Part shown: positions 1 through 64,000 of the stretch, piece after piece | Layout: each line of letters starts with the position of its first letter | How positions within the stretch are numbered: position 1 is the first letter of the stretch | Made by a program: the position numbers and the translations under genes | Origin: an uncultured Planctomycetota bacterium | GTDB lineage: Bacteria > Planctomycetota > PLA2 > JAEUHO01 | NCBI GenBank assembly: GCA_963752285.1 | Contig: CAVVXN010000002.1 | Span: 352,001-416,000, forward strand | Direction: 5' to 3' | Length of the DNA: 64,000 bases | Notes under the pieces: model-generated | The model's database searches: none | What the model was told of the DNA's origin: nothing | Seen by the model: the letters and a program-made list of their open reading frames with translations, nothing else

Positions 1-454
1 GGCCGTCGTGCTCGAGCCACGCGTGCACCTCGGGGAGCTCTGTTCCGTGCAGGATCAGCCGCACGCGCGCGAAGCGCTCGAGGACGACCCTCGCGTGCCA
101 CGCGCCCGCCGCGTCGCGCGTCACCGCGGGCGGGTGCCCGGGCCGCGGCGCGGCCCACTCGTCTTCGACCACGAGCGCGGCGGCGATCGACGCGGGCGAG
201 GGCTCGTCCCCCGTTCGGAGGCGCACGCCTCGGAGCACGGCCCGACCCGACGCGTCGGTTCGCGCCGCCACGGACGCGTACCGCGCCGCCGCACGCGCGC
301 CCGCGACGGGGCGCCCCATGGGGTCCACGGTCACCACGTCGAGGGACAGGCCGGAGGGCGCCGAGGCTCCGCCTCGGGCGTGGAGGAGCGCCCACGTCGC
401 GACCCCCGCCGCGACCGTCCCGAGGAGCACGAGGAGCGCGCGCCGTCCGCTCAC
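1..454 (-). CDS. Hypothetical exported/membrane-anchored protein, 3' part outside the window
   Basis: Not in the ORF track; read by hand. GTG at 454 overlaps the TGA of the upstream peptidase (GTGA). Translation MSGRRALLVLLGTVAAGVATWALLHARGG...LDVVTVDPMGRPVAGARA...RTDASGRAVL gives a hydrophobic N-terminus followed by a beta-sandwich-like motif (D..GRPVAGA..TD..G) seen in carboxypeptidase-regulatory-like domains. Open to the window edge. Confidence 0.6.
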   Translation of the reverse strand, partial: MSGRRALLVLLGTVAAGVATWALLHARGGASAPSGLSLDVVTVDPMGRPVAGARAAARYASVAARTDASGRAVLRGVRLRTGDEPSPASIAAALVVEDEWAAPRPGHPPAVTRDAAGAWHARVVLERFARVRLILHGTELPEVHAWLEHDG

Positions 455-1110
455 GAGACGAGGAGGCCCAGCCAGGCGTCCGCGACGTTCCCGGCGAATT
501 CGAAGAGGAACCCCGCGCCGTAGAAGACGCCGATGAAGGCCACGAGCCACAGGCCGCGGTTGTTCGGGTCGTGGACGAGGCGCCGGTACGGCCGCACGAA
601 CGAGGCGAGCACGCTCGATCCGTCGAGCGGCGGGATCGGCACCAGGTTGAACACGAGCAGGACGACGTTCATGGTGCCGAAGACGAAGAGCACGGACCGC
701 GCGTTTCCAACGACCGCCGACGGCGCCGCGCCGCCCACCCGCAACCAGACGCCCAGGGCCGTCAGGGCGAGGAGCGCGAGGAGGAGGTTGACGAGCGGGC
801 CGGCGAGGCTCACCCACGCGTCGCCGTGGCGGCTTCGGAACCGCCGCGGGTCCACGGGCGTGGACCCCCAGGCGATGCCGACGAGGAGGAGCATCACGAG
901 CGAGACCGGACCCATGTGCTTCAGGGGATCGAGCGTCCAGTGCCCCGCGAGCCTCGGCGTCGGGTCGCCCTGGCGCATCGCAGCCCATCCGTGCCCCAGC
1001 TCGTGGAGCACCACGCTCACCACGACGGTTCCGACCACGCTCGCGAAGTAGAGGGGGTCGCGGGTGGCCTCCTCGATGAAGAACGAGAACGCGAGGGGGA
1101 CGGGCATCAT
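451..1110 (-). CDS. Site-2 protease family (peptidase M50) membrane zinc metalloprotease
   Basis: LHELGH (HExxH), AGPLVNL and FNLVPIPPLDG motifs with several TM segments; start re-called at MMPVPLAF (1110). Confidence 0.9.
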   Translation of the reverse strand: MMPVPLAFSFFIEEATRDPLYFASVVGTVVVSVVLHELGHGWAAMRQGDPTPRLAGHWTLDPLKHMGPVSLVMLLLVGIAWGSTPVDPRRFRSRHGDAWVSLAGPLVNLLLALLALTALGVWLRVGGAAPSAVVGNARSVLFVFGTMNVVLLVFNLVPIPPLDGSSVLASFVRPYRRLVHDPNNRGLWLVAFIGVFYGAGFLFEFAGNVADAWLGLLVS

Positions 1111-1294
1111 GGCGCGGCCCTCCGCGGCGGGCCCGGAGGCTTCGACGTCATGGGATTCCCCGGCGCATCGCGGCGATTCTGACAGGGGTTGCGGGCGGCG
1201 GCCAAGCCCGCGCGCGGGCGGGTCGGCGCCGTCGCGCGGGCCCCGGCCCCGCGTACCCTGGCGCGACCCTCCGCCTCCGGGGGGAGGACGGGGC

Positions 1295-1714
1295 ATGCGG
1301 CAGCACCAGAGGACCCTCGAGATCGACACGCCGGGCCGCGCGCTCGTCGAGGTGACCGACGACGTGCGCCGCATCGTGGACGCGGCGGGCGTCGAGACGG
1401 GGCTCTGCGTCGTCTACTGCCGCCACACGTCCTGCAGCCTGCTGATCCAGGAGAACGCGGACCCGTCCGCCGCCGACGACCTGCTCCGGTGGCTCGGACG
1501 GCTCGCGCCCGACGGCGACCCTCGCTACGCCCACGTCGCGGAGGGCCCCGACGACATGCCGAGCCACCTCCGCGCGGCCGTGACCCGCACCGCGGAGACG
1601 ATCCCGGTCGTGGGCGGGCGGCTCGCGCTCGGACGCTGGCAGGGGATCTTCCTCGCCGAACACCGGACGAAGGGGCACCGGCGGGAGCTCGTCGTCCACG
1701 TGACCGGCGCATGA
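1295..1714 (+). CDS. yjbQ: YjbQ/UPF0047 secondary thiamine-phosphate synthase family protein
   Basis: HTSCSLLIQENADP, Y.H..EGPDDMPSHLR and LGRWQGIFLAEHR motifs; GGAGG upstream of ATG 1295. Confidence 0.92.
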   Translation: MRQHQRTLEIDTPGRALVEVTDDVRRIVDAAGVETGLCVVYCRHTSCSLLIQENADPSAADDLLRWLGRLAPDGDPRYAHVAEGPDDMPSHLRAAVTRTAETIPVVGGRLALGRWQGIFLAEHRTKGHRRELVVHVTGA

Positions 1715-2643
1715 GCCCCCGGGCCGCACGCTCCCGGCGCTCGGGGGTCGCGCCGCTCCTCCCGCTCGGGGTGGCGGGCGTCCTGCTCCTCGCCGTGCTG
1801 GGCATCCCGCAGGCGCTCGTGCTCGGGGTCGTGGAGGGGATCACCGAGTACCTCCCCGTCAGCAGCACCGGCCACCTCATCCTGGCCGAACGCGCGATGG
1901 GGATCGGCGCGTCGGCGGCGGCGAACGCGTTCGCGATCGCGATCCAGGCGGGCGCGATCGTGGCGGTGCTCGGCCTCTATCGCGCGCGGGTGGCTTCGGT
2001 CTTCCGCGGGCTCGCCGGTCGCGACCCCGCGGGTCGGCGCCTCGCGGGGGCCCTCCTCGTCGCGTTCCTCCCCGCGGCCGTCTTCGGGCTGCTCCTCGGC
2101 CACTGGGTCGAGGACCACCTCTTCGGGCTCTGGCCGGTGGTCCTCGCGTGGTTCGTCGGCGGCGTCGCCATCTTCGCGCTCCGGGGGCGCGGTCGCGACG
2201 CCTCGACGCGCCGGGGCATCGAGAGCCTCGCGCCCTCCTCGGCGCTCGTGATCGGCCTCGCGCAGGTCCTCGCGCTCTGGCCGGGTACGAGCCGCAGCCT
2301 CGTCACGATCGCCGGGGGGCTCCTCGTCGGCCTGACGCTCCCCGCGGCCGTCGAGTTCTCGTTCCTGCTCGGCGTGGTGACGCTCGGGGCGGCCACCGCG
2401 TACGAGACGTACCACGCGGCGGCCGAGATGCTCCGGGCGTTCGGCCCGGCGACGCTCGCCGTCGGGTTCGTCGCCGCCGCGATCTCGGCGGCGGTGGCGA
2501 TCGCGTGGTTGGTCCGGTGGATCGAGCGCCACGGTCTCGTGCTCTTCGGGTGGTGGCGAGTCTCGCTCGCGGTCGTCGTCGCCGCGCTGATCCTGCTCGG
2601 CGTCCTCGACGCCTCGACGGTCAACGCGTCGCCTGCACCGTGA
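1711..2643 (+). CDS. uppP: Undecaprenyl-diphosphate phosphatase
   Basis: GVVEGITEYLPVSSTGHL, IQAGAI, PGTSRS and EFSFLL signature motifs; ATGA overlap with yjbQ. Confidence 0.95.
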   Translation: MSPRAARSRRSGVAPLLPLGVAGVLLLAVLGIPQALVLGVVEGITEYLPVSSTGHLILAERAMGIGASAAANAFAIAIQAGAIVAVLGLYRARVASVFRGLAGRDPAGRRLAGALLVAFLPAAVFGLLLGHWVEDHLFGLWPVVLAWFVGGVAIFALRGRGRDASTRRGIESLAPSSALVIGLAQVLALWPGTSRSLVTIAGGLLVGLTLPAAVEFSFLLGVVTLGAATAYETYHAAAEMLRAFGPATLAVGFVAAAISAAVAIAWLVRWIERHGLVLFGWWRVSLAVVVAALILLGVLDASTVNASPAP

Positions 2644-3556
2644 CCGCCACCAGGTAGGCAGCGTAGACGGCCAGCAGGAACAGGCCCTGCCGGCGGCGCA
2701 CGCGCGCCCCGAAGAGCGCGAACAGGAAGGGCAGGACGGCGAGCGCGATCATCACCGGCAGGTCGAAGGCGACCAGGCGGCCGCCCTCGTCCGGCTGGGG
2801 CGCGAGCACGCCGGCCACGCCGAGGACCATGAGCAGGTTGAAGATGTTGCTTCCGACCACGTTTCCCACCGCGAGCTCCATCCGCCCCCGCTTCGCCGCG
2901 GCGACGGTGGTCGCGAGCTCGGGCAGGCTCGTGCCCACCGCGACGAGCGTCAGGCCGATCACGACCTCCGTCACGCCGAGCCACCGCGCGATCTCGATGG
3001 CCCCCTCGAGGAAGACGTGCGCCCCCCCGACGAGCAGAACGAGCCCCACAACGGCCATCGTGAGCTCGAGCGCGGGGCGGTGGGGCTTCTCGTGGGGCTC
3101 CGGCGCGGGACGGCGCGACGCGGTGAGGCACGCGAACGCCACGTAGACGGCGAAGGCCGCCAGGCAGACGAGCCCGTCGGTGCGCGAGAACGACCCGTCG
3201 CGGAACAGCGCGTAGACGAGGACGCTCGCGCCGATCGCGAGGGGCATCTCCACGCCGCGGAGGAACCGGTCCACGTGGACCACGCCGAGGGCCGCGGCGA
3301 GGCCGAGGATCAAGGCGACGTTCGCGATGTTGCTCCCCACGACGTTGCCGGAGGCGATGCCGGGATAGCCCCGGACCGCCGCGATCACCGACGTCGCGAG
3401 CTCCGGCGCGGACGTCGCGAACCCGAGGATGAACACGCCGGCGAGGCTCGACGGCATGCCTCGGCCGCGGGCGAACCGGTCGGCGCCTTCGACGAGCCAC
3501 TCGCCCCCGAACCAGAGGAGCGTGACGCCGAGCGCGACCTCGAGGGCGGGCAGCAT
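2621..3556 (-). CDS. Calcium/sodium antiporter (YrbG/CaCA family)
   Basis: Two alpha repeats, FATSAPEL...GNVVGSNIAN and GTSLPEL...GNVVGSNIFN. Confidence 0.93.
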   Translation of the reverse strand: MLPALEVALGVTLLWFGGEWLVEGADRFARGRGMPSSLAGVFILGFATSAPELATSVIAAVRGYPGIASGNVVGSNIANVALILGLAAALGVVHVDRFLRGVEMPLAIGASVLVYALFRDGSFSRTDGLVCLAAFAVYVAFACLTASRRPAPEPHEKPHRPALELTMAVVGLVLLVGGAHVFLEGAIEIARWLGVTEVVIGLTLVAVGTSLPELATTVAAAKRGRMELAVGNVVGSNIFNLLMVLGVAGVLAPQPDEGGRLVAFDLPVMIALAVLPFLFALFGARVRRRQGLFLLAVYAAYLVAVTVQATR

Positions 3557-3643
3557 GGGGAAGGTGTAGCCGCGTGGGCCCCCGTGTCGAGGGACTTCTC
3601 TCGCGGCGAACGTGCGGACGCGGCGTCGGAACGCCGGGGTACC

Positions 3644-4858
3644 GTGCCCCGCGTGGGTCCCCTCGATCGCCTCCACGGTCTCGCGGCCCGCCCGAATCGT
3701 CTCGCGCTCGGTCTGATGTCGGGCATGAGCGCCGACGGTCTCGACCTCGCGCTCGTGCGGCTCTCGGGGCTCGGCCCGCGACCCGGCGTGGACCTCGTGG
3801 CGACGAGGACGGTCGCCTACGACGCGGCGCTCCGCGCGCGGATCCGCGGCGCGATCACGGGGGGCGCGCGCGAGGTCTCGACCCTCTCGTTCGTCCTGGC
3901 CCGGGCCTGGGCCGGCGAGGTGCGTCGCTTCCTCTCGGAGATCGGCGTCGGCGCTCCCGAGGTGGACGTCCTCGGCTCGCACGGCCAGACGATCGACCAC
4001 GTGCCGCGAGGTGCCGGTCCGGTCGCCGCGACGCTCCAGATCGGCGACGGAAACGTCCTCGCGTTCGAGACCGGGATCGTCGTCGTGTCGGACTTCCGAC
4101 CGGCCGACGTCGCGGCCGGGGGCGAAGGCGCGCCCCTCGTGCCCTTCGCTGACTGGGTGCGCCACGCGGCGCCGGGACGGACCCGCGTCTGCGTGAACCT
4201 GGGCAGCATCGCGAACGCGACCGTCGTGTCGGAGCGACTGGAGGACGTGTTCGCGTTCGACACGGGGCCCGCGAACGCCCTGCTCGACGGTCTCTGCCGC
4301 GCCCGCACGGGCGACGAGGAGGCGATCGACCGGGACGGGACCGTCTCCGCCGGGGGCCGGGTACGGGACGACGCGCTCCGGTGGCTCGAGGACCGCGCTC
4401 GCGCGTTCCTCGACCGTCCGCCGCCCCGGAGCGCGGGCTACGACGAGTTCGGGCCGTCCCGGGCCGTGGACCTCGCGCGCGCCTTCCCCGGCGTGTCGCT
4501 AGAGGACCTCGCGCGCACGGCGGTGGAGCACACCGCGAGGACGCTGGCGGGCGCGTTCGAGCGGTGGATCCTCCCGCGCCGCCCCGGCGCCCGCGAGGCG
4601 TGGACGACGGGCGGCGGGGCGAGGAACCCGACGCTCCTCGGCCGGGTCCGCGAGACGCTCGGCGCCCTCGGGGTGCAGACGGTCGTCGAGGACGACGCGT
4701 GGGTGGACGGGAAGGAGGCCGTGGCCTTCGCGCTCCTCGCCGACGCGACCGCGCGCGGCCTGGCCTCGAACGTCCCGGGCGCGACGGGCGCCGCCCGCGC
4801 GGTGCTCCTCGGCAAGATCGCGCTCCCGTCCGCCTCGGGTGGGGGGGGTGGGCAGTAG
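3644..4858 (+). CDS. anmK: Anhydro-N-acetylmuramic acid kinase
   Basis: [48 protein letters not shown] and KEAVAFA motifs; GTG start approximate. Confidence 0.93.
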
Positions 4859-4868
4859 GGTCCGCGCC

Positions 4869-5327
4869 GTGGCGGACGACGCGATCGACCTGCCGGTGGA
4901 GGTCCTCCCGCACGGTCGCGGGCTGGAGCTGCCGAGCTACGCCACGGCGGGCGCGGCGGGGATGGACCTCCGCGCGGCGGTCGAGGCGCCGCTCGAGCTC
5001 GTGCCCGGCGCGCGCGCGCTCGTCCCCACGGGCCTCCGGATCGCGGTCCCGCCGGGCTTCGAGGCGCAGGTGCGCGCGCGGAGCGGCTGGGCGCTCCAGA
5101 GCGGCGTGGTGCTCCCGAACGCGCCGGGGACGATCGACGCCGACTACCGCGGCGAGGTCCAGGTGATCCTCATGAACCTCGGATCGGAGCCCGTCCGCGT
5201 GGAGCGGGGCCAGCGCATCGCGCAGCTCGTCCTGGCCCCCGTGGCCCGCGCGCGCCTCCGGCCCCGGGAGGGGCTCGGAGACACCGCGCGGGGCGCGGGC
5301 GGGTTCGGGCACACGGGGGACCGCTGA
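4869..5327 (+). CDS. dut: dUTP diphosphatase
   Basis: [23 protein letters not shown] and [10 protein letters not shown] motifs. Confidence 0.96.
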
Positions 5328-5342
5328 GCGTGGTCCCGCGGG

Positions 5343-5963
5343 TCAGCGGGCGTCGCTGGAGGACGACGACGTCGTCGTCGCGTGGTTCCGGGACGCGGGC
5401 CGCGCCGTCGTGTGGGTCTCGGTGCGGCGGCTGGCGATCGTGTGGTGCGCCGCCTGCGCCTGGGCGAAGCCCGCGCGCCGCACGGCTTCGACGAGCCGGG
5501 TCACCGTCGCCCTCCGCGCGTCGAAGTCGACGCGCGCGAGGGACGTGCTCTCGACGGCGATCCTGCGGACGCCCGGCACAAGGCCGAGCGCCGCGCGCAC
5601 GCGCGTGCTCGCGTTCTCGGGTCGCATGTCCACCTCGATGGCCAGGCTGCGTACCGGGATCACGGACGCCCCGTAGCCCAACGCGTGCACGGCGTACTCG
5701 AGCTGGGCGTCGGACGCCGTCCCGCGCGAGCGGACCACGACGGCCTCGTTCTTGAGTCGATCCACGTTGGCGTAGAGAACGCCGCGCACACGGCGCAGCG
5801 CCGCGGTCACCTCGACCGCGCACGGGCCTCACCCCATCCCGCTGAGCTCGAGCACCACCCTCTCGTTCGTGATCGGGTGCGTGCTGGTTCCCGCGCGCGC
5901 CGTGCCCGCGAGCGAGACGGCGACGAGGGCGGTGAACGTCGAGATCCAGGCCATGCGATTCAC
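5343..5963 (-). CDS. Exported tandem heavy-metal-associated (HMA) domain protein; candidate selenoprotein (in-frame TGA at 5829-5831, UxxC motif)
   Basis: GGAGG 7 nt before GTG 5963; signal peptide MNRMAWISTFTALVAVSLAGTARA; then VVLELSGMG-[TGA]-GPCAVEVTAALRRVRGV, which matches the HMA consensus GMxCxxC...V..AL..V.GV with TGA at the first Cys. The same frame continues into the 155-aa ORF, which holds a second, Cys-less HMA-like repeat. Confidence 0.78.
5802..5831 (-). promoter_or_regulatory. Putative bacterial SECIS element downstream of the in-frame UGA
   Basis: mRNA UGA-GGCCCGUG-CGCGGUC-GAGGU-GACCGCG: a perfect 7-bp stem (5802-5820) with a G-initiated 5-nt apical loop starting at the 16th nt after the UGA. 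Confidence 0.6.
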
Positions 5964-6260
5964 GGGGATCCTCCCGGAAGCGAGTTGCAAAGGTCGGGAC
6001 GGTACGACCCGTCGCCTCCTCGACGACGGGAAAAACCGGCCCCGCGGGAAGAATTCCCCACGTTTCCGTCCCTGCGTCCCGTGCCTGAATCGTTCCTTCG
6101 TACACGGAATCTGAAGAACCAGTCGGCACGCCGGTGCTCGAATCGCTACGGAGGCGTGATTCGTGCGCCTCGCGTGCCGCGCCGCATCCGGAGGCGCGGC
6201 GCCGGCGGGCCGGTCGTCCCGCCCGACGGCGGCGCGCGAACCGGGGCCATCGCCCCCGGG

Positions 6261-7273
6261 CTATACGGCGTCGGCGGACGGGGGTGCGGCGGACGACGTC
6301 GCGGAGGACGTCGGGCGGCGGAGGACGCGGCGCGGGGGCGCGGCGGGCGCGGCGGCGGGCGGTACGTCCGGGAGCTCCCGCGGGGGGGCGGGCGGGACGG
6401 CCGACGCCGTGCGCAGGAGGACCCGTCCCGGCGGGTCCCACGTGAGCGCGAGCACGAGCGGGAACACGGAGAGCGAGACGAGGAGCATGAAGCCCGCGAC
6501 GCTCTCGAGCGGGACGCCCAGCACGTCGTGCGCGACGCGCGCGTAGTCGTTCGTCAGCCCGAACGACCCGCTCTGCATGTACCACGCGCGCGCCGACGAG
6601 GTGAACGCGAGCCCGCCGGCCAGCGCCACGTTTCGTGCGACGAGGAACCACCCCAGGCACGCGTAGAGCGGACGTTCGGACTCGTGCTCCACCGCGTCGC
6701 CGGTACGGGCGCGCGCGAGGAACACGCCGGCGAACACGAGCTCGCCCAGGTGGCCCGAGAGCAGGAAGCCGAGCTGGCGCGCCGTCGGGAGGAACGCGAA
6801 GAGCGGCCACGCGGCGAGGAGCCCGATCGCGAGCCCGAAGAACCTCTTCGTGCGCCAGGCGAGGACCACGCCCGTCACCAGGATCGCCGCCACGAGCACG
6901 AGGATCGTGACGCTCTGCGGACGGTGGAACGCCGCGGCGTGTCCCCGGAGGCTGATGACGGGCCAGGCGGCGGCGCCCGCGTACCACGAGAACGCGACGT
7001 GTCCGGTCTCGTGGAAGAGCGAGCCGAGCAGCCAGCCCATGAGGCGGAGCCACGGCGCCATCGTGAAGAGGCTCGCCAGGGCCGCGCCCAGGGCCAGCCA
7101 CGGCCAGCCGACGTCCACCCGCCTCGGGGCGCGGACCGACCCGGGACGCCCGGCACGAGGCGCGCGCGGCGGGGGCCGGACGCGGGGGGCGCCACCCGGA
7201 GCTCCCCGCAGAGGCCGCACGTGGGACGGTCGTCGGGGTTGGGGTAACCGCAGCGGACGCAGGAGTAGCCCAT
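6261..7273 (-). CDS. Zinc-ribbon plus HExxH membrane protein (M50-like), split by an apparent 1-nt frameshift near 7171-7189
   Basis: MGYSCVRCGYPNPDDRPTCGLCGE (CxxC-x10-CxxC) lies in one frame and a multi-TM region with FHETGH in another; adding one base in the G6 run at 7184-7189 joins them. Confidence 0.6.
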
Positions 7274-7341
7274 TCCGGTCTCCATTTCGCCCATCGAGGC
7301 GCCTGGACTTGAGTCCCCGTCCCCCCCCCGGGGCGCGGCGC

Positions 7342-8031
7342 TCAGGGGGCCCGCGTGGCGCGGGCCTCGGCCAGGATCTCGGCGGCCCGGGAGGTACCGA
7401 GGCGGTCCGCGCCCGCGTCCAGGAGGGCGCGCGCCTGGGCGAGGGTACGGATGCCACCGGACGCCTTGACGCCGAGGCGGTGGCCCACGAGGCCCCGGAG
7501 CCGGCGTACGGCCTCCACCGAGGCGCCCGGCGGGCCGAACCCCGTCGAGGTCTTCACGAACGAGGCGCCCCCTCGCTCGGCGCACTCGGCGGCCCGGGCG
7601 AGGAGCTCGGGGGAGAGGAGCCCCGTCTCGAGGATCGCCTTCACGGGGCGGCCGTCCGCCGCCTCCACGACCGCCCGCACGTCGTCGATGACCTGTTCCC
7701 GGCGCCCGCTCGCCAGCCAGCCGATCTGCACGACGGCGTCGATCTCGTCCGCGCCCAGGCGGACCGCCTCGCGCGTCTCGAACGCCTTCACGCGCGGCAG
7801 GGTGCTCCCGAGGGGAAAGCCCACGACCGCGACGACGCGTACGGCCGTCCCCGCCAGAACCTCCGTCGCCACGGGGAGCCAGCACGGCGCGACGCACGCG
7901 CCGGCGACGCCCAGGGCCCGCGCCTCGCCGAGCATCTTCCGGATCCGCTCCTCCGTCGCGTCGGGCTGGAGCAGCGTGTGGTCGATGCGCGCCGCCAGCG
8001 CGTCCGGGTCGAGCGTCGGGTCCCAGGTCAT
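7342..8031 (-). CDS. deoC: Deoxyribose-phosphate aldolase
   Basis: IDHTLL, VVGFPLG, GADEID, VKAILET, FVKTSTGF, VKASGGIR and RLGTS motifs. Confidence 0.96.
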   Translation of the reverse strand: MTWDPTLDPDALAARIDHTLLQPDATEERIRKMLGEARALGVAGACVAPCWLPVATEVLAGTAVRVVAVVGFPLGSTLPRVKAFETREAVRLGADEIDAVVQIGWLASGRREQVIDDVRAVVEAADGRPVKAILETGLLSPELLARAAECAERGGASFVKTSTGFGPPGASVEAVRRLRGLVGHRLGVKASGGIRTLAQARALLDAGADRLGTSRAAEILAEARATRAP

Positions 8032-8085
8032 GCCAGCCCCTCCGCTCCCGTTGCCCCGCGTCGGGCGGCACGGTAGGACGGCCCC

Positions 8086-8511
8086 GTGGCGCGTCCCGCC
8101 TACCGCCTCCTCGACCACACCGCGGACCTGGCCTTCGAGGTCCAGGCGGAGAGCTGGCCCCGGCTCCTCGAAGCGGCGACCGCCGCGCTCGGCGACGTCA
8201 TCCTCGCCGAGACGGGGGACGCGCGCCGCGAGGCGCGCCCGCTCGACGTGCAGGGCGACGACCGCGAGGACGTCCTCGTGGCCTGGCTGGGCGAGATCGT
8301 CGCCCTCCTCGACGAGTGCGGCTGGCTCACGCGCGCGGCGAGGGTCGAGCGCGCGGAGGCGGGCCGCGCGACCGGCGTCCTCCTCGGCCGGTCGCTCGGG
8401 GACGCCGAGCCCGTGGATCGCGTGGTGAAGGCGGTCACGTATCACGACCTCTGCGTCCACGAGGGCGAGGGCCGCCGACCGTGGCGCGTGGCCGTGGTGC
8501 TGGACCTGTGA
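8086..8511 (+). CDS. Archease
   Basis: YRLLDHTADL, VKAVTYH and C-terminal VVLDL motifs; directly upstream of rtcB. Confidence 0.93.
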   Translation: MARPAYRLLDHTADLAFEVQAESWPRLLEAATAALGDVILAETGDARREARPLDVQGDDREDVLVAWLGEIVALLDECGWLTRAARVERAEAGRATGVLLGRSLGDAEPVDRVVKAVTYHDLCVHEGEGRRPWRVAVVLDL

Positions 8512-8524
8512 GGAGGGGGTGCCC

Positions 8525-9970
8525 ATGTCGCCCGAGTCCCCGCCGGCCGTGGAACGCGTGGACCGGTTCCGGTGGCGGATCCCGCGTAGCGGGGCGATGC
8601 GGACGGAGGGTCTCGTCTTCGCCACCGAGAGCCTGCTCCGGACGATGCAGGGCGAGCGGGCCCTCGAGCAGGTCCGAAACGTCGCGTGCCTGCCGGGGAT
8701 CGTCGGGCCGAGCCTCGGCATGCCCGACCTCCACTGGGGCTACGGCTTCGCGATCGGCGGCGTCGCGGCGTTCGACCCGGACGAGGGCGTGATCAGCCCG
8801 GGCGGCGTCGGCTACGACATCAACTGCGGGGTACGGCTGCTCCGGACCGACCTGGACGCGGCGTCGGTCGGCGGCCGGCTCGACGCGCTCGCCGACGCGC
8901 TCGTCGACGAGGTCCCCTGCGGCGTGGGCGCGGCGCAAGAGGACCTCCACCTCACGGGGCGCGAGATGGACGCCTGTCTCGCCGACGGGGCGGCGTGGGC
9001 CGTCCGGCGCGGGCTCGGCGTGCCCGAAGACCTCGAGCACGCCGAGGAGAACGGGCGCCTCGAGGGCGCGCGACCCGACGAGGTATCCGACCGTGCGAAG
9101 CGCCGCGGCGCGCGACAGCTCGGGACGCTCGGTTCCGGCAACCACTTCCTCGAGGTGGACCGCGTGGCGGAGGTCGAAGACGCCGAGGCGGCCCGTGCGC
9201 TCGGGTTGGTCGAGGGGCAGGTCGCCGTGCTCGTCCACTCGGGCAGCCGCGGCCTCGGCCACCAGGTGTGTACGGACCACCTGCCGACGATGAAACGGTC
9301 CGCAGAGAGGCACGGCATCGTGCTCCCCGACCCGCAGCTCGCGTGCGCGCCCTTCCGCTCGCCGGAGGCCGAGCACTACCTCGGCGCGATGCGCGCGGCC
9401 GTGAACTTTGCGTTCGCGAACCGGCAGGCGATCGCGGCGGGCGTGCGGCGCGCGTTCGACCGCGTGTTCGGGGCGGCCGGCGTCCTCGCGCAGGTCTACG
9501 ACGTGTGCCACAACATCGCGAAGGTCGAACGGCACGTCGTCGGCGGCCGCGAACGAGACCTCGTCGTGCACCGCAAGGGCGCGACGCGCGCGTTCCCTCC
9601 GGGGCACCCGCTCACGCCGGTCGCGTACCGGGCGGTGGGGCAGCCGGTGATGGTCCCGGGCGACATGGGCCGGTACTCGTTCGTGCTCGTCGGCACCGAG
9701 GGGGCGTGGAGGGAGACGTTTGGCTCCTCGTGCCACGGCGCGGGCCGCCTCCAGAGCCGCACGCGCGCGCGGAGGGAGACGCGGGACCAGGACGTGCGCG
9801 GCGACCTCGAACGACGCGGGATCCGCGTCCGCGCCGCGAGCCGCCGCACGATCGACGAGGAGCACCCCGGCGCCTACAAGGACGTCGCGGAGGTGGTGGC
9901 GGTGGTGGAGGGCGCCGGGCTCGCGCGTCGGGTCGCGCGCCTCGAGCCGATGGCGGTCGTGAAGGGCTGA
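8525..9970 (+). CDS. rtcB: RNA-splicing ligase RtcB
   Basis: MPDLHWGYG, GGVGYDINCG, LGSGNHF, HSGSRG, HN, HRKGA and CHGAGR motifs; AGGAGG 8 nt before ATG 8525. Confidence 0.97.
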   Translation: MSPESPPAVERVDRFRWRIPRSGAMRTEGLVFATESLLRTMQGERALEQVRNVACLPGIVGPSLGMPDLHWGYGFAIGGVAAFDPDEGVISPGGVGYDINCGVRLLRTDLDAASVGGRLDALADALVDEVPCGVGAAQEDLHLTGREMDACLADGAAWAVRRGLGVPEDLEHAEENGRLEGARPDEVSDRAKRRGARQLGTLGSGNHFLEVDRVAEVEDAEAARALGLVEGQVAVLVHSGSRGLGHQVCTDHLPTMKRSAERHGIVLPDPQLACAPFRSPEAEHYLGAMRAAVNFAFANRQAIAAGVRRAFDRVFGAAGVLAQVYDVCHNIAKVERHVVGGRERDLVVHRKGATRAFPPGHPLTPVAYRAVGQPVMVPGDMGRYSFVLVGTEGAWRETFGSSCHGAGRLQSRTRARRETRDQDVRGDLERRGIRVRAASRRTIDEEHPGAYKDVAEVVAVVEGAGLARRVARLEPMAVVKG

Positions 9971-10301
9971 CGCCCCGCGGGACCTTCCCTCCGGGCGCTC
10001 TGCCGGGCGGCGCTCGCGGTCGCCGCGGCCCGCGTCGGGGGCCCCCGGCCTCGGCGTGGTTTCGTCCACGGGAGGCCCCTCGGACCGCCGCGACCCGGGG
10101 GGGGCGGCGCGGGAGCGGGGGCGGGGGCGGAACGGATCTCGCGCGGGGATTGGAGCTCGGGGTAGGGTGCCGCGGATCCGGTCGCCGGTACGGCCGCCGG
10201 ACGAGGACCCCATGGACGACCCCGGCGGCAGTCGAACGTCTCGAACCCCTTGACGGCGCCGGGCGCGGAGGCGGGCCCCGCACGGCGGCGGGAGCCTCCC
10301 G

Positions 10302-11606
10302 ATGTCCCAGGTGCTCCACGAGATCCAGGAGGCGTGGCCGGTCCTCCTCGCGGACGAGCGCCTGGATCGCTTCCGCGCGCTCTCGCCCGCGGACGCCGAG
10401 GAGTTCTTCCCGACGCTCTCGTCCCGCGCGCAGGCCGACATCGTGCTCGGGCTCCCGCCCGGCGAGCGGAGGCTCTGGCTCCGCCTTCTACCGCCCGACG
10501 ACCTCGCCGACCTCGTCCAGGAGGCGCCCGAGGAGGAGCGCGCGAACCTCGTGGCGGAGCTGACCGAGCCCGTGCGCCGCGAGGTGCGCGCGCTCCTCGC
10601 GTACGCGGAGGACGACGCCGGCGGCCTGATGAGCCCGCGCTTCGCGCGTCTTCGACCCGACATGCCCACGGAGGACGCGCTGCGCTACCTGCGGCGCCAG
10701 GTGGCGGGCCAGCTCGAGACGATCTACTACGCGTACGTGCTCGACGGCGAGCAGCGTCTCCTCGGCGTCGTGTCCATGCGCGACCTGCTCGCCGCGTCCG
10801 GCGAGAAGACGGTGCGCGAGATCATGAGCGGGGGCGTGGTGAGCGTCCCGCAGGACATGGACCAGGAGGGCGTCGCCCGCCTGATCGCGAAGCACGACCT
10901 CCTCGCCGTGCCGGTGGTGGACGAGCAGGGCCGCATGAAGGGCATCGTGACGGTCGATGACATCGTGGACGTCGTGCAGCACGAGGCCACCGAGGACATC
11001 CACAAGCTCGGCGGTCTCGACGCGCTGGACCGCCCCTACCTGCAGATGGCCTTCTTCCCGCTCGTGCGCCGCCGAGCCGGCTGGCTGGCCGTGCTGTTCC
11101 TCGGCGAGCTGCTGACCGCCAGCGCGATGGCGTACTACGAGACCGAGCTCGCCCGCGCGGTGGTCCTGACGCTGTTCCTCCCGCTGATCATCTCGAGCGG
11201 CGGCAACGCGGGCTCGCAGGCCACGACGCTCATCATCCGCGCGATGGCGCTCGGCGAGGTGCGGCTCAAGGACTGGTTCCGCATCGTCCGACGCGAGCTC
11301 CGGATGGGCCTGGCGCTCGGGTTGATCCTCGCCTGCATCGGTCTGGCGCGGGTCCTCGTCTGGCAGGGCCTCTTCCACTCGTACGGGGAGTACTACGTGC
11401 GCATCGCGTTCGCGGTGGCCGTGAGCCTCGTGGGCGTCGTCACGTGGGGCACGCTCTCGGGGTCGATGCTCCCGTTCGTTCTCCGGCGTTTCCATCTCGA
11501 CCCGGCGAGCGCCTCCGCGCCGTTCGTGGCGACGCTCGTGGACGTCTCCGGGCTCGTCATCTACTTCTCGGTGGCGGAGGTCCTGCTCCGGGGCGCGCTC
11601 CTCTGA
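10302..11606 (+). CDS. mgtE: Magnesium transporter MgtE
   Basis: N-terminal MgtE domain, AGGLM and a CBS pair, then GGNAGSQ, DPASASAPFVATLVDVSG in the TM domain. Confidence 0.96.
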   Translation: MSQVLHEIQEAWPVLLADERLDRFRALSPADAEEFFPTLSSRAQADIVLGLPPGERRLWLRLLPPDDLADLVQEAPEEERANLVAELTEPVRREVRALLAYAEDDAGGLMSPRFARLRPDMPTEDALRYLRRQVAGQLETIYYAYVLDGEQRLLGVVSMRDLLAASGEKTVREIMSGGVVSVPQDMDQEGVARLIAKHDLLAVPVVDEQGRMKGIVTVDDIVDVVQHEATEDIHKLGGLDALDRPYLQMAFFPLVRRRAGWLAVLFLGELLTASAMAYYETELARAVVLTLFLPLIISSGGNAGSQATTLIIRAMALGEVRLKDWFRIVRRELRMGLALGLILACIGLARVLVWQGLFHSYGEYYVRIAFAVAVSLVGVVTWGTLSGSMLPFVLRRFHLDPASASAPFVATLVDVSGLVIYFSVAEVLLRGALL

Positions 11607-12906
11607 GCGGCAGGGGCGCGTCGCGCGGCGCGCGGCCAGCCCGGCTCGCGCCGACGACCAGCAGGACGGACGCCAGCAGGAGCGGACCGGCGGCGCCGAC
11701 GGGCTCGAGGGGGCGCGCGACGTGCGCGAGGTAGAAGAGCGCCTCGCCGGCGACGAAGACGCCCACGAGGCGCCCGGGCCTCGCCACGAGACCGTCCGCC
11801 GCCACGAGCAGCGCGACGAGCGGGAGCACGACCGTGTAGTGCGTCGGCCACGCGTAGCGCACGGCGAGCACGGGCAGGAACCCCACGAGCGCGAACGCGA
11901 GCGCGAACCCGCGGTCGTCGGGGGCGCGCAGGCGTCGCCAGCCGAGGAGCGCCGCGAGGAGGACGGCCAGGGCGGTGACGACGCGCGCGGCGTCGTCGAC
12001 CGCGCGCCACGCGGCGTCCGAGAGCGACGGCCGTTCGTCCTCGAAGGACGCGCCCGCCGCCCACCCGGTCCACGTCGCGAACACGCGGCGAGGCGCCTGG
12101 TTCTTGAACCGGTACTCGTTGATGTTCGCCATCTCCTCGAGGTCGGCGAGCCGCCCGGGCGGCGCGGCGAACACGGCCTCGGAGGTCTCGAGCCATCGCT
12201 GGGTGACCGTGCGGGCGCGCGCCGGCCCGAGGACCGCGACCGGGATCAGCACGAAGAACGCGAGGAGCCCGCCGGCGACGCCGACCGACAGCCGGAGGAA
12301 CGGCCTCCCGCCTCTCCTGCGCCACGCGGCGAGCAGGCCGAGGCCCACGGCCGCGGCGGGCAGGAGGGGCGTCAGCCGGAGCGCACCGCCGAACGCCAGG
12401 AGCGCGCCCGCGACGACCTCGCGGCGCCGGACGAGGAGCACGAGGGCGCCGACCTGGATCGCGACGAGGGCGACCGTCACCTGCCCCCGCTCGAACGACT
12501 GGTGGAGGAAGGGCAGCGCCACGGCCGTGCCCACGAGCGTCGGGCGCCATCCGACCCGTCCCGGGCCCCAGGGCATCCGCGCGAGCGCGAGGAGCGCGGC
12601 CCCGAGCGCCGCGAGGGAGAGGGCGTAGAAGACGAGCGCCGCGTCCGGCGGGCGCGCGGGCCCGAGCGGCATCAGGAGGATCGCGAGGAGGGGAGGGTAG
12701 ACGTACGGGTAGCCCCGCGGGTTCCTCGCCTCGTACGGGTCCGTGCCCTCGTCCAGGGCGCGCGCCGCGGCCTGGTAGACCGTGAAGTCGGTCCGGTGCG
12801 CGCGGAGCCCGCGGTCCACGCGCGCGCGCTGCCGCACGTCGAGCCCGCCGTACAGGCCGGCCAGGAGGACGAGGACCAGGAGGAGGAGGAGAGGGGTCCG
12901 CCGCAC
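11557..12906 (-). CDS. GT-C membrane glycosyltransferase (GT87/DUF2029-like)
   Basis: DFTVYQAAA...G.DPY...YVYPPLLA, GQV and NQ motifs with many TM helices; GTG start at VRRTPLLLLL. Confidence 0.82.
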   Translation of the reverse strand: MRRTPLLLLLVLVLLAGLYGGLDVRQRARVDRGLRAHRTDFTVYQAAARALDEGTDPYEARNPRGYPYVYPPLLAILLMPLGPARPPDAALVFYALSLAALGAALLALARMPWGPGRVGWRPTLVGTAVALPFLHQSFERGQVTVALVAIQVGALVLLVRRREVVAGALLAFGGALRLTPLLPAAAVGLGLLAAWRRRGGRPFLRLSVGVAGGLLAFFVLIPVAVLGPARARTVTQRWLETSEAVFAAPPGRLADLEEMANINEYRFKNQAPRRVFATWTGWAAGASFEDERPSLSDAAWRAVDDAARVVTALAVLLAALLGWRRLRAPDDRGFALAFALVGFLPVLAVRYAWPTHYTVVLPLVALLVAADGLVARPGRLVGVFVAGEALFYLAHVARPLEPVGAAGPLLLASVLLVVGASRAGRAPRDAPLPLRGARPGAGPPPPRSR

Positions 12907-12988
12907 GCCCCCCTTTTCGCCGCCCGACGGGCGCGCCGCCAGAACGCGCTGGCGTCCGTGCCGGCCGCGAGGAAGATGGCGGCCCCCC

Positions 12989-13822
12989 GTGCCCCTCCCC
13001 TCCCTCTCCCTCGTGATCCCCGCGTTCGACGCGGCCTCGCTCCTCGACGCGTCGCTCGAGCGCGCCTGGCGCTGGCTCGAGGGCCTCGACCGGGCCGTCG
13101 AGCTGGTCGTCGTGGACGACGGGAGTCGCGACGCGACGCCCGCGATCCTCGCGCGCTTCGCGTCGCGGGCGCGGGCGATGGGACGCGGGCGGTTCCGGGC
13201 GCTCCGAAATCCCATGAACCGGGGGAAGGGGTATGCGGTCCGTCGGGGCGTGCTCGCGGCGCGCGGGCACGTGCGCCTCTTCGTGGACGCCGGCCTCACG
13301 TACCCCGTCGAGGCGCTCGCGCGCGTCACGGAGACGCTGGACCGCGGCGCGGACGTGGCCATCGCGAGCCGCCTGCATCCCGAGAGCCTCTACCTCGTCC
13401 CGCCGGGCCGCCTCTACCCGCTCGTCCGGCGCCACCTCGTCGGCCGTCTCCACAACCGGGTCGCGCGCGCCATCGCCGTGCCGGGGATCCTCGACACCCA
13501 GGCGGGCCTCAAGGGATTTCGCGCCGCCGCCGCCGAGCGCGTGTTCGGGGTCGCCCGGCTCGACCGGTTCACGTTCGACGTCGAGACGCTGTTCCTCGCG
13601 CGCCGGTTCGGGTTCCAGATCGCCGAGGTGCCCGTGCGCTACGTGGACCTCGCGGAGCGGACCACGCTCCGTCCGTTCCGCGACGGCCTCTGCGGTCTGG
13701 GCGACCTCATCCGCATCCGTGCGCTCGCGCGGGCGGGCGCGTACGAGCGTCGAGCGCCTCGAGGAACGTCGCCGCAGAGAGCCCTCGCGCCCGAAGACGG
13801 GAGGCGGTCTCTCTCGAGGTGA
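12989..13822 (+). CDS. Glycosyltransferase family 2 (polyprenol-phosphate glycosyltransferase-like)
   Basis: LSLVIPAF, VVVDDGSRD, NRGKGYAVRRG, DTQAGLKGF and FTFDVE motifs; the DxD position reads DAG; start uncertain (an ATG at 12976 is out of frame by 1). Confidence 0.88.
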   Translation: MPLPSLSLVIPAFDAASLLDASLERAWRWLEGLDRAVELVVVDDGSRDATPAILARFASRARAMGRGRFRALRNPMNRGKGYAVRRGVLAARGHVRLFVDAGLTYPVEALARVTETLDRGADVAIASRLHPESLYLVPPGRLYPLVRRHLVGRLHNRVARAIAVPGILDTQAGLKGFRAAAAERVFGVARLDRFTFDVETLFLARRFGFQIAEVPVRYVDLAERTTLRPFRDGLCGLGDLIRIRALARAGAYERRAPRGTSPQRALAPEDGRRSLSR

Positions 13823-14531
13823 GGGCTTCGCGCTCGCGCGGCCGCGCCGGGTGCACGACGCACTCCAGGGGTCCGCACGCGCCGAGCCCTCCGAGGGCCG
13901 CGAGCCACGCCGCGACGTCGCGCTCGCGCTCCAGGCCGAGGCCGACGAAGGGGAGGTGCGCCGGACCGCGGCCCCGCGCCTCGGCCAGCGCGCGCGCGAG
14001 CCCCGCGGAGACGCGCGCGAGGAACGCGCGCTTCGCCGGGGCGAGCCGCGGGCCCGCGCGACGGTCGGCCGGGACGCGCAGGTAGGGGAGCTGGCGCGCC
14101 CGTGCCACCTCGAGGACGACCTCGCGGATCCCGGGGAAGGCGTGCGCGTGGTGGTGTCCCGTCACGTGGACGACGCGCCCCGCGAGTCGCTCGACCGCGT
14201 CCCACTGCGCCTCGACCTCGCGCCGGACGTCGTCGCGGCGAGGGCGCCGCGCGAGGCAGCTCGCGAGCACCGTCGGGAGGGGGAGGAACCGCCCGCCGCG
14301 GTCGGTCAGGCCGGCCAGCGGGCCCGTGAGCGCGACCCCGTCGGTGAACGCGAGGTGCAGGCCCACGGGGAAGGGCAGGTCCGCCGCGACGCGCGCGCCC
14401 TCGGCCGCCTCGGGACCGGTAGGCAGGTACGCGACCTCGCGCACCCAGCCCGCGCGCGCCGCCCTGCGGATCCCGTCGTTCGCGGCCGCCGAGAGACCGA
14501 GGTCGTCGGCGCAGAAGACGACCTGCCGCAC
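13707..14531 (-). CDS. ChbG/HpnK/YdjC family carbohydrate deacetylase
   Basis: ADDLGLS..ANDGI, VGLHL, EVEAQ, H.TGHHHAH and C-terminal VVHP motifs. Confidence 0.88.
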   Translation of the reverse strand: MRQVVFCADDLGLSAAANDGIRRAARAGWVREVAYLPTGPEAAEGARVAADLPFPVGLHLAFTDGVALTGPLAGLTDRGGRFLPLPTVLASCLARRPRRDDVRREVEAQWDAVERLAGRVVHVTGHHHAHAFPGIREVVLEVARARQLPYLRVPADRRAGPRLAPAKRAFLARVSAGLARALAEARGRGPAHLPFVGLGLERERDVAAWLAALGGLGACGPLECVVHPARPREREALTSRETASRLRARGLSAATFLEALDARTRPPARAHGCG

Positions 14532-14540
14532 GAGGCGCCC

Positions 14541-16172
14541 CTACCCGCTGCCGGTGCGCGAGGTGACGAGGACGAGGAGCAGGCGGCGCTCGAGGGGCCG
14601 GGTGCCGAGGAGCGCGGGGAGGGAGATCTGCGCGTACGTTCCCTCGTCCACCACCCTCGTCACGAGACCCGGGTCGTCCGCGAGGAGGTGGAGGTCGTCG
14701 TCCTCCAGCACCACCCACGCGCGCGGCGCGCGCCGGCAGGTCGCGCGGAGCTCGTCGGGGTCGCGGAGCGAGAAGAACGGACGGTGCCCGTAGAAGGTGA
14801 GGCTCTGGAGGCCCACGGCGTAGCGGCCCGACACGTCGCCGGGGGCGGCCTCCCGGGCGATCCGTTCGGCGAACGCGCGCGCGGGGCGGACCTCGCCGAT
14901 CCGTCCGAGCACGATCGCGGTGCCGAAGGCGAGGACGGCCAGGGTCGCGAAGGTCGCCTCGGCCGCGCGGAGGAGCCGGCGCCCGCGCCACGCCCAGAGC
15001 AGGAGCGCGGTCCACGACAGGAGCAGCGCAGACGTCGCGATGCCGACGTCGCGGAGCGGCGGGAGACGCACCGTGAGCACGATCGCGACGGCCGTCGCGC
15101 CCGTGGCGACGCCGACCAGGGGCAGCACGATCCAGCGGGCCCGGCGCCAGTCCTGCGCACGGACGAGGCGGTCGATCGTCACCCCCAGCACGACCGCCAC
15201 CGCGGGATAGGCCGGCAGGAGGTAGACCGATCGCTTGCCGGTGGAAGCCGAGAAGAAGCCGAACACCACGAGCACCCAGAGCAGGGGGAGGAGCCGCGCG
15301 TCCGCGCGCCAGCGACCCCCGCGCCCCTCGGCGAAGAACACGACGACCGCGCCCAGGAACGGGAGCGACCACGGGAGCGCGTCGCCCAGGAACGCCATGG
15401 GAAGGAAGAGCGGGCCCCGCGCGCCGTAGAGGTCGGTCAGGAAGCGGAGCGCGTTGTTCCTGAGGAAGTACTCGTGGACGAACCCGTCGTAGCTCGCGGC
15501 CATGTACACGAACCACGGCGCGGCGACGGCGAGCGCGAGCGCCAGGGGACCCACGGGCCGGAGGCGCGGCGCGGGGCGCACGCGCCGGGCGAGGAGCCGA
15601 TCGAGCACGAAGAGGCCCGCCGCGAGGACGAGCGCCACGGGACCCTTCATGAGGACCCCGACGCCGAGCGTGAAGCCCGCGACCCAGAGGCCGCCGCGCC
15701 GGGCCCCGTCGGAGAGGAGCCAACGCACGTAGCCCCAGCCGGCGACGGCGAAGCACGTCGTGAGGAACACGTCGCCCGCGAGCTGACGCGAGAACATGAA
15801 GTGCTTCGCCGTGGTGGCGAGGACGGCCCCCGCGAGGAGCCCGGCGCGCCAGCTCGCGAGGCGCCGCGCCACGTCGAACGTGAGCAGGACGGTGAGCGCC
15901 GCCGCGAGCGCCATGGGCAGGCGTCCCGCCAGCTCCGACGCGCCGAGGAGCGCGTAGAAGGGGATGGTCGCCCACGTGACCCCGGGCGGCTTCACGAACC
16001 ACGGCTCGTAGTTCATCGTCGGCACGAGCCAGGCGCCGGTCTCGATCGCCTCGCGCGGGGGCTCGGCGTAGAGGGTCTCGTTCGCGTCCCACAGGTCCGG
16101 ACGTCCCAGGCCCACGAAGTAGGGGAGGACGAGGACCCCGAGCAGGACGAACGTCAGGACGCGGCGCGACAT
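14541..16172 (-). CDS. ArnT/GT83 (PMT_2-like) membrane glycosyltransferase
   Basis: LWDANETLYAE..RE...G.WLVP, KPPG..W, AGRLP, LMKGPV, LPWS, FFSAS.GK.SVYLLPAYP motifs. Confidence 0.9.
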   Translation of the reverse strand: MSRRVLTFVLLGVLVLPYFVGLGRPDLWDANETLYAEPPREAIETGAWLVPTMNYEPWFVKPPGVTWATIPFYALLGASELAGRLPMALAAALTVLLTFDVARRLASWRAGLLAGAVLATTAKHFMFSRQLAGDVFLTTCFAVAGWGYVRWLLSDGARRGGLWVAGFTLGVGVLMKGPVALVLAAGLFVLDRLLARRVRPAPRLRPVGPLALALAVAAPWFVYMAASYDGFVHEYFLRNNALRFLTDLYGARGPLFLPMAFLGDALPWSLPFLGAVVVFFAEGRGGRWRADARLLPLLWVLVVFGFFSASTGKRSVYLLPAYPAVAVVLGVTIDRLVRAQDWRRARWIVLPLVGVATGATAVAIVLTVRLPPLRDVGIATSALLLSWTALLLWAWRGRRLLRAAEATFATLAVLAFGTAIVLGRIGEVRPARAFAERIAREAAPGDVSGRYAVGLQSLTFYGHRPFFSLRDPDELRATCRRAPRAWVVLEDDDLHLLADDPGLVTRVVDEGTYAQISLPALLGTRPLERRLLLVLVTSRTGSG

Positions 16173-17923
16173 CACGACACGCGCGCGAGGCCCGCCCGCG
16201 CCGCGCCGGGGCGGGCGACACCCGGGGCGAGGGCGAGGTAGGGCCCGAGCGCGAGGGCGTCGAGCCCGCCCTCGCAGAAGGTCTTCACGGCGTCGTCCGG
16301 GGTGCAGACGATCGGCTCCTCGTGCCGGTTGAAGGACGTGTTGATGAGCGTGGAGCGGCCCGTGGCGCGACGATAGCGGTCGAGCACCGCCCAGAGCCGC
16401 GGGTGCTCCGACCTCGTCGCGACCTGGCAGCGCGCGGTCCGGTCCACGTGCACCGCGCCGGGCGCCTCCTCGACGAGCTTCGGTCGCGCGGCGAACGCGA
16501 CGGTCATGTGGCGCCCGGCCTGCGGCGCGCGTTCGAGCCCGGCCACCCGCTCCGCCGCGCCCTCGTCGAGCAGGACGGGGGCGAACGGCATGAACTCGGT
16601 GCGGTTCAGACGGCGATTCAGGTCCTCGCGCACGTCGGACCGCTTCGCCTCGGCGAGGACGGAGCGATGGCCGAGCGCGCGGGGGCCGTACTCCATGCGC
16701 CCGTCGAAGTGCGCGACGACGCGACCCGACGCCAGGAGCCGCGCGACCTCCTCCGCGAGGTCCGCGGGCCGGTGGTGGGGGACGGGCCCGAGCGCGCGCC
16801 GGAGCGCGGCGTCGTCGAAGCCCGGGCCCAGCGCGAGGCTCGGGAGCGTCCACCCCGCGGGACGAAGCGCCGCGAGCACGGCGCCGACGGCGAGACCCCC
16901 GTCGCCCATGTGCGGGAACACGTGGAGCCGTCTCGTCCCCTCGGCCCCGGCCAGGCGCGCGTTCAGCCGCACGTTCGCGAAGACGCCGCCGGCGACGCAG
17001 AGGTCGCCGACGCCGGTGCGCCGCTGGTGCTCGCCGACGATCGCGAGGAGGCCGGTCTCGAGGCCCTGCTGGAGCCAGGCGGCGACGTCCTCGCGCGCGT
17101 ACGCGGACAGGCGCGCGAGCCAGGGCCACGCGCGGAGGCCCCACGCGCCGTCGTAGCGGAGCGCGCCGTCCTCGTAGCGGAGGGGGAACGGCACGCCGAC
17201 GCGCCGCGCGTCGCCCGCGGCGGCCAGCGCGAGGACCTTGCCCTCGTGGCGGTACGGACGGAAGCCGAGGTGGCGCGTGACGAGCGCGTAGAACGTGCCG
17301 AACGAGACGAACGGGTCGGCGGAGAAGACGCGCCGGACCCGCGTGCCCTCGGCGTAGGAAACGGTGAGCGAGCACCCGTCGCCGAGCGAGTCGGCCGTGA
17401 CGACGAGCGCGCGGTCGAAGCCGGAGCCGAAGTACGCGCTGGCCGCGTGGGCCGTGTGGTGGTCCACGAGGAGGAGGCGCGCGCGCCGGGCGCCGGCCGG
17501 CAGGCGGCGCCGGAGCAGCGGGCCGGCCAGCGCGGCCTCGATCCGGCCGCCGGGGCCGCCGGGGCGGTTCGTCGTGAGCCGGAGCCGGTAGCGGGCGAGG
17601 TCGGCCAGCCGCTCGAGAGGGGAGTCGGCGTGCTCGAACACGATCCCCGCCGTTCCCCCGAGGCGCGCCTGGAGCCGGCGCGAGAGCCGCGTTACGACCG
17701 ACGGGGTCGCGATGCCGCCCACGGCCACCAGGTCCACGTCGGACGGTCGGATCCCGCCCAGCGTGAGCACGGTGTCGATCGAGCGCTCGGGGAACCCGCC
17801 CTGGAGCTTGGTGCGGGTGAGTCGCTCCTCGTTCACGGCCGCGACGAGCCGGTCTCCGACGAAGAGGGCCGCGCCGGCATCCGAGATGCCGTCCACCAGG
17901 CCGAGCACCGCGCGTTCCGTCAC
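16172..17923 (-). CDS. Carbamoyltransferase (NodU/CmcH/TobZ family)
   Basis: EERLTR.K, HHTAHAASAY, EGKVLALA, GGVFANV, GDGG, EYGPRALGHRS, FMPFAP, HVD.TAR and INTSFN motifs. Confidence 0.95.
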   Translation of the reverse strand: MTERAVLGLVDGISDAGAALFVGDRLVAAVNEERLTRTKLQGGFPERSIDTVLTLGGIRPSDVDLVAVGGIATPSVVTRLSRRLQARLGGTAGIVFEHADSPLERLADLARYRLRLTTNRPGGPGGRIEAALAGPLLRRRLPAGARRARLLLVDHHTAHAASAYFGSGFDRALVVTADSLGDGCSLTVSYAEGTRVRRVFSADPFVSFGTFYALVTRHLGFRPYRHEGKVLALAAAGDARRVGVPFPLRYEDGALRYDGAWGLRAWPWLARLSAYAREDVAAWLQQGLETGLLAIVGEHQRRTGVGDLCVAGGVFANVRLNARLAGAEGTRRLHVFPHMGDGGLAVGAVLAALRPAGWTLPSLALGPGFDDAALRRALGPVPHHRPADLAEEVARLLASGRVVAHFDGRMEYGPRALGHRSVLAEAKRSDVREDLNRRLNRTEFMPFAPVLLDEGAAERVAGLERAPQAGRHMTVAFAARPKLVEEAPGAVHVDRTARCQVATRSEHPRLWAVLDRYRRATGRSTLINTSFNRHEEPIVCTPDDAVKTFCEGGLDALALGPYLALAPGVARPGAARAGLARVS

Positions 17924-18687
17924 GTGGTGCGCTCCCTCGACCGGGCGGCGGCGCGCTCCTCGGGGGTCGCCGCGTACTTCCCGCGCCAGTCGCGCCACGC
18001 GATGCAGAGGAGCTCCAGGAGGCTCTTCGGGACCGCGAGCAGCACGCGGACGCGCGAGTCGGGGTCGTGCCGCCACGCGACCGGCAGCTCGCGTCGTACG
18101 AGCCCCAGCCGGCGGGCGATCAAGGCGATCTCGGCGTCGAAGGCCCAGCCGTCCACCCGCGAGCGCCCGAACACGGCCGCCGCCGCGGGGCGGCGGAACC
18201 CCTTGAAGCCGCACGTGATGTCCGTCGCCGAACGGTCGCAGAGGAGGCGCGACAGCGCGAGGAACCCCCGACCGAGCCAGCGCCTCGCCCGGTTCTGCGC
18301 CACGACGATCGCGGCGCCGTCCCGGTTGCGCGATCCCGCCACCACGTCCGCCCCGTCGAGGAGGTGGGGCACCGCGCGGTCGATCGCGTCGAGCGGCGTC
18401 GAGAGGTCGGCGTCGAGGAAGAAGACCAGGTCGCCCCGCGCGGCCTTGACCCCCTCGCGGACCGCGCCGCCCTTCCCCCGGTTCTCGGGGAGCTCCACGA
18501 GCCGGATCCGGCTCGTCCGCCGCGCGGCCTCGCGGACCACCTCGGCCGTGCCGTCCCGGCTCCCGTCCTCGACGCAGATCACCTCGTAGTCCACGCCGAG
18601 CCGGTCGAGGTGGGGCACGATCTCGTCGAGCGCGGGGCCGATGCGGCGGGCCTCGTTGTAGGTGGGGATGATGACGCTGAGGTCCAT
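17920..18687 (-). CDS. Glycosyltransferase family 2 (dolichyl/undecaprenyl-phosphate glycosyltransferase-like)
   Basis: LSVIIPTYNE, EDGSRD, NRGKGGAVREG, DADLSTP, DITCGFKGF and WAFDAE motifs. Confidence 0.92.
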   Translation of the reverse strand: MDLSVIIPTYNEARRIGPALDEIVPHLDRLGVDYEVICVEDGSRDGTAEVVREAARRTSRIRLVELPENRGKGGAVREGVKAARGDLVFFLDADLSTPLDAIDRAVPHLLDGADVVAGSRNRDGAAIVVAQNRARRWLGRGFLALSRLLCDRSATDITCGFKGFRRPAAAAVFGRSRVDGWAFDAEIALIARRLGLVRRELPVAWRHDPDSRVRVLLAVPKSLLELLCIAWRDWRGKYAATPEERAAARSRERTT

Positions 18688-18823
18688 GGTCGGCCGGGAT
18701 CTTACCGCTCGCGCCCCTCGGGATCGCGCCTCGCGTCGCGCCCGCCGGGGGACCACGCCCCTCGGCCCGTGGTTCCCTGGGGACCGGCGACGGCGCCCAC
18801 GCGCGATCGGCGGGAGGATCTCG

Positions 18824-19405
18824 ATGGCGAACGTGCTCCGAGGCCGGGACGGGGTCCTCGCCGGGCACGCCGGGCTCGCCGGCCTGGCGCTCCTCCTCGT
18901 CCTGGCCACCACCGGATGCGGCGACCACGACGAGACGGCGGCGACCCCGCGTCGGGGCGCCCCGGAGGCGTCCCCGGAGCCGGCCCTGCCGCCTCCGGCC
19001 GCGATCGCCCCCTGCGAGCTCCTGACGCTCGCCGACGCCCGGGCCGTGCTCCCGGGCGCGAAGGAGGGGATCGTCTCCCACGACGGGAAGTCGCTCCAGA
19101 AGGGGATCCGCCTCTACCAGTGCACGTACGCGAACGACCGCGGCGCGGTCCTGGTGGTCGGGGTGCGCGTGGCCGAGGACCGGGAGAGCATCGCGTGGAC
19201 CGGCGCGAGCGAGATCTCCCACGGGGGCGAGAAGCGCGTGGACGTCGGGGAGAAGGGGTGGCTTCGCGTCGACGAGAACCGGGCGGTCGTGACGGCCGTC
19301 CACGGCTGGTGCGTGGCCGAGGTCGCGCTCACCGGGGCGGGCGCCGGGGCGCGTGGCGACGCGCTCGTGGACCTGGCGAAGCGGGTGGTGGACCACCTGC
19401 CCTGA
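18824..19405 (+). CDS. Hypothetical lipoprotein
   Basis: GGAGG RBS; lipobox-like LVLATTG-C, Pro-rich linker, then PCELLT..D and C.Y motifs reminiscent of DUF3558-type lipoproteins. Confidence 0.7.
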   Translation: MANVLRGRDGVLAGHAGLAGLALLLVLATTGCGDHDETAATPRRGAPEASPEPALPPPAAIAPCELLTLADARAVLPGAKEGIVSHDGKSLQKGIRLYQCTYANDRGAVLVVGVRVAEDRESIAWTGASEISHGGEKRVDVGEKGWLRVDENRAVVTAVHGWCVAEVALTGAGAGARGDALVDLAKRVVDHLP

Positions 19406-19422
19406 GGCCCCACCCGGCGCGC

Positions 19423-20583
19423 TCACGCCCCGTTTGGCCCGGTCCTGCGAATGCGCGCGATCGCCTCGACGACGACCCGACGGGCCTCGTCCACCTCCGC
19501 CTCGGTCGTGAAGCGCCCGAGGCCGAACCGAACGCTCTGGTCGGCCGTCCGCTTCGGGAGGCCCATCGCCGCGAGCACGTAGGAGGGCTCGAGCCCCGCG
19601 GACGCGCACGCCGAGCCCGTCGCCATGGCGACCGAGGGCACCGCGAGGACGAGCGCCTCGCCCTCGACGCCCTCGACCGAGAGCGCCGACACGTTCGGCA
19701 GGCGGTGGCGGACGTCGCCGAGCACCGCGACGCCGGGCGCCGCGTTCGCGATGCCGTCTTCGAGCCGGTCGCGGAGCGTCGACACGCGCCGCGCGTCGTC
19801 GGCTCGTCGCTCGCGGCAGATCTCGGCGGCGCGCCCCATGCCGACCGCGCCGGGGAGGTTGGGGGCGCCGGCCCGCAGGCCGCCCTCCTGGCCCCCGCCG
19901 TACAGCAACGGCGCGAGGCGGACCCGCGGTCTCCGGCGGACGTAGAGGGCGCCGACGCCCATCGGACCGTGCATGCGGTGGGCGCTCAGCGAGAGGAGGT
20001 GGACGCCCATGCGACGCACGTCGAGCTCCACCCACGCCGCGGCCTGCGTCGCGTCGGCGTGGAACGTCACGCCCCGCGCGGCGGCGAGGTGGCCCACCGC
20101 CTCGACGTCCTGGAGCGTCCCGACCTCGGCGTTCGCGACCTGGACCGACACCAGCGCCACCTCGCCGTCGAGCGCCCGTTCGAGCGCCGCGAGGTCCACG
20201 CGCCCGACCGAGTCCACGCCGACGAAGGTCACCGGTACGCCCTGCTTCTCGAGCGCGCGGGCGGCGTCGTGGACCGCGCGGTTCTCGACCGCGCTCACGA
20301 CGACCCGTTCCCCGGCGCCGCGCGCGCGGACGCGGCCGAGGACGGCGAGGTTGTCGGCCTCCGTGCCGCCCGACGTGAATACGATCTCGCGCGGCTCGGC
20401 GTGCACGAGGTCGGCGACCTCGGCGCGCGCGAGCTCGAGCGCCTTCTCGGCGTCCCAGCCGAACACGTGGTGCGGGCTCGCGGGGTTCCCGAACCGGCCG
20501 CCCAGCCACGGGTCCATGGCCCGGGCGACGTCGGGATCGAGGGGCGTCGTGGCCGTGTGGTCGAGGTAGATCCGGGTCGTCAC
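19423..20583 (-). CDS. IscS/NifS-family cysteine desulfurase homolog with the PLP-binding Lys replaced by Arg
   Basis: IYLDHTATTP, FGNPAS, FTSGGTEADN, DATQA, GGGQE, GSACAS and RFGLGRFTT identify the family; the SxHK motif reads SAHR (codon CGC, 19975-19977). Confidence 0.9.
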   Translation of the reverse strand: MTTRIYLDHTATTPLDPDVARAMDPWLGGRFGNPASPHHVFGWDAEKALELARAEVADLVHAEPREIVFTSGGTEADNLAVLGRVRARGAGERVVVSAVENRAVHDAARALEKQGVPVTFVGVDSVGRVDLAALERALDGEVALVSVQVANAEVGTLQDVEAVGHLAAARGVTFHADATQAAAWVELDVRRMGVHLLSLSAHRMHGPMGVGALYVRRRPRVRLAPLLYGGGQEGGLRAGAPNLPGAVGMGRAAEICRERRADDARRVSTLRDRLEDGIANAAPGVAVLGDVRHRLPNVSALSVEGVEGEALVLAVPSVAMATGSACASAGLEPSYVLAAMGLPKRTADQSVRFGLGRFTTEAEVDEARRVVVEAIARIRRTGPNGA

Positions 20584-20724
20584 GCCCTGAGACTATCGCC
20601 GGCGGGCCGCGGTCCCCTCGGCGTCGCCGGGCGCGCGCGGTCCCTTCCGGCGGCCGGTATCATCCCCGGTGTACGCGCCCGGGCGCCCGATCCCAGGCGG
20701 AGCGCGCCCCAGAGGAGTCCGACC

Positions 20725-21057
20725 TTGTCCGTGATCGTCCTCACCACGAAGGCGGCCCAGAAGGTCCGCGAGCTGATGAAGCAGCCCGAGCAGCGGGATG
20801 CGAAGGGCCTCCGCGTCCGCGTCGTGGGCGGGGGGTGCTCCGGGCTCTCCTACCAGCTGGCCCTCGAGCGCGACGCCGAGCCGACCGACCGCGTCTTCGA
20901 GTCCGAGGGGATCTCGATCTTCGTGGACCCGAAGAGCGACCTCTTCGTGCACGGCACCGAGATCGACTATCAGGAGTCCCTGATGGGCTCGGGGTTCCAG
21001 TTCAAGAACCCCAATGCCACGGGGTCTTGCGGCTGCGGCTCCTCGTTCTCGGCGTGA
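20725..21057 (+). CDS. A-type Fe-S carrier (IscA/HesB/ErpA family)
   Basis: GGGCSG and CGCGSSF motifs; AGAGGAG RBS before TTG 20725. Confidence 0.95.
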   Translation: MSVIVLTTKAAQKVRELMKQPEQRDAKGLRVRVVGGGCSGLSYQLALERDAEPTDRVFESEGISIFVDPKSDLFVHGTEIDYQESLMGSGFQFKNPNATGSCGCGSSFSA

Positions 21058-21067
21058 GGGACGCGCC

Positions 21068-21709
21068 ATGGGCGCGCTCCAGCACTTCCTCGAGCGGGCC
21101 GCCGCCGACCACATCGAAGCGTTCGATGCGTGGTTCCCGGCCGGCTTCGACTGGGCGCGGCTCTGCGGCGACGTGCCCCGCCTCGCGCGCGAGGGCGGCG
21201 TTGCGACGGAGGGGCTCCCCGACGAGGACCTCGTGAAGATGGCCCGGGCCGTCTTCCGGGGCGCGCACCTGTTCACGCTCGCCGTGCTCGCGGCGGGAAG
21301 CGAGGGCCGGGGCGATCCCCAGGACCTCCTCTCCCGTCTCACCTCGCCGCCCGACGAGGAGGTCGAGGAGCACTTCCTCGCCCTCGCGGAGGAGCTTCTC
21401 CCGAGCGTCGAAGCGCGGATCCCGATCGAGACGTCCGGCGCGGAGCAAAGCGCTCCGCCCAAGGACGACGACGAGGGCGTCGACGAGGCCGAGGCGGCGA
21501 TCCGCCGCGCGGTGGCCCTCGTCCGCGCGACGGCGCCCGCCGTCGAGCACGTCCTCGCGAACGACGAGAGCCGCGTGTTCGCGCGCGCGGGAGAGACCGC
21601 GGGCGTGCTCTGGGCCCTCGCGCGGGTCGCGGCGGCGCTCGCGGCGCTGCGGTGGATGGCGTCGGAGCGCCTCGAGGAAGACTGGCCGCGTCTCGACCTC
21701 GCGGGCTGA
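21068..21709 (+). CDS. Hypothetical acidic, helical protein
   Basis: Fills the gap between iscA (10 nt) and trxB; protein-like composition and GC3-rich codons; no family recognised. Confidence 0.65.
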   Translation: MGALQHFLERAAADHIEAFDAWFPAGFDWARLCGDVPRLAREGGVATEGLPDEDLVKMARAVFRGAHLFTLAVLAAGSEGRGDPQDLLSRLTSPPDEEVEEHFLALAEELLPSVEARIPIETSGAEQSAPPKDDDEGVDEAEAAIRRAVALVRATAPAVEHVLANDESRVFARAGETAGVLWALARVAAALAALRWMASERLEEDWPRLDLAG

Positions 21710-21746
21710 CGGAGGTGGGGTAGCATCCCCGCCGCGGAGGGCATCC

Positions 21747-22718
21747 ATGACGAGCGACCGGGTCGAGAAAGTCACGATCATCGGAAGCGGTCCGGCGGGC
21801 TGGACCGCGGCGATCTACGCGGCGCGCGCCGCCCTGGACCCCCTCGTGTACGAGGGCGCGCCCTCGCAGCAGATGATCCCCGGCGGGCAGCTGATGTTCA
21901 CGACGGAGGTCGAGAACTACCCCGGCTTCCCCCACGGCGTGGACGGCAAGGAGATGATGGGGCTGTTCCGCGAGCAGGCCGCGCGTTTCGGTACCCGCAT
22001 CGTGACGGACGACATCGCGCACTGCGACCTCTCGGAGCGGCCGTTCCGTCTGCGGAGCCTCGAGGGCCAGGAGATCCTCACCCACACCGTGATCATCGCG
22101 ACGGGCGCGAAGGCGAAGTGGCTGAACCTCGAGAACGAGCAGCGACTCGCCCAGACGGGCGGAGGCGTCTCCGCGTGCGCGGTGTGCGACGGCGCGCTGC
22201 CGGTGTTCCGCGACCAGCACCTGGTGGTGGTCGGCGGTGGCGACACCGCCATGGAGGAGGCGCACTATCTCACGAAGTTCGCGGGCAAGGTCACGGTCGT
22301 CCACCGTCGGGACGCGTTCCGCGCGAGCCAGATCATGCAGGACCGCCTCCTCGCGAGCCCGAAGGTCGAGGTGGCCTGGAACAGCGAGGTGACCGAGGTG
22401 TTCGGCGAGGACCGGATCTCCGGGGTCGAGCTCACCGACACGAAGACGAGCGCGAAGCGACAGGTGGACTGCCGCGGCCTGTTCATCGCGATCGGCCACG
22501 AGCCGAACACGCGGTTCCTCGAGGGCCAGATCACGACCGACGAGCAGGGCTACATCGTTCTGCCCGACCCCGCGCGCACCACCACGAACGTGAACGGCGT
22601 CTTCGCCGTGGGCGACGTGACGGACAAGGTGTACAAGCAGGCGATCACCGCCGCTGGCATGGGCTGCCGCGGCGCGCTCGACGCCGAACGCTGGCTCGCG
22701 GCGGCCGGGGTGCACTGA
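21747..22718 (+). CDS. trxB: Thioredoxin-disulfide reductase
   Basis: IIGSGPAG, GGQL..TTEVENYPGF, GVSACAVCDG, GGGDTAMEEA, HRR and QAITAAGMG motifs. Confidence 0.97.
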   Translation: MTSDRVEKVTIIGSGPAGWTAAIYAARAALDPLVYEGAPSQQMIPGGQLMFTTEVENYPGFPHGVDGKEMMGLFREQAARFGTRIVTDDIAHCDLSERPFRLRSLEGQEILTHTVIIATGAKAKWLNLENEQRLAQTGGGVSACAVCDGALPVFRDQHLVVVGGGDTAMEEAHYLTKFAGKVTVVHRRDAFRASQIMQDRLLASPKVEVAWNSEVTEVFGEDRISGVELTDTKTSAKRQVDCRGLFIAIGHEPNTRFLEGQITTDEQGYIVLPDPARTTTNVNGVFAVGDVTDKVYKQAITAAGMGCRGALDAERWLAAAGVH

Positions 22719-22755
22719 CCCGGGGGCCGCCCCGCGCGCGGGCGGGTCGGGGGGC

Positions 22756-23970
22756 TCAGGAGGCGGGCGCGACCAGGAACACCTTTCCCTGGTCGAGCGA
22801 GACGACGTAGAGCTCGCCCTGGTTGTCCTCGCCCATCGAGCAGGCGCCGGCGACCTTCGCGAGCGTCCGCCAGTCCTTCGCCTGTCCGCTCGCCACGTCG
22901 ATCACGTACACGGAGCCGCGTGCGTAGTCGCCGAACAGGTACTTGCCCTGGAGCGCCGGGACGCGGCTGCCCCGGTACACGTAGCCGCCCCAGCCCGCCG
23001 TGACGTCCGGGTCCGGGCCCCGGACCCAGTCGAAGAACGACTTCGCGAACGAGGCGGCCGACACGTTCTGCGGCATGGGCTCGAGCGGACGGCTCCCCTC
23101 CATGTAGGGCCAGCCGTGGTTCTTGCCCCGCTCCACCTTCACGACCCACTCGTGGCAGCCCTCGCCCTTCGAACCCGGCTCCGTGGTCCAGAGGGTGCCC
23201 TGCGCGTCGAACGAGAAGCGCCACGGGTTGCGGAACCCGTAGGCCCAGATCTCGCGTCGTACGCCGTTCGCGGTGGCCCAGGGGTTGTCCGAGGGGATCC
23301 CGTAGGCGAGCCCCGGCTGGGGGTGGTCCACGTCGATCCGCAAGAACTTGCCCAAGAGGGAGGTCGGGTTCTGGGAGGTCAGCGTCGCCGCCTCCTTCTG
23401 GTTCCCGTTGTCGCCCGTGCTGATGTAGAGCATGCCGTGGGGGCCGAAGGCGAGGCAGCCGGCGTTGTGCACGGCGGTCGTCTTGGGGATGACGAGCAGG
23501 TCCTTCTCGGAGGCCGGGTCGGCGGCGCCGCCCGTCGCGTGGAACTCGGCCACGACGATCTCGAAGCCGCCCGAGGCGGCTTGGCGGACGTAGTCGACGA
23601 AGAACCGTCCGTTCTGGGCGGCGGCCGGATGGAAGGCCATCCCCAGGAGGCCGCCCTGCATGCGGGGGAAGACCTTGGCGGTGATGTCGAGGAAGACGGC
23701 CGGCTGCGGGGCCGGCGTCTGGCCCCTCGGCTTCGCGATCCGCTTCACGCGCCCGACCTGCTCCAAGACGTAGAGGTCGTCCGATCCCTGGGGACCGGGC
23801 ACGAGGCCGAGGGGCGTCTCGAAGGTGAGGCCCGGGTACGCCTCGATGACGCGCGCCCCGGCCACGGCGGGGGGGTCGCCCTCGGCCGAGGCGGGACGCG
23901 GCGTGGCGGCGATGAGACCCGCGATCGCGAGGAGGGATCCGAGCCACAGCGACGGTCTGGCGTGCTTCAT
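22756..23970 (-). CDS. Exported glucose/sorbosone (PQQ-dependent sugar) dehydrogenase family beta-propeller
   Basis: Signal peptide; GLLGMAFHP, HNAG.LAFGP.G.LYISTGD, GKFLRIDVD, EIWAYGFRNPWR and YLFGDY motifs. Confidence 0.9.
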   Translation of the reverse strand: MKHARPSLWLGSLLAIAGLIAATPRPASAEGDPPAVAGARVIEAYPGLTFETPLGLVPGPQGSDDLYVLEQVGRVKRIAKPRGQTPAPQPAVFLDITAKVFPRMQGGLLGMAFHPAAAQNGRFFVDYVRQAASGGFEIVVAEFHATGGAADPASEKDLLVIPKTTAVHNAGCLAFGPHGMLYISTGDNGNQKEAATLTSQNPTSLLGKFLRIDVDHPQPGLAYGIPSDNPWATANGVRREIWAYGFRNPWRFSFDAQGTLWTTEPGSKGEGCHEWVVKVERGKNHGWPYMEGSRPLEPMPQNVSAASFAKSFFDWVRGPDPDVTAGWGGYVYRGSRVPALQGKYLFGDYARGSVYVIDVASGQAKDWRTLAKVAGACSMGEDNQGELYVVSLDQGKVFLVAPAS

Positions 23971-24080
23971 GGTGTCCTCCGAGCGCGGCATCCTACTCCT
24001 CGCGGGGGGAGACGCGACCGAGGTCCCGGCAAACCGTCCGGAGGGAGCGCAGGCGCGGTATCGTCCGAGGTCCGGGCCCG

Positions 24081-24515
24081 ATGAACTTCGACTTTGCCAG
24101 CGTTCTGGTCTTCTCGGTCGCCGCGGGCCTCTTCGTGGTCGTGAACCTGCTCGTGGGGCGGCTCCTCCTCCGGCCCCGGAGCACCGACATCGGGTCCAAG
24201 CGCAGCATCTACGAGTGCGGCGAGCCGACCGTGGGGCGGGCGTGGATCCGCTTCGACATCCGCTTCTACACGATCGCGCTCATGTTCGTGGTGTTCGACG
24301 TCGAGGTCGCGCTCCTGTTCCCGTGGGGCGCCGTGTACCGCGACCTCGTCCAGTCGGGGGCCGGCCTCCTCGCGTTCGTGGAGGCGCTGACCTTCATCGT
24401 GATCTTGTCCGCGGGCCTCGCGTACGTGTGGGCGCGCGGCGACATCGAGTGGACCCCCCAGCCGACCGCCCGGCCCGGCGCGGCGCCCGGGCGGGAAGGA
24501 GACGTCGATGCCTGA
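24081..24515 (+). CDS. nuoA: NADH-quinone oxidoreductase subunit A
   Basis: [19 protein letters not shown] and LFPW motifs. Confidence 0.96.
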
Positions 24516-25125
24516 GCCGGTCGACCCCGCGCTCGACGCGGAGCTCCGGTCGCAGGTCGTGCTGACGCGCCTCGACCAGCTGAAGGACTGGGGGCGGCGG
24601 AACGCGCTCTGGCCCATGTCCTTCGGGCTCGCGTGCTGCGCCATGGAGATGATGGCCACCGCCGCCACGAAGTACGACCTCGACCGCTTCGGCGCCGGCG
24701 TGTTCCGCGCGTCGCCGCGGCAGAGCGACCTGATGATCGTGGCCGGCACCGTCACCCACAAGATGGCGGCGCGCGTGAAGCGGCTCTACGACCAGATGCC
24801 CGACCCCAAGTACGTGATCGCCATGGGCGCGTGCACGGTGGGGGGCGGGCCCTACGTGAAGTACGGCTACCACGTCGTGCAGGGCGTAGACCTGATCGTG
24901 CCCGTGGACGTGTACCTGCCTGGCTGCCCGCCCCGTCCGGAGGCGCTGATCGACGCGATCCGCAAGCTGCAACGCCGCATTCAGGAACGCGGCGGGTCCT
25001 CGCTCCCCGTGGAGCGTGTCGAGGAGGCCCGGACGCGCGCGCGCGACCTCGCCGCCACCGGGCGCCGGCCGGGTGAGGCGCCGATCGACGTTTCCGGCGC
25101 GGCGCCCGACGAGGGGGCGGCGTGA
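24508..25125 (+). CDS. nuoB: NADH-quinone oxidoreductase subunit B
   Basis: [21 protein letters not shown] and [10 protein letters not shown] motifs. Confidence 0.97.
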
Positions 25126-25694
25126 TCGCGGACGACGACCGCCGCGCCGCCGCGGGCGACGACCCCGTGGCGGTGGACGCCCGCGACCGGATCGCGGCGG
25201 CGTTCCCCGACGCCCTGGAGGAGACGGTCCTCGGCGGCCGCCACCCGTTCCTTCGCGTGAAGGCCGACCGGCTCTTTGACGTGTGCCGGTTCCTTCGCGA
25301 CGAGGCGGGCTACGAAGGCTGTCACCTCGTCACGGGCGTGGACCAGGGCCCCGAGGAGGGGACGATCGACGTCGTCTACCACCTCGTTTCCTGGTCGCGG
25401 CGTCCCGACGACGCGTACCGCCGTCGTCCCGAGAAGAACGACCCCTGGCTCGCGCTCGTGGTCCGTGTGCCGCGGGACCGCCCCGAGGTGCCCTCGGTTG
25501 CGTCCGTCTGGACGGGCGCGGACTGGCACGAGCGCGAGACGTACGACCTGGTCGGGGTGGTGTTCACGGGGCGCGACGACCTGCGGCGCATCCTCCTCCC
25601 CGAGGACTGGCCGGGCCACCCGCTCCGCAAGGACTGGACGTTCCCGCCCTCCTACCACGGCGCGCCGATCATCCCGCCCGAGGCCCAGCCATGA
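25122..25694 (+). CDS. nuoC: NADH-quinone oxidoreductase subunit C
   Basis: [11 protein letters not shown] and [18 protein letters not shown] motifs. Confidence 0.95.
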
Positions 25695-26839
25695 CCCCGG
25701 ACGAGCGCCTCGACACCCGTCCCGACGTGCGCACGGAAGACCTCGTCTTCAACATGGGGCCCCAGCACCCCGCGACGCACGGCGTGCTCCGGGTGGTCGT
25801 GAAGTCGGACGGCGAGGTGGTGCGCGGGCTCGAGCCGCACGTAGGGAACCTCCACCGCTGCTCCGAGAAGATCGGCGAGTCGGTCGCGTACGACCAGTGG
25901 CTGCCCTACGTGGACCGCTGGGACTACCTCGCCGCGATCAACAACGAGCACGTGACCTCGATGGCGATCGAGCGGCTCGCGGGCATCGAGGTGCCGGAGC
26001 GCGCGGAGTACGTGCGGGTCATCGTCGCCGAGGTGCAGCGCATCCTGAGCCACCTGATGGCGATCGGGACGTACGGGCTCGACCTCGGTGCCTTCACCCC
26101 CTTCCTCCACCAGTTCCGCGAACGCGAGCGCGGGCTCGACCTGCTCGACCACATCTCGGGCGGGCGGCTCCTCTACCACTTCGTCCGCATCGGAGGCGTG
26201 AAACGCGACCTGTCGCCCGAGTGGCTGGACGAGCTCGACGTGTGGCTGAACGCCGTGGAGCGACGGCTGCCCGAGTACAACACCTTGCTCCTCGAGAACC
26301 ACATCTTCCAGGAACGCACGTGCGGGATCGGGATCGTGGACCGCGCGACCGCGATCCGGTGGGGCGTGACGGGACCGGCGCTCCGCGCCGCCGGCGTCGA
26401 CTGGGACACGCGTCGCGACGCGCCGTACTCGATCTACGACCGGTTCGAGCTCGACGTCCCCGTCGGCCCGAGCCCGATCGCGGGCGTCGCGGGCGACTGC
26501 TTCGCCCGGCACTGGCTGCGCGTCCGCGAGGTCGAGACGTCCCTCTCCATCGTCCGCCAGGCGCTGCGGCAGATGCCCGAGGGCCCCGTGATGGGCCGTG
26601 TCCCGCGCGCGCTGAAGCCTCCCGAGGGCCAGGTGTACGTGCGCGGCGAGAACCCGCGGGGGGAGCTCGCCGTCTACCTCGTCTCCCGAGGCAAGGACCG
26701 CGCGTGGCGCGCCCGGTGCCGCGGTCCGTCGTTCAGCAACATCGCCGTGATCACGGAGGTCGCGGAGGGTGAGCTCCTGGCCGACCTCGTGGCCCTCATC
26801 GGCAGCATGGACATCGTGCTCGGGGAGGTCGATCGCTGA
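25691..26839 (+). CDS. nuoD: NADH-quinone oxidoreductase subunit D
   Basis: NMGPQHPATHGVLR, DRWDY, ENPRGE and DIVLGEVDR motifs; no NiFe-binding CxxC motifs. Confidence 0.96.
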   Translation: MTPDERLDTRPDVRTEDLVFNMGPQHPATHGVLRVVVKSDGEVVRGLEPHVGNLHRCSEKIGESVAYDQWLPYVDRWDYLAAINNEHVTSMAIERLAGIEVPERAEYVRVIVAEVQRILSHLMAIGTYGLDLGAFTPFLHQFRERERGLDLLDHISGGRLLYHFVRIGGVKRDLSPEWLDELDVWLNAVERRLPEYNTLLLENHIFQERTCGIGIVDRATAIRWGVTGPALRAAGVDWDTRRDAPYSIYDRFELDVPVGPSPIAGVAGDCFARHWLRVREVETSLSIVRQALRQMPEGPVMGRVPRALKPPEGQVYVRGENPRGELAVYLVSRGKDRAWRARCRGPSFSNIAVITEVAEGELLADLVALIGSMDIVLGEVDR

Positions 26840-27945
26840 TGCGCGCCTGGCTCGACCAGCTGATCGAGAGATCCCACCTGCTCCAGACGGTGCCGCCGGG
26901 CGTGGTCTACGCGGTCGCGATGTTCGCCGTGGCGGGGGTCGTGCTCACCGTGACGGCCGTGCTGGCGGGCGAGATGGTGTGGATGGAGCGCCGCGTCTCG
27001 GGCCGCATGCAGGCGCGGATCGGCCCCAACCGCGTCGGACCCCAGGGCCTCCTCCAGTTCCTCGCCGACGCGCTGAAGCTCCTCGCGAAGGAGGACATCG
27101 TCCCCCGGGAGGCGGACCGCAAGGTCTTCCTCCTCGCGCCCGTGGTGGTGTTCGTCGGGGCGTTCACGGCGTTCGCGGTGATCCCCTTCGGGTACGGGCT
27201 GGTCGCGGCCGACATGAACGTGGGCCTGTTCCTCGTGCTCGCCGTCACGAGCATCGAGGTCGTCGGCGTGATCATGGCGGGCTGGGCGAGCAACTCGAAG
27301 TGGGCGGTGCTCGGCTCCATGCGCGAGGTCGCCCAGGTCGTGAGCTACGAGATGCCGCTCTCGATCTCGGCCCTCGCGATCGTGGTCCTGGGCGGCACGC
27401 TCGACTTGTCGCAGCTGGTCGTGCAGCAGAGTGGCGGCATCTGGCGCTGGTACCTCTTCCGCGGGCCGTTCGCGTTCGTCGCGTTCTTCACGTTCGGCGC
27501 GGCCACGCTGGCTGCGCTGAAGCGCGCCCCGTTCGACCTGCCGGAGGCGGAGTCCGAGCTCGTCGCCGGCTTCCACACGGAGTACACGGGCTTCCGCTTC
27601 GCGGTCTTCTTCCTCGGCGAGTACGCCGGGATGGTGCTCTTCTCGATCGTCATCGCGCTGCTCTTCCTCGGCGGTTGGGACCCTGGCGTGCCCATCGACC
27701 TCACCGGCCCCGTCGGTCGCTGGATCGGCGCGTTCGTGCTCCTCGCGAAGGCGATGGTCCTCGTGTTCGTGATGATGTGGCTGCGGTGGACGCTGCCGCG
27801 CTACCGAATCGACAAGGTGATGTACCTCTGCTACAAGGTCCTCCTGCCGTGGAGCATCGTTTGCGCCGTGGGTGCCGCCGCGCAGGTGCTCGTCGGCTCC
27901 GCCTTGCCCGACGGCGCCTTCTCCGCCTGGCTGATGGGGAGGTAG
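26839..27945 (+). CDS. nuoH: NADH-quinone oxidoreductase subunit H
   Basis: ERR...MQ.RIGPNRVGP.GLLQ..AD..KLL.KE, VSYE, PFDLPEAESELVAGFHTEY and WTLPRYR motifs. Confidence 0.97.
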   Translation: MRAWLDQLIERSHLLQTVPPGVVYAVAMFAVAGVVLTVTAVLAGEMVWMERRVSGRMQARIGPNRVGPQGLLQFLADALKLLAKEDIVPREADRKVFLLAPVVVFVGAFTAFAVIPFGYGLVAADMNVGLFLVLAVTSIEVVGVIMAGWASNSKWAVLGSMREVAQVVSYEMPLSISALAIVVLGGTLDLSQLVVQQSGGIWRWYLFRGPFAFVAFFTFGAATLAALKRAPFDLPEAESELVAGFHTEYTGFRFAVFFLGEYAGMVLFSIVIALLFLGGWDPGVPIDLTGPVGRWIGAFVLLAKAMVLVFVMMWLRWTLPRYRIDKVMYLCYKVLLPWSIVCAVGAAAQVLVGSALPDGAFSAWLMGR

Positions 27946-28416
27946 ATGAGCTACTTCCGTCGCATCTGGGCCGGGATCGCCACCACCGCGAAGGGTCTCG
28001 GGCTCACGTGGCGCCACCTCCTCACGAAGCCCACGACGATCCAGTATCCCGAGGAGGAGACGTACATCTCGCCCTACGAGCGCGGCCTCCACGAGTTCGA
28101 GCCCGACGTCTGCATCATCTGCGAGCTGTGCGCCAAGGCCTGCCCCGTGGACTGCATCTACATCGAACAGGAAGGACGCGGGAAGACGGCGCGGCTGACG
28201 CGCTTCGCGATCGACTACAACAAGTGCCTCTTCTGCTCGCTCTGCATCGACCCCTGCCCCGTGGACTGCATCCACATGGGCCAACGCTACGATCTCGCGG
28301 CGTTCGAGCGGCAGAAGGCGACGATCATCGAGTTCACGAAGGGCGAGGGCCCCTGGCGGACCGCCGAGACGAGCGCCGAGCCGGGCGCCGGCCTCCCGCC
28401 GCGGAGTCGTCCGTGA
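27946..28416 (+). CDS. nuoI: NADH-quinone oxidoreductase subunit I
   Basis: TIQYPEE and two CxxCxxCxxxCP ferredoxin motifs. Confidence 0.95.
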   Translation: MSYFRRIWAGIATTAKGLGLTWRHLLTKPTTIQYPEEETYISPYERGLHEFEPDVCIICELCAKACPVDCIYIEQEGRGKTARLTRFAIDYNKCLFCSLCIDPCPVDCIHMGQRYDLAAFERQKATIIEFTKGEGPWRTAETSAEPGAGLPPRSRP

Positions 28417-28955
28417 CGGCCCTGGCGATCCCCCTCGCCTCCGCGCCTACCCTCGAGGTCGTCCTCTTCGGCGCGTTCGCCCTCCTCGCCGTGGGGTCGT
28501 CGCTCATCGCGGCGCTCGCGCCGCGCATCGTGCACGCCGCCCTCGGGCTCCTCGGCACGTTCCTCGCCGTCGCCGGCCTGTACGCGCTCCTCGGAGCCGA
28601 CTTCGTCGCGCTCGCGCAGGTGCTCGTCTACGTGGGCGGGATCCTCGTCCTTCTCGTCTTCGGCGTGCTCCTGACCGGGCGGGCGCTCTCGCTGCTCGGT
28701 CTCGAGCGTCGCCCGTCGATCGTGTTCCCCTCCATCGCGGGAGGACTCCTCGTCCTGGGCCTGCTCCTCGCGACGTTCGGCACCCGGTGGCCGGTCGTGG
28801 GCGCGAGGCCCGCGCCCGAGCCGACCACCTCCCGAATCGGGCACGCGCTCCTCGACCCGAAGGGCGACCTCGTCGCGTTCGAGCTCGCGTCGATCCTGCT
28901 CCTGGCCGCCCTGGTCGGGGCGGCGTACCTCGTGCGGCGGAGGCGCGAAGGATGA
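28413..28955 (+). CDS. nuoJ: NADH-quinone oxidoreductase subunit J
   Basis: QVLVYVGGILVL and FELASILLL motifs; GTGA overlap with nuoI. Confidence 0.94.
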   Translation: MTALAIPLASAPTLEVVLFGAFALLAVGSSLIAALAPRIVHAALGLLGTFLAVAGLYALLGADFVALAQVLVYVGGILVLLVFGVLLTGRALSLLGLERRPSIVFPSIAGGLLVLGLLLATFGTRWPVVGARPAPEPTTSRIGHALLDPKGDLVAFELASILLLAALVGAAYLVRRRREG

Positions 28956-29257
28956 ACCTCGGGCTCGAGGCCTGGCTCGTGGTGGGGGCCCTGCTCTTCG
29001 GAGCGGGGATCGTGGCCGTGCTCTCGCGACGCAACGCGATCGCGGTCCTGATCGGCATCGAGCTCATGCTGAACGCGGCGAACGTGAACCTCGTCGCGTT
29101 CGACCGCTACGAGGGAGGGATCCGGGGCCAGGTGTTCGCGCTCTTCGTCCTCGCGATCGCGGCGGCGGAGGCCGCCGTCGCGCTGGCGATCGTTTTGAAC
29201 GTGTTCGACGCGCGCGACCGGATCGACGTGGACCGCGTGGACGACCTGAAGGGATAG
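28952..29257 (+). CDS. nuoK: NADH-quinone oxidoreductase subunit K
   Basis: RRNAI..LIGIELMLNA and AAAEAAVALA motifs. Confidence 0.96.
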   Translation: MNLGLEAWLVVGALLFGAGIVAVLSRRNAIAVLIGIELMLNAANVNLVAFDRYEGGIRGQVFALFVLAIAAAEAAVALAIVLNVFDARDRIDVDRVDDLKG

Positions 29258-29305
29258 GGAGAGGGCCGCGGCCCGCCGGGGCCGGGCGAGGGAGGACCGA
29301 CCGGG

Positions 29306-31273
29306 ATGCTGGCGCTCGCGCTCGTCTGCCTGTTCGGGCCGATGCTGGGCTTCGTGCTCGTCTTCGGGCTCGGCCGCCGGCTGCCGCGCGGGGGCGACTT
29401 CATCGCACTGCTCGGGATCGGCGCGTCGCTCGTGGCGGCGGCCCTTCTGGCCGGGCGCGTACTCGGGGGCGAGCGCCTCGCGTGGAGCGCGCCGTGGTTC
29501 GCCCCGTTCGGCCACGGCGCGCGGCCGATCACGGTGGGCGTCCTCGTGGACGGCCTCACCGCCACGATGCTCCTGGTGGTCACGATCGTGTCGTTCCTCG
29601 TGCACCTCTTCAGCACGGGCTACATGCGCGGCGATCCCCGCTACTCGCGGTTCTTCGCGTGGCTGCAGATGTTCTCGTTCTCCATGCTCCTCCTCGTGCT
29701 CGCCGACAACCTCTTCGTCCTCTTCGTCGGCTGGGAGCTCGTGGGCCTCTGCTCGTACCAGCTGATCGGCTTCTGGTCTGAGCGTCCGGCGCCGGGCAAC
29801 GCCGCCCGCAAGGCCTTCATCACGACGCGCATCGGCGACCTCGGCCTCTTGCTGACCCTGATGGTCGTCGGAACGCGGGTGGGCGCGTTCGACTTCCGGT
29901 CGCTCGGTCAGGCCGTCGCGTCCGGCGCCCTCGGCGGGCCCTGGCTCGTCCTGGCGGCGTTCGGCCTCTTCGCCGCCGCGGCCGGCAAGAGCGCGCAGCT
30001 CGGCTTCCACGTCTGGCTCCCCGACGCGATGGAGGGCCCGACGCCGGTGAGCGCCCTGATCCACGCGGCGACCATGGTGGCGGCGGGCGTCTACCTCCTG
30101 GGCCGCACGATCTTCATGCTGCCGCCCGAGGTGCTCCACGTCGTCGCGGTCGTGGGCGCGATCACGGCGCTCTTCGCCGGTCTGATCGCCGTCGCGCAGG
30201 ACGACATCAAGCGCGTCCTCGCGTACTCGACGATCAGCCAGCTCGGCTACATGTTCCTCGGCATCGGCGTCGGGGCGTGGCACGCCGCGCTCTTCCACCT
30301 GACGACGCACGCTTTCTTCAAGGCCCTCCTCTTCCTCGGCTCGGGAAGCGTGATCCACGCCTGTCACCACGAGCAGGACATGCGCCGCATGGGCGGGCTC
30401 CTCCGTCGCATGCCCGTGACGGGCACCACCTTCGGCGTCGGCGTCCTCGCGATCTCGGGGCTGCCGTTCCTCTCGGGCTTCTACTCGAAGGACGCGATCC
30501 TGTCGGGCGCCTACCACGTCGAGCCCGCGCTGTTCTGGATCGGCCTCGGGGCCGCCGTGCTGACGGCGTTCTACATGTGCCGCCTGTTCGTCATGACGTT
30601 CCTCGGCCGTCCGCGCGACGAGGAGCTCTACCACCACGTCCACGAGTCGGGCCCCTCGATGCTCGTCCCGCTGGTGGTCCTCGCGGCCCTCGCCGTCGGC
30701 GCGGGCTGGCCCTTCCTCGGCTGGCATGCAAACGAGGAGGAGACGGGCCTCCTCGAGCCTCCCGTCCACGTCGTCGTCGCCGGTGAAGAGACGGTCGGTG
30801 ACGTGCACCACCTCGAGCACGACGGGACGGTCCAGGTGCTTGCGATCACGGCGGGCCTCGGCGGGCTCGCGCTGGGCTGGCTCGTCTTCTCGACCTTCGC
30901 CGCGGTGCTCGGGCGCCTGAAACGCCCCCTCCTGCCGCTCGAGAGGGCCTGCGTGGCGAAGTTCTTCTTCGACGAGCTCTGGCGAGAGGTGCTGTTGCGT
31001 CCCGCGTACGGGATGTCGCGCGCAGCGGCGCGGTTCGACCGCGGCGTCGTGGACGGTCTCGTGAACGAGATCGGCCGGGAGGGCCGCCGCGTGGCGCGTC
31101 TCTCGGGCTGGAACGACGCGCGGGTCGTGGACGGCGCGGTGCTCGGCGTCGGAGCCACCGCGCTTGCCGGCGGGGCCCGTGTGTCGAGGCTCCAGAACGG
31201 TCGCGTCCGGTTCTACCTCTCCGTGGCCGTGGGCCTCGTCGCCGTGGTCCTGGTGCTTCGCGGGCTCCTGTAG
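29306..31273 (+). CDS. nuoL: NADH-quinone oxidoreductase subunit L
   Basis: GWELVGLCSY, KSAQ..HVWLPDAMEGPTPVSALIHAATMV, YSTISQLG and THAFFKALLFL motifs. Confidence 0.97.
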   Translation: MLALALVCLFGPMLGFVLVFGLGRRLPRGGDFIALLGIGASLVAAALLAGRVLGGERLAWSAPWFAPFGHGARPITVGVLVDGLTATMLLVVTIVSFLVHLFSTGYMRGDPRYSRFFAWLQMFSFSMLLLVLADNLFVLFVGWELVGLCSYQLIGFWSERPAPGNAARKAFITTRIGDLGLLLTLMVVGTRVGAFDFRSLGQAVASGALGGPWLVLAAFGLFAAAAGKSAQLGFHVWLPDAMEGPTPVSALIHAATMVAAGVYLLGRTIFMLPPEVLHVVAVVGAITALFAGLIAVAQDDIKRVLAYSTISQLGYMFLGIGVGAWHAALFHLTTHAFFKALLFLGSGSVIHACHHEQDMRRMGGLLRRMPVTGTTFGVGVLAISGLPFLSGFYSKDAILSGAYHVEPALFWIGLGAAVLTAFYMCRLFVMTFLGRPRDEELYHHVHESGPSMLVPLVVLAALAVGAGWPFLGWHANEEETGLLEPPVHVVVAGEETVGDVHHLEHDGTVQVLAITAGLGGLALGWLVFSTFAAVLGRLKRPLLPLERACVAKFFFDELWREVLLRPAYGMSRAAARFDRGVVDGLVNEIGREGRRVARLSGWNDARVVDGAVLGVGATALAGGARVSRLQNGRVRFYLSVAVGLVAVVLVLRGLL

Positions 31274-31281
31274 GAGACGAC

Positions 31282-32811
31282 ATGCTTTCCGCCACCGTCT
31301 TCCTGCCCCTCCTCGGCTTCGTGCTCGTGCTCGTCCTCCCCGCCCGCCACGCGAGGGCGGTCAGCGTGCTCGCGAGCCTCGCCGTGCTCGGTCTGTCGGT
31401 GACCGTCGCCGCGACGGCGGGGGACCTGTCGCAGTACCAGATGCGCGAGACCGTGAATTGGATCCCCGCGCTCGGCATCCACTACGACGTCGGCGTGGAC
31501 GGCATCGGCGCGAGCCTCCTCGTGCTCACGGCTTTCGTGTCGTTCGGCGCCGCGCTGGCCTCGTGGCGCATCGAACAGAGCCCGCGCGGCTACCACGCGA
31601 TGTTCCTCCTGCTCATGACGGGCATGCTCGGCGTGTTCGTCGCCCTCGACCTGTTCCTCTTCTACATGTTCTGGGAGATCGTGCTGCTCCCGATGTACTT
31701 CCTGATCGGGGTGTGGGGCGGTCCCCGCCGGCAGTACGCCGCCATCAAGTTCTTCCTCTACACCCTGTTCGGCTCGGTCCTCCTCCTGGCGGGGCTCCTC
31801 GTGGTGGTGCTCTCGAACCGGGATCCGGCGACGGGGCTCCCGGTGTGGCAGATCGACCGGCTGGCGCACCTCGCCGCGGAGCACGGCAGCCTGCTCACCG
31901 ACCCCGCCCTCGCGCGCGTCGTGTTCGTGGGGATGTTCGTCGGGTTCGCGATCAAGATCCCGTCCTTCCCGTTCCACACGTGGCTGCCGGACGCGCACGT
32001 CGAGGCGCCGACGCCCATCTCCATGATCCTGGCCGGCGTGCTCCTCAAGATGGGCGGGTATGGCCTGCTCCGGATCGCGTACCCGTTCTTCCCCGAGGCC
32101 TCGGCGTCGCTGTGGCTGCCGATCGCGACGATCTCGGTGATCGCGATCGTCTACGGCGCGCTCGTCGCGATGGCCCAGACCGACTTCAAGAAGCTGATCG
32201 CGTACTCGTCGATCGGGCACATGGGCTTCGTGACGCTGGGCATCGCGTCGGCCACCGCCGGGGGCCTCAACGGGGCGATGTACATGATGCTCGCGCACGG
32301 GACGATCAGCGCGATGCTCTTCATGGTCGTGGGCGTGATCTACGACCGCGCGCACCACCGCGACCTCGACCGCTTCGGCGGCCTCGCGTGGGTGATGCCC
32401 CGGTACGCGGTCCTCGCCTCGTTCGCCATGTTCGCGAGCCTGGGCCTGCCGATGCTCTCGGGGTTCGTGGCGGAGGCGACGACGTTCATCGGCGCCTTCG
32501 GGAGCCCCATCCCGGGCTTCCAGGTGTTCGCGCTCCTCTCGCTCGCTGGCGTCGTCGTGACGGCGGGGTACTACCTGATCACCCTGCAGAAGGTCTACCT
32601 CGGGCCGACGCCCGAGGCGTACCGCGACACGCGGCGTTTCCCGGACCTCTCGGCGCGGGAGATGGCCGTCCTGCTCCCGCTGGCCGCCGTGACGCTCTTC
32701 ATGGGCATCTACCCCGCCACCGCGATGAACCTCTACACGGGTGTGATGGACAAGATGCTGCCCACGCTCGAGCTCGGCGTGCGGATGGCGGCCGGTGGGG
32801 GCGGCGCGTGA
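31282..32811 (+). CDS. nuoM: NADH-quinone oxidoreductase subunit M
   Basis: FYMFWE, KIP.FPFHTWLPDAHVEAPT, LLKMGGYG and IAYSSIGHMG motifs. Confidence 0.97.
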   Translation: MLSATVFLPLLGFVLVLVLPARHARAVSVLASLAVLGLSVTVAATAGDLSQYQMRETVNWIPALGIHYDVGVDGIGASLLVLTAFVSFGAALASWRIEQSPRGYHAMFLLLMTGMLGVFVALDLFLFYMFWEIVLLPMYFLIGVWGGPRRQYAAIKFFLYTLFGSVLLLAGLLVVVLSNRDPATGLPVWQIDRLAHLAAEHGSLLTDPALARVVFVGMFVGFAIKIPSFPFHTWLPDAHVEAPTPISMILAGVLLKMGGYGLLRIAYPFFPEASASLWLPIATISVIAIVYGALVAMAQTDFKKLIAYSSIGHMGFVTLGIASATAGGLNGAMYMMLAHGTISAMLFMVVGVIYDRAHHRDLDRFGGLAWVMPRYAVLASFAMFASLGLPMLSGFVAEATTFIGAFGSPIPGFQVFALLSLAGVVVTAGYYLITLQKVYLGPTPEAYRDTRRFPDLSAREMAVLLPLAAVTLFMGIYPATAMNLYTGVMDKMLPTLELGVRMAAGGGGA

Positions 32812-34289
32812 ACGAGCTGCTCGTCCTCCTCCCCGCGGGCCTCGTCGCGCTCGGAATCCTCGCCGTGCTCGCGACGGACCTCCTTCTGCACGGGCGTCGC
32901 TTTGGACTGCCGACGGCGCTCGCGCTCCTCGCGCTCGTCGCGGCCGCGGCGGCGGCGCTCGTCGGACCGCGCGACGACCACGGCACGTGGCTCGGCGCGA
33001 TGCGGCCCGACGGCTTCGCGATCGCGTTCACCGTGTTCTGCGCGGCCACGGGCGTCGTGACCGTCCTCGCGACGCTCCGCGGGGAGACGCTTCGGAGGCC
33101 GAGCGGCGAGTACCTCGTGCTCGTGCTCTCGGCCGTGCTCGGCATGATCGTGCTCTCGAGCGCCGTGGACCTGATCCTCCTGTACCTCGCGTTCGAGACC
33201 GTCTCGATCCCGGCCTACGTGCTCGTCGGGATGCGTCGGGCCGACCGCGCGGCGAACGAGGCGAGCCTCAAGTACGTGCTCTTCGGCGCCGTGTCGTCCG
33301 CACTGCTTCTCTACGGCCTCACGTGGCTCGTGGGCCTCTCCGGCGGAACGTCGCTCGCCGCGCTCTCCGCCGCCGTGGACCGCGGTGTCGCGTCCGAGCC
33401 GGCGTTCCTCGTGGCCTCGGTGCTCGTGATGTCGGGCTTCGCGTTCAAGATCTCCGCGGTACCCTTCCACTTCTGGGCGCCCGACGTGTACGCGGGCGCG
33501 CCGGCCGCCGTCGGCGGGTTCCTGGCCGTGGCGAGCAAGGCGGCGGGCTTCGCGGCCCTCGTTCGCGTGATCGGGGCGACCGCGCCGGTCGTCCCGAACG
33601 CCCTCCACCCGCTCACGACTTTCGCGTGGGCCGGCAACCCGTTCGTCCTCGCGGTCACCGTCCTCTCGGTGCTCTCGATGACCGTCGGGAACCTCGGGGC
33701 GCTCCGCCAGACCGAGGTGAAGCGCCTCCTCGCGTGGTCGAGCATCGCGCACGCGGGGTACCTGCTCCTGGCCGTCGCGGTCTGGTCGGACCTCGGCGCC
33801 GCCGCCCTGCTCGTGTACCTGATCGCCTACCTCTTCATGAACCTGGCCGCGTTCCTGATCGCCGGCATCGTGATCCGGGAGCGAGGAACGGGGGACCTCT
33901 CCGCTTTCCGGGGCCTCGGCCGTCGCGCGCCCTGGCTCGGCGCGGCGTTCGCGATCGTGCTCTTCAGCCTGACCGGCCTGCCGCCCCTGTTCGGCTTCGT
34001 CGGCAAGATCGCGGTCTTCTACGCCGTGTTCGCGAAGGGATACCTCTGGCTCGGGGTGGTCGGGCTGCTCAACGGCGTCCTGTCGCTCTACTACTACGCA
34101 CGCGTCCTGGTTCGGATGTACCTGGACGACGCCGACGAGGCCGCGCTCGCCGCGCCGCTCGACCTTCGCGCCGCGGACTTCTTCCTCTGCCTCGCGCTCG
34201 TGGTGCCCACGATCGTCTTCGGCGTGTTCTGGGGCCAGGTGTGGGACCTCGCGCGCGCGGTGGTCCCGGTCCTGTTCAAGGGGGCGTAG
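32808..34289 (+). CDS. nuoN: NADH-quinone oxidoreductase subunit N
   Basis: EASLKY, FKISAVPFHFWAPDVYAGAP, KRLLAWSSIAHAGY and SLTGLPP..GFVGK motifs. Confidence 0.96.
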   Translation: MNELLVLLPAGLVALGILAVLATDLLLHGRRFGLPTALALLALVAAAAAALVGPRDDHGTWLGAMRPDGFAIAFTVFCAATGVVTVLATLRGETLRRPSGEYLVLVLSAVLGMIVLSSAVDLILLYLAFETVSIPAYVLVGMRRADRAANEASLKYVLFGAVSSALLLYGLTWLVGLSGGTSLAALSAAVDRGVASEPAFLVASVLVMSGFAFKISAVPFHFWAPDVYAGAPAAVGGFLAVASKAAGFAALVRVIGATAPVVPNALHPLTTFAWAGNPFVLAVTVLSVLSMTVGNLGALRQTEVKRLLAWSSIAHAGYLLLAVAVWSDLGAAALLVYLIAYLFMNLAAFLIAGIVIRERGTGDLSAFRGLGRRAPWLGAAFAIVLFSLTGLPPLFGFVGKIAVFYAVFAKGYLWLGVVGLLNGVLSLYYYARVLVRMYLDDADEAALAAPLDLRAADFFLCLALVVPTIVFGVFWGQVWDLARAVVPVLFKGA

Positions 34290-34292
34290 GCC

Positions 34293-35554
34293 GTGCCCGT
34301 CCACGACGACCCCGTTCGCGAGCGACTGAAGGAGCTCTTCACGCGGGCCTGGAACGGGGTCGCCGCGTACATGCTCGACGCGGAGCCGTACACGACGGCG
34401 GAGGACGCCGACCTCGTCCGCAGGGTCGAGGGCATCCGCGACGACGACCAGCGTCACGCCCGCCGGCTCGCCGAGTGGATCGACCGCCGGGGCGACGTAC
34501 CCGAGGCCACCGCGTTCCCCTACTGGCGCCGGGACCTCAACTACCTCACGGCCCCGCGCCTCGCCTCGTTCCTCGCGGGCGTCCTGGAGCGGGACGTCGC
34601 GCTGCTCGCGGAGCTCGTGGCGGACCCGTCCCTCTCCGACGAGGAACGCGCGCTCGCGCGATCCCTCCACGCCGACCGCGTGCGCCAGGTCTCCGAGCTC
34701 CGACCGGCGGTCGCCGCGGCGCTCGAGCGCGAGGCGAGACGGCTCCGCGAGGAAGCCGACGCGCTCGAGCGGACACGCCGCGTCGCCCAGGCGGCGCGCG
34801 CCGAGCGAATCGCCGCCGCGGCGGCGAAGACGCCGCCCACCCCTCCACGCGCCCGGCCGGCCGCCAAGGCCCCGCCCGCCGCGGCGCGCCCGGCCGTCGC
34901 GCCGCCGAGCGCGGCGCCTCCTGTGCCTTTGCCCGCCGCGGTGCTCGACCCGGACGAGCCCGGGATCACGGCGAAGGAGAAGGCGCGCCGCCAGATCCTC
35001 AGGATGCGCGCCGCGAAGTCGGGCGCGACCGGGTCCGCCCCGCCGCCCCCGCCGCCCGCACCGGCTGCCCCGGTCGCACCGGCCGTCCCGGCCGCTCCAG
35101 CGCCGCCCGCCGCGGCGCCTTCGCCGACCCCGACGAGCCCGGGATCACGGCGAAGGAGAAGGCGCGCCGCCAGATCCTCAGGATGCGCGCCGCGAAGTCG
35201 GGCGCGCCGGGTCCGCCCGCCGCCCCCGGCCGCACCGGCGCCCCGCCGCGCTCCACGCCCCCCCGGCCCTTCGCCGGGCCGGGGCTCCTCGACCCGGACG
35301 AGCCCGGGATCACGGCGAAGGAGAAGGCGCGCCGCCAGGTCCTCAGGATGCGCGCCGCGAAGTCGGGCGCGACCGGGTCCGCCCCGCCGCCCCCCCCGGC
35401 CGCTTCGGCTGCTCCGGCGCCGCCCGCGCCCGTGGCGGCGGACGCTCCCGCGCCCGCGCCCGAGCTTCCCGACCCCGACGAGCCCGGGATCTCCGCCAAG
35501 GAGAGGGCGCGACGGCAGGTTCTCCGGATGCGTGCGAAGCGGGACGGGGCCTGA
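34293..35554 (+). CDS. Ferritin-like domain protein with a Pro/Ala-linked C-terminal array of four 27-aa repeats; apparent 1-nt frameshift near 35118
   Basis: Starts 3 nt after the nuoN stop. Helical N-terminal domain with D..H..RL...I..RG..P...FP...DLNYL; four copies of DPDEPGI[TS]AKE[KR]ARRQ[IV]LRMRA. Copy 1 is in the N-terminal frame; copies 2-4 are in the next frame ending at TGA 35552-35554. Confidence 0.7.
34947..35551 (+). repeat. Four dispersed 81-nt coding repeats (34947, 35126, 35291, 35471)
   Basis: Near-identical gacccNgacgagcccgggatcacggcgaaggagaaggcgcgccgccagNtcctcaggatgcgcgccgcgaag units, copy 4 more diverged; start-to-start spacings 179, 165 and 180 nt. Confidence 0.92.
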
Positions 35555-35582
35555 TCGCGCGCGGCCCCTATCCTCTCCCCGC

Positions 35583-36848
35583 GTGACGGACGACCGATCA
35601 GCCACCGTGCCCCGGCCGCTCGTGATCGCGCACCACGGCGAGCTCGGGTTGAAGGGCGGGAACCGCGCGTCGTTCGCCCGGCGCCTGCGCGACCGTCTCC
35701 TCGAGGGGATCCGGAGCGCCGGGATGGACGCGACCGTCAGCTCCCGGGGCGCCCGCTACTTCGTCGTGCTGGAGGGCGAGACGCGTCCGGAGCACGCGCG
35801 ACGTGCGATCGACGTGGTGACGCGCGTCCCCGGCGTCGCCAACGCCGCCGCTGCGTTCCAGACGGGCGCCGACCTCGACGAGATCGTGCACGCCGCCACG
35901 CTCGCCCTCGCCCAGGCGTCGGACGGCACCTTCAAGGTCGAGACGCGACGCGCGGACAAGTCGTTTCCGCTGACGTCCATCGAAACCTCGCAGCGGCTCG
36001 CCCCGCTCCTCGCGGAGCGGACCGGGCGGACCGCGCAGGTCCGCGGTCCCGACGTCCTGGTGCGGGTGGAGATCCTCCCGGGAAGCACCGTCGTGAGCGC
36101 CGGTCTCGAGCCCGGACCCGGAGGCCTCCCCGTCGGCAGCTCGCGCCGCCTCCTCTCGTTCCTCTCGGGTGGCATCGACTCCGCCGCGGCGACCTGGCAG
36201 ATGCTCCGGCGGGGCGCACGCGTGACCGCGGTGCACTTCCACAACCGGACGCAGCAGGGCCAGGCGGTCCTCGACAAGATCGACGACATCTGCGGCGTGC
36301 TCGCCTGGTCGGCGGGGCGTCTTCCTCTCGTCGTCGTGCCGTTCGAGGCGTGCCAGCGCGCGATCGTCGCCGTCGTGCCGGCGCGATACCGCATGCTCGT
36401 GTACCGACGGGCGATGCTCCGCATCGGCGCCGCCCTCGCGCGACGCGAGCGTGCGCTGGGCTTCGTCGTCGGCGACAGCCTGGGCCAGGTCGCGAGCCAG
36501 ACCGCGGAGAACCTCCGCGCGATCCAGGCCGTCGCGACGCTCCCGGTCTACGCGCCGCTCATCGGGAGCGACAAGTCCGAGATCGTCGCGCTGGCGCGTC
36601 GCATCGGCACGTTCGAGATCTCGATCCGGCCCCATGCCGACTGTTGCTCCTTCCTCCTCGCGCGGCACCCCGCCACGCGTTCCACGCCCGCCGAGCTCGA
36701 CGAGATGGAGGCGGGCCTCGACTGGGACGCGCTCGTTCGGGAGGCGGTCGCGCGCGCAACACGCCGACTCGTCTCGCCCGACCCGGCGGCGCTCCGCGAC
36801 GCCGCGCCTCCGCCGACGCCCGCGACGGCCGCGACGCCCCGGGCGTGA
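35583..36848 (+). CDS. thiI: tRNA 4-thiouridine synthase ThiI (THUMP plus PP-loop, no rhodanese domain)
   Basis: GELGLKGGNR, FKVETRRADK, GGLPVG, LSGGIDS, GDSLGQVASQT and DCC motifs. Confidence 0.94.
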   Translation: MTDDRSATVPRPLVIAHHGELGLKGGNRASFARRLRDRLLEGIRSAGMDATVSSRGARYFVVLEGETRPEHARRAIDVVTRVPGVANAAAAFQTGADLDEIVHAATLALAQASDGTFKVETRRADKSFPLTSIETSQRLAPLLAERTGRTAQVRGPDVLVRVEILPGSTVVSAGLEPGPGGLPVGSSRRLLSFLSGGIDSAAATWQMLRRGARVTAVHFHNRTQQGQAVLDKIDDICGVLAWSAGRLPLVVVPFEACQRAIVAVVPARYRMLVYRRAMLRIGAALARRERALGFVVGDSLGQVASQTAENLRAIQAVATLPVYAPLIGSDKSEIVALARRIGTFEISIRPHADCCSFLLARHPATRSTPAELDEMEAGLDWDALVREAVARATRRLVSPDPAALRDAAPPPTPATAATPRA

Positions 36849-36938
36849 GGCGAGGCTTCGCGCGGGCCGAGGGCGCCGTGCGCGGCCGGGCGTCCGTGCC
36901 AGAGGCGGTACGCGGACGAGGCGAGGCTGGCGACGCGT

Positions 36939-37646
36939 TCATCCCGTCTGGGGACCCCTCTTCCCGCGCCGTCGCCTCCGCCGACGGGTCGCGCCGAACC
37001 CCAGGGCCGCCGTCCCGACGAGGAGCAGGCTCGCGGGTTCGGGCACGGGCGCCACGGACGGCCCCGTACCGGGCGTGGGCGTTCCCGACGCCGTCCAGTC
37101 GCTCGCGTTGTCGTCGGTGTCGGTCGCGTAGGCGTCGCGCGTGAGGCTGTAGCCGGCCGGGACGTCCTCTGCGTACGCGCCCTCGCCCGCGCCGTACGCG
37201 CCGGCGTCGCCGTACTGGAGCGCGTCCGCGATCGCTCCGTCCGGGTCCACGAGGCGGATCGCGTCGGGCCCGTTCTGCCAGTCCACCTCGGCCACCCCGT
37301 CGCGCGCCGCGAGCACGTCGCCCGCCGCAAAGGACGTCGCCAGGACGAGGAGCCCGTCGTCGGGGATCGACACGTCGTCGAGGGAGACGGTGCGGTAAAC
37401 CGAGCCGTCGAGCCCGTTCACGCCCTCGATCGACCACCCGTCGAGCGAGAACCCCGCGCTCCCGTAGATCTCCGTGAACACGTCGTCGGCGTCCGCGCCG
37501 TCGCCGTCGTAGCAGACCTCGTAGAGGATCGGGTCGGCCCGCGCCGGACGCGCGGCGAGCGCGAGGCCGGCGAGCGACGACGCGAGGAGGAGGGGGAGGG
37601 CGAACAGGGTTCGTCCGATCGGCGGGACGGTGGCGGGGCGTCGCAT
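36939..37646 (-). CDS. PEP-CTERM surface protein with a lamin-tail-like domain
   Basis: Signal peptide ending ARA-D; I.EV.YD...FTEI, QNGPDAIRL, SL.R...DTDDN..D motifs; C-terminal VPEPASLLLVG-TM-RRRRRRR sorting signal. Confidence 0.88.
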   Translation of the reverse strand: MRRPATVPPIGRTLFALPLLLASSLAGLALAARPARADPILYEVCYDGDGADADDVFTEIYGSAGFSLDGWSIEGVNGLDGSVYRTVSLDDVSIPDDGLLVLATSFAAGDVLAARDGVAEVDWQNGPDAIRLVDPDGAIADALQYGDAGAYGAGEGAYAEDVPAGYSLTRDAYATDTDDNASDWTASGTPTPGTGPSVAPVPEPASLLLVGTAALGFGATRRRRRRRGKRGPQTG

Positions 37647-37882
37647 GGGTTCCTCGGCGTGGGGGGACACCCCTCCATCGCGCGGGCCTCGCGCACGGTC
37701 ACACACGTCGCCCGCGGCGGGGACCTCTGTCCCGACGGCGGCGAGCGCGCGGGGTCGCCGCGCGTCCCGCCGCGCGCCCCGCCACGGGGGTTGGGATCTC
37801 TCGTTGGAGGAAGGGCGCCCGCCCGGCTGCGAGGTAGGGTTTCCTACTTCGCCTCTTCCCAGGCGCTTCCCGAGGAGGGTTC

Positions 37883-39316
37883 ATGATCGACCGCATCGGC
37901 GAGCGCTTCCGCGCCGTCTGCCCGTCGGCCGACTTCGTGTCGCTCAGGTACGTCGACGACCAGACCGAGGGCTTCGGCGTGCGCCAGGGCGTCGTCGAGC
38001 CCGTGGAGACGCAGCGTGACGTCGGTGCCATGCTCACGGTCGTGGACCGCGGCGGCCTCGGCTACGCCGCGACGAGCGACGTCAGCCAGGCGGGCCTCGC
38101 CGAGGCCGCGCGGCGCGCGCTCGCGTGGGCGAGGAAGAGCGCGGGGCGTACCGTCACCGACTACTCCCGCCTCCCGCTCGGCGGCGGGAAGGGCGCCTAC
38201 GAGTCACCGGTCCGCGTGCCGTGGAATCGGACCTCGCTCGCGGACAAGGTGGACCAGCTTCGCCAGGAGAACGAGCGCCTCAAGACGGATGAGCGCATCG
38301 TCGACTGGTGGGCGCGCCTCGCACGCGTCGAGGAGGACTCCCTCTACGTGGACTCGGAGGGCGCAGAGATCCGCCAGCGCTTCGAGATCGTGATGCCGAG
38401 CATGGGCGTGGTCGCGTTCGACGGGAAGGAGCCCGTGCGGCGCACGCTCTACGGCCACGGCGCGGTCCGTCAGGGCGGCCTGGAGGTCTTGGACGACGTC
38501 GGGTTCTACACCGCGGCGCCGCGGCTCGTCGAGGAGGCGCTCGTGCTCCTCGCCGCCCCCGATTGCCCGTCCGGCGCGCTCGACGTGGTGCTCGCACCCG
38601 ACCAGATGATCCTCCAGATCCACGAGTCGATCGGGCATCCCCTCGAGCTCGACCGCATCCTCGGCGACGAGCGCAACTACGCCGGCACGTCGTTCGTCAC
38701 GCTCGACATGTTCGGCACGTACCGGTACGGCTCCGACCTCCTGAACATCGTGTGGGACCCGACGCGCCCCGAGCAGCTCGCGTCGTTCGCGTTCGACGAC
38801 GAGGGCACGCCCGCGAGCAAGGAGCACGTGATCCGCGAGGGGATCCTGCTCCGGCCCCTCGGGGGCCGGACCTCGCAGGCGCGCGCCGGGATCGCGGGCG
38901 TCGCCACCACGCGTGCGAGCGGGTGGAACCGCCCGCCGATCGACCGCATGGCGAACCTGAACCTCGAGCCGGGCACGAGCACGTTCGACGAGCTCGTGCG
39001 CGGCGTCGAGCGCGGCGTGTACATGGAGACGAACACGTCGTGGTCGATCGACGACTCCCGAAACAAGTTCCAGTTCGGGTGCGAGCGCGGCCGCCTGATC
39101 GAGGACGGCGAGCTCAAGGGCGTGGTGAAGAAGCCCAACTACCGCGGGATCTCGGCCACGTTCTGGCGAAGCCTCACGGGCGTCGGCGACGAGAGCACCT
39201 TCCAGGTCCTCGGCACGCCGAACTGCGGCAAGGGAGAGCCCAACCAGCTGGTCCGGGTCGGGCACGCTTCCCCGGCGTGTCGCTTCTCGGGTGTGGAGGT
39301 GTTCGGTGGTGTCTGA
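37883..39316 (+). CDS. tldD: TldD metalloprotease subunit
   Basis: IHESIGHPLELDR (HExxxH), FDDEG, PIDRMANL and CGKGEP motifs. Confidence 0.93.
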   Translation: MIDRIGERFRAVCPSADFVSLRYVDDQTEGFGVRQGVVEPVETQRDVGAMLTVVDRGGLGYAATSDVSQAGLAEAARRALAWARKSAGRTVTDYSRLPLGGGKGAYESPVRVPWNRTSLADKVDQLRQENERLKTDERIVDWWARLARVEEDSLYVDSEGAEIRQRFEIVMPSMGVVAFDGKEPVRRTLYGHGAVRQGGLEVLDDVGFYTAAPRLVEEALVLLAAPDCPSGALDVVLAPDQMILQIHESIGHPLELDRILGDERNYAGTSFVTLDMFGTYRYGSDLLNIVWDPTRPEQLASFAFDDEGTPASKEHVIREGILLRPLGGRTSQARAGIAGVATTRASGWNRPPIDRMANLNLEPGTSTFDELVRGVERGVYMETNTSWSIDDSRNKFQFGCERGRLIEDGELKGVVKKPNYRGISATFWRSLTGVGDESTFQVLGTPNCGKGEPNQLVRVGHASPACRFSGVEVFGGV

Positions 39317-40679
39317 CGCAGCCCTCCTCTCTCCCGACGCCACGCGTGCCGCCTCTGCGCGCGAGACGTTCGGTCGCCTCGCGGCGCGGATGATCGGCCA
39401 GCTCCAGTCGGGCGAGGTCCTCTTCTGCACGATCCGCGGCGAGGACTCCGATTTCGTCCGTCTGAACCACGGCGAGGTCCGGCAGGCCGGCTCGGTGATG
39501 CAGCGTCACTTCTCCCTGCACCTGATCCGGGGCGCGCGGCACGTGACGGGCCGCGTCACGCTGGCCGGCGAGGAGGCCGACGACGTCCAGCGCCTCGAGA
39601 CCGCCCTGCGCGGCCTCCGCGAGCGCATTGCGCTCCTCCCCGAGGACCCGTACCTGCTCTACGCCACGGACGCGGGGGAGCGCGAGACCCACGCGTCGAG
39701 CGACCTCCCCGACCCCGGGGCGGCCCTCGACAAGATCCGCGCGGCGTCGGGCGACCGGGACCTGGTCGGGATCTACGCGTCCGGCGCGATCTACGTGGGG
39801 CTCGTGAGCTCGCTCGGGCAGTCGTACTGGTACGACACGCGGAACTTCAACTTCGACTGGAGCTTCTACCACGCGGGCGACAAGGCCGTGAAGACGGCCT
39901 ACGCGGGCTTCTCGTGGGACGACGAGGCCTTCGAACGCAAGGTGGACCTCGCGTCGCGCCAGCTGGAAGCCCTGAAGCGCCCCGCGCGCACGGTGCCGCC
40001 CGGCCCGTACCGGGCGTACCTCGCCCCGGCCGCGCTCTCGGACGTGTTCAGCCTCCTCTCGTGGGGCGGCTTCGGCCTGAAGATGCTGAAGACCCGGCAG
40101 AGCCCCCTGATGCGCCTCGCGAGCGGCGAGGCCGCGATGCACGAGAGCGTGCGACTCGTCGAGAACACGGCGGAGGGCATCGCCCCGGACTTCCAGGAGG
40201 ACGGCTTCCTCAAGCCCGCCACGGTGCCGCTGATCCAGTCGGGTCGCCTGGCCGAGACGCTCGTGTCGCCGCGGTCGGCGAAGGAGTACGGCGTACCCAC
40301 GAACGGGGCCTCGGCCGCGGAGACGCCGGAGGCGATGGACCTCGGCGCCGGCGACCTGCCGCACGACGACGTGCTGGCGAAGCTCGGCACCGGCGTGTGG
40401 ATCGGGAACGTCTGGTACTTGAACTACTCGGACCGCGCCGCCTGCCGCACGACGGGCATGACGCGGTTCGCCACGTTCTGGGTCGAGGACGGCGAGATCG
40501 TCGCCCCCCTGAACGTCATGCGCTTCGACGACACCGTGTACGACATGCTCGGCAAGAACCTGGACGGCCTGACGCAGGACCGCGAGCTGATCCTCGAGCC
40601 CGGCACGTACTTCCAGCGCGAGGCGGCGAGCGGACACTTCCCCGGCGCCCTCGTGAACGACTTCCGCTTCACGCTGTAG
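39309..40679 (+). CDS. TldE/PmbA family subunit
   Basis: Overlaps tldD; PGPYRAYLAP, WYLNYSD and TGMTRFATFWVE.GEI motifs; no HExxxH. Confidence 0.9.
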   Translation: MSDAALLSPDATRAASARETFGRLAARMIGQLQSGEVLFCTIRGEDSDFVRLNHGEVRQAGSVMQRHFSLHLIRGARHVTGRVTLAGEEADDVQRLETALRGLRERIALLPEDPYLLYATDAGERETHASSDLPDPGAALDKIRAASGDRDLVGIYASGAIYVGLVSSLGQSYWYDTRNFNFDWSFYHAGDKAVKTAYAGFSWDDEAFERKVDLASRQLEALKRPARTVPPGPYRAYLAPAALSDVFSLLSWGGFGLKMLKTRQSPLMRLASGEAAMHESVRLVENTAEGIAPDFQEDGFLKPATVPLIQSGRLAETLVSPRSAKEYGVPTNGASAAETPEAMDLGAGDLPHDDVLAKLGTGVWIGNVWYLNYSDRAACRTTGMTRFATFWVEDGEIVAPLNVMRFDDTVYDMLGKNLDGLTQDRELILEPGTYFQREAASGHFPGALVNDFRFTL

Positions 40680-40748
40680 TCCCCCTCGTCCGCTCGGGGT
40701 CCGCGTGGGGTCCTGGCCCGCCGCGGGGGCCGCCTCCCCGGCCGTCCG

Positions 40749-41200
40749 TCAGGCCGGGTCGTCGGGTTCCTCCAGCCAGCTGGCGTCGAACAGGTCCTTC
40801 TTCCGCCCCGTGGCCTTCTTGTTGCGGAGGAGGGCTTCCCTCCCGAGCACGGGAACCGCCTGCCCCTCCACGGGGGCCGTGACCCGGGAGGTCGACGCCT
40901 CGTCGAAGGTCACGCCGTCGATCTCGGTGAGGAGGTCGATTCGATTCGGCACCACGCCGATCTGGAAGATCAGCCCCGGCGTGGCGAGGTCCTGCTCGGA
41001 GGGATCGGCGAGCGGGGCCCCGAAGCTCCTGAGGGCGAGCAGGACCCGCTTCGCGTTCTCGGGCGTGGGGCGACCCAGATTTCGATGTCACCGGTCGCCC
41101 TCGGGTACCCATGTGCGATGAGCGCGTATCCACCTACGACGAGGTAGTCAGCGCCGGCCTCGGACAACGCGGACAACATCTCTCTGAAGTCCCTGTTCAC
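40749..41200 (-). pseudogene. Nucleotidyltransferase-fold protein, frameshifted at the G-run 41067-41070 (possibly a sequencing error)
   Basis: MNRDFREML..L...YLVVGGYA..HGYPRATGDIEIWV joins, with one added base, PENAKRVLLALRSFGAP...IGVVPNRIDLLTEIDGV.F...LLRNKKATGR.KD. Confidence 0.75.
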
Positions 41201-41357
41201 CGATCGGCTCTCCCCGGAATGCCCACACGTCCTTCGTGATCTGCCAGGCGATCTCCCAGAGCTCCGCGATGGTCTTGCCCTTCACCCGGCTGCCCGGACG
41301 GGGCTGTCCGGGGCGGACGACGCGGACGGGGCCACGGGATCGATCCACGAGCGACAT
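41148..41357 (-). CDS. Small hypothetical protein, probable partner of the nucleotidyltransferase
   Basis: 69 aa, ...WQITKDVWAFRG...LQRDVVRVVR; overlaps the start of the nucleotidyltransferase. Confidence 0.55.
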   Translation of the reverse strand: MSLVDRSRGPVRVVRPGQPRPGSRVKGKTIAELWEIAWQITKDVWAFRGEPIGEQGLQRDVVRVVRGRR

Positions 41358-41403
41358 TCTATCCCGACCGGTCTCCGAGGGGATCGCCCTCGTGGGCGGC
41401 GGG

Positions 41404-42789
41404 TCAGCCCGCGGCGGGCGGCTCCTCCGTGGGGAGCGGCCGGTGCACGAGCCCGCCGTGGGGGCGGACGCCCACGACGCGGAGGAGGAGCGCGCGGCGG
41501 CCGACGGTCGGGCGGCGGCCGAGCGCGGGCACGAGGCGCGGGAGCGCGGCCGCCACGCCGAGGCGCGCCAGCGCGCTCGCGAGGAAGAGGACGTACACGT
41601 CGTGATCGAGGGCGACGAGGAGGGCCGCGCCGAGGAGGCCGCCCGTGACCTGGCCCGTCGCGTTCACGACGTTCTGCGCCGCGAAGACCCAGACCCGCAC
41701 GCGCTTCGTGGTGGACTCGAGGACGAGCGAGAAGTAGCCGACCTCGTGCCCGCCCCACGCGAAGCCCGAGAGCCCCTGCGCGACGACCACCCACGCGAGG
41801 CCGCGCGCCCAGAGCCACGGCAGGGGCACGATCCCGACGAGGAGCGCCGCGAGGGAGAGCACCGGCCGTGCGCCGTAGAGGTCCACCGCGTGCCCCCAGG
41901 CCGGGAGCACGAGGACCTTCAGCGCCACGACCGCCGCGCTCGCGAGCGTGTACTCGAGGTAGGAGAAGCGGAGCCCCTCCAGCATGTGCGGGCCGAAGTA
42001 GGGCGCCGCGAGGTACACGGCGACCTGCATGGCCCCGCCGAACGCGAGGAGTCGCCACGCCGCGCGGCCGCGCGCCGTCGCGAGGAAGCGCCGGGCGGTC
42101 GCGGGCCCGGGCGGGGGCGGCGCGGGCGGCTCGGGCGAGAGGAGGAGGAGCGCGCCCGAGACGACCCGCGCGAGGGCGGCGGCGGCGAAGAGCGCGGCGT
42201 AGCCGAGGCCGCCCGCGCCCGCCGGGACCGAGCCCGGGGCGCCCGGCTCGACGTGCTGGAGGACGACGCCCGAGACCGCGAGCGACGCGAACGTGAAGAG
42301 GTGCACGAACCGGCTCCGTCGCGCGAAGTAGCGGCCCCGGACGCCCGCCGGCACGAGGTCGCCGAGCCACGACGCCCATGCGGGGCCGGAGCACTGTCCG
42401 CCCACCTGCTGCACCACCGCGAGGAGCACGAGCGCCGCGATCGACGCGGCGTGCGTCGCGTGGAGCAGCGCGAGCGTCGCCAGCACCGCCACCTGGATGG
42501 CGACACCGAGGAGGACCACGCGCTTGCGCCGACCCCCGCGCCGGAGCAGGACCACGGAGAGCAACGCGCCGAGTGCGCCCCCGGCGAAGGGGAGGGTCAC
42601 CACCAGCGCCACGGCCAGCGGCGTCGCGCCGAGCCGCACGGCGTCGGCCACGAACCACGCCTCGCTCGCGCCCACCATCACGGCGAAGAGCGAGCCCTCC
42701 GGCATCGAGAGGCGCATCGTCCGCTCGACCTCGCCGGGGGCGAGGGAGCGCCGCGGCGCGGGCCCCGAGCGCTCGCCGCCCCGCGCCAT
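41404..42789 (-). CDS. MFS transporter
   Basis: About 12 hydrophobic segments; W.SWLGDLVP...RGRYF..R and WG..VD.YG.RP motifs; its ATG overlaps the GCS2 stop. Confidence 0.87.
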   Translation of the reverse strand: MARGGERSGPAPRRSLAPGEVERTMRLSMPEGSLFAVMVGASEAWFVADAVRLGATPLAVALVVTLPFAGGALGALLSVVLLRRGGRRKRVVLLGVAIQVAVLATLALLHATHAASIAALVLLAVVQQVGGQCSGPAWASWLGDLVPAGVRGRYFARRSRFVHLFTFASLAVSGVVLQHVEPGAPGSVPAGAGGLGYAALFAAAALARVVSGALLLLSPEPPAPPPPGPATARRFLATARGRAAWRLLAFGGAMQVAVYLAAPYFGPHMLEGLRFSYLEYTLASAAVVALKVLVLPAWGHAVDLYGARPVLSLAALLVGIVPLPWLWARGLAWVVVAQGLSGFAWGGHEVGYFSLVLESTTKRVRVWVFAAQNVVNATGQVTGGLLGAALLVALDHDVYVLFLASALARLGVAAALPRLVPALGRRPTVGRRALLLRVVGVRPHGGLVHRPLPTEEPPAAG

Positions 42790-44015
42790 CAGGGGAGGAA
42801 GGGCTGGTCGGCCGCGAGCGCGTCGGCAAGACGCCCGTACACCCCGGCGAGACGCGCGCGCGTCGGGCCCGGTCCCGCGGCCTCGAGGAGCCGCCGGGCG
42901 AGGGGGCCGCGGTCGAGGATCAGGTCGAGGCGCTCCCGGAAGGGCCTGTGCCTCGGCGCCGCGCGTTCGAGGAGCGCGCGCCACGCCTCGCCGAGCGAGA
43001 GCGCGCCGTGGTCGGGGAGGCCGAGGGCACGCTGGTGCGCGCGGTCGTCGATCACGCCCCACTCGCCGTGCTCTGCCGCCGACCAGAGGGTCTTCGCGAG
43101 CGCCTCGCTCGAAAGCGCGCGCAGCTCGTCGTCGTCCCGCCGCACGAGATCCTTCAGGATCTCGCTCGTGGCCGCGGCGACGGCGAGGTCGGCCGTCGGG
43201 CCCTCCTGGGTGTCGAGCACGCGGATCTCGATCGCGTAGCGGTCGAACCGCGCGATCGCGCCGCGCGCGTTCACCCACTCGTAGCGGAGCACGCCCTCGG
43301 GGTCGAAGGGCGCCAGGTCCTGGTAGATGCCCGCGAGCAGCACCCCCTCGTACGCCGCCCGCGTGTAGTGGGGCTCGGGCACCACCACGCCGCTCACCGA
43401 CGGCACGCGGCGCGCGTTCGACCGGTAGGCCCGTAGGCGGCTGTCGAGCCAGCCGGTCGCCTCGCCCTCGACGAAGGGCGAGCTCGCCGCGAGCGCGGGC
43501 AGGAGCGGAAGCACCGCGCGGATCGCCGCGTGGAGGCGCCCGAACTCGTCGTCGTCGGCGAACGGCAGGTTCACGTGCATGCTCTGCAGGTTCGACCAGC
43601 CGTGGCCGCGGCAGTCGAAGATGCGGTGGAACGTCTCGTAGACCGCACCGTACTCGTGGGGCCAGAGGCGGGTCTCCGTGTCGGGCTGCATCCAGGGGTG
43701 CATGCCGCCGGGCAGCAGGCGCGCCCCGAGGGGCGCGAGGATCCCGTCGATCCGGCGGACGTCCGCGGCGAAGTGCGCGGGCAGGGGCGCGAGGGCCGGC
43801 GCCGGACCGTTCGTCTTCAGCTCGACGACGTGGAGGACCAGCTCGTTCGACCACGAGAGCGGGCCCTGATCGGTCTCCGACACGATCTCGCCCGCGGCCG
43901 CCTCCAGCACGCGGTCGGTCAGGGGGGCCACGTCGAGCGTACGGCGATCGACGATCATGTACTCGATCTCGATCCCGTAGCCCTGGAAGAGGCCGAGGCG
44001 CGGTGATTCGTCCAT
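42789..44015 (-). CDS. Glutamate-cysteine ligase family 2 (GCS2) carboxylate-amine ligase
   Basis: GIEIEYMIVD, SNELVLHVVELK, GMHP.M, SMHVNLP, LAASSPF, NARGAIARF and IEIRVLD motifs. Confidence 0.9.
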   Translation of the reverse strand: MDESPRLGLFQGYGIEIEYMIVDRRTLDVAPLTDRVLEAAAGEIVSETDQGPLSWSNELVLHVVELKTNGPAPALAPLPAHFAADVRRIDGILAPLGARLLPGGMHPWMQPDTETRLWPHEYGAVYETFHRIFDCRGHGWSNLQSMHVNLPFADDDEFGRLHAAIRAVLPLLPALAASSPFVEGEATGWLDSRLRAYRSNARRVPSVSGVVVPEPHYTRAAYEGVLLAGIYQDLAPFDPEGVLRYEWVNARGAIARFDRYAIEIRVLDTQEGPTADLAVAAATSEILKDLVRRDDDELRALSSEALAKTLWSAAEHGEWGVIDDRAHQRALGLPDHGALSLGEAWRALLERAAPRHRPFRERLDLILDRGPLARRLLEAAGPGPTRARLAGVYGRLADALAADQPFLP

Positions 44016-44032
44016 GGGGGCCGTGGCGCCGC

Positions 44033-45490
44033 TCAGGCGCGCCGCGCCTCCATGCGGGCGAGGAACACGTCCGCGAGGCGCAGCCAGAGGTCGTCCTTCA
44101 ACACCTTGTCCTCGAACCCGCCGTCGAGGTTCGGGTTGTCGTTGACCTCCATCACGAAGCACGAGCGGCCGCGCTGCTTCACGTCCACGCCGTAGAGGCC
44201 GTCGCCGACGGCGTTCGCGGCCCGGAGCGCGGCGTGCACCACCGCGCGGGGTGCGTCGCCCACGTGGAGCGTGTCCACCTTGCCGTACTCCGTCTCCCGG
44301 CCGGCTTGGTGCTTCATGATCTGCCAGTGGTTCTTGGCCATGTGGTACCGGCAGACGTAGAGGGGGCGGCGGTCGAGCACGCCGACCCGCCAGTCGAACT
44401 CGGTGGGCAGGAACTCCTGCGCCACCACGATCTCGGAGTCGGCGAGGAGCCGCGCGACCTCGCGCTCCCGGTCCTCGACGGTGCGGGCGAGGACCACGCC
44501 CCGCGAGAACGACGAGTCGGGCTGCTTCAGGACGCAGGGGAGCCCGATGTCGGCGAGCGTCTCCTCCTGGTTGTCCTGGTGCACCAGGCGGGTCTTCGGC
44601 TGGCGCACGCCCTGGCGCTCCAGGAGCTCGGAGAGGTAGACCTTGTTGCCGCAGCGGATGATCGAGCGCGGGTCGTCGATGACGACGATCCCCTCGGCCG
44701 CCGCGCGCCGCGCGAACCGGTACGTGTAGTGGTTGACCGCGGTGGTCGTGCGGAGGAAGAGCCCGTCGAACTCGGGGACCCGGCCGTAGTCCTCGCGTTC
44801 GATGTGCTCCACCCCGATGCCCACCGACTGCGCCGCGCGCTCGAATCGATCGAGGGCGCGTTCGTTGCTGGGCGGGCTCGTTTCTTTCGAGTCCACGAGG
44901 ATCGCGAGGTGGAAGCGGGGGGGCTTGCGACGGCGCACGGGGGTCCGCCGCCCGGCGAAGTAGCGCTCCGCCGCCTCGCGCACGAACGGCCGATGGTTCT
45001 CGGGGATCTCGGCCGTGGCGATCGGACCGACGCCCACGAGCTGCCACTCGCCGTCGTCCTTCTCGAAGCGCGCGCGGAGGAGCGGGGCGGGAAACTGGTT
45101 GAAGAGCGCGCGGGCCAGCGCCCCGTGCGACTGCGCCAGCGGGCGTCCGAAGTAGACCGACAGGACGAACTCCGACGACTGGATGCGCGAGAAGCTCCGC
45201 TCGATGAGCGTGCTCAGGTCGCTCGAGACGAGCCGCGTGACGGCCTTGTCCCGGAGGTCCTGCAGCGTTGCGACGCTCGGGATCGGTCGATGGCCCCGCG
45301 CCTCCGCGAGGAGCGAGACGTAGTACCCCGTCCGTTGGTACGCGTACGAGCGGCAGATGTTGAAGACGAGCGCGCCGCGGAGCGTGCTGTACTCCGGCTG
45401 CGTCAGGTACGCGCGGGCTGCGACCACCTCGACGCCCGGGATCTCGAGCGGCCAGCGCGCGGGGTTGTCGACGACGATCAGCGGTCTCAA
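44033..45490 (-). CDS. RimK-family ATP-grasp ligase with N-terminal RLAN-type domain
   Basis: N-terminal VFNICRSY.Y...GYYVSLLAEARGH; ATP-grasp motifs LKQPDSSFSRGV, QEFLPT.FDWRVG, YGVDVK, EVNDNP; TTG start overlaps the upstream stop. Confidence 0.9.
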   Translation of the reverse strand: MRPLIVVDNPARWPLEIPGVEVVAARAYLTQPEYSTLRGALVFNICRSYAYQRTGYYVSLLAEARGHRPIPSVATLQDLRDKAVTRLVSSDLSTLIERSFSRIQSSEFVLSVYFGRPLAQSHGALARALFNQFPAPLLRARFEKDDGEWQLVGVGPIATAEIPENHRPFVREAAERYFAGRRTPVRRRKPPRFHLAILVDSKETSPPSNERALDRFERAAQSVGIGVEHIEREDYGRVPEFDGLFLRTTTAVNHYTYRFARRAAAEGIVVIDDPRSIIRCGNKVYLSELLERQGVRQPKTRLVHQDNQEETLADIGLPCVLKQPDSSFSRGVVLARTVEDREREVARLLADSEIVVAQEFLPTEFDWRVGVLDRRPLYVCRYHMAKNHWQIMKHQAGRETEYGKVDTLHVGDAPRAVVHAALRAANAVGDGLYGVDVKQRGRSCFVMEVNDNPNLDGGFEDKVLKDDLWLRLADVFLARMEARRA

Positions 45491-46221
45491 GCGGTCCCCC
45501 CGGGCCTCGGCTTCAGCACGAGCAGGTTGGCGTCGTACGTGACGATGCCGAGCATGATCGAACAGATCAAGCGGTCGATGTTCACGGCATACCGAGGCGG
45601 CGTGCCCGCGGGGTTCGGCTGGAGGGGGTCCGCCACCAGCACGCCGCGCGCGTCCGGATCGTAGCCGCAGAGGACCACGAAGTGGCCCTGGGGGTCGCCC
45701 CAGACGTCGTCCTCCCGCAGCCGGTTCCCCTCCGGCACCTCGCGCATGGTGCGGTAGAGGTAGGTCGCGCTCAGGCCGCAGAGGATCGGGACGCCCTGCC
45801 GTAGGTACCGGCGGAGCAGGCCGGTGGTCAGGTCCTCGAGGAGGATCGTCCCGCCGAGGCGCAGGAACTCCCGGTACGCGTCGATCGCCCGCCCGTGCCG
45901 CGCTTCGCCATCGGCTTTCGCCGCCCGGCGGAGCGCCAGGCGCTCGGAGAGGCGCCCGTCCGGGGGACCATGCCCGAACCAGGACGGGTCGAACACCATC
46001 AGGTTGTACGTGAAGACCGTCGCGTCGAACCCCCGGCGGAGCGCGTCGGTCCCGAGCATGACGGCGAGCGTCCCGCCGTCCTGGAAGCGCGCAGTCGCGT
46101 CGATCACCTGGTCGAGGGTCAGGTCGAGGCCGTGATAGCGGTAGACGGCGTGGAGGCAGGTGGGCCCGCACGTGGTGTCGTCGGGCTGGGGGAGGATCTC
46201 GAGGTCGAGGGCGCCGAGCAT
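45487..46221 (-). CDS. Peptidase C39-like (papain-fold) protein
   Basis: QPDDTTCGPTCL, GHFVVLCGYD and VADP give a Gln/Cys-His-Asp arrangement. Confidence 0.85.
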   Translation of the reverse strand: MLGALDLEILPQPDDTTCGPTCLHAVYRYHGLDLTLDQVIDATARFQDGGTLAVMLGTDALRRGFDATVFTYNLMVFDPSWFGHGPPDGRLSERLALRRAAKADGEARHGRAIDAYREFLRLGGTILLEDLTTGLLRRYLRQGVPILCGLSATYLYRTMREVPEGNRLREDDVWGDPQGHFVVLCGYDPDARGVLVADPLQPNPAGTPPRYAVNIDRLICSIMLGIVTYDANLLVLKPRPGGTA

Positions 46222-46348
46222 CCCCGGATTGTCCGCCCGGACGGCGCGAGGGACGCGATTCTCGGAGCCGTCGGTGGACCGCGCGGGGCCCCGCCGGGCC
46301 CGCGTGGGGCCCGCCGGGCCGGGACGCGGGCGCCGCGGCCGCCGCCGG

Positions 46349-47368
46349 CTACCCGACCGGCACGGTGGGCAGCGCGCGGACGACGGCCTCCGTCAGCGCC
46401 TCCGTCGTGCCCGTTCCGCCGAGGTCGGGGGTCAGGACCGCCTTCTCCTCCTTCGTGACCTTCGCGACCGACCGGCGGATCCGGGTGAACGCCTCCGGGT
46501 AGCCGAGATGGTGACACATCATGGCCGCCGAGAGGATCATCGCGATCGGGTTCGCGATCCCTCGGCCCGCGATGTCGGGCGCGCTCCCGTGGATCGCCTC
46601 GAACACGGCGACGTCGTCGCCGTAGTTCGCGCCCGGCGCGAGGCCGAGGCCGCCGATCAGGCCCGCCGCGAGGTCGCTCACGATGTCGCCGTAGAGGTTC
46701 TCGAGCAGGAGGACGTCGTATCGGCCGGGGTTCGTCACGAGGTGCATGCAGAGGGCGTCCACGAGCACGTCGTCGAACGCGATGCCGTCGCCCGACGCCT
46801 TCCCCTCCTCCTCGGCGCAGCGCAGGAAGAGCCCGTCCGCCTTCTTCATGATGTTCGCCTTGTGGACGGCGGTGACGCGCTTCCGCCCCCAGGTCCGGGC
46901 GTACGCGAACGCGAACCGGGCGATCCGGCGGCTCGCGCGGTCCGTGATCACCTTGATCGAGGTCACGACGCCGGGGGCGACCTCGTTCTCGAGGCCCGCG
47001 TAGAGGCTCTCCGTGTTCTCCCGGACGACGACCAGGTCCACCGCGCCGTGCGAGGTCTCGAGACCGGGCACCGTCTTCACGGGCCGCACGTTCGCGTAGA
47101 GGTCCAGCTCGCGCCGCAGGCGGACGTTCGCGGACGCGTGCCCGCGGCCGATGGGGGTGGTGGTCGGGCCCTTCAGCGCCACGCCGGCCCGCCGGATCGT
47201 CTGGACGACCTCGGCCGGGAGGGCGTCGCCCGCCCGGTCGAGCGCGGCGAGGCCCATGTCGCGGTCGATCCAGCGCACGGGGACTCCGGCCGCGTCCACG
47301 ACCCGCCGGGCCGCGCCGGCCACCTCGGGGCCGATTCCGTCGCCGGGGAGGTAGACGACGTCGTGCAT
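46349..47368 (-). CDS. Isocitrate/isopropylmalate dehydrogenase family, NAD-dependent isocitrate dehydrogenase-like
   Basis: PGDGIGPEV, KGPTTTP, SANV.LR, RENTE, HKANIMK, NLYGDIVSD and FEAIHGSAPDIAG motifs. Confidence 0.92.
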   Translation of the reverse strand: MHDVVYLPGDGIGPEVAGAARRVVDAAGVPVRWIDRDMGLAALDRAGDALPAEVVQTIRRAGVALKGPTTTPIGRGHASANVRLRRELDLYANVRPVKTVPGLETSHGAVDLVVVRENTESLYAGLENEVAPGVVTSIKVITDRASRRIARFAFAYARTWGRKRVTAVHKANIMKKADGLFLRCAEEEGKASGDGIAFDDVLVDALCMHLVTNPGRYDVLLLENLYGDIVSDLAAGLIGGLGLAPGANYGDDVAVFEAIHGSAPDIAGRGIANPIAMILSAAMMCHHLGYPEAFTRIRRSVAKVTKEEKAVLTPDLGGTGTTEALTEAVVRALPTVPVG

Positions 47369-47416
47369 GGGCGGGTCTCCGGGGGAAAACGAGCGAGGGT
47401 ACGCGATACTTCCGGC

Positions 47417-49252
47417 GTGATCGGCCTTCTCTCCGGCCCCGGCTCCCCCGCCCGCCGTCTCGCGGGCGAGATCGTGCCCGCCGGGATCGGCGTGGCGGCC
47501 GGCGCGACGGCCGCCACGTTCCTCGGGTTGGTCGGCGGCCTTCTCGTGGGCCTTTCGGCCTGGCTCGCCGCGTCGTTCGTGCTCGCGCGCGTCCGCCGCT
47601 ATCCGACGGCGCGGCGCGTGTATCGCGCGCTCGTGCTCCTCCACGTCCTCTTCTGGACCGCGCGCGGCGTGGTCCTCGCGCGCCCCGAGGCCACCGCGTC
47701 GCCCCGCACGGCCGGGCGCCTCGCCTGGCCCGCACCGGAGAGCTTCCGCGCCGGCGTGGCCACGCGCCCCTTCGCGCTGCCGCCGGGCACCACGCTGGCC
47801 GGCTGGGGCGCCGGTCCGCGGCGCCGCACGGTCCCGGCCTTCTTCGGGCTGGGGGTCCTCGGTCGTCTCTCGCATCGGCTCGCCGGGGCGCCCGCGCCCG
47901 GCGCGCCGCCCCGCGCGCACTACCTCGCCGGGCCCACCGCGCCCGGCGACGTGCTGTCGGCCCGCGCGCTCGTGCTCCGGCCCGACGGCGGCGGGGCACC
48001 GGTCGCGTTCGTGCGCCTCGACCTCGTCGTCGTGGACCCGGGCCTCGTGGACGCGGTCCTTCGCCGGGCGCCACTCGAGGGGCTCGGGCGCGACGGACTC
48101 CTCCTCTTCGCCACGCACACGCACAGCGGGCCCGGCGGCGCGGTCCACGCGCCGCTCGCCGAGGTCCTCGGGGCCGGGCGGTTCGACGCCCGGGTGTTCG
48201 ACGCGGTGGCCGACGCCGCGGCCGGCGCGATCGAGGAGGCCGCGCAGACGGCGCGGGAGGCCCGGCTCTCCGTCGTCGAGGCGAGCGACCTCGACCCGGA
48301 AGGGCTTCCCGGCCTCGTCCGGGGCCGCGGCGAAGCGGCGGACGAGGAGCCCGCGGCGGACCGCGCCCGCATCGACCCGCGCGTCCTCGCGCTCCGCTTC
48401 GACGACGCGGGCGGCGGCGGCCCGATCGCCGTGCTCGTGAGCTACGGCGTGATGCCGGTGATGCTGCGCCCGCGCCACCTCGCGTTCGACCGTGACCTCG
48501 CGGGCGCGATCGAGGACGCGCTCTCGGACGCGCTCCCCGGGCGGCCGCCGGTCCTCTTCGCCAACGGCGCGCCCGGCGACACGACGCCGCGCCGCGGCAC
48601 GGAGTCGGGTCACGAGGCCGCGCGCCGGCTCGCCGACGCGTTCGCGCGCCGTGTCGCCGGGGACCTCGCGGGGCCCGGCCGGACGGCGGCGAAGGTCGCC
48701 GTCCGCGCGGCGCGCGTGCGCCTCGACCCGGGGACGCCGTTCGGCCTCGTCGGCGTCGGCTCGCGCCCCGCCCTCGAGGCGCGCTTCCGCGGGGGGGCGT
48801 TCGGGCCGGACCTCCCCGCGGTCGTGGCCGACGTCGTGGCGCTCCCCGCGAACGTGCTCGTCTGGAGCCTCGGGATCCCGGAGGCGCGCGTCCTCGTGTC
48901 GTTCGACGGGGCGGTCGGCGCCGCGGTCCGCCTCGACGGCGTCGTGCCGCCCGCGGCGCCCGAGGTCGGCGCGATCCGCCTCGAGGACGCGGACGGGCAC
49001 CCGCTCGCCGTCGTGCTCTGGGAGGGCGGCGTCGCCACGCAGGCCGTCCTGAGGACCTGGCGCGCCCGCGCGGAGTCCGAGGGCCTCTTCGCCCCGCTCG
49101 TCGTGGGCCTCGCGAACGGCGCCGCCGGGTACCTGGTCTCGCCCGCCGAGTGGGACGAGGGAGGATACGAGGCCCTCTCCTCGATCTTCGGCCGCGACGG
49201 CGCGGCCGAGGTCGAGGCGGGACTCTTCCTGGCGCTCCGGGACGCGCCGTGA
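47417..49252 (+). CDS. Membrane-anchored neutral/alkaline ceramidase-like hydrolase
   Basis: N-terminal TM helices; ARALVL, ATHTHSGP, F.NGAPGD and GLANG..GY....E...GGYE motifs; start approximate. Confidence 0.75.
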   Translation: MIGLLSGPGSPARRLAGEIVPAGIGVAAGATAATFLGLVGGLLVGLSAWLAASFVLARVRRYPTARRVYRALVLLHVLFWTARGVVLARPEATASPRTAGRLAWPAPESFRAGVATRPFALPPGTTLAGWGAGPRRRTVPAFFGLGVLGRLSHRLAGAPAPGAPPRAHYLAGPTAPGDVLSARALVLRPDGGGAPVAFVRLDLVVVDPGLVDAVLRRAPLEGLGRDGLLLFATHTHSGPGGAVHAPLAEVLGAGRFDARVFDAVADAAAGAIEEAAQTAREARLSVVEASDLDPEGLPGLVRGRGEAADEEPAADRARIDPRVLALRFDDAGGGGPIAVLVSYGVMPVMLRPRHLAFDRDLAGAIEDALSDALPGRPPVLFANGAPGDTTPRRGTESGHEAARRLADAFARRVAGDLAGPGRTAAKVAVRAARVRLDPGTPFGLVGVGSRPALEARFRGGAFGPDLPAVVADVVALPANVLVWSLGIPEARVLVSFDGAVGAAVRLDGVVPPAAPEVGAIRLEDADGHPLAVVLWEGGVATQAVLRTWRARAESEGLFAPLVVGLANGAAGYLVSPAEWDEGGYEALSSIFGRDGAAEVEAGLFLALRDAP

Positions 49253-49313
49253 GGCGGCGCGGCGCGCGGACCGCCCCGCGTCGGGCGCCCGGAGAGGGGT
49301 AGGCTTGTCCGCC

Positions 49314-50222
49314 ATGGCCCACACGACGCGAGTTCCGGGCGCCTGGGCGCCGTGGATCACCCGCGTGATCGGGGTGTGGGTCCTCGCGGGTGCGGTCCTG
49401 AAGCTCTTCTGGGGCGGGCCGAAGGACCTGCCCGTCGTGCTGCTCCGCACGATCCCCGTGGACCCCGCGGTGCTCTACCGCGTGGCCGTCGCGGCCGAGA
49501 TCTCGACCGGCCTCCTCGCGCTCCTGCGCCCCCGGTGGTCCTGGCTCCTCGTGATCTTCCTCCTGCTCTTCTTCGACGCGGTGCTGGCCTACCAGGTCGT
49601 GAGCGGGGAGGCGAGCTGCGGTTGCTTCGGGTCGCGGATCTCGATCTCGCCGCTGGTGATGCTCCCCGTGGACAGCGTCCTCCTCCTGGCGCTCCTGCTC
49701 GCCCGGCCGTGGGCGACGCCGGGCAGCGACGCGGCGGGCGGGGTGCTCGTCGTCCTCGCGGTGGCGGGCGCCGGGGCGCTGCCGTGGGTGCTCGAGAAGG
49801 CCGAGGTGGTCACGCGCCCGCTCACGCTGGACGTGCGGACCTGGGTGGGGCGCCGGCTCGCCGACACGGAGCTCGCCTCCGCGGTGCCGCTCGACCGGCT
49901 CCCGAAGGACGGCACCTGGGTGATCTACTCCGTGAACTGCGAGGTCTGCGCGAAGCTCCTGGAGGACCTGGCGACGCGCGAGCGAGGCCAGGAGCCGGTC
50001 GTGCTCCTCAAGCTCCCGCCGGAGCCCGGAGAGGAGGTGCAGGTCCACCACGAGCCCGAGGGCGGCTGGGTCACCGACCTGGACCTCGACCCGCGCCTCC
50101 CCTGGGCGGTCACGCCACCGCAGGCCTGGCGGCTCCGCGGGGGCGTGGTGGTGTGGGCCGACGGCCCCACCGACACCGAGCGCCTCCAGGAGGAGCTCGA
50201 CCGCCGGCCCCCCGGGGGCTGA
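49314..50222 (+). CDS. MauE/DoxX-type membrane protein fused to a CxxC thioredoxin-like domain
   Basis: TM region with ...AVLK..., AE...G and SCGCFG (MauE-like); C-terminal IYSVNCEVC...TPP; TTG 49305 is an alternative start. Confidence 0.75.
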   Translation: MAHTTRVPGAWAPWITRVIGVWVLAGAVLKLFWGGPKDLPVVLLRTIPVDPAVLYRVAVAAEISTGLLALLRPRWSWLLVIFLLLFFDAVLAYQVVSGEASCGCFGSRISISPLVMLPVDSVLLLALLLARPWATPGSDAAGGVLVVLAVAGAGALPWVLEKAEVVTRPLTLDVRTWVGRRLADTELASAVPLDRLPKDGTWVIYSVNCEVCAKLLEDLATRERGQEPVVLLKLPPEPGEEVQVHHEPEGGWVTDLDLDPRLPWAVTPPQAWRLRGGVVVWADGPTDTERLQEELDRRPPGG

Positions 50223-50274
50223 CGCCGGGCCGCGGCGACCCTCGTACCTCGGCGCCGAGCGCCCGCGGGACCCT

Positions 50275-50970
50275 TCAGTTGAGGTGCGGGTCGGCGACGT
50301 CCACCGCGCGCGGCGCGTCCTCCGCGGCCTTCGACTCGAGGTGGTGGATCAGGATCTCGAAGCGCCGGAGCACGTCCACCTCCTCCAGGAGCTCGTAGAG
50401 GACGTCGCGGGGGAGGTCGCTCGCGTGGGCGACGGCGTCGGCGTACCGGCCGGGCGCGGCGTCGATGCCGCGCACCTGCTCCGACATGCGCCGGAGCCCC
50501 CAGACCATCGGCTTGCGGCCCGGGATCATCTCGAGCGCCCGGCGCATGCGGTGGGCCACCACCTCGTCGTTCCCGGGCGGCACGACGTCGGAGAGCAGGT
50601 CCACACGCGCGACGCGGTACGGCGCGGACGCGACCTCCTCCCGGATCCTCCCGCGCGCGATGCCGTACAGCAGGATCTCGACGTGGCCGTTCGGCTTCTT
50701 CCGGTGCCGGAGGATCTTGCCGAGGCACACGACGGGGTGGATCTCCGGCCGGCCCTCGTAGTCGGCCTCGTAGCCGGGCTTGAGGAGCGCGGTGGCGATC
50801 AATCCGTCGTCGGGCACCGCGTCCTCGACCATCTTCACGTACCGGTCCTCGAACACGTTCAAGGGGGCGAAGCCGTCGGGGAGGAGCACGACCGAGGGGA
50901 GCGGGAAGAGCCGCGCGTTCCCCGAGAAGGTGTCGAGGATCGCTCGGACGTCGAGCTGCGGAGCGGCCAT
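50275..50970 (-). CDS. LON peptidase substrate-binding (N-terminal) domain protein
   Basis: LFPLP.VVLLP...PLNVFEDRY..MV.DA and ELLEE.DV..R motifs; no ATPase or protease domain. Confidence 0.88.
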   Translation of the reverse strand: MAAPQLDVRAILDTFSGNARLFPLPSVVLLPDGFAPLNVFEDRYVKMVEDAVPDDGLIATALLKPGYEADYEGRPEIHPVVCLGKILRHRKKPNGHVEILLYGIARGRIREEVASAPYRVARVDLLSDVVPPGNDEVVAHRMRRALEMIPGRKPMVWGLRRMSEQVRGIDAAPGRYADAVAHASDLPRDVLYELLEEVDVLRRFEILIHHLESKAAEDAPRAVDVADPHLN

Positions 50971-51053
50971 CGAGATGGAGCATACCCCCGCCGCGAACCC
51001 CCGCGCCGCGTCCCGTGCCGGCGGCGGAGTCGATCTCGTGGTTCCATGGACGC

Positions 51054-51839
51054 ATGGACCGGGACCACCTCGACGATCTGCTGCAGAAGGTCCGGGACGG
51101 GACCGTGGACGTCGCCGAGGCCGCGCGTGCCATCGCGGGGATCCTGCCGCAGGCGGGCGCTCCGGGCTCCGCCGCCCGGCCCTGGACGATCGACCACCAC
51201 CGGGGCGTTCGCTGCGGCTTTCCCGAGGTCGTGTACGGCGAGGCGAAGACCCCCGACGACCTCGTGTCGATCGCGGCCGAGGTGCTGCGGCGATCGGAGA
51301 CGCTGCTCGTGACGCGCGTAGACGCCGAGCGGGCGGCGCGGCTCCTCGCGGCGTTTCCCGACGCGCGCCATCACGAGCGCGCGCGCGCCGTCGTGGTCGC
51401 GCGCGGCGCACGGCCGCCCGGACGCCCGGGCGTGCTCGTCCTCGCCGCGGGCACCGCCGACGTCCCCGTCGCCGAAGAGGCGCGCGTCACCGCGGAGGCG
51501 ATGGGGGAGGCGCCGACCCCGCTCTACGACGTCGGGGTGGCCGGGCTCCACCGGCTCCTCTCGCGGCACGAGGCCCTCCGTGCCGCGCGTGTCGTGGTCG
51601 TCGTGGCCGGGATGGAGGGCGCGCTCCCGACCGTGGTCGGGGGCCTCGTCGCGGTGCCGGTGATCGCCGTGCCGACGTCGGTCGGCTACGGCGTCGGCGT
51701 GGGAGGGGTCCCGGCCCTGCTCACGATGCTCAGCTCGTGCGCGCCGAACGTCACGGTCGTGAACGTGGACAACGGGTTCGGCGCGGGCTACGTGGCGTCG
51801 TTGATCAACCGCGGCGTCCCGGAGGGCCCGGGGGGGTAG
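51054..51839 (+). CDS. larB: Nickel pincer cofactor biosynthesis protein LarB
   Basis: DHHR..RCGFPEVVYGE.KT, AGTAD.PVAEEA, DVGVAGLHRL, AGMEGALP, PTSVGYG, ML.SCA and VVNVDNGFGA motifs. Confidence 0.95.
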   Translation: MDRDHLDDLLQKVRDGTVDVAEAARAIAGILPQAGAPGSAARPWTIDHHRGVRCGFPEVVYGEAKTPDDLVSIAAEVLRRSETLLVTRVDAERAARLLAAFPDARHHERARAVVVARGARPPGRPGVLVLAAGTADVPVAEEARVTAEAMGEAPTPLYDVGVAGLHRLLSRHEALRAARVVVVVAGMEGALPTVVGGLVAVPVIAVPTSVGYGVGVGGVPALLTMLSSCAPNVTVVNVDNGFGAGYVASLINRGVPEGPGG

Positions 51840-51923
51840 CGCCGCGCGCGGGGGGGGCCACGCGACGCGGGCGGCCTCGCGACGGGCACGCCGTGGGCCC
51901 GCCGACTGCTATCCTCTCCGCCC

Positions 51924-53072
51924 GTGTCCGAGTCGCGCCCCGCCCTGCTCGTCCTCGCCGACGGCACCGTGTTCGAGGGCCGCGCCTTCGGCGCGTCCGG
52001 GGAGCGCCGGGGCGAGGTCGTCTTCAACACGGCGATGACCGGCTACCAGGAGATCGCGACCGATCCTTCGTACGCCGGCCAGATCGTGTGCATGACGTAC
52101 CCGCACATCGGGAACTACGGCGTGAACCCCGACGACGTCGAGGCCTCGCACCCGTGGATCGAGGGCATGGCCGTCCGCGAGCTGAGCCCCGTCAGGAGCA
52201 ACTTCCGCTCGACCGAGAAGCTCGAGACCTGGTTCGCCCGGATGGGCGTGGTCGGGATCGAGGGCATCGACACGCGGCGCCTCACCCGCCGGCTCCGGCG
52301 GGACGGGGCCGTGAACGGCGTGCTCTCGACGGAGGACCTCGACGCGGGGCGCCTCGCCGAGAAGGCCCGGTCGGGGCCCTCGATGCAGGGGCTCGACCTC
52401 GTCCGGACCGTCTCCTGCTCGAAGTCCTACACGTGGGACGAGGGCTGGCCGGAGCCGTGGTTCCAGGGACCGCGCGAGCGTCCGGAGGGGGGCTGGAGCC
52501 CCGTCTACCGCATCACGGCGATGGACTTCGGGATCAAGCGGAACATCCTCAGGTCCCTCAAGGCGTACGGCTTCGAGGCCACCGTGGTACCGGCCCGGAC
52601 GACGGCCGCCGAGATCCTCGCGACCCGGCCCGACGGCGTCTTCCTCTCGAACGGCCCCGGCGACCCCGCGGCCGTGCCCTACGCGATCGAGACGATCCGC
52701 GGCCTGCTCGGAAAGGTCCCGCTCTTCGGCATCTGCCTCGGACACCAGCTCCTGGCGCTCGCCGCGGGCGCGCGGACGTACAAGCTCAAGTTCGGCCACC
52801 GCGGCGCGAACCATCCCGTGCGCGACCACGCGACGCGCGCCATCGAGATCACGAGCCAGAACCACGGGTTCGTGGTGGACGAGGCGAGCCTCGAGGGCAC
52901 GGGCTTTCACGCGACGCACACGAACCTGAACGACGGGACCAATGCGGGCGTCGCGAGCGACGAGCGCCGCGCCTTCGGCGTCCAGTACCACCCCGAGGCC
53001 GCCCCGGGTCCCCACGACGCGCACCACCTCTTCCTCCGGTTCCGCCGCCTGATCGCGGGCGGCGCCGCCTGA
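51924..53072 (+). CDS. carA: Carbamoyl-phosphate synthase small subunit
   Basis: GEVVFNTAMTGYQE..TDPSY, SNGPGDP, GICLGHQ, TSQNHGF and QYHPEA motifs. Confidence 0.97.
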   Translation: MSESRPALLVLADGTVFEGRAFGASGERRGEVVFNTAMTGYQEIATDPSYAGQIVCMTYPHIGNYGVNPDDVEASHPWIEGMAVRELSPVRSNFRSTEKLETWFARMGVVGIEGIDTRRLTRRLRRDGAVNGVLSTEDLDAGRLAEKARSGPSMQGLDLVRTVSCSKSYTWDEGWPEPWFQGPRERPEGGWSPVYRITAMDFGIKRNILRSLKAYGFEATVVPARTTAAEILATRPDGVFLSNGPGDPAAVPYAIETIRGLLGKVPLFGICLGHQLLALAAGARTYKLKFGHRGANHPVRDHATRAIEITSQNHGFVVDEASLEGTGFHATHTNLNDGTNAGVASDERRAFGVQYHPEAAPGPHDAHHLFLRFRRLIAGGAA

Positions 53073-53170
53073 GGCCGACGCCCGAGGGCGCCGTCGATGG
53101 GCCCAGGGGCCCGGATCGGGCGTCCGCGCCGCCTCCGGGCTACCATGACCGTTTCCGGCCGGGAGGCCCG

Positions 53171-54469
53171 ATGGCGGTCACTTGCGTCTTCGGCATGCAG
53201 TGGGGCGACGAGGGGAAGGGGCGCATCGTAGACCTCCTCGCCGCCCGTTCGGACGTGGTCGTCCGCTACCAGGGGGGCGCCAACGCGGGCCACACCGTGG
53301 TCGTGGGGGACGAACGCTACGTCCTCCACATGCTCCCCTCGGGCGTGATCCAGCCCCACACGACGAACGTCATCGCGAACGGCGTGGTCGTGGACCCGTG
53401 GACGCTGCTCGAGGAGATCGACGACCTCGCGGCGCGCGGCATCGACCTGGCGGGCCGGCTGCTCGTCTCGGACCGGGCCCACGTCGTGCTGCCGTACCAC
53501 CGGCGGATGGACCAGGCGATGGAGGCCCTCCGCGGCGCGGCGGCGATCGGGACCACGAGTCGCGGCATCGGCCCGGCGTACGGCGACAAGTCGATGCGCG
53601 AGGGGTTCCGGGTGGCGGACCTCCTGCGCATGGACCGCGCGGAGACGCGTCTCCGCGCCCACCTCGCGGCGCGGAACGAGATCCTGTCCCGCGCGGGCCT
53701 CGAGCCCCTCGACGCCGACGAGGTGGTCGGCGCGATCCGGGAGGTGATGGGCCGGATCCGGGGCTACGTGACCGACACCACGGCCTGGCTCCTCGACGCG
53801 TGGCGCGGGGGCCGCTCGATCATCCTGGAGGGCGCCCAGGGCTTCGCGCTCGACGTGGACCAGGGGTCCTACCCGTACGTGACGTCCAGCCACACCGGGC
53901 CGTCCGGGGTCGCCTCCGGCACGGGCCTCCCGCCGAAGGCGATCGACGACGTCCTCGGCATCCTGAAGGCGTACGCCACGCGCGTCGGCGCGGGCCCCTT
54001 CCCGACGGAGGACCGGGGTCCCGCGGGACGCCACCTCGCCAAGCGCGGCCACGAGTTCGGCGCCACGACGGGCCGGCCGCGCTCGTGCGGGTGGTTCGAC
54101 GCGGTCGCGGCCCGCCGGGCCGCCGCGTGCGAGGGCGTGGACCGCGTGGCGCTGATGAAGCTCGACGTGCTCTCGGGTCTCGACGAGATCCGGCTCGCCG
54201 AGGCGTACGAGATCGACGGGCGTCGCCTCGACGTTCCGCCGGCGAGCGCCGAGGACTGGGCCCTCTGCCGGCCCGTGTACCGGGTCTTCCCCGGCTGGGG
54301 CGAGGACCTCGCGGGCGTGCGCCGGTTCGCCGACCTCCCCGCCGCGGCGCAGGCGTACGTGCGTGCGGTGCAGGACGTCCTGGGGGTCCCCGTCGGGATG
54401 ATCAGCGTCGGCGCCGAGCGCGAGCGCTCGATCGAGATGGCCGCCGGCGTTCCCGTGGCGTCGGCCTGA
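53171..54469 (+). CDS. purA: Adenylosuccinate synthetase
   Basis: QWGDEGKG, GGANAGHT, EGAQG, TRVG.GPFPTE, GATTGRPR..GWFD and KLDVL motifs; GGAGG RBS. Confidence 0.97.
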   Translation: MAVTCVFGMQWGDEGKGRIVDLLAARSDVVVRYQGGANAGHTVVVGDERYVLHMLPSGVIQPHTTNVIANGVVVDPWTLLEEIDDLAARGIDLAGRLLVSDRAHVVLPYHRRMDQAMEALRGAAAIGTTSRGIGPAYGDKSMREGFRVADLLRMDRAETRLRAHLAARNEILSRAGLEPLDADEVVGAIREVMGRIRGYVTDTTAWLLDAWRGGRSIILEGAQGFALDVDQGSYPYVTSSHTGPSGVASGTGLPPKAIDDVLGILKAYATRVGAGPFPTEDRGPAGRHLAKRGHEFGATTGRPRSCGWFDAVAARRAAACEGVDRVALMKLDVLSGLDEIRLAEAYEIDGRRLDVPPASAEDWALCRPVYRVFPGWGEDLAGVRRFADLPAAAQAYVRAVQDVLGVPVGMISVGAERERSIEMAAGVPVASA

Positions 54470-54479
54470 CGGAGCGCCG

Positions 54480-55370
54480 ATGGAGGGCACGTTGACGGCG
54501 GCGACGCGTCCGGCGGACCCGAGGGCGCGGCGGCGCGCGATCTGGATCCGGCTGGTGGTCGCGCCGATCTCGCTCGCCGTCGTGGTGGGCGTGCTCTTCC
54601 TGCACGACCGCACCGGGAACCCGCTCCCGACCGACGTCCTCCTCGCGGTCCTCGGCGCGGGGGCCGCGTTCGAGCTCGCGCGCGTGCTCCGGACCGGCGG
54701 CGTGGAGGCGGACCTCGCGGTCGCGACGGTGGCGAGCGGCCTCACGGCGGGCGTCGGACTCTTCGCGCCCTTCGATCCCGCGGCGCGGATGGCGGCGCGG
54801 GCGATCCTGCCCGTCGCGGCGCTCACCGCGCTCCTGTTCCTCCGGCTCCTCGACCTCCGGCGGGCGTCACTCGCCGGACTCTCGGCGACGATCCTGCCGA
54901 TCGTCTACGTCGGCCTCCCGCTCGGCTTCGCCCGCGAGATCGACGGCACGCAGGACCTCGCCCGGTGGCTCGTGTACGTCGTGGTCGTGGCGAAGGCGAG
55001 CGACATCGGCGGCTGGGTCGTCGGGAAGCCGCTCGGCCGCCACAAGCTGATCCCGGCCGTCTCGCCCGGGAAGTCGTGGGAGGGCCTCGCGGGCGGCCTC
55101 GCGCTCTCCCTCCTCGCCGCGGTCCTGCTCCCCGAGCCGCTCGCGATCGGCGCGACCGGATGGTCGGTCGCGAAGCGCGCGGCATTCGGTCTGCTGCTCG
55201 GCGTGGCCTCCGTCGCGGCGGGTCTCACGCACAGCGCGTTCAAGCGGCGGGCCGGCGTCAAGGACTCCGCGCCGCTGATCCCCGAGATGGGCGGGCTGCT
55301 CGACATGGTGGACTCGATGCTCCTCGCCGCGCCGGTCGCGTGGCTCTGGTTCGCGGTGGGCCTGGGCTGA
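54480..55370 (+). CDS. cdsA: Phosphatidate cytidylyltransferase
   Basis: SDIG...G..LGRHKL.P.VSPGKSWEG and S.FKR.AGVKDS..LIP..GGLLD..DS motifs. Confidence 0.93.
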   Translation: MEGTLTAATRPADPRARRRAIWIRLVVAPISLAVVVGVLFLHDRTGNPLPTDVLLAVLGAGAAFELARVLRTGGVEADLAVATVASGLTAGVGLFAPFDPAARMAARAILPVAALTALLFLRLLDLRRASLAGLSATILPIVYVGLPLGFAREIDGTQDLARWLVYVVVVAKASDIGGWVVGKPLGRHKLIPAVSPGKSWEGLAGGLALSLLAAVLLPEPLAIGATGWSVAKRAAFGLLLGVASVAAGLTHSAFKRRAGVKDSAPLIPEMGGLLDMVDSMLLAAPVAWLWFAVGLG

Positions 55371-55400
55371 CCAGACGGGACCCACCGCCGGGAGACGCAG

Positions 55401-56432
55401 TTGACGAAGGTCCGAATCGCCGGCACGGGGACCGAGGAGCAGCGCACGCTCTTCGGGCCGATGGACCGCCACCTCCGCGCGCTCCGCGAGGACGCGGGCG
55501 TTCGCATCACGGCGCGGAAGGACGCGCTGTTCCTGGAGGGCGACGACGAGACGCGCGTGCGCGAGGTCGAGCGGCGCGTGCGCCAGGCGCTCCGCGAGAT
55601 GCGGTCGTCGCGGGAGCCCCTCGGGGAGGATGTGGTCGAGGACCTGCTCCTCGGCCGCCGCGACGGCGAGCGCGGGCTCCCCATGCCCGGCACCGCGTCC
55701 GGCGCGCCCGCGGGGCTCCCGCGCACGCGCGGGCCGGTCCGCCGGTCGGCCGCGAGCCCGCCGGGCATGCCCGAGCCCCTGACCGCCAACCAACAGCGGT
55801 ACGTGCGCGCGATCAAGAAGTGCGACGTCGTGTTCAGCATCGGTCCCGCGGGCACGGGCAAGACGTACCTCGCCGTCGCCGAGGCCGTCGCGGCGCTCCG
55901 CGACGGCGACGTGCGCCGGCTCGTCCTGACGCGCCCCGCGGTGGAGGCCGGCGAGAAGCTCGGGTTCCTGCCGGGCGACTTCCAGGCCAAGGTCAACCCG
56001 TACCTGAGGCCGCTCTACGACGCGCTCGGCGAGCTCCTTCCGTACGGCGAGGTGAAGCGCGCGCTCGACCGCGACGTCATCGAGATCGCGCCCCTCGCGT
56101 ACATGCGCGGGCGGACGCTGAAGGAGGCGTTCATCATCCTCGACGAGGCGCAGAACACGACGCCCTCGCAGATGAAGATGTTCCTCACGCGCATGGGCAA
56201 GGGCTCGAAGATGGTCGTGAACGGCGACGTCACGCAGGTGGACCTCCCGGACGACACCACGTCCGGGCTCGTAGACGCGATCCGCATCCTCGATGGCGTG
56301 AAGGGCATCGCCGTCGTGCGCCTCGGCCCGAAGGACATCGTCCGCCATCCGCTGGTGCAGCGGATCGTGGACGCGTACGAGCAGCGAGAGGACCCCCGGC
56401 GCGCGGCGGCCACCGACCCGAGCGGCGCGTGA
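55401..56432 (+). CDS. phoH: PhoH family ATPase
   Basis: [38 protein letters not shown] and DIVRHPLV motifs. Confidence 0.96.
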
Positions 56433-56911
56433 GCGAGCGGACCGCGGCGACGGTGGGCCTCCACGTCGAGGGCGTCCGCGTCCCGGGGGGCCGGGCCCGG
56501 CTCCGCGCGGCCCTCCTCCGGCTCGGCGCCTACGCCGCCGGGCGGGCCGAGCGGCCGGTGGAGCTCTCGTTCGCCCTCGTCACGGACGACCGGATGGCGG
56601 CGCTGAACCAGGGCTTCCTGGGCCACGAGGGCCCGACCGACGTCCTCTCGTTTCCCCTCCAGGAGGAGCCGCGCCTCGTGGGCGACGTCGTGATCTCGGT
56701 GGACACGGCGCGGCGGGAGGCGGAAAGGCGGCGGCACCCGGCGTACGATGAGGTCGTGCTGTACGCGGTCCACGGGGTCCTCCACCTCCTGGGCCACGAC
56801 GATCACGACCCGGCCTCGCGCCGGCGGATGCGACGCGCGGAACGCCGCGTGCTCCGCGCGCTCGGGGTCGAGCCCGTCTTCCGTCGCCGTCCGGGGAGGA
56901 CACGAAGATGA
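56429..56911 (+). CDS. ybeY: rRNA maturation RNase YbeY
   Basis: TDVLSFP and [12 protein letters not shown] motifs; coupled to phoH by GTGA. Confidence 0.94.
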
Positions 56912-58032
56912 CCGCCGCCCAAGACCCCCTCGTCTCCCTGCTCGTCGAGCGCGCGCTCGTGACGCAGGACCAGATCGCCGAGGCGCGCCGGATCCAGCAG
57001 CAGATGGAGTCCATGGGTCTCCGCGCGCGGTCCGTCCCGGACGTCCTCGTCGAGAAGGGCTGGCTCGACGGGACCGACCTCGAGAGCCTGCAGAAGGACC
57101 TGCACACCGTCGAGGGACGGGACCAGGTCGCGGGCTACAAGCTGCTCGAGCTCGTCGGTCGCGGCTCGATGGGGGCGGTCTACAAGGCCAAGCAGCTCTC
57201 GCTCGACCGCGTCGTCGCGCTGAAGGTGCTCGACCCCGAGCTCGCACGGGACGAGGCGTACGTCGCGCGCTTCCTCAAGGAGGCGCGCGCGGTCGCGCGG
57301 CTCTCGCACACGAACCTCGTGTCCGGTATCGACGTCGGCGAGGAGGGCGGTGTTCGGTACCTCGCGATGGAGTTCGCCGACGGCGTCACGCTCGCGCGCG
57401 TGCTGCGCCGCGGCGGGGCGCTCGACGAGGAGCGCGCGCTCTGGCTCGGGACCCAGATCGGTCGCGCGCTCGAGTACGCGCACAAGAACGGGCTCGTGCA
57501 CGGCGACCTGAGGCCCGAGAACGTGATCATCACCGGCGACGGCGTGGCAAAGGTCTCCGACCTGGGCGTGGCGCGCCGCGAGGCGGACGCGACCGAGGAG
57601 GGCCGCGAGCTCAAGGGCTCGCCCGACTACCTGAGCCCCGAGCAGGCGCGCGGGCTCGAGAACGTCGGGCCGCCCGCCGACCTTTACGCGCTCGGCTGCA
57701 TCCTCTTCCACATGCTCACGGGACGCGTGCCCTTCCCCGCGGAGCAGCGCGAGGCCACCGTCGCGAAGCACCTGACCGAGCCGGCCCCCGCCGTGGAGAG
57801 CCTCGCGCCCGAGACGTCCGCCGAGACCTCGGCGATCGTCGCGCGTCTGCTCCAGAAGAACCCGACCGAGCGCATGCCGAGCGCGACGGCGCTCCTCGAG
57901 GCGCTCGACGACGCGACGACGCGCCTCAAGGCGGCGCGCCTCCGCGCGGCGCCGCCTTCCTCCTCCGCGCGCCCGGGTGCCCCGTCCTCCGCCGGCGGCG
58001 CGCCCGTGGTCCGCCGTCGCCGTCGCCGCTGA
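56908..58032 (+). CDS. Cytoplasmic Hanks-type Ser/Thr protein kinase
   Basis: GRGSMGAVYKA, VALK, HGDLRPEN, DLG, GSPDYLSPEQ and DLYALG motifs; no TM segment; ATGA overlap with ybeY. Confidence 0.92.
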   Translation: MTAAQDPLVSLLVERALVTQDQIAEARRIQQQMESMGLRARSVPDVLVEKGWLDGTDLESLQKDLHTVEGRDQVAGYKLLELVGRGSMGAVYKAKQLSLDRVVALKVLDPELARDEAYVARFLKEARAVARLSHTNLVSGIDVGEEGGVRYLAMEFADGVTLARVLRRGGALDEERALWLGTQIGRALEYAHKNGLVHGDLRPENVIITGDGVAKVSDLGVARREADATEEGRELKGSPDYLSPEQARGLENVGPPADLYALGCILFHMLTGRVPFPAEQREATVAKHLTEPAPAVESLAPETSAETSAIVARLLQKNPTERMPSATALLEALDDATTRLKAARLRAAPPSSSARPGAPSSAGGAPVVRRRRRR

Positions 58033-58118
58033 CCGTCCCGCCGGCGCGAACGACGTCGTCGTGCGCGTGCACCGGCCCCGGGACCCCGCGCGGGACGACC
58101 GTCTCGGCGGCGGCCACA

Positions 58119-59558
58119 TCAGAGGATCGGAGCGAGGAGGCCTGCGGCGTTTCGGAGCAGTCGGCCGCCGAGCCCGAAGCGGACCTCCTCGGAGCGGAGC
58201 CGTCGGGCGTGGGCGATCTCGCGATCGATGAGCGTACGCAGTGCGACGGCCGTCGGGGGGTGGGGAAAGGCGGCGTTGAGCTCGAAGTTCAGTCGAAGGC
58301 TCCGTGCGTCCATGTTCGCGCTGCCGAGCGTGCCCCACTCGTCGTCGACGACCAGGATCTTGCCGTGGAGCATGCGAGGATAGACCCACACCTCGAGGCC
58401 GGCGTCCATGAGGCGCGGAAGGATGCTCTCCATCGCGAGGCGCACCGGAACGTGGTCCGTCCGGGCAGGGACCAGGAGCCGCACGGGCAGGCCGCGCAGC
58501 ACCACGGCGCGAATGGCCGCCATCAGCGGTTCCGGCGGAAGGAAGTAGGGCGTCATGATGTCCACGCGCACGCGTGCCGCGGCGATGGCGGCGAAGAAGA
58601 GATCCTCGATCTGGCTCGTCTCTCGGTCGGGGCCGCCCGCGACCACCTGCACGGGGACGTGACCGTGAGGAACGGCCCTTCGGAAGTACCGCTCGTCGGC
58701 GAGAGGCTCCCGGGTGGCGAACTGCCAGTCCTCGAGGAACGCGCGCTGGAGTCCGAGCGCCGCCGGCCCCACGATCCGCACGTGCGCGTCGCGCCACCGG
58801 TTCGTCTCCGCGTACTCGTCGGCGATGTTCATGCCGCCGGTGAACCCGGTGTGGCCGTCCACCACGATGATCTTGCGGTGGTTCCGGAGATTGACGCGCA
58901 GGCCCGGGTGGAGGGGGCCCACGGGAAGGAACGCGGCCACGACCCCGCCGGCTTGCACGAGGGGCTGGAAGAGGGTCACCGGGGTGCGGTAGGAACCCCA
59001 GGCGTCGTAGAGCACACGGACGGCCACGCCGCGGGCTGCGGCGCGCGCGAGCGCGGCCACCACCGTGTGGCCGGTCCGATCCGCTCGGATGATGTAGGTC
59101 TCGACGTGGACATGGTCGTGCGCGCCGTCGATGGCCTCGAGCACCGCGGCGAATGCGACCGGTCCCTCCGCGAGCAGCAGCACCTCGTTGCCCGGATACG
59201 GCGGGAAGGCTCCCATGACCTCGGCGGTTCGCACGAGCTCGGGCGAGAATGCGTGGCCGAGCTGCTGGGCTACCGACTCTCGGAAGGGACGCTCGATGGA
59301 CTCCACGTACGAGGCGTGGCCATGGCGGAGGAGGAGCACCTTTCGTCGCAGGCGACTCCGGCCGAGAACCCAGTAGAAGAAGAGGCCGAGCCCGGGCAGA
59401 CCCAAGACGACCAAGACCCATCCGATCCGGCCCTGGGGTGTCTTCGGGGCCAGGAGGATCACGGGAATCGTCGCCAGGCTCGGCAGGATGCTCAGCATCC
59501 AGAGGTGGACGAACACCGATTCCCAGGCGAGACCCAGGGTGAACATCGAGATCGTCAT
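58119..59558 (-). CDS. cls: Cardiolipin synthase (phospholipase D family)
   Basis: Two HxK(x4)D motifs (NHRKIIVVD, LHGKILVVD), WRD.H, TPYF and GSANMD.RS..LNFE; N-terminal TM pair. Confidence 0.93.
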   Translation of the reverse strand: MTISMFTLGLAWESVFVHLWMLSILPSLATIPVILLAPKTPQGRIGWVLVVLGLPGLGLFFYWVLGRSRLRRKVLLLRHGHASYVESIERPFRESVAQQLGHAFSPELVRTAEVMGAFPPYPGNEVLLLAEGPVAFAAVLEAIDGAHDHVHVETYIIRADRTGHTVVAALARAAARGVAVRVLYDAWGSYRTPVTLFQPLVQAGGVVAAFLPVGPLHPGLRVNLRNHRKIIVVDGHTGFTGGMNIADEYAETNRWRDAHVRIVGPAALGLQRAFLEDWQFATREPLADERYFRRAVPHGHVPVQVVAGGPDRETSQIEDLFFAAIAAARVRVDIMTPYFLPPEPLMAAIRAVVLRGLPVRLLVPARTDHVPVRLAMESILPRLMDAGLEVWVYPRMLHGKILVVDDEWGTLGSANMDARSLRLNFELNAAFPHPPTAVALRTLIDREIAHARRLRSEEVRFGLGGRLLRNAAGLLAPIL

Positions 59559-59572
59559 GAAGGGGGCTCGGC

Positions 59573-60163
59573 CTACCGGTTCCCCGACGGAGCTCCTGCC
59601 GTCACCGCAAAGCGCAGCGCCTGCTCCACGCTCATGGACACGGGCGTGAGCGAGGATCGACGCGCCAGCACCGAGTATCCGCCGAGACCGTAGCTCATCG
59701 GGACGTAGACGACGGCGACCGGGTCGCCTTCCTCTCCGGGGTCGATCTCGGGCACCTCGTGTCGGGTGACGAGTCCGAGCATCCGGACCGGGGAGGCGGC
59801 GATCTTCACGAGCACCACCTGATCGACCCGCTCGGGGCCCTGCCTGGTGAACAGGGAGAGCAGGTCGCTCACCGAACCGTAGATCGTCTTGACGAGCGGA
59901 ACTCGGTCCATCAGGGTTCGGAAGTACGCCCCGATCTTCCGCGCGACGACGGCGCGCATGATCAGCCCCACGGCCACGAGGAGCGCAAACGCCAGGACGA
60001 GACCCGCGCCAGGTATGTAGAGGCGGTCGGGCACGGCGCGGCGCAAGATCCCCCCCAGGATCGTCTCGGCGCCGGAACCCAGCCACCAGCCGATGTAGAG
60101 CGTGATGGCGACCGGAAGCACCGTGACGAGTCCGCTCAACGCGAGCTTCCCGATGGTCTTCAT
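59573..60163 (-). CDS. DUF502 family membrane protein
   Basis: GL..VLP..IT, RVPLVKTIY.SV, VYVP.S..GG and MSVEQA..F..TAG motifs. Confidence 0.88.
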   Translation of the reverse strand: MKTIGKLALSGLVTVLPVAITLYIGWWLGSGAETILGGILRRAVPDRLYIPGAGLVLAFALLVAVGLIMRAVVARKIGAYFRTLMDRVPLVKTIYGSVSDLLSLFTRQGPERVDQVVLVKIAASPVRMLGLVTRHEVPEIDPGEEGDPVAVVYVPMSYGLGGYSVLARRSSLTPVSMSVEQALRFAVTAGAPSGNR

Positions 60164-60398
60164 GCCATCTCCTCCGGGCGTCCTGTCGGCGCACACGACG
60201 TGTACGGCATCCCGCCGCGGAGATCCACAAACGGTGCGGGCTCCACCCCGCCCGGGCGCTCGGGTCCGTTCGGTACCGGTGTGCATCCGGCCGCGGCGGG
60301 ACGAAGGCCCGGCACGGGGCGGCCACCGACGTCGAAGGGCGCCGGGGGGACGCCCGCCGGTCGAGCCGATCGGCGGGCGTCCCTTCGAGCCGGCGTTC

Positions 60399-61646
60399 CT
60401 ACCGCGCCTGCGGACCGGGGACGCGCGACTCCGTAGGGGCGTTCGAGGGCGCGGCCGGTTGAGAGCGCCCGGGGTTGACCGGGTCGGACACCGGGCACGT
60501 GTCCTTCGGCGACTCGGGGTCGGAGCCCTTCTCGACGAACGGCGCGTCCTCGGGCGACGTCGCCGCCGCGGTACGCAGCGTGGCCTCGTCGATCTGGTGC
60601 CACGACGGGTCCGGATCGAAGGACTCGATCTTCGCCGCGACCCGGAGCGAATCGGGCCCCAGGTCCTTCTCGTAGACTCGGCCCTGGTTGCTCACGACGA
60701 ACGACATGATGCCGGTGTTGCGGTGCGTCGCCGGCACGCCGAGCAGCGCGAAACCGGCGATCATGCGGCCATTGATCACGTACGAGTAGGCGCCGCCGAG
60801 CGCGTGCGGGCCCTGGGCCGTGAGGATCCGCCAGTAGTAGCCGCCGAAGGGGGCCTTCGCGTCCAGCGCAGCCTTCTGCGCCGCCTCGAGCGGCGTCAGC
60901 TCCGGCCCCGCCGGGCTCAGCTCCTCGTCCGCCGTCGACTCCCAGCAGAGTCCGTCCTTCTCCCCCGGCGTGGAGACGAGCCGCTGCGCGTACTCCTTGA
61001 CGCCGTCGCCGTTGCGATCCATCGAGGCGTACTGGACCTGGGCGTCGGCGTAGGCGAGGCAGATGCCGATCGCCTCCAGCTCGTACTCGCCGATCCGCCG
61101 GACGAGCAGCTCCTCGCGGCCGGCCGCGGTGTCGGCCATCCACCCGCCGTCCTTGTGGACCAACGGGATCGCGAGCGGGTAGCTCAGCGGTCCGACCACG
61201 CATACGACGCGCCCGTCGGACTGCTTCGCCAAGGTGAGATGGGACTTGGCTGCGGTCGCCAGCTCGGCACGCTCCGTACGCACGGTAGGGTCGCTGCCGT
61301 CTTGCACGAGGTCTTCGTTGCCCGGGCCCATGATGGCCTTGAGCGCCGCGTCGTCGTTCTTGTCGAACGCCTCGAACAGCGCCTTGGCCGCGGCCTCGGG
61401 CGTCTCGAAGGTCTTCCCCAGGGAGGGGCTCGGCGGGACGACGGGGGTACCGACGTCGGTGGGGGCCTCCGGCGGGGCGGCGGGCGTGTCGGGCGCGACG
61501 GGGGCGGCCGGTGTCGGCGGCTCCTCGCCGGCGGGAGCCGTCAGGGACACGACGCCGATCGTCGCGAGGAACGCGAAGGCGAAGTACGTGGCAGCGCGAC
61601 CGAGACGAGGAGCGACGCGCTCGACGGGGGGGACTCGGCAGGACAT
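60399..61646 (-). CDS. DUF2950 family exported protein
   Basis: F.TPE.AA.AL, G.EELL.RRIG..E, AQ..YA, ST.G..DGL.W, P..GYY.RIL.AQG, GFAL...PA...TGIMSF.V and VYEKDLG motifs; start uncertain. Confidence 0.88.
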   Translation of the reverse strand: MSCRVPPVERVAPRLGRAATYFAFAFLATIGVVSLTAPAGEEPPTPAAPVAPDTPAAPPEAPTDVGTPVVPPSPSLGKTFETPEAAAKALFEAFDKNDDAALKAIMGPGNEDLVQDGSDPTVRTERAELATAAKSHLTLAKQSDGRVVCVVGPLSYPLAIPLVHKDGGWMADTAAGREELLVRRIGEYELEAIGICLAYADAQVQYASMDRNGDGVKEYAQRLVSTPGEKDGLCWESTADEELSPAGPELTPLEAAQKAALDAKAPFGGYYWRILTAQGPHALGGAYSYVINGRMIAGFALLGVPATHRNTGIMSFVVSNQGRVYEKDLGPDSLRVAAKIESFDPDPSWHQIDEATLRTAAATSPEDAPFVEKGSDPESPKDTCPVSDPVNPGRSQPAAPSNAPTESRVPGPQAR

Positions 61647-61694
61647 GGAAAACCTCCGATGGCTCTGGGGGGAACTCTGGCGACGGCGGGGCGA

Positions 61695-63176
61695 TCAGGA
61701 CCCGGACCCGGACGGGTTTCGGCGCCCGCGCGCCGCTTCGATGCGGGCGCGCACGCCGTCGAGCACCGGATGCGACGAGCGGACCTGCGGTCCGAGCACG
61801 CGCCGCGGCGTGGCCTTGGGCGCCGGTGCGGCACGGGGCGTGGCGGGGGCCCGCGCCGCGGGCGCGGCACGGGGCGTGGCGGGGACCCTCGGCGCCGGCG
61901 CGGCATGGGGCGTGGCGGGGACCCTCGGTGCCGGCGCGGCGCGCGGCGCCGGAGCGGTGGTGACCGGAGGCGGCGTGGTGCGGTCCGGGCCCTGGATGCT
62001 CCCGCGGCCGCGGCGGCGCCACGCGTCCACGCTCTGGCCGTCTACGACGTTGGGGGTCGGCGCGAGGATGCGCCGCGGGGGGGCCACGATGGGGCGACGA
62101 GCGGGAGCCGGCGTCGGCGCGGTCCTCCCCGGAGGCGTTACGACGCGCGGGGTCGGGGTGGGCCTCGCCCGCGGCGACCACCGGGTGATCGGAGCCGCCG
62201 GCGCCAGAGGCTGCGTCCGCGCGCGCGCGGTGGGCGCGGCGTTCGATCGCCAGATCGTGTTCGTGTACCTCCTCGGAGGGGGCGGCGTCACGTTCACCAT
62301 CCGCATCCCCGTTCCGCGGGTGCCGACGCGCGGTGCGGCGGGCCTCGCGATCCCGACCGACTCGCGCCACCCGGAGTGGAGCCAGGGCTGGTCGGCGTGC
62401 CGCGGCGCGCTCCAGAGCAGGGGCCGGCGCGTGCCCCAGTCGGCGGCGCTGTTGCGCCAGCGGCCCCACCACCACGTGTCGCCGTAGTCGTAGATCCCGT
62501 AGCCCCACAGGATGCGGTAGCGACCCCAAAGGCCGCGGCTACCGAACGAGAACGAGAGCCACGACCGGTAGAAGACGAGCCCCGGCGCCCAGGAGTCGAG
62601 CGTCCAGGGGTCGTAGACGGGGATGTAGACGTAGTTGGGATTCCGCGCCACGATGACGATCGTGGTCCCCCGCTCGACGGCGACGACCTGGTTCTCGGTC
62701 GACACGAGGGCGCCTCTGGCCAGGGCCCTCGCACGGTAGCGCTGGACCGCGTCGAGGACGTCCGCCTGCGCCGTGGCGACGGCGAACCCCATCTGCTCGA
62801 CCCAGGACGGGTTGTCGCCCATCCACTCGAGCACGTCCGGGAACTGGAGGAGGGCCACGAGGCTCGCGTCCCACGTGGAACCCGCCGGCGCGCCCTGGAC
62901 CACGCCACGATTCGATGCGACGAATCGGGCCGCCGCCACGACGTCGAGCGGAGCCTCGGTGGCGGGGAGCAGGGAATCGAGGACGACGTCGGGGTAGAGC
63001 GCGACGGGGGCGACCAGCTCGTCGAGCTCCGCCGCGGAGAGCAGAGCCGGTGCATACGGGTCGTCGGGCTGTCCCATGGCGCGGGCTCCCCCGACCGTGA
63101 TCGCCGCGAGCGCCACGAGGGTGCCGGCGAGGGAAAGCATGGAACGGCGCCGGGTGGGGAGGACGGTCGGGCGCAT
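61695..63176 (-). CDS. DUF3300 family exported protein with Pro/Arg-rich tail
   Basis: ELDELVAPVALYPD, WD.S..AL..FP.VL..M, DVLDAVQR.R.RA and YVYIPVYDP motifs; upstream of DUF2950, its usual partner. Confidence 0.88.
   Translation of the reverse strand: MRPTVLPTRRRSMLSLAGTLVALAAITVGGARAMGQPDDPYAPALLSAAELDELVAPVALYPDVVLDSLLPATEAPLDVVAAARFVASNRGVVQGAPAGSTWDASLVALLQFPDVLEWMGDNPSWVEQMGFAVATAQADVLDAVQRYRARALARGALVSTENQVVAVERGTTIVIVARNPNYVYIPVYDPWTLDSWAPGLVFYRSWLSFSFGSRGLWGRYRILWGYGIYDYGDTWWWGRWRNSAADWGTRRPLLWSAPRHADQPWLHSGWRESVGIARPAAPRVGTRGTGMRMVNVTPPPPRRYTNTIWRSNAAPTARARTQPLAPAAPITRWSPRARPTPTPRVVTPPGRTAPTPAPARRPIVAPPRRILAPTPNVVDGQSVDAWRRRGRGSIQGPDRTTPPPVTTAPAPRAAPAPRVPATPHAAPAPRVPATPRAAPAARAPATPRAAPAPKATPRRVLGPQVRSSHPVLDGVRARIEAARGRRNPSGSGS
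61828..61935 (-). repeat. Three 36-nt tandem coding repeats (12 aa, APAPRVPATPxA-like) in the DUF3300 tail
   Basis: + strand unit gcggcaYggggcgtggcgggg...ggc at 61828, 61864 and 61900. Confidence 0.85.
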
Positions 63177-63387
63177 GACGGGCTCCACGGACAGGAGGTG
63201 CGGACGTCCCTTGGATGCCGTGCCCGACGCCTCGGGCCCGACAATCCACGCGCATGGCCCCCGCGGCACCGCGCGACACGAGAACGGGCCGCGAGGCGTC
63301 GTGTGCCTCGCGGCCCGCGGTGGAGCATCGAGTCGGTTCCGGCGCGCGTGCGCGCCCCGGACCGGACCGCGCGGATCCGCGTCCGGG

Positions 63388-64000
63388 CTATCGACTGAGG
63401 CTCGTGTACACGCTCTCGGTGACTACGCGCGAGGTGCCCATCTGGGTCCCCGCGTGAGTCGCGTGCCCGTCCGGGACGACCGTCACCCACTCGCCGGGGA
63501 TCACGCGGCTCTGGGTGAACGTCACGGTCCGCTCGGGCTGGACGATGTACGTCTCGGTCCGGTAGCCCGCGAGGCGACGCTCGGTCCGCGTGCCGTTCTG
63601 GACGACCTCCACGCGGGTGCCGGCGAAGACCTGCCGGGTGTCCGTGCGCGCCAGGTATCGCTCCGGCCGCGTGCCGGACTGGTACCGCTCGGTGCGGTAG
63701 CCGGCGAGGCGCTGCTCGGTTCGCGTGCCGTCCTGGTAGGACTCGCAGCGGGTGCCGCGGGTGTACTGCTGGGTGGTGTAGCCGGCGAGGCGCCGCTCGG
63801 TCCTCGAGCCGCACTGGACCCGCTCCGTGCGATAGCCCGACAGGCGCTGCTCGGTACGGGTTCCGCTCTGGTAGCGTTCGGTCCTCGAGCCGCAGACCTG
63901 CACCGTGGTCTGGCCCGTGCACGGGTCACAGACCGTTTGCGTGACGGGGACTTCCCGCGTGGCGTACTCGGGGATCTCTACGCCCGCGTACTCGGGGACG
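63388..64000 (-). CDS. Beta-rich repeat protein, 5' end outside the window
   Basis: The frame is open from the window edge: VPEYAGVEIPEYATREVPVTQTVCDPCTGQTTVQVC, then 13 nine-residue units G[TSY]RTE[RQ]xxx, stop at 63388. Confidence 0.8.
   Translation of the reverse strand, partial: VPEYAGVEIPEYATREVPVTQTVCDPCTGQTTVQVCGSRTERYQSGTRTEQRLSGYRTERVQCGSRTERRLAGYTTQQYTRGTRCESYQDGTRTEQRLAGYRTERYQSGTRPERYLARTDTRQVFAGTRVEVVQNGTRTERRLAGYRTETYIVQPERTVTFTQSRVIPGEWVTVVPDGHATHAGTQMGTSRVVTESVYTSLSR
63541..63891 (-). repeat. 13 degenerate 27-nt (9-aa) tandem coding repeats
   Basis: GSRTERYQS/GTRTEQRLS/GYRTERVQC/GSRTERRLA/GYTTQQYTR/GTRCESYQD/GTRTEQRLA/GYRTERYQS/GTRPERYLA/RTDTRQVFA/GTRVEVVQN/GTRTERRLA/GYRTETYIV. 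Confidence 0.88.

Follow-up and report, generated by a model that had tools for sequence, protein, structure and literature searches.

Selenocysteine-containing HMA and MerP-like proteins are already known in print and in NCBIfam. A table of selenoproteins from the GOS metagenome in PMC2398784 includes a "Mercuric transport protein MerP", and NCBIfam holds NF041115 (UxxU_metal_bind, metal-binding (seleno)protein) and NF045683 (MerT/CopZ fusion-like selenoprotein), so the remark in the initial annotation that MerP-like proteins with Sec in place of Cys had been predicted before is correct. A UxxC motif in an HMA domain has also been recorded for an ATPase. PMC4807772 describes full sets of Sec-insertion genes in four Planctomycetes, and its Table S9 lists no HMA selenoprotein. 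A Planctomycetota tandem-HMA protein with a UGPC motif was not found in the literature searched, which gave only general lists of Sec-containing HMA, MerP and ATPase proteins.

The window analyzed here is a 64-kb stretch of DNA from an uncultured member of the Planctomycetota. The gene annotated on its minus strand as a short fragment very probably encodes a complete exported metal-binding protein, with selenocysteine at the metal site specified by a conserved TGA. With a probability of about 0.8, positions 5343..5963 encode a 206-amino-acid HMA-fold selenoprotein for which Sec insertion, export, and metal binding are predicted. This reading draws on a continuous frame, the position of the TGA within the HMA motif, and the conservation of both the TGA and the hairpins that follow it, all of which are established, as is the fold. 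The features of the gene are as follows.

5343..5963, minus strand: full coding sequence of the predicted selenoprotein (continuous frame, GC3 periodicity, one in-frame UGA)
5969..5975, minus strand: Shine-Dalgarno-like GGGAGGA, read from the sequence
5892..5963, minus strand: putative Sec-pathway signal peptide, residues 1-24, read by eye
5829..5831, minus strand: in-frame TGA, predicted Sec45, first ligand of G-M-G-U-G-P-C (HMA profile, and TGA in related loci L001, L002, and L003)

The program-made ORF list gives this gene as 5343..5810 on the minus strand, a 155-amino-acid product with a GTG start. The initial annotation had proposed that this frame extends upstream past a single TGA to a GTG at 5963 with a good ribosome-binding site, yielding a 206-amino-acid protein with a signal peptide, and every one of these coordinates was recovered. 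The frame runs from GTG 5963-5961 through a single in-frame TGA at 5829-5831 to a stop TGA at 5343-5345, and a ribosome-binding-site-like GGGAGGA lies at 5975-5969, 5 nt upstream of the GTG. The readthrough product is 206 amino acids long, comprises a putative signal peptide and two HMA domains, and reads ...VVLELSGMG-U-GPCAVEVTAALRRVRGV... around Sec45. GC content by codon position is 0.57/0.57/0.95 in the 44 codons 5' of the TGA and 0.71/0.58/0.95 in the 3' part, with GC3 at 0.95 on both sides of 5829-5831; the 5' leader before the ribosome-binding site (0.60/0.60/0.67) has no such periodicity.

TGA terminates 25 of the 29 family-supported ORFs in the window, and genome-wide reassignment of this codon was rejected on that count. 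Because TGA is the ordinary stop of the genome, any recoding must be local. Apart from 5343..5963 and one plain gene boundary, no ORF of the window that a TGA interrupts has sense-type coding on both sides, and a scan of the window and the three related loci gave no further candidate, the rest being antisense-frame patterns or gene boundaries. The window therefore offers no indirect sign of Sec use. None of the 40 window ORFs scanned is selA, selB, or selD, a span of 64 kb being uninformative for the machinery, and neither Sec machinery genes in the flanks of the three related loci nor tRNAs in the window or in those loci were detected.

The protein divides into three parts downstream of the signal peptide.

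5658..5867, minus strand: HMA domain 1, residues 33-102, beta-alpha-beta-beta-alpha-beta (Pfam, model, and Foldseek)
5469..5654, minus strand: HMA domain 2, residues 104-165 (alignment and model)
5346..5468, minus strand: C-terminal tail rich in Thr, Ser, Arg, and Ala, residues 166-206, of low model confidence (sequence and model)

By inspection, the N-terminus resembles a signal peptide, with Arg in the n-region, a hydrophobic stretch after it, and ARA preceding G25, in keeping with what had been proposed; the readthrough proteins of L001, L002, and L003 have similarly hydrophobic N-termini, and model confidence is low at residues 1-30. The Pfam HMA profile (PF00403) aligns its positions 2-61 of 62 with residues 38-97, directly across the TGA (E 1e-12; 48.7 bits against a gathering cutoff of 24.8). 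In both the Pfam profile and solved HMA proteins, the residue opposite U45 is the first Cys of GMxCxxC, which is where the initial annotation had placed the TGA. AlphaFold2 predicts two beta-alpha-beta-beta-alpha-beta domains with a pLDDT of 93-98 for residues 31-170. Strand beta1 (33-41) precedes the TGA and helix alpha1 begins at residue 48 in this model, so the annotated 155-amino-acid ORF would miss beta1, the metal loop, and part of alpha1. The top Foldseek structures are the tandem HMA domains of B. subtilis CopA (2rml, 1p6t) and MerP (1osd, TMt 0.92; 1afi, TMt 0.85), and CopZ is matched as well. Domain 2 keeps the fold and has lost the CxxC, its site reading DMRPENAS. It has no cysteines in the window protein, L001, or L003, and only L002 retains a CSGC there, while domain 1 carries UxxC.

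The related loci were found by searching genome contigs with an 8-sequence alignment, an earlier 20-sequence alignment having been too divergent; a search of genome contigs with the single protein had returned 599 pattern matches and no relatives. All three loci are syntenic and come from Planctomycetota MAGs, with 43-44% identity to the window over the whole protein and tblastn identities of 51% (L001), 50% (L002), and 47% (L003). In each, TGA occupies the same column, the frame upstream of it is open and has a start codon, and the N-terminus is hydrophobic. Two checks suggested at the outset are thereby answered: the TGA occurs beyond this assembly, and the column of the first motif Cys holds TGA in all four loci.

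Truncation at the N-terminus recurs among the annotated relatives. A profile search returned 13 proteins at E <= 1e-10 (the window protein and 12 others), all 99-155 amino acids long and without the motif of domain 1. The NCBI-sourced proteins from the L001 and L003 contigs are among them, and the search gave no close-family protein that is full-length with Cys at the motif. In a set of 157 proteins, composed of the best 150 of an exhaustive search, two earlier matches, and five readthrough translations, 16 start with the segment right after the motif, the window's own annotation among them. Annotated starts vary (VTAAL..., VRGV..., MRRVGY...), as expected since gene callers pick the first start that follows a stop. 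The shared TGA, these truncated database relatives, and the conserved hairpins described below support the original proposal of an exported Sec-containing HMA protein.

Under this reading, translation would begin at GTG 5963, and UGA45 would be decoded as selenocysteine by SelB and Sec-tRNA(Sec). The insertion signal would be an mRNA element of about 50 nt directly 3' of the UGA, with two adjacent conserved hairpins, either of which SelB may bind. The N-terminal signal peptide would then direct the product across the cytoplasmic membrane. HMA domain 1 is predicted to present a selenolate/thiolate pair, U45-G-P-C48, at the beta1-alpha1 loop, and the fold and motif point to chelation, with the pair most likely binding a soft metal, Cu(I) or Hg(II) for example. 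HMA domain 2, without a CxxC in this genome, probably has a structural or docking role.

The function of the motif is where an alternative survives best. Neighboring genes are dut, anmK, a Na/Ca exchanger, deoC, and an HExxH membrane protein, which lies on the same strand about 300 nt upstream and is found directly upstream in three of the four loci.

6264..7457, minus strand: conserved HExxH membrane protein lying upstream, given as its longest ORF (context only)

No metal-resistance genes adjoin 5343..5963, and merR, merT, and merA are absent among the neighbors. The lack of adjacent resistance genes would suit a selenoprotein that uses the HMA scaffold for selenol/thiol redox chemistry and not for chelation. 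The thioredoxin motif is CGPC, and U-G-P-C, which resembles it, is invariant in all four orthologues. A GP dipeptide between the cysteines occurs in none of the 376 G[MLIVF]xCxxC motifs in 151 proteins scanned (relatives plus the window's two annotated fragments), and the bacterial UxxC selenoproteins tabulated in PMC9312934 and PMC13188914 are mostly redox proteins. Against this, the fold is that of metal-binding HMA proteins, to which the top family and structure hits also belong, and Sec-containing HMA proteins are curated as metal-binding (NF041115). Moreover, the GP dipeptide may owe its invariance to the RNA rather than to protein chemistry, since its GGC-CCN codons fall within a conserved RNA block. 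A redox role is considered improbable, at perhaps one chance in five, and metal chelation is preferred.

A more elaborate variant is slightly less probable again. It posits a distinct exported selenoprotein that places a thioredoxin-like U-G-P-C on the HMA fold for periplasmic selenol redox or metal transfer, perhaps coupled to the upstream HExxH protein (for example, by loading or stripping its metal), and perhaps served by a two-hairpin bSECIS.

Returning to the predicted Sec codon, the RNA directly downstream of it carries the following elements.

5777..5831, minus strand: conserved block, TGA plus 17 codons (to 52 nt downstream), predicted bSECIS region (four-locus alignment)
5802..5820, minus strand: hairpin 1, 7-bp stem starting 8 nt after the UGA, loop GANGU starting 15 nt after it
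5779..5801, minus strand: hairpin 2, 9-bp stem, loop CG(U/G)GU starting 36 nt after the UGA

Across the four loci, 42 of the 51 nucleotides in the 17 codons after the TGA are invariant (82%), against 25% elsewhere in the gene (32/126 upstream and 80/324 further downstream). Within the block the third position is invariant in 10 of the 17 codons, compared with 5/42 upstream and 17/108 downstream; among codons whose amino acid is invariant, the third position is invariant in 8/14 within the block and 8/32 elsewhere. This nucleotide conservation could in part be protein-level, because the AALRRVRGV segment after the motif is conserved and codon bias is strong.

The initial annotation had singled out hairpin 1 (CGCGGUC-GAGGU-GACCGCG, 5820-5802) as the SECIS-like element. 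Its perfect 7-bp stem 8 nt past the TGA is indeed present and is conserved in the TGA-bearing homologues; the claim is qualified by the 15-nt spacing of its loop and by the better fit of hairpin 2 to the bSECIS model. Hairpin 1 folds at -11.9 kcal/mol in the window, with 1 of 200 shuffles as stable, and across the four loci the folding energies of both hairpins range from -11.1 to -15.6 kcal/mol. RNAalifold finds one compensatory pair in hairpin 1 (UA in two sequences, CG in L002 and L003) and only G-C/G-U changes in hairpin 2. The TGA and this lone covarying pair may reflect few independent events, since the comparison comprises only four DNA sequences, syntenic and from one phylum.

The bSECIS model given in PMC13188914 has a loop of 3-9 nt, a stem of 4-16 bp, a spacing of 16-37 nt, and an MFE of at most -7.5 kcal/mol, with a G in the first two loop positions followed by G or U. 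Hairpin 2 falls within all of these published limits (9-bp stem, loop CGUGU, spacing 36 nt). Hairpin 1 agrees in loop size, stem length, loop-G position, and MFE, whereas its spacing of 15 nt lies outside 16-37 and its loop G is followed by A where the model has G or U. Perfect stems of at least 7 bp with a bSECIS-like loop and spacing follow 3,969 of 127,880 window positions (3.1%), so a hairpin by itself is weak evidence, and the weight of the case lies in conservation among relatives. Taken in full, the 81-nt region is no more stable than its shuffles (z 0.24), and Rfam gave no match for the whole window at the gathering threshold or for 5650-5950 (301 nt) at E <= 10.

Two further alternatives concern how the UGA is read, and both are very unlikely. 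The TGA could be a true stop that separates a 44-amino-acid peptide from an independent 155-amino-acid protein initiated at GTG 5810. This matches current database annotation, including the NCBI-sourced records of the L001 and L003 contigs, and TGA is the main stop codon of the genome; yet the HMA profile and predicted fold continue across the TGA, and the 155-amino-acid product would have neither beta1, the metal-binding loop, nor a signal peptide. The annotated GTG (5810-5808) itself sits inside hairpin 1, in its loop and 3' arm, no Shine-Dalgarno-like motif was noted before it, and annotated start points are inconsistent among relatives.

Equally improbable is recoding of the UGA to another residue, either Cys through a SelB/SECIS-dependent tRNA variant or Trp by structure-stimulated near-cognate readthrough. 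Some bacteria insert Cys at Sec codons, a conserved UGA with downstream structure does not specify the inserted residue, and one full-length relative, P0056, carries Trp in the Sec column (SGMTWVGC). Sec is favored over these residues by the position itself, the first metal ligand of a CxxC-type motif and a classic Sec/Cys site, by a selenoprotein family (NF041115) being the nearest NCBIfam model for all four orthologues, and by the Sec machinery described for Planctomycetes in PMC4807772. Least credible of all is a nonsense mutation, pseudogene lesion, or assembly error in a Cys codon: TGA is one substitution from TGC or TGT, the source is an apparently assembled contig, and the annotation pipeline called only the 155-amino-acid remainder, but this explanation appears already largely refuted by TGA in the same column of three of three independent related loci at 47-51% tblastn identity, by the open frame and coding periodicity upstream in all loci, and by the N-truncation of 13 of 13 profile-search proteins with no full-length close-family Cys form among them.

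If the TGA is a Sec codon, the window gene and at least a dozen relatives stand in public protein sets as headless fragments, and reading it as such restores a complete exported two-domain protein. The predicted protein would add a lineage-specific, chromosomally anchored Sec-HMA family to the few selenoproteins in which selenium binds metal instead of catalyzing redox chemistry, and would extend that list to Planctomycetota. The four aligned sequences, with their sharply bounded block, also offer a natural example for asking which hairpin SelB uses in a high-GC bacterium.

Among described families, NF041115 scores highest of the NCBIfam models, both for the window protein (60.1 bits) and for all three orthologues (78.5, 78.7, and 77.7 bits); these scores lie below its cutoff of 95, and the motif is UxxC and not UxxU. 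Both share the HMA fold and Sec, here predicted, in the metal-binding motif. NF041115 is a 74-position single domain with two Sec residues (UxxU), whereas the window protein has one predicted Sec (UGPC) and adds a putative signal peptide, a further HMA domain, and a tail of low complexity. NF045683 matches only through its HMA part (positions 150-230 of 235), at 39.6 bits against a cutoff of 375.

Like MerP (1afi, 1osd), the protein is an HMA protein, here with predicted export, that carries a two-ligand motif at the beta1-alpha1 loop, and it superimposes on MerP with a TMt of 0.85-0.92 and an rmsd of 1.0-1.5 Å. The MerP model TIGR02052 scores 53.5 bits for the window and 51.5-75.3 bits for the orthologues, below the cutoff of 92.55, and mer operon context is absent. 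Unlike MerP, the window protein has tandem domains and no merR, merT, or merA neighbors. In CopZ/Atox1 copper chaperones the fold is the same and the motif lies at the same place. CopZ is cytosolic, has one domain, and lacks a signal peptide; its model NF047957 scores 58.6 bits, below a cutoff of 85. With the tandem HMA region of CopA (2rml, 1p6t), the protein shares two consecutive HMA domains, aligned over residues 34-166; unlike the cytosolic N-terminus of that pump, it is free-standing, predicted to be exported, and devoid of cysteines in its second domain. As a candidate member of the already described Sec-containing HMA and MerP-like proteins, it is unusual for its thioredoxin-like UGPC motif.

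In all likelihood the reverse-strand gene at 5343..5963 is a true selenoprotein gene that has been misannotated, as predicted from its sequence and that of its relatives. The initial annotation extended a 155-aa ORF starting at 5810 upstream through a TGA to a GTG at 5963 with a ribosome-binding site, and re-reading the sequence confirms this frame and its 206-aa product. The extension contains a single TGA, at 5829-5831, and is then open to GTG 5963-5961. The features of the locus are listed below.

Features of the locus in the window
5343..5810 (-): annotated-type ORF from the mechanical ORF list, 155 aa, GTG start
5469-5654 (-): HMA-like domain 2, fold kept, no cysteines (alignment and model)
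5801-5779 (-): hairpin 2, 9-bp stem, loop CGUGU, directly after hairpin 1, -15.6 kcal/mol
5820-5802 (-): hairpin 1, CGCGGUC-GAGGU-GACCGCG, 8 nt after the TGA, -11.9 kcal/mol
5975-5969 (-): Shine-Dalgarno-like GGGAGGA, 5-nt spacer to GTG 5963-5961
6264-7457 (-): upstream membrane protein with HExxH (SLFHETGHV); in L001 8521-9621 (+), in L003 8215-9624 (+)

The window has a G+C content of 73.8%. G+C per codon position is 0.57/0.57/0.95 over the 44 codons 5' of the TGA and 0.71/0.58/0.95 3' of it, whereas the leader is flat (0.60/0.60/0.67), so one unbroken coding frame spans the TGA. Scanning the window in full finds seven TGA codons with coding-type periodicity on both flanks; setting aside a plain gene boundary at 55368, the TGA at 5829-5831 is the sole sense-type site. 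The Pfam HMA profile (positions 2-61 of 62) matches residues 38-97 with an E-value of 1e-12 and runs straight across the TGA, in agreement with the proposal that it occupies the first Cys of the HMA motif. Global reassignment of TGA is ruled out, as it is the usual stop (25 of 29 family-supported window ORFs, the HMA gene itself included), and any readthrough is therefore local.

A narrower-alignment profile search of genome contigs recovered three related loci in Planctomycetota MAGs, designated L001, L002 and L003. Scoring Cys versus TGA in homologs, a check proposed with the initial annotation, gives TGA in the same column in all three; upstream of it, each frame is open, has a start codon and encodes a hydrophobic N-terminus.

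Motifs at the TGA (U) in the related loci
L001: LQLSGMG-U-GPCAVDV
L002: LQLSGMG-U-GPCAAEV
L003: LELSGLT-U-GPCAAEV

Because all loci share flanking genes (dut, anmK, and a Na/Ca exchanger gene and/or bacA), the window gene and its three counterparts are considered orthologous. L001 and the window also have iscS, trxB, a GSDH-family gene and nuo genes in common. This shared block near the HMA locus (window 19426-25694; L001 5-7027) carries iscS-like, trxB, glucose/sorbosone dehydrogenase-like and nuoA/B/C(D) genes and is a sign that synteny with this Planctomycetota MAG is long-range. On the basis of this gene context, a planctomycete is very probably the source of the window. In three of the four loci, the HMA gene is directly preceded by a co-directional gene for the HExxH membrane protein, which has no match in Pfam or NCBIfam and is 60-61% identical between genomes, above the identity of the HMA protein; L002 has an opposite-strand ABC-transporter ATPase in its place. 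For an RtcB-family RNA ligase ORF at 8429-9967 (+), the top-scoring model is "intein-containing RtcB", matched in its C-terminal part (645.7 bits; cutoff 1150), which suggests an intein-free relative of RtcB.

Database relatives are systematically truncated at their N-termini. A word-indexed protein search returned, besides the 155-aa annotation of the window itself, two metagenomic proteins that start exactly past the motif region (VTAALRRVRGV and VAAALRRVRGV). Exhaustive searching of 1.84 billion representatives gave 1,170 matches at E <= 0.001, 65 of them at E <= 1e-10. The post-motif segment forms the N-terminus of 16 proteins, the window's own annotation among them, in a census of 157 (the best 150 of the 1,170 matches, two earlier matches and five readthrough translations), and P0016 and P0069, among those best 150, start still further in. 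The false starts chosen by gene callers vary among relatives (VTAAL..., VRGV..., MRRVGY...). A family-alignment profile search (8,000 candidates scored) yielded 13 proteins at E <= 1e-10, all of 99-155 aa and without the domain-1 motif. Two of them are NCBI-sourced proteins of the L001 and L003 contigs; P0160 is identical to the L003 translation from the post-TGA start, and none of the 13 is a full-length close-family protein with Cys. Two relatives from the exhaustive search, P0056 and P0047, are full-length with signal-peptide-like N-termini and have neither Sec nor Cys at the Sec column: P0056 has Trp (SGMTWVGC), whose codon TGG is one step from TGA, and the P0047 motif lacks cysteine. The AALRRVRGV stretch is relaxed in both, as expected if a SECIS constraint is gone.

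The 7-bp hairpin reported 8 nt after the TGA is present at 5820-5802, and the GTG that starts the 155-aa ORF (5808-5810 (-)) falls in its loop and 3' arm. On its own the hairpin is weak evidence, because such structures are common in this GC-rich DNA. Comparable hairpins (perfect stem of at least 7 bp; loop of 3-9 nt, with G in its first two positions, starting 15-37 nt downstream) lie 3' of 3,969 of 127,880 window positions (3.1%), and the 81-nt region is no more stably folded than its shuffled counterparts (z 0.24). Aligned codon by codon, the four genes delimit a conserved block after the TGA.

Conservation around the TGA in the four-gene alignment
5' of the TGA, 42 codons: invariant nucleotides 32/126 (25%); invariant third positions 5/42
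After the TGA, 17 codons: invariant nucleotides 42/51 (82%); invariant third positions 10/17
Further downstream, 108 codons: invariant nucleotides 80/324 (25%); invariant third positions 17/108

This conservation is owed in part to the conserved peptide GPCA.EV.AALRRVRGV. Amino-acid-invariant codons have an invariant third base in 8 of 14 cases within the block versus 8 of 32 outside, and this synonymous-site excess, with the sharp block boundaries, points to an RNA constraint acting on the block as well. RNAalifold recovers both hairpins across the four loci, with all eight at -11.1 to -15.6 kcal/mol, bearing out the hairpin conservation sought in TGA-bearing homologs. Hairpin 1 has one two-sided compensatory change (U-A in the window and L001, C-G in L002 and L003), which alters two amino acids as well, and the one variable base of its loop, GANGU, is the third of a codon. 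In hairpin 2 the pairing changes are all G-C/G-U alternations, and the loop is CGUGU, or CGGGU in L003. Compared with the bSECIS model in PMC13188914, hairpin 2 agrees on all counts (spacing 36 nt, 5-nt loop, G then U/G at loop positions 2-3) and hairpin 1 departs in spacing alone (15 nt), an A following its loop G. Either is a candidate SelB-binding SECIS.

A UGA in place of the first Cys in a CxxC-type site, its conservation in diverged orthologues, a conserved structured block right after it and N-truncated database relatives are, in combination, the standard signature of a bacterial Sec codon, and they support the selenoprotein interpretation of the initial annotation. PMC13188914 sets out the truncation-plus-Cys-alignment criterion. 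The 40 window ORFs scanned include none of selA, selB and selD, no tRNA lies in the window or in L001-L003, and the flanks of these loci hold nothing relevant to Sec machinery. PMC4807772 records complete Sec-insertion gene sets for four Planctomycetes, which shows that the phylum has the trait.

The readthrough product comprises a hydrophobic N-terminus, HMA domain 1 with the metal motif LSGMG-U-GPC, HMA-like domain 2 and a Thr-, Ser- and Arg-rich tail. The N-terminus, ending ARA before G25, is read as a putative signal peptide. An AlphaFold2 model built on a 27-row alignment (mean pLDDT 84; 93-98 for residues 31-170) contains two beta-alpha-beta-beta-alpha-beta domains, with strand beta1 (33-41) preceding the TGA, U45 in the beta1-alpha1 loop and C48 opening helix alpha1. 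The closest solved structures are the B. subtilis CopA tandem HMA domains (2rml, 1p6t), and the single HMA domains of MerP (1osd, 1afi) and CopZ match too (rmsd 1.0-1.5 A). From the modeled placement of U45 and C48 and these structures, we infer that domain 1 would carry a selenolate/thiolate soft-metal site. Its Sec site is kept in all four loci, unlike the domain 2 CxxC, which is lost in the window (DMRPENAS), L001 (MDRQGG) and L003 (MHGGGS) and kept as CxGC in L002 (MGCSGC) and several metagenomic relatives.

Gly-Pro separates the two ligands in all four orthologues (window 5820-5831 (-) and equivalents), a spacer seen in none of 376 G[MLIVF]xCxxC motifs from the 151 stored proteins scanned (search relatives, including the window's own two annotated fragments). 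The invariant U-G-P-C mirrors CGPC, the thioredoxin active-site motif, and a redox function is thus a live rival to metal binding, although the Gly-Pro codons fall within the conserved RNA block.

Bioinformatic work has established that HMA-type proteins can contain Sec; NCBIfam also includes a MerT/CopZ fusion-like selenoprotein (NF045683). The best-scoring NCBIfam family is NF041115, the UxxU metal-binding selenoproteins, but the window protein (60.1 bits) and its orthologues (78.5, 78.7 and 77.7 bits) all fall below its cutoff of 95, and below that of the MerP model too. No prior description of the family formed by these four proteins was found in the literature searched or in Table S9 of PMC4807772. 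They differ from the known families in motif (UxxC), architecture (putative signal peptide, two domains and tail) and context, where mer and cop genes are absent, and very probably represent a new member, specific to their lineage, of an already known class, the HMA metal-binding proteins that contain Sec.
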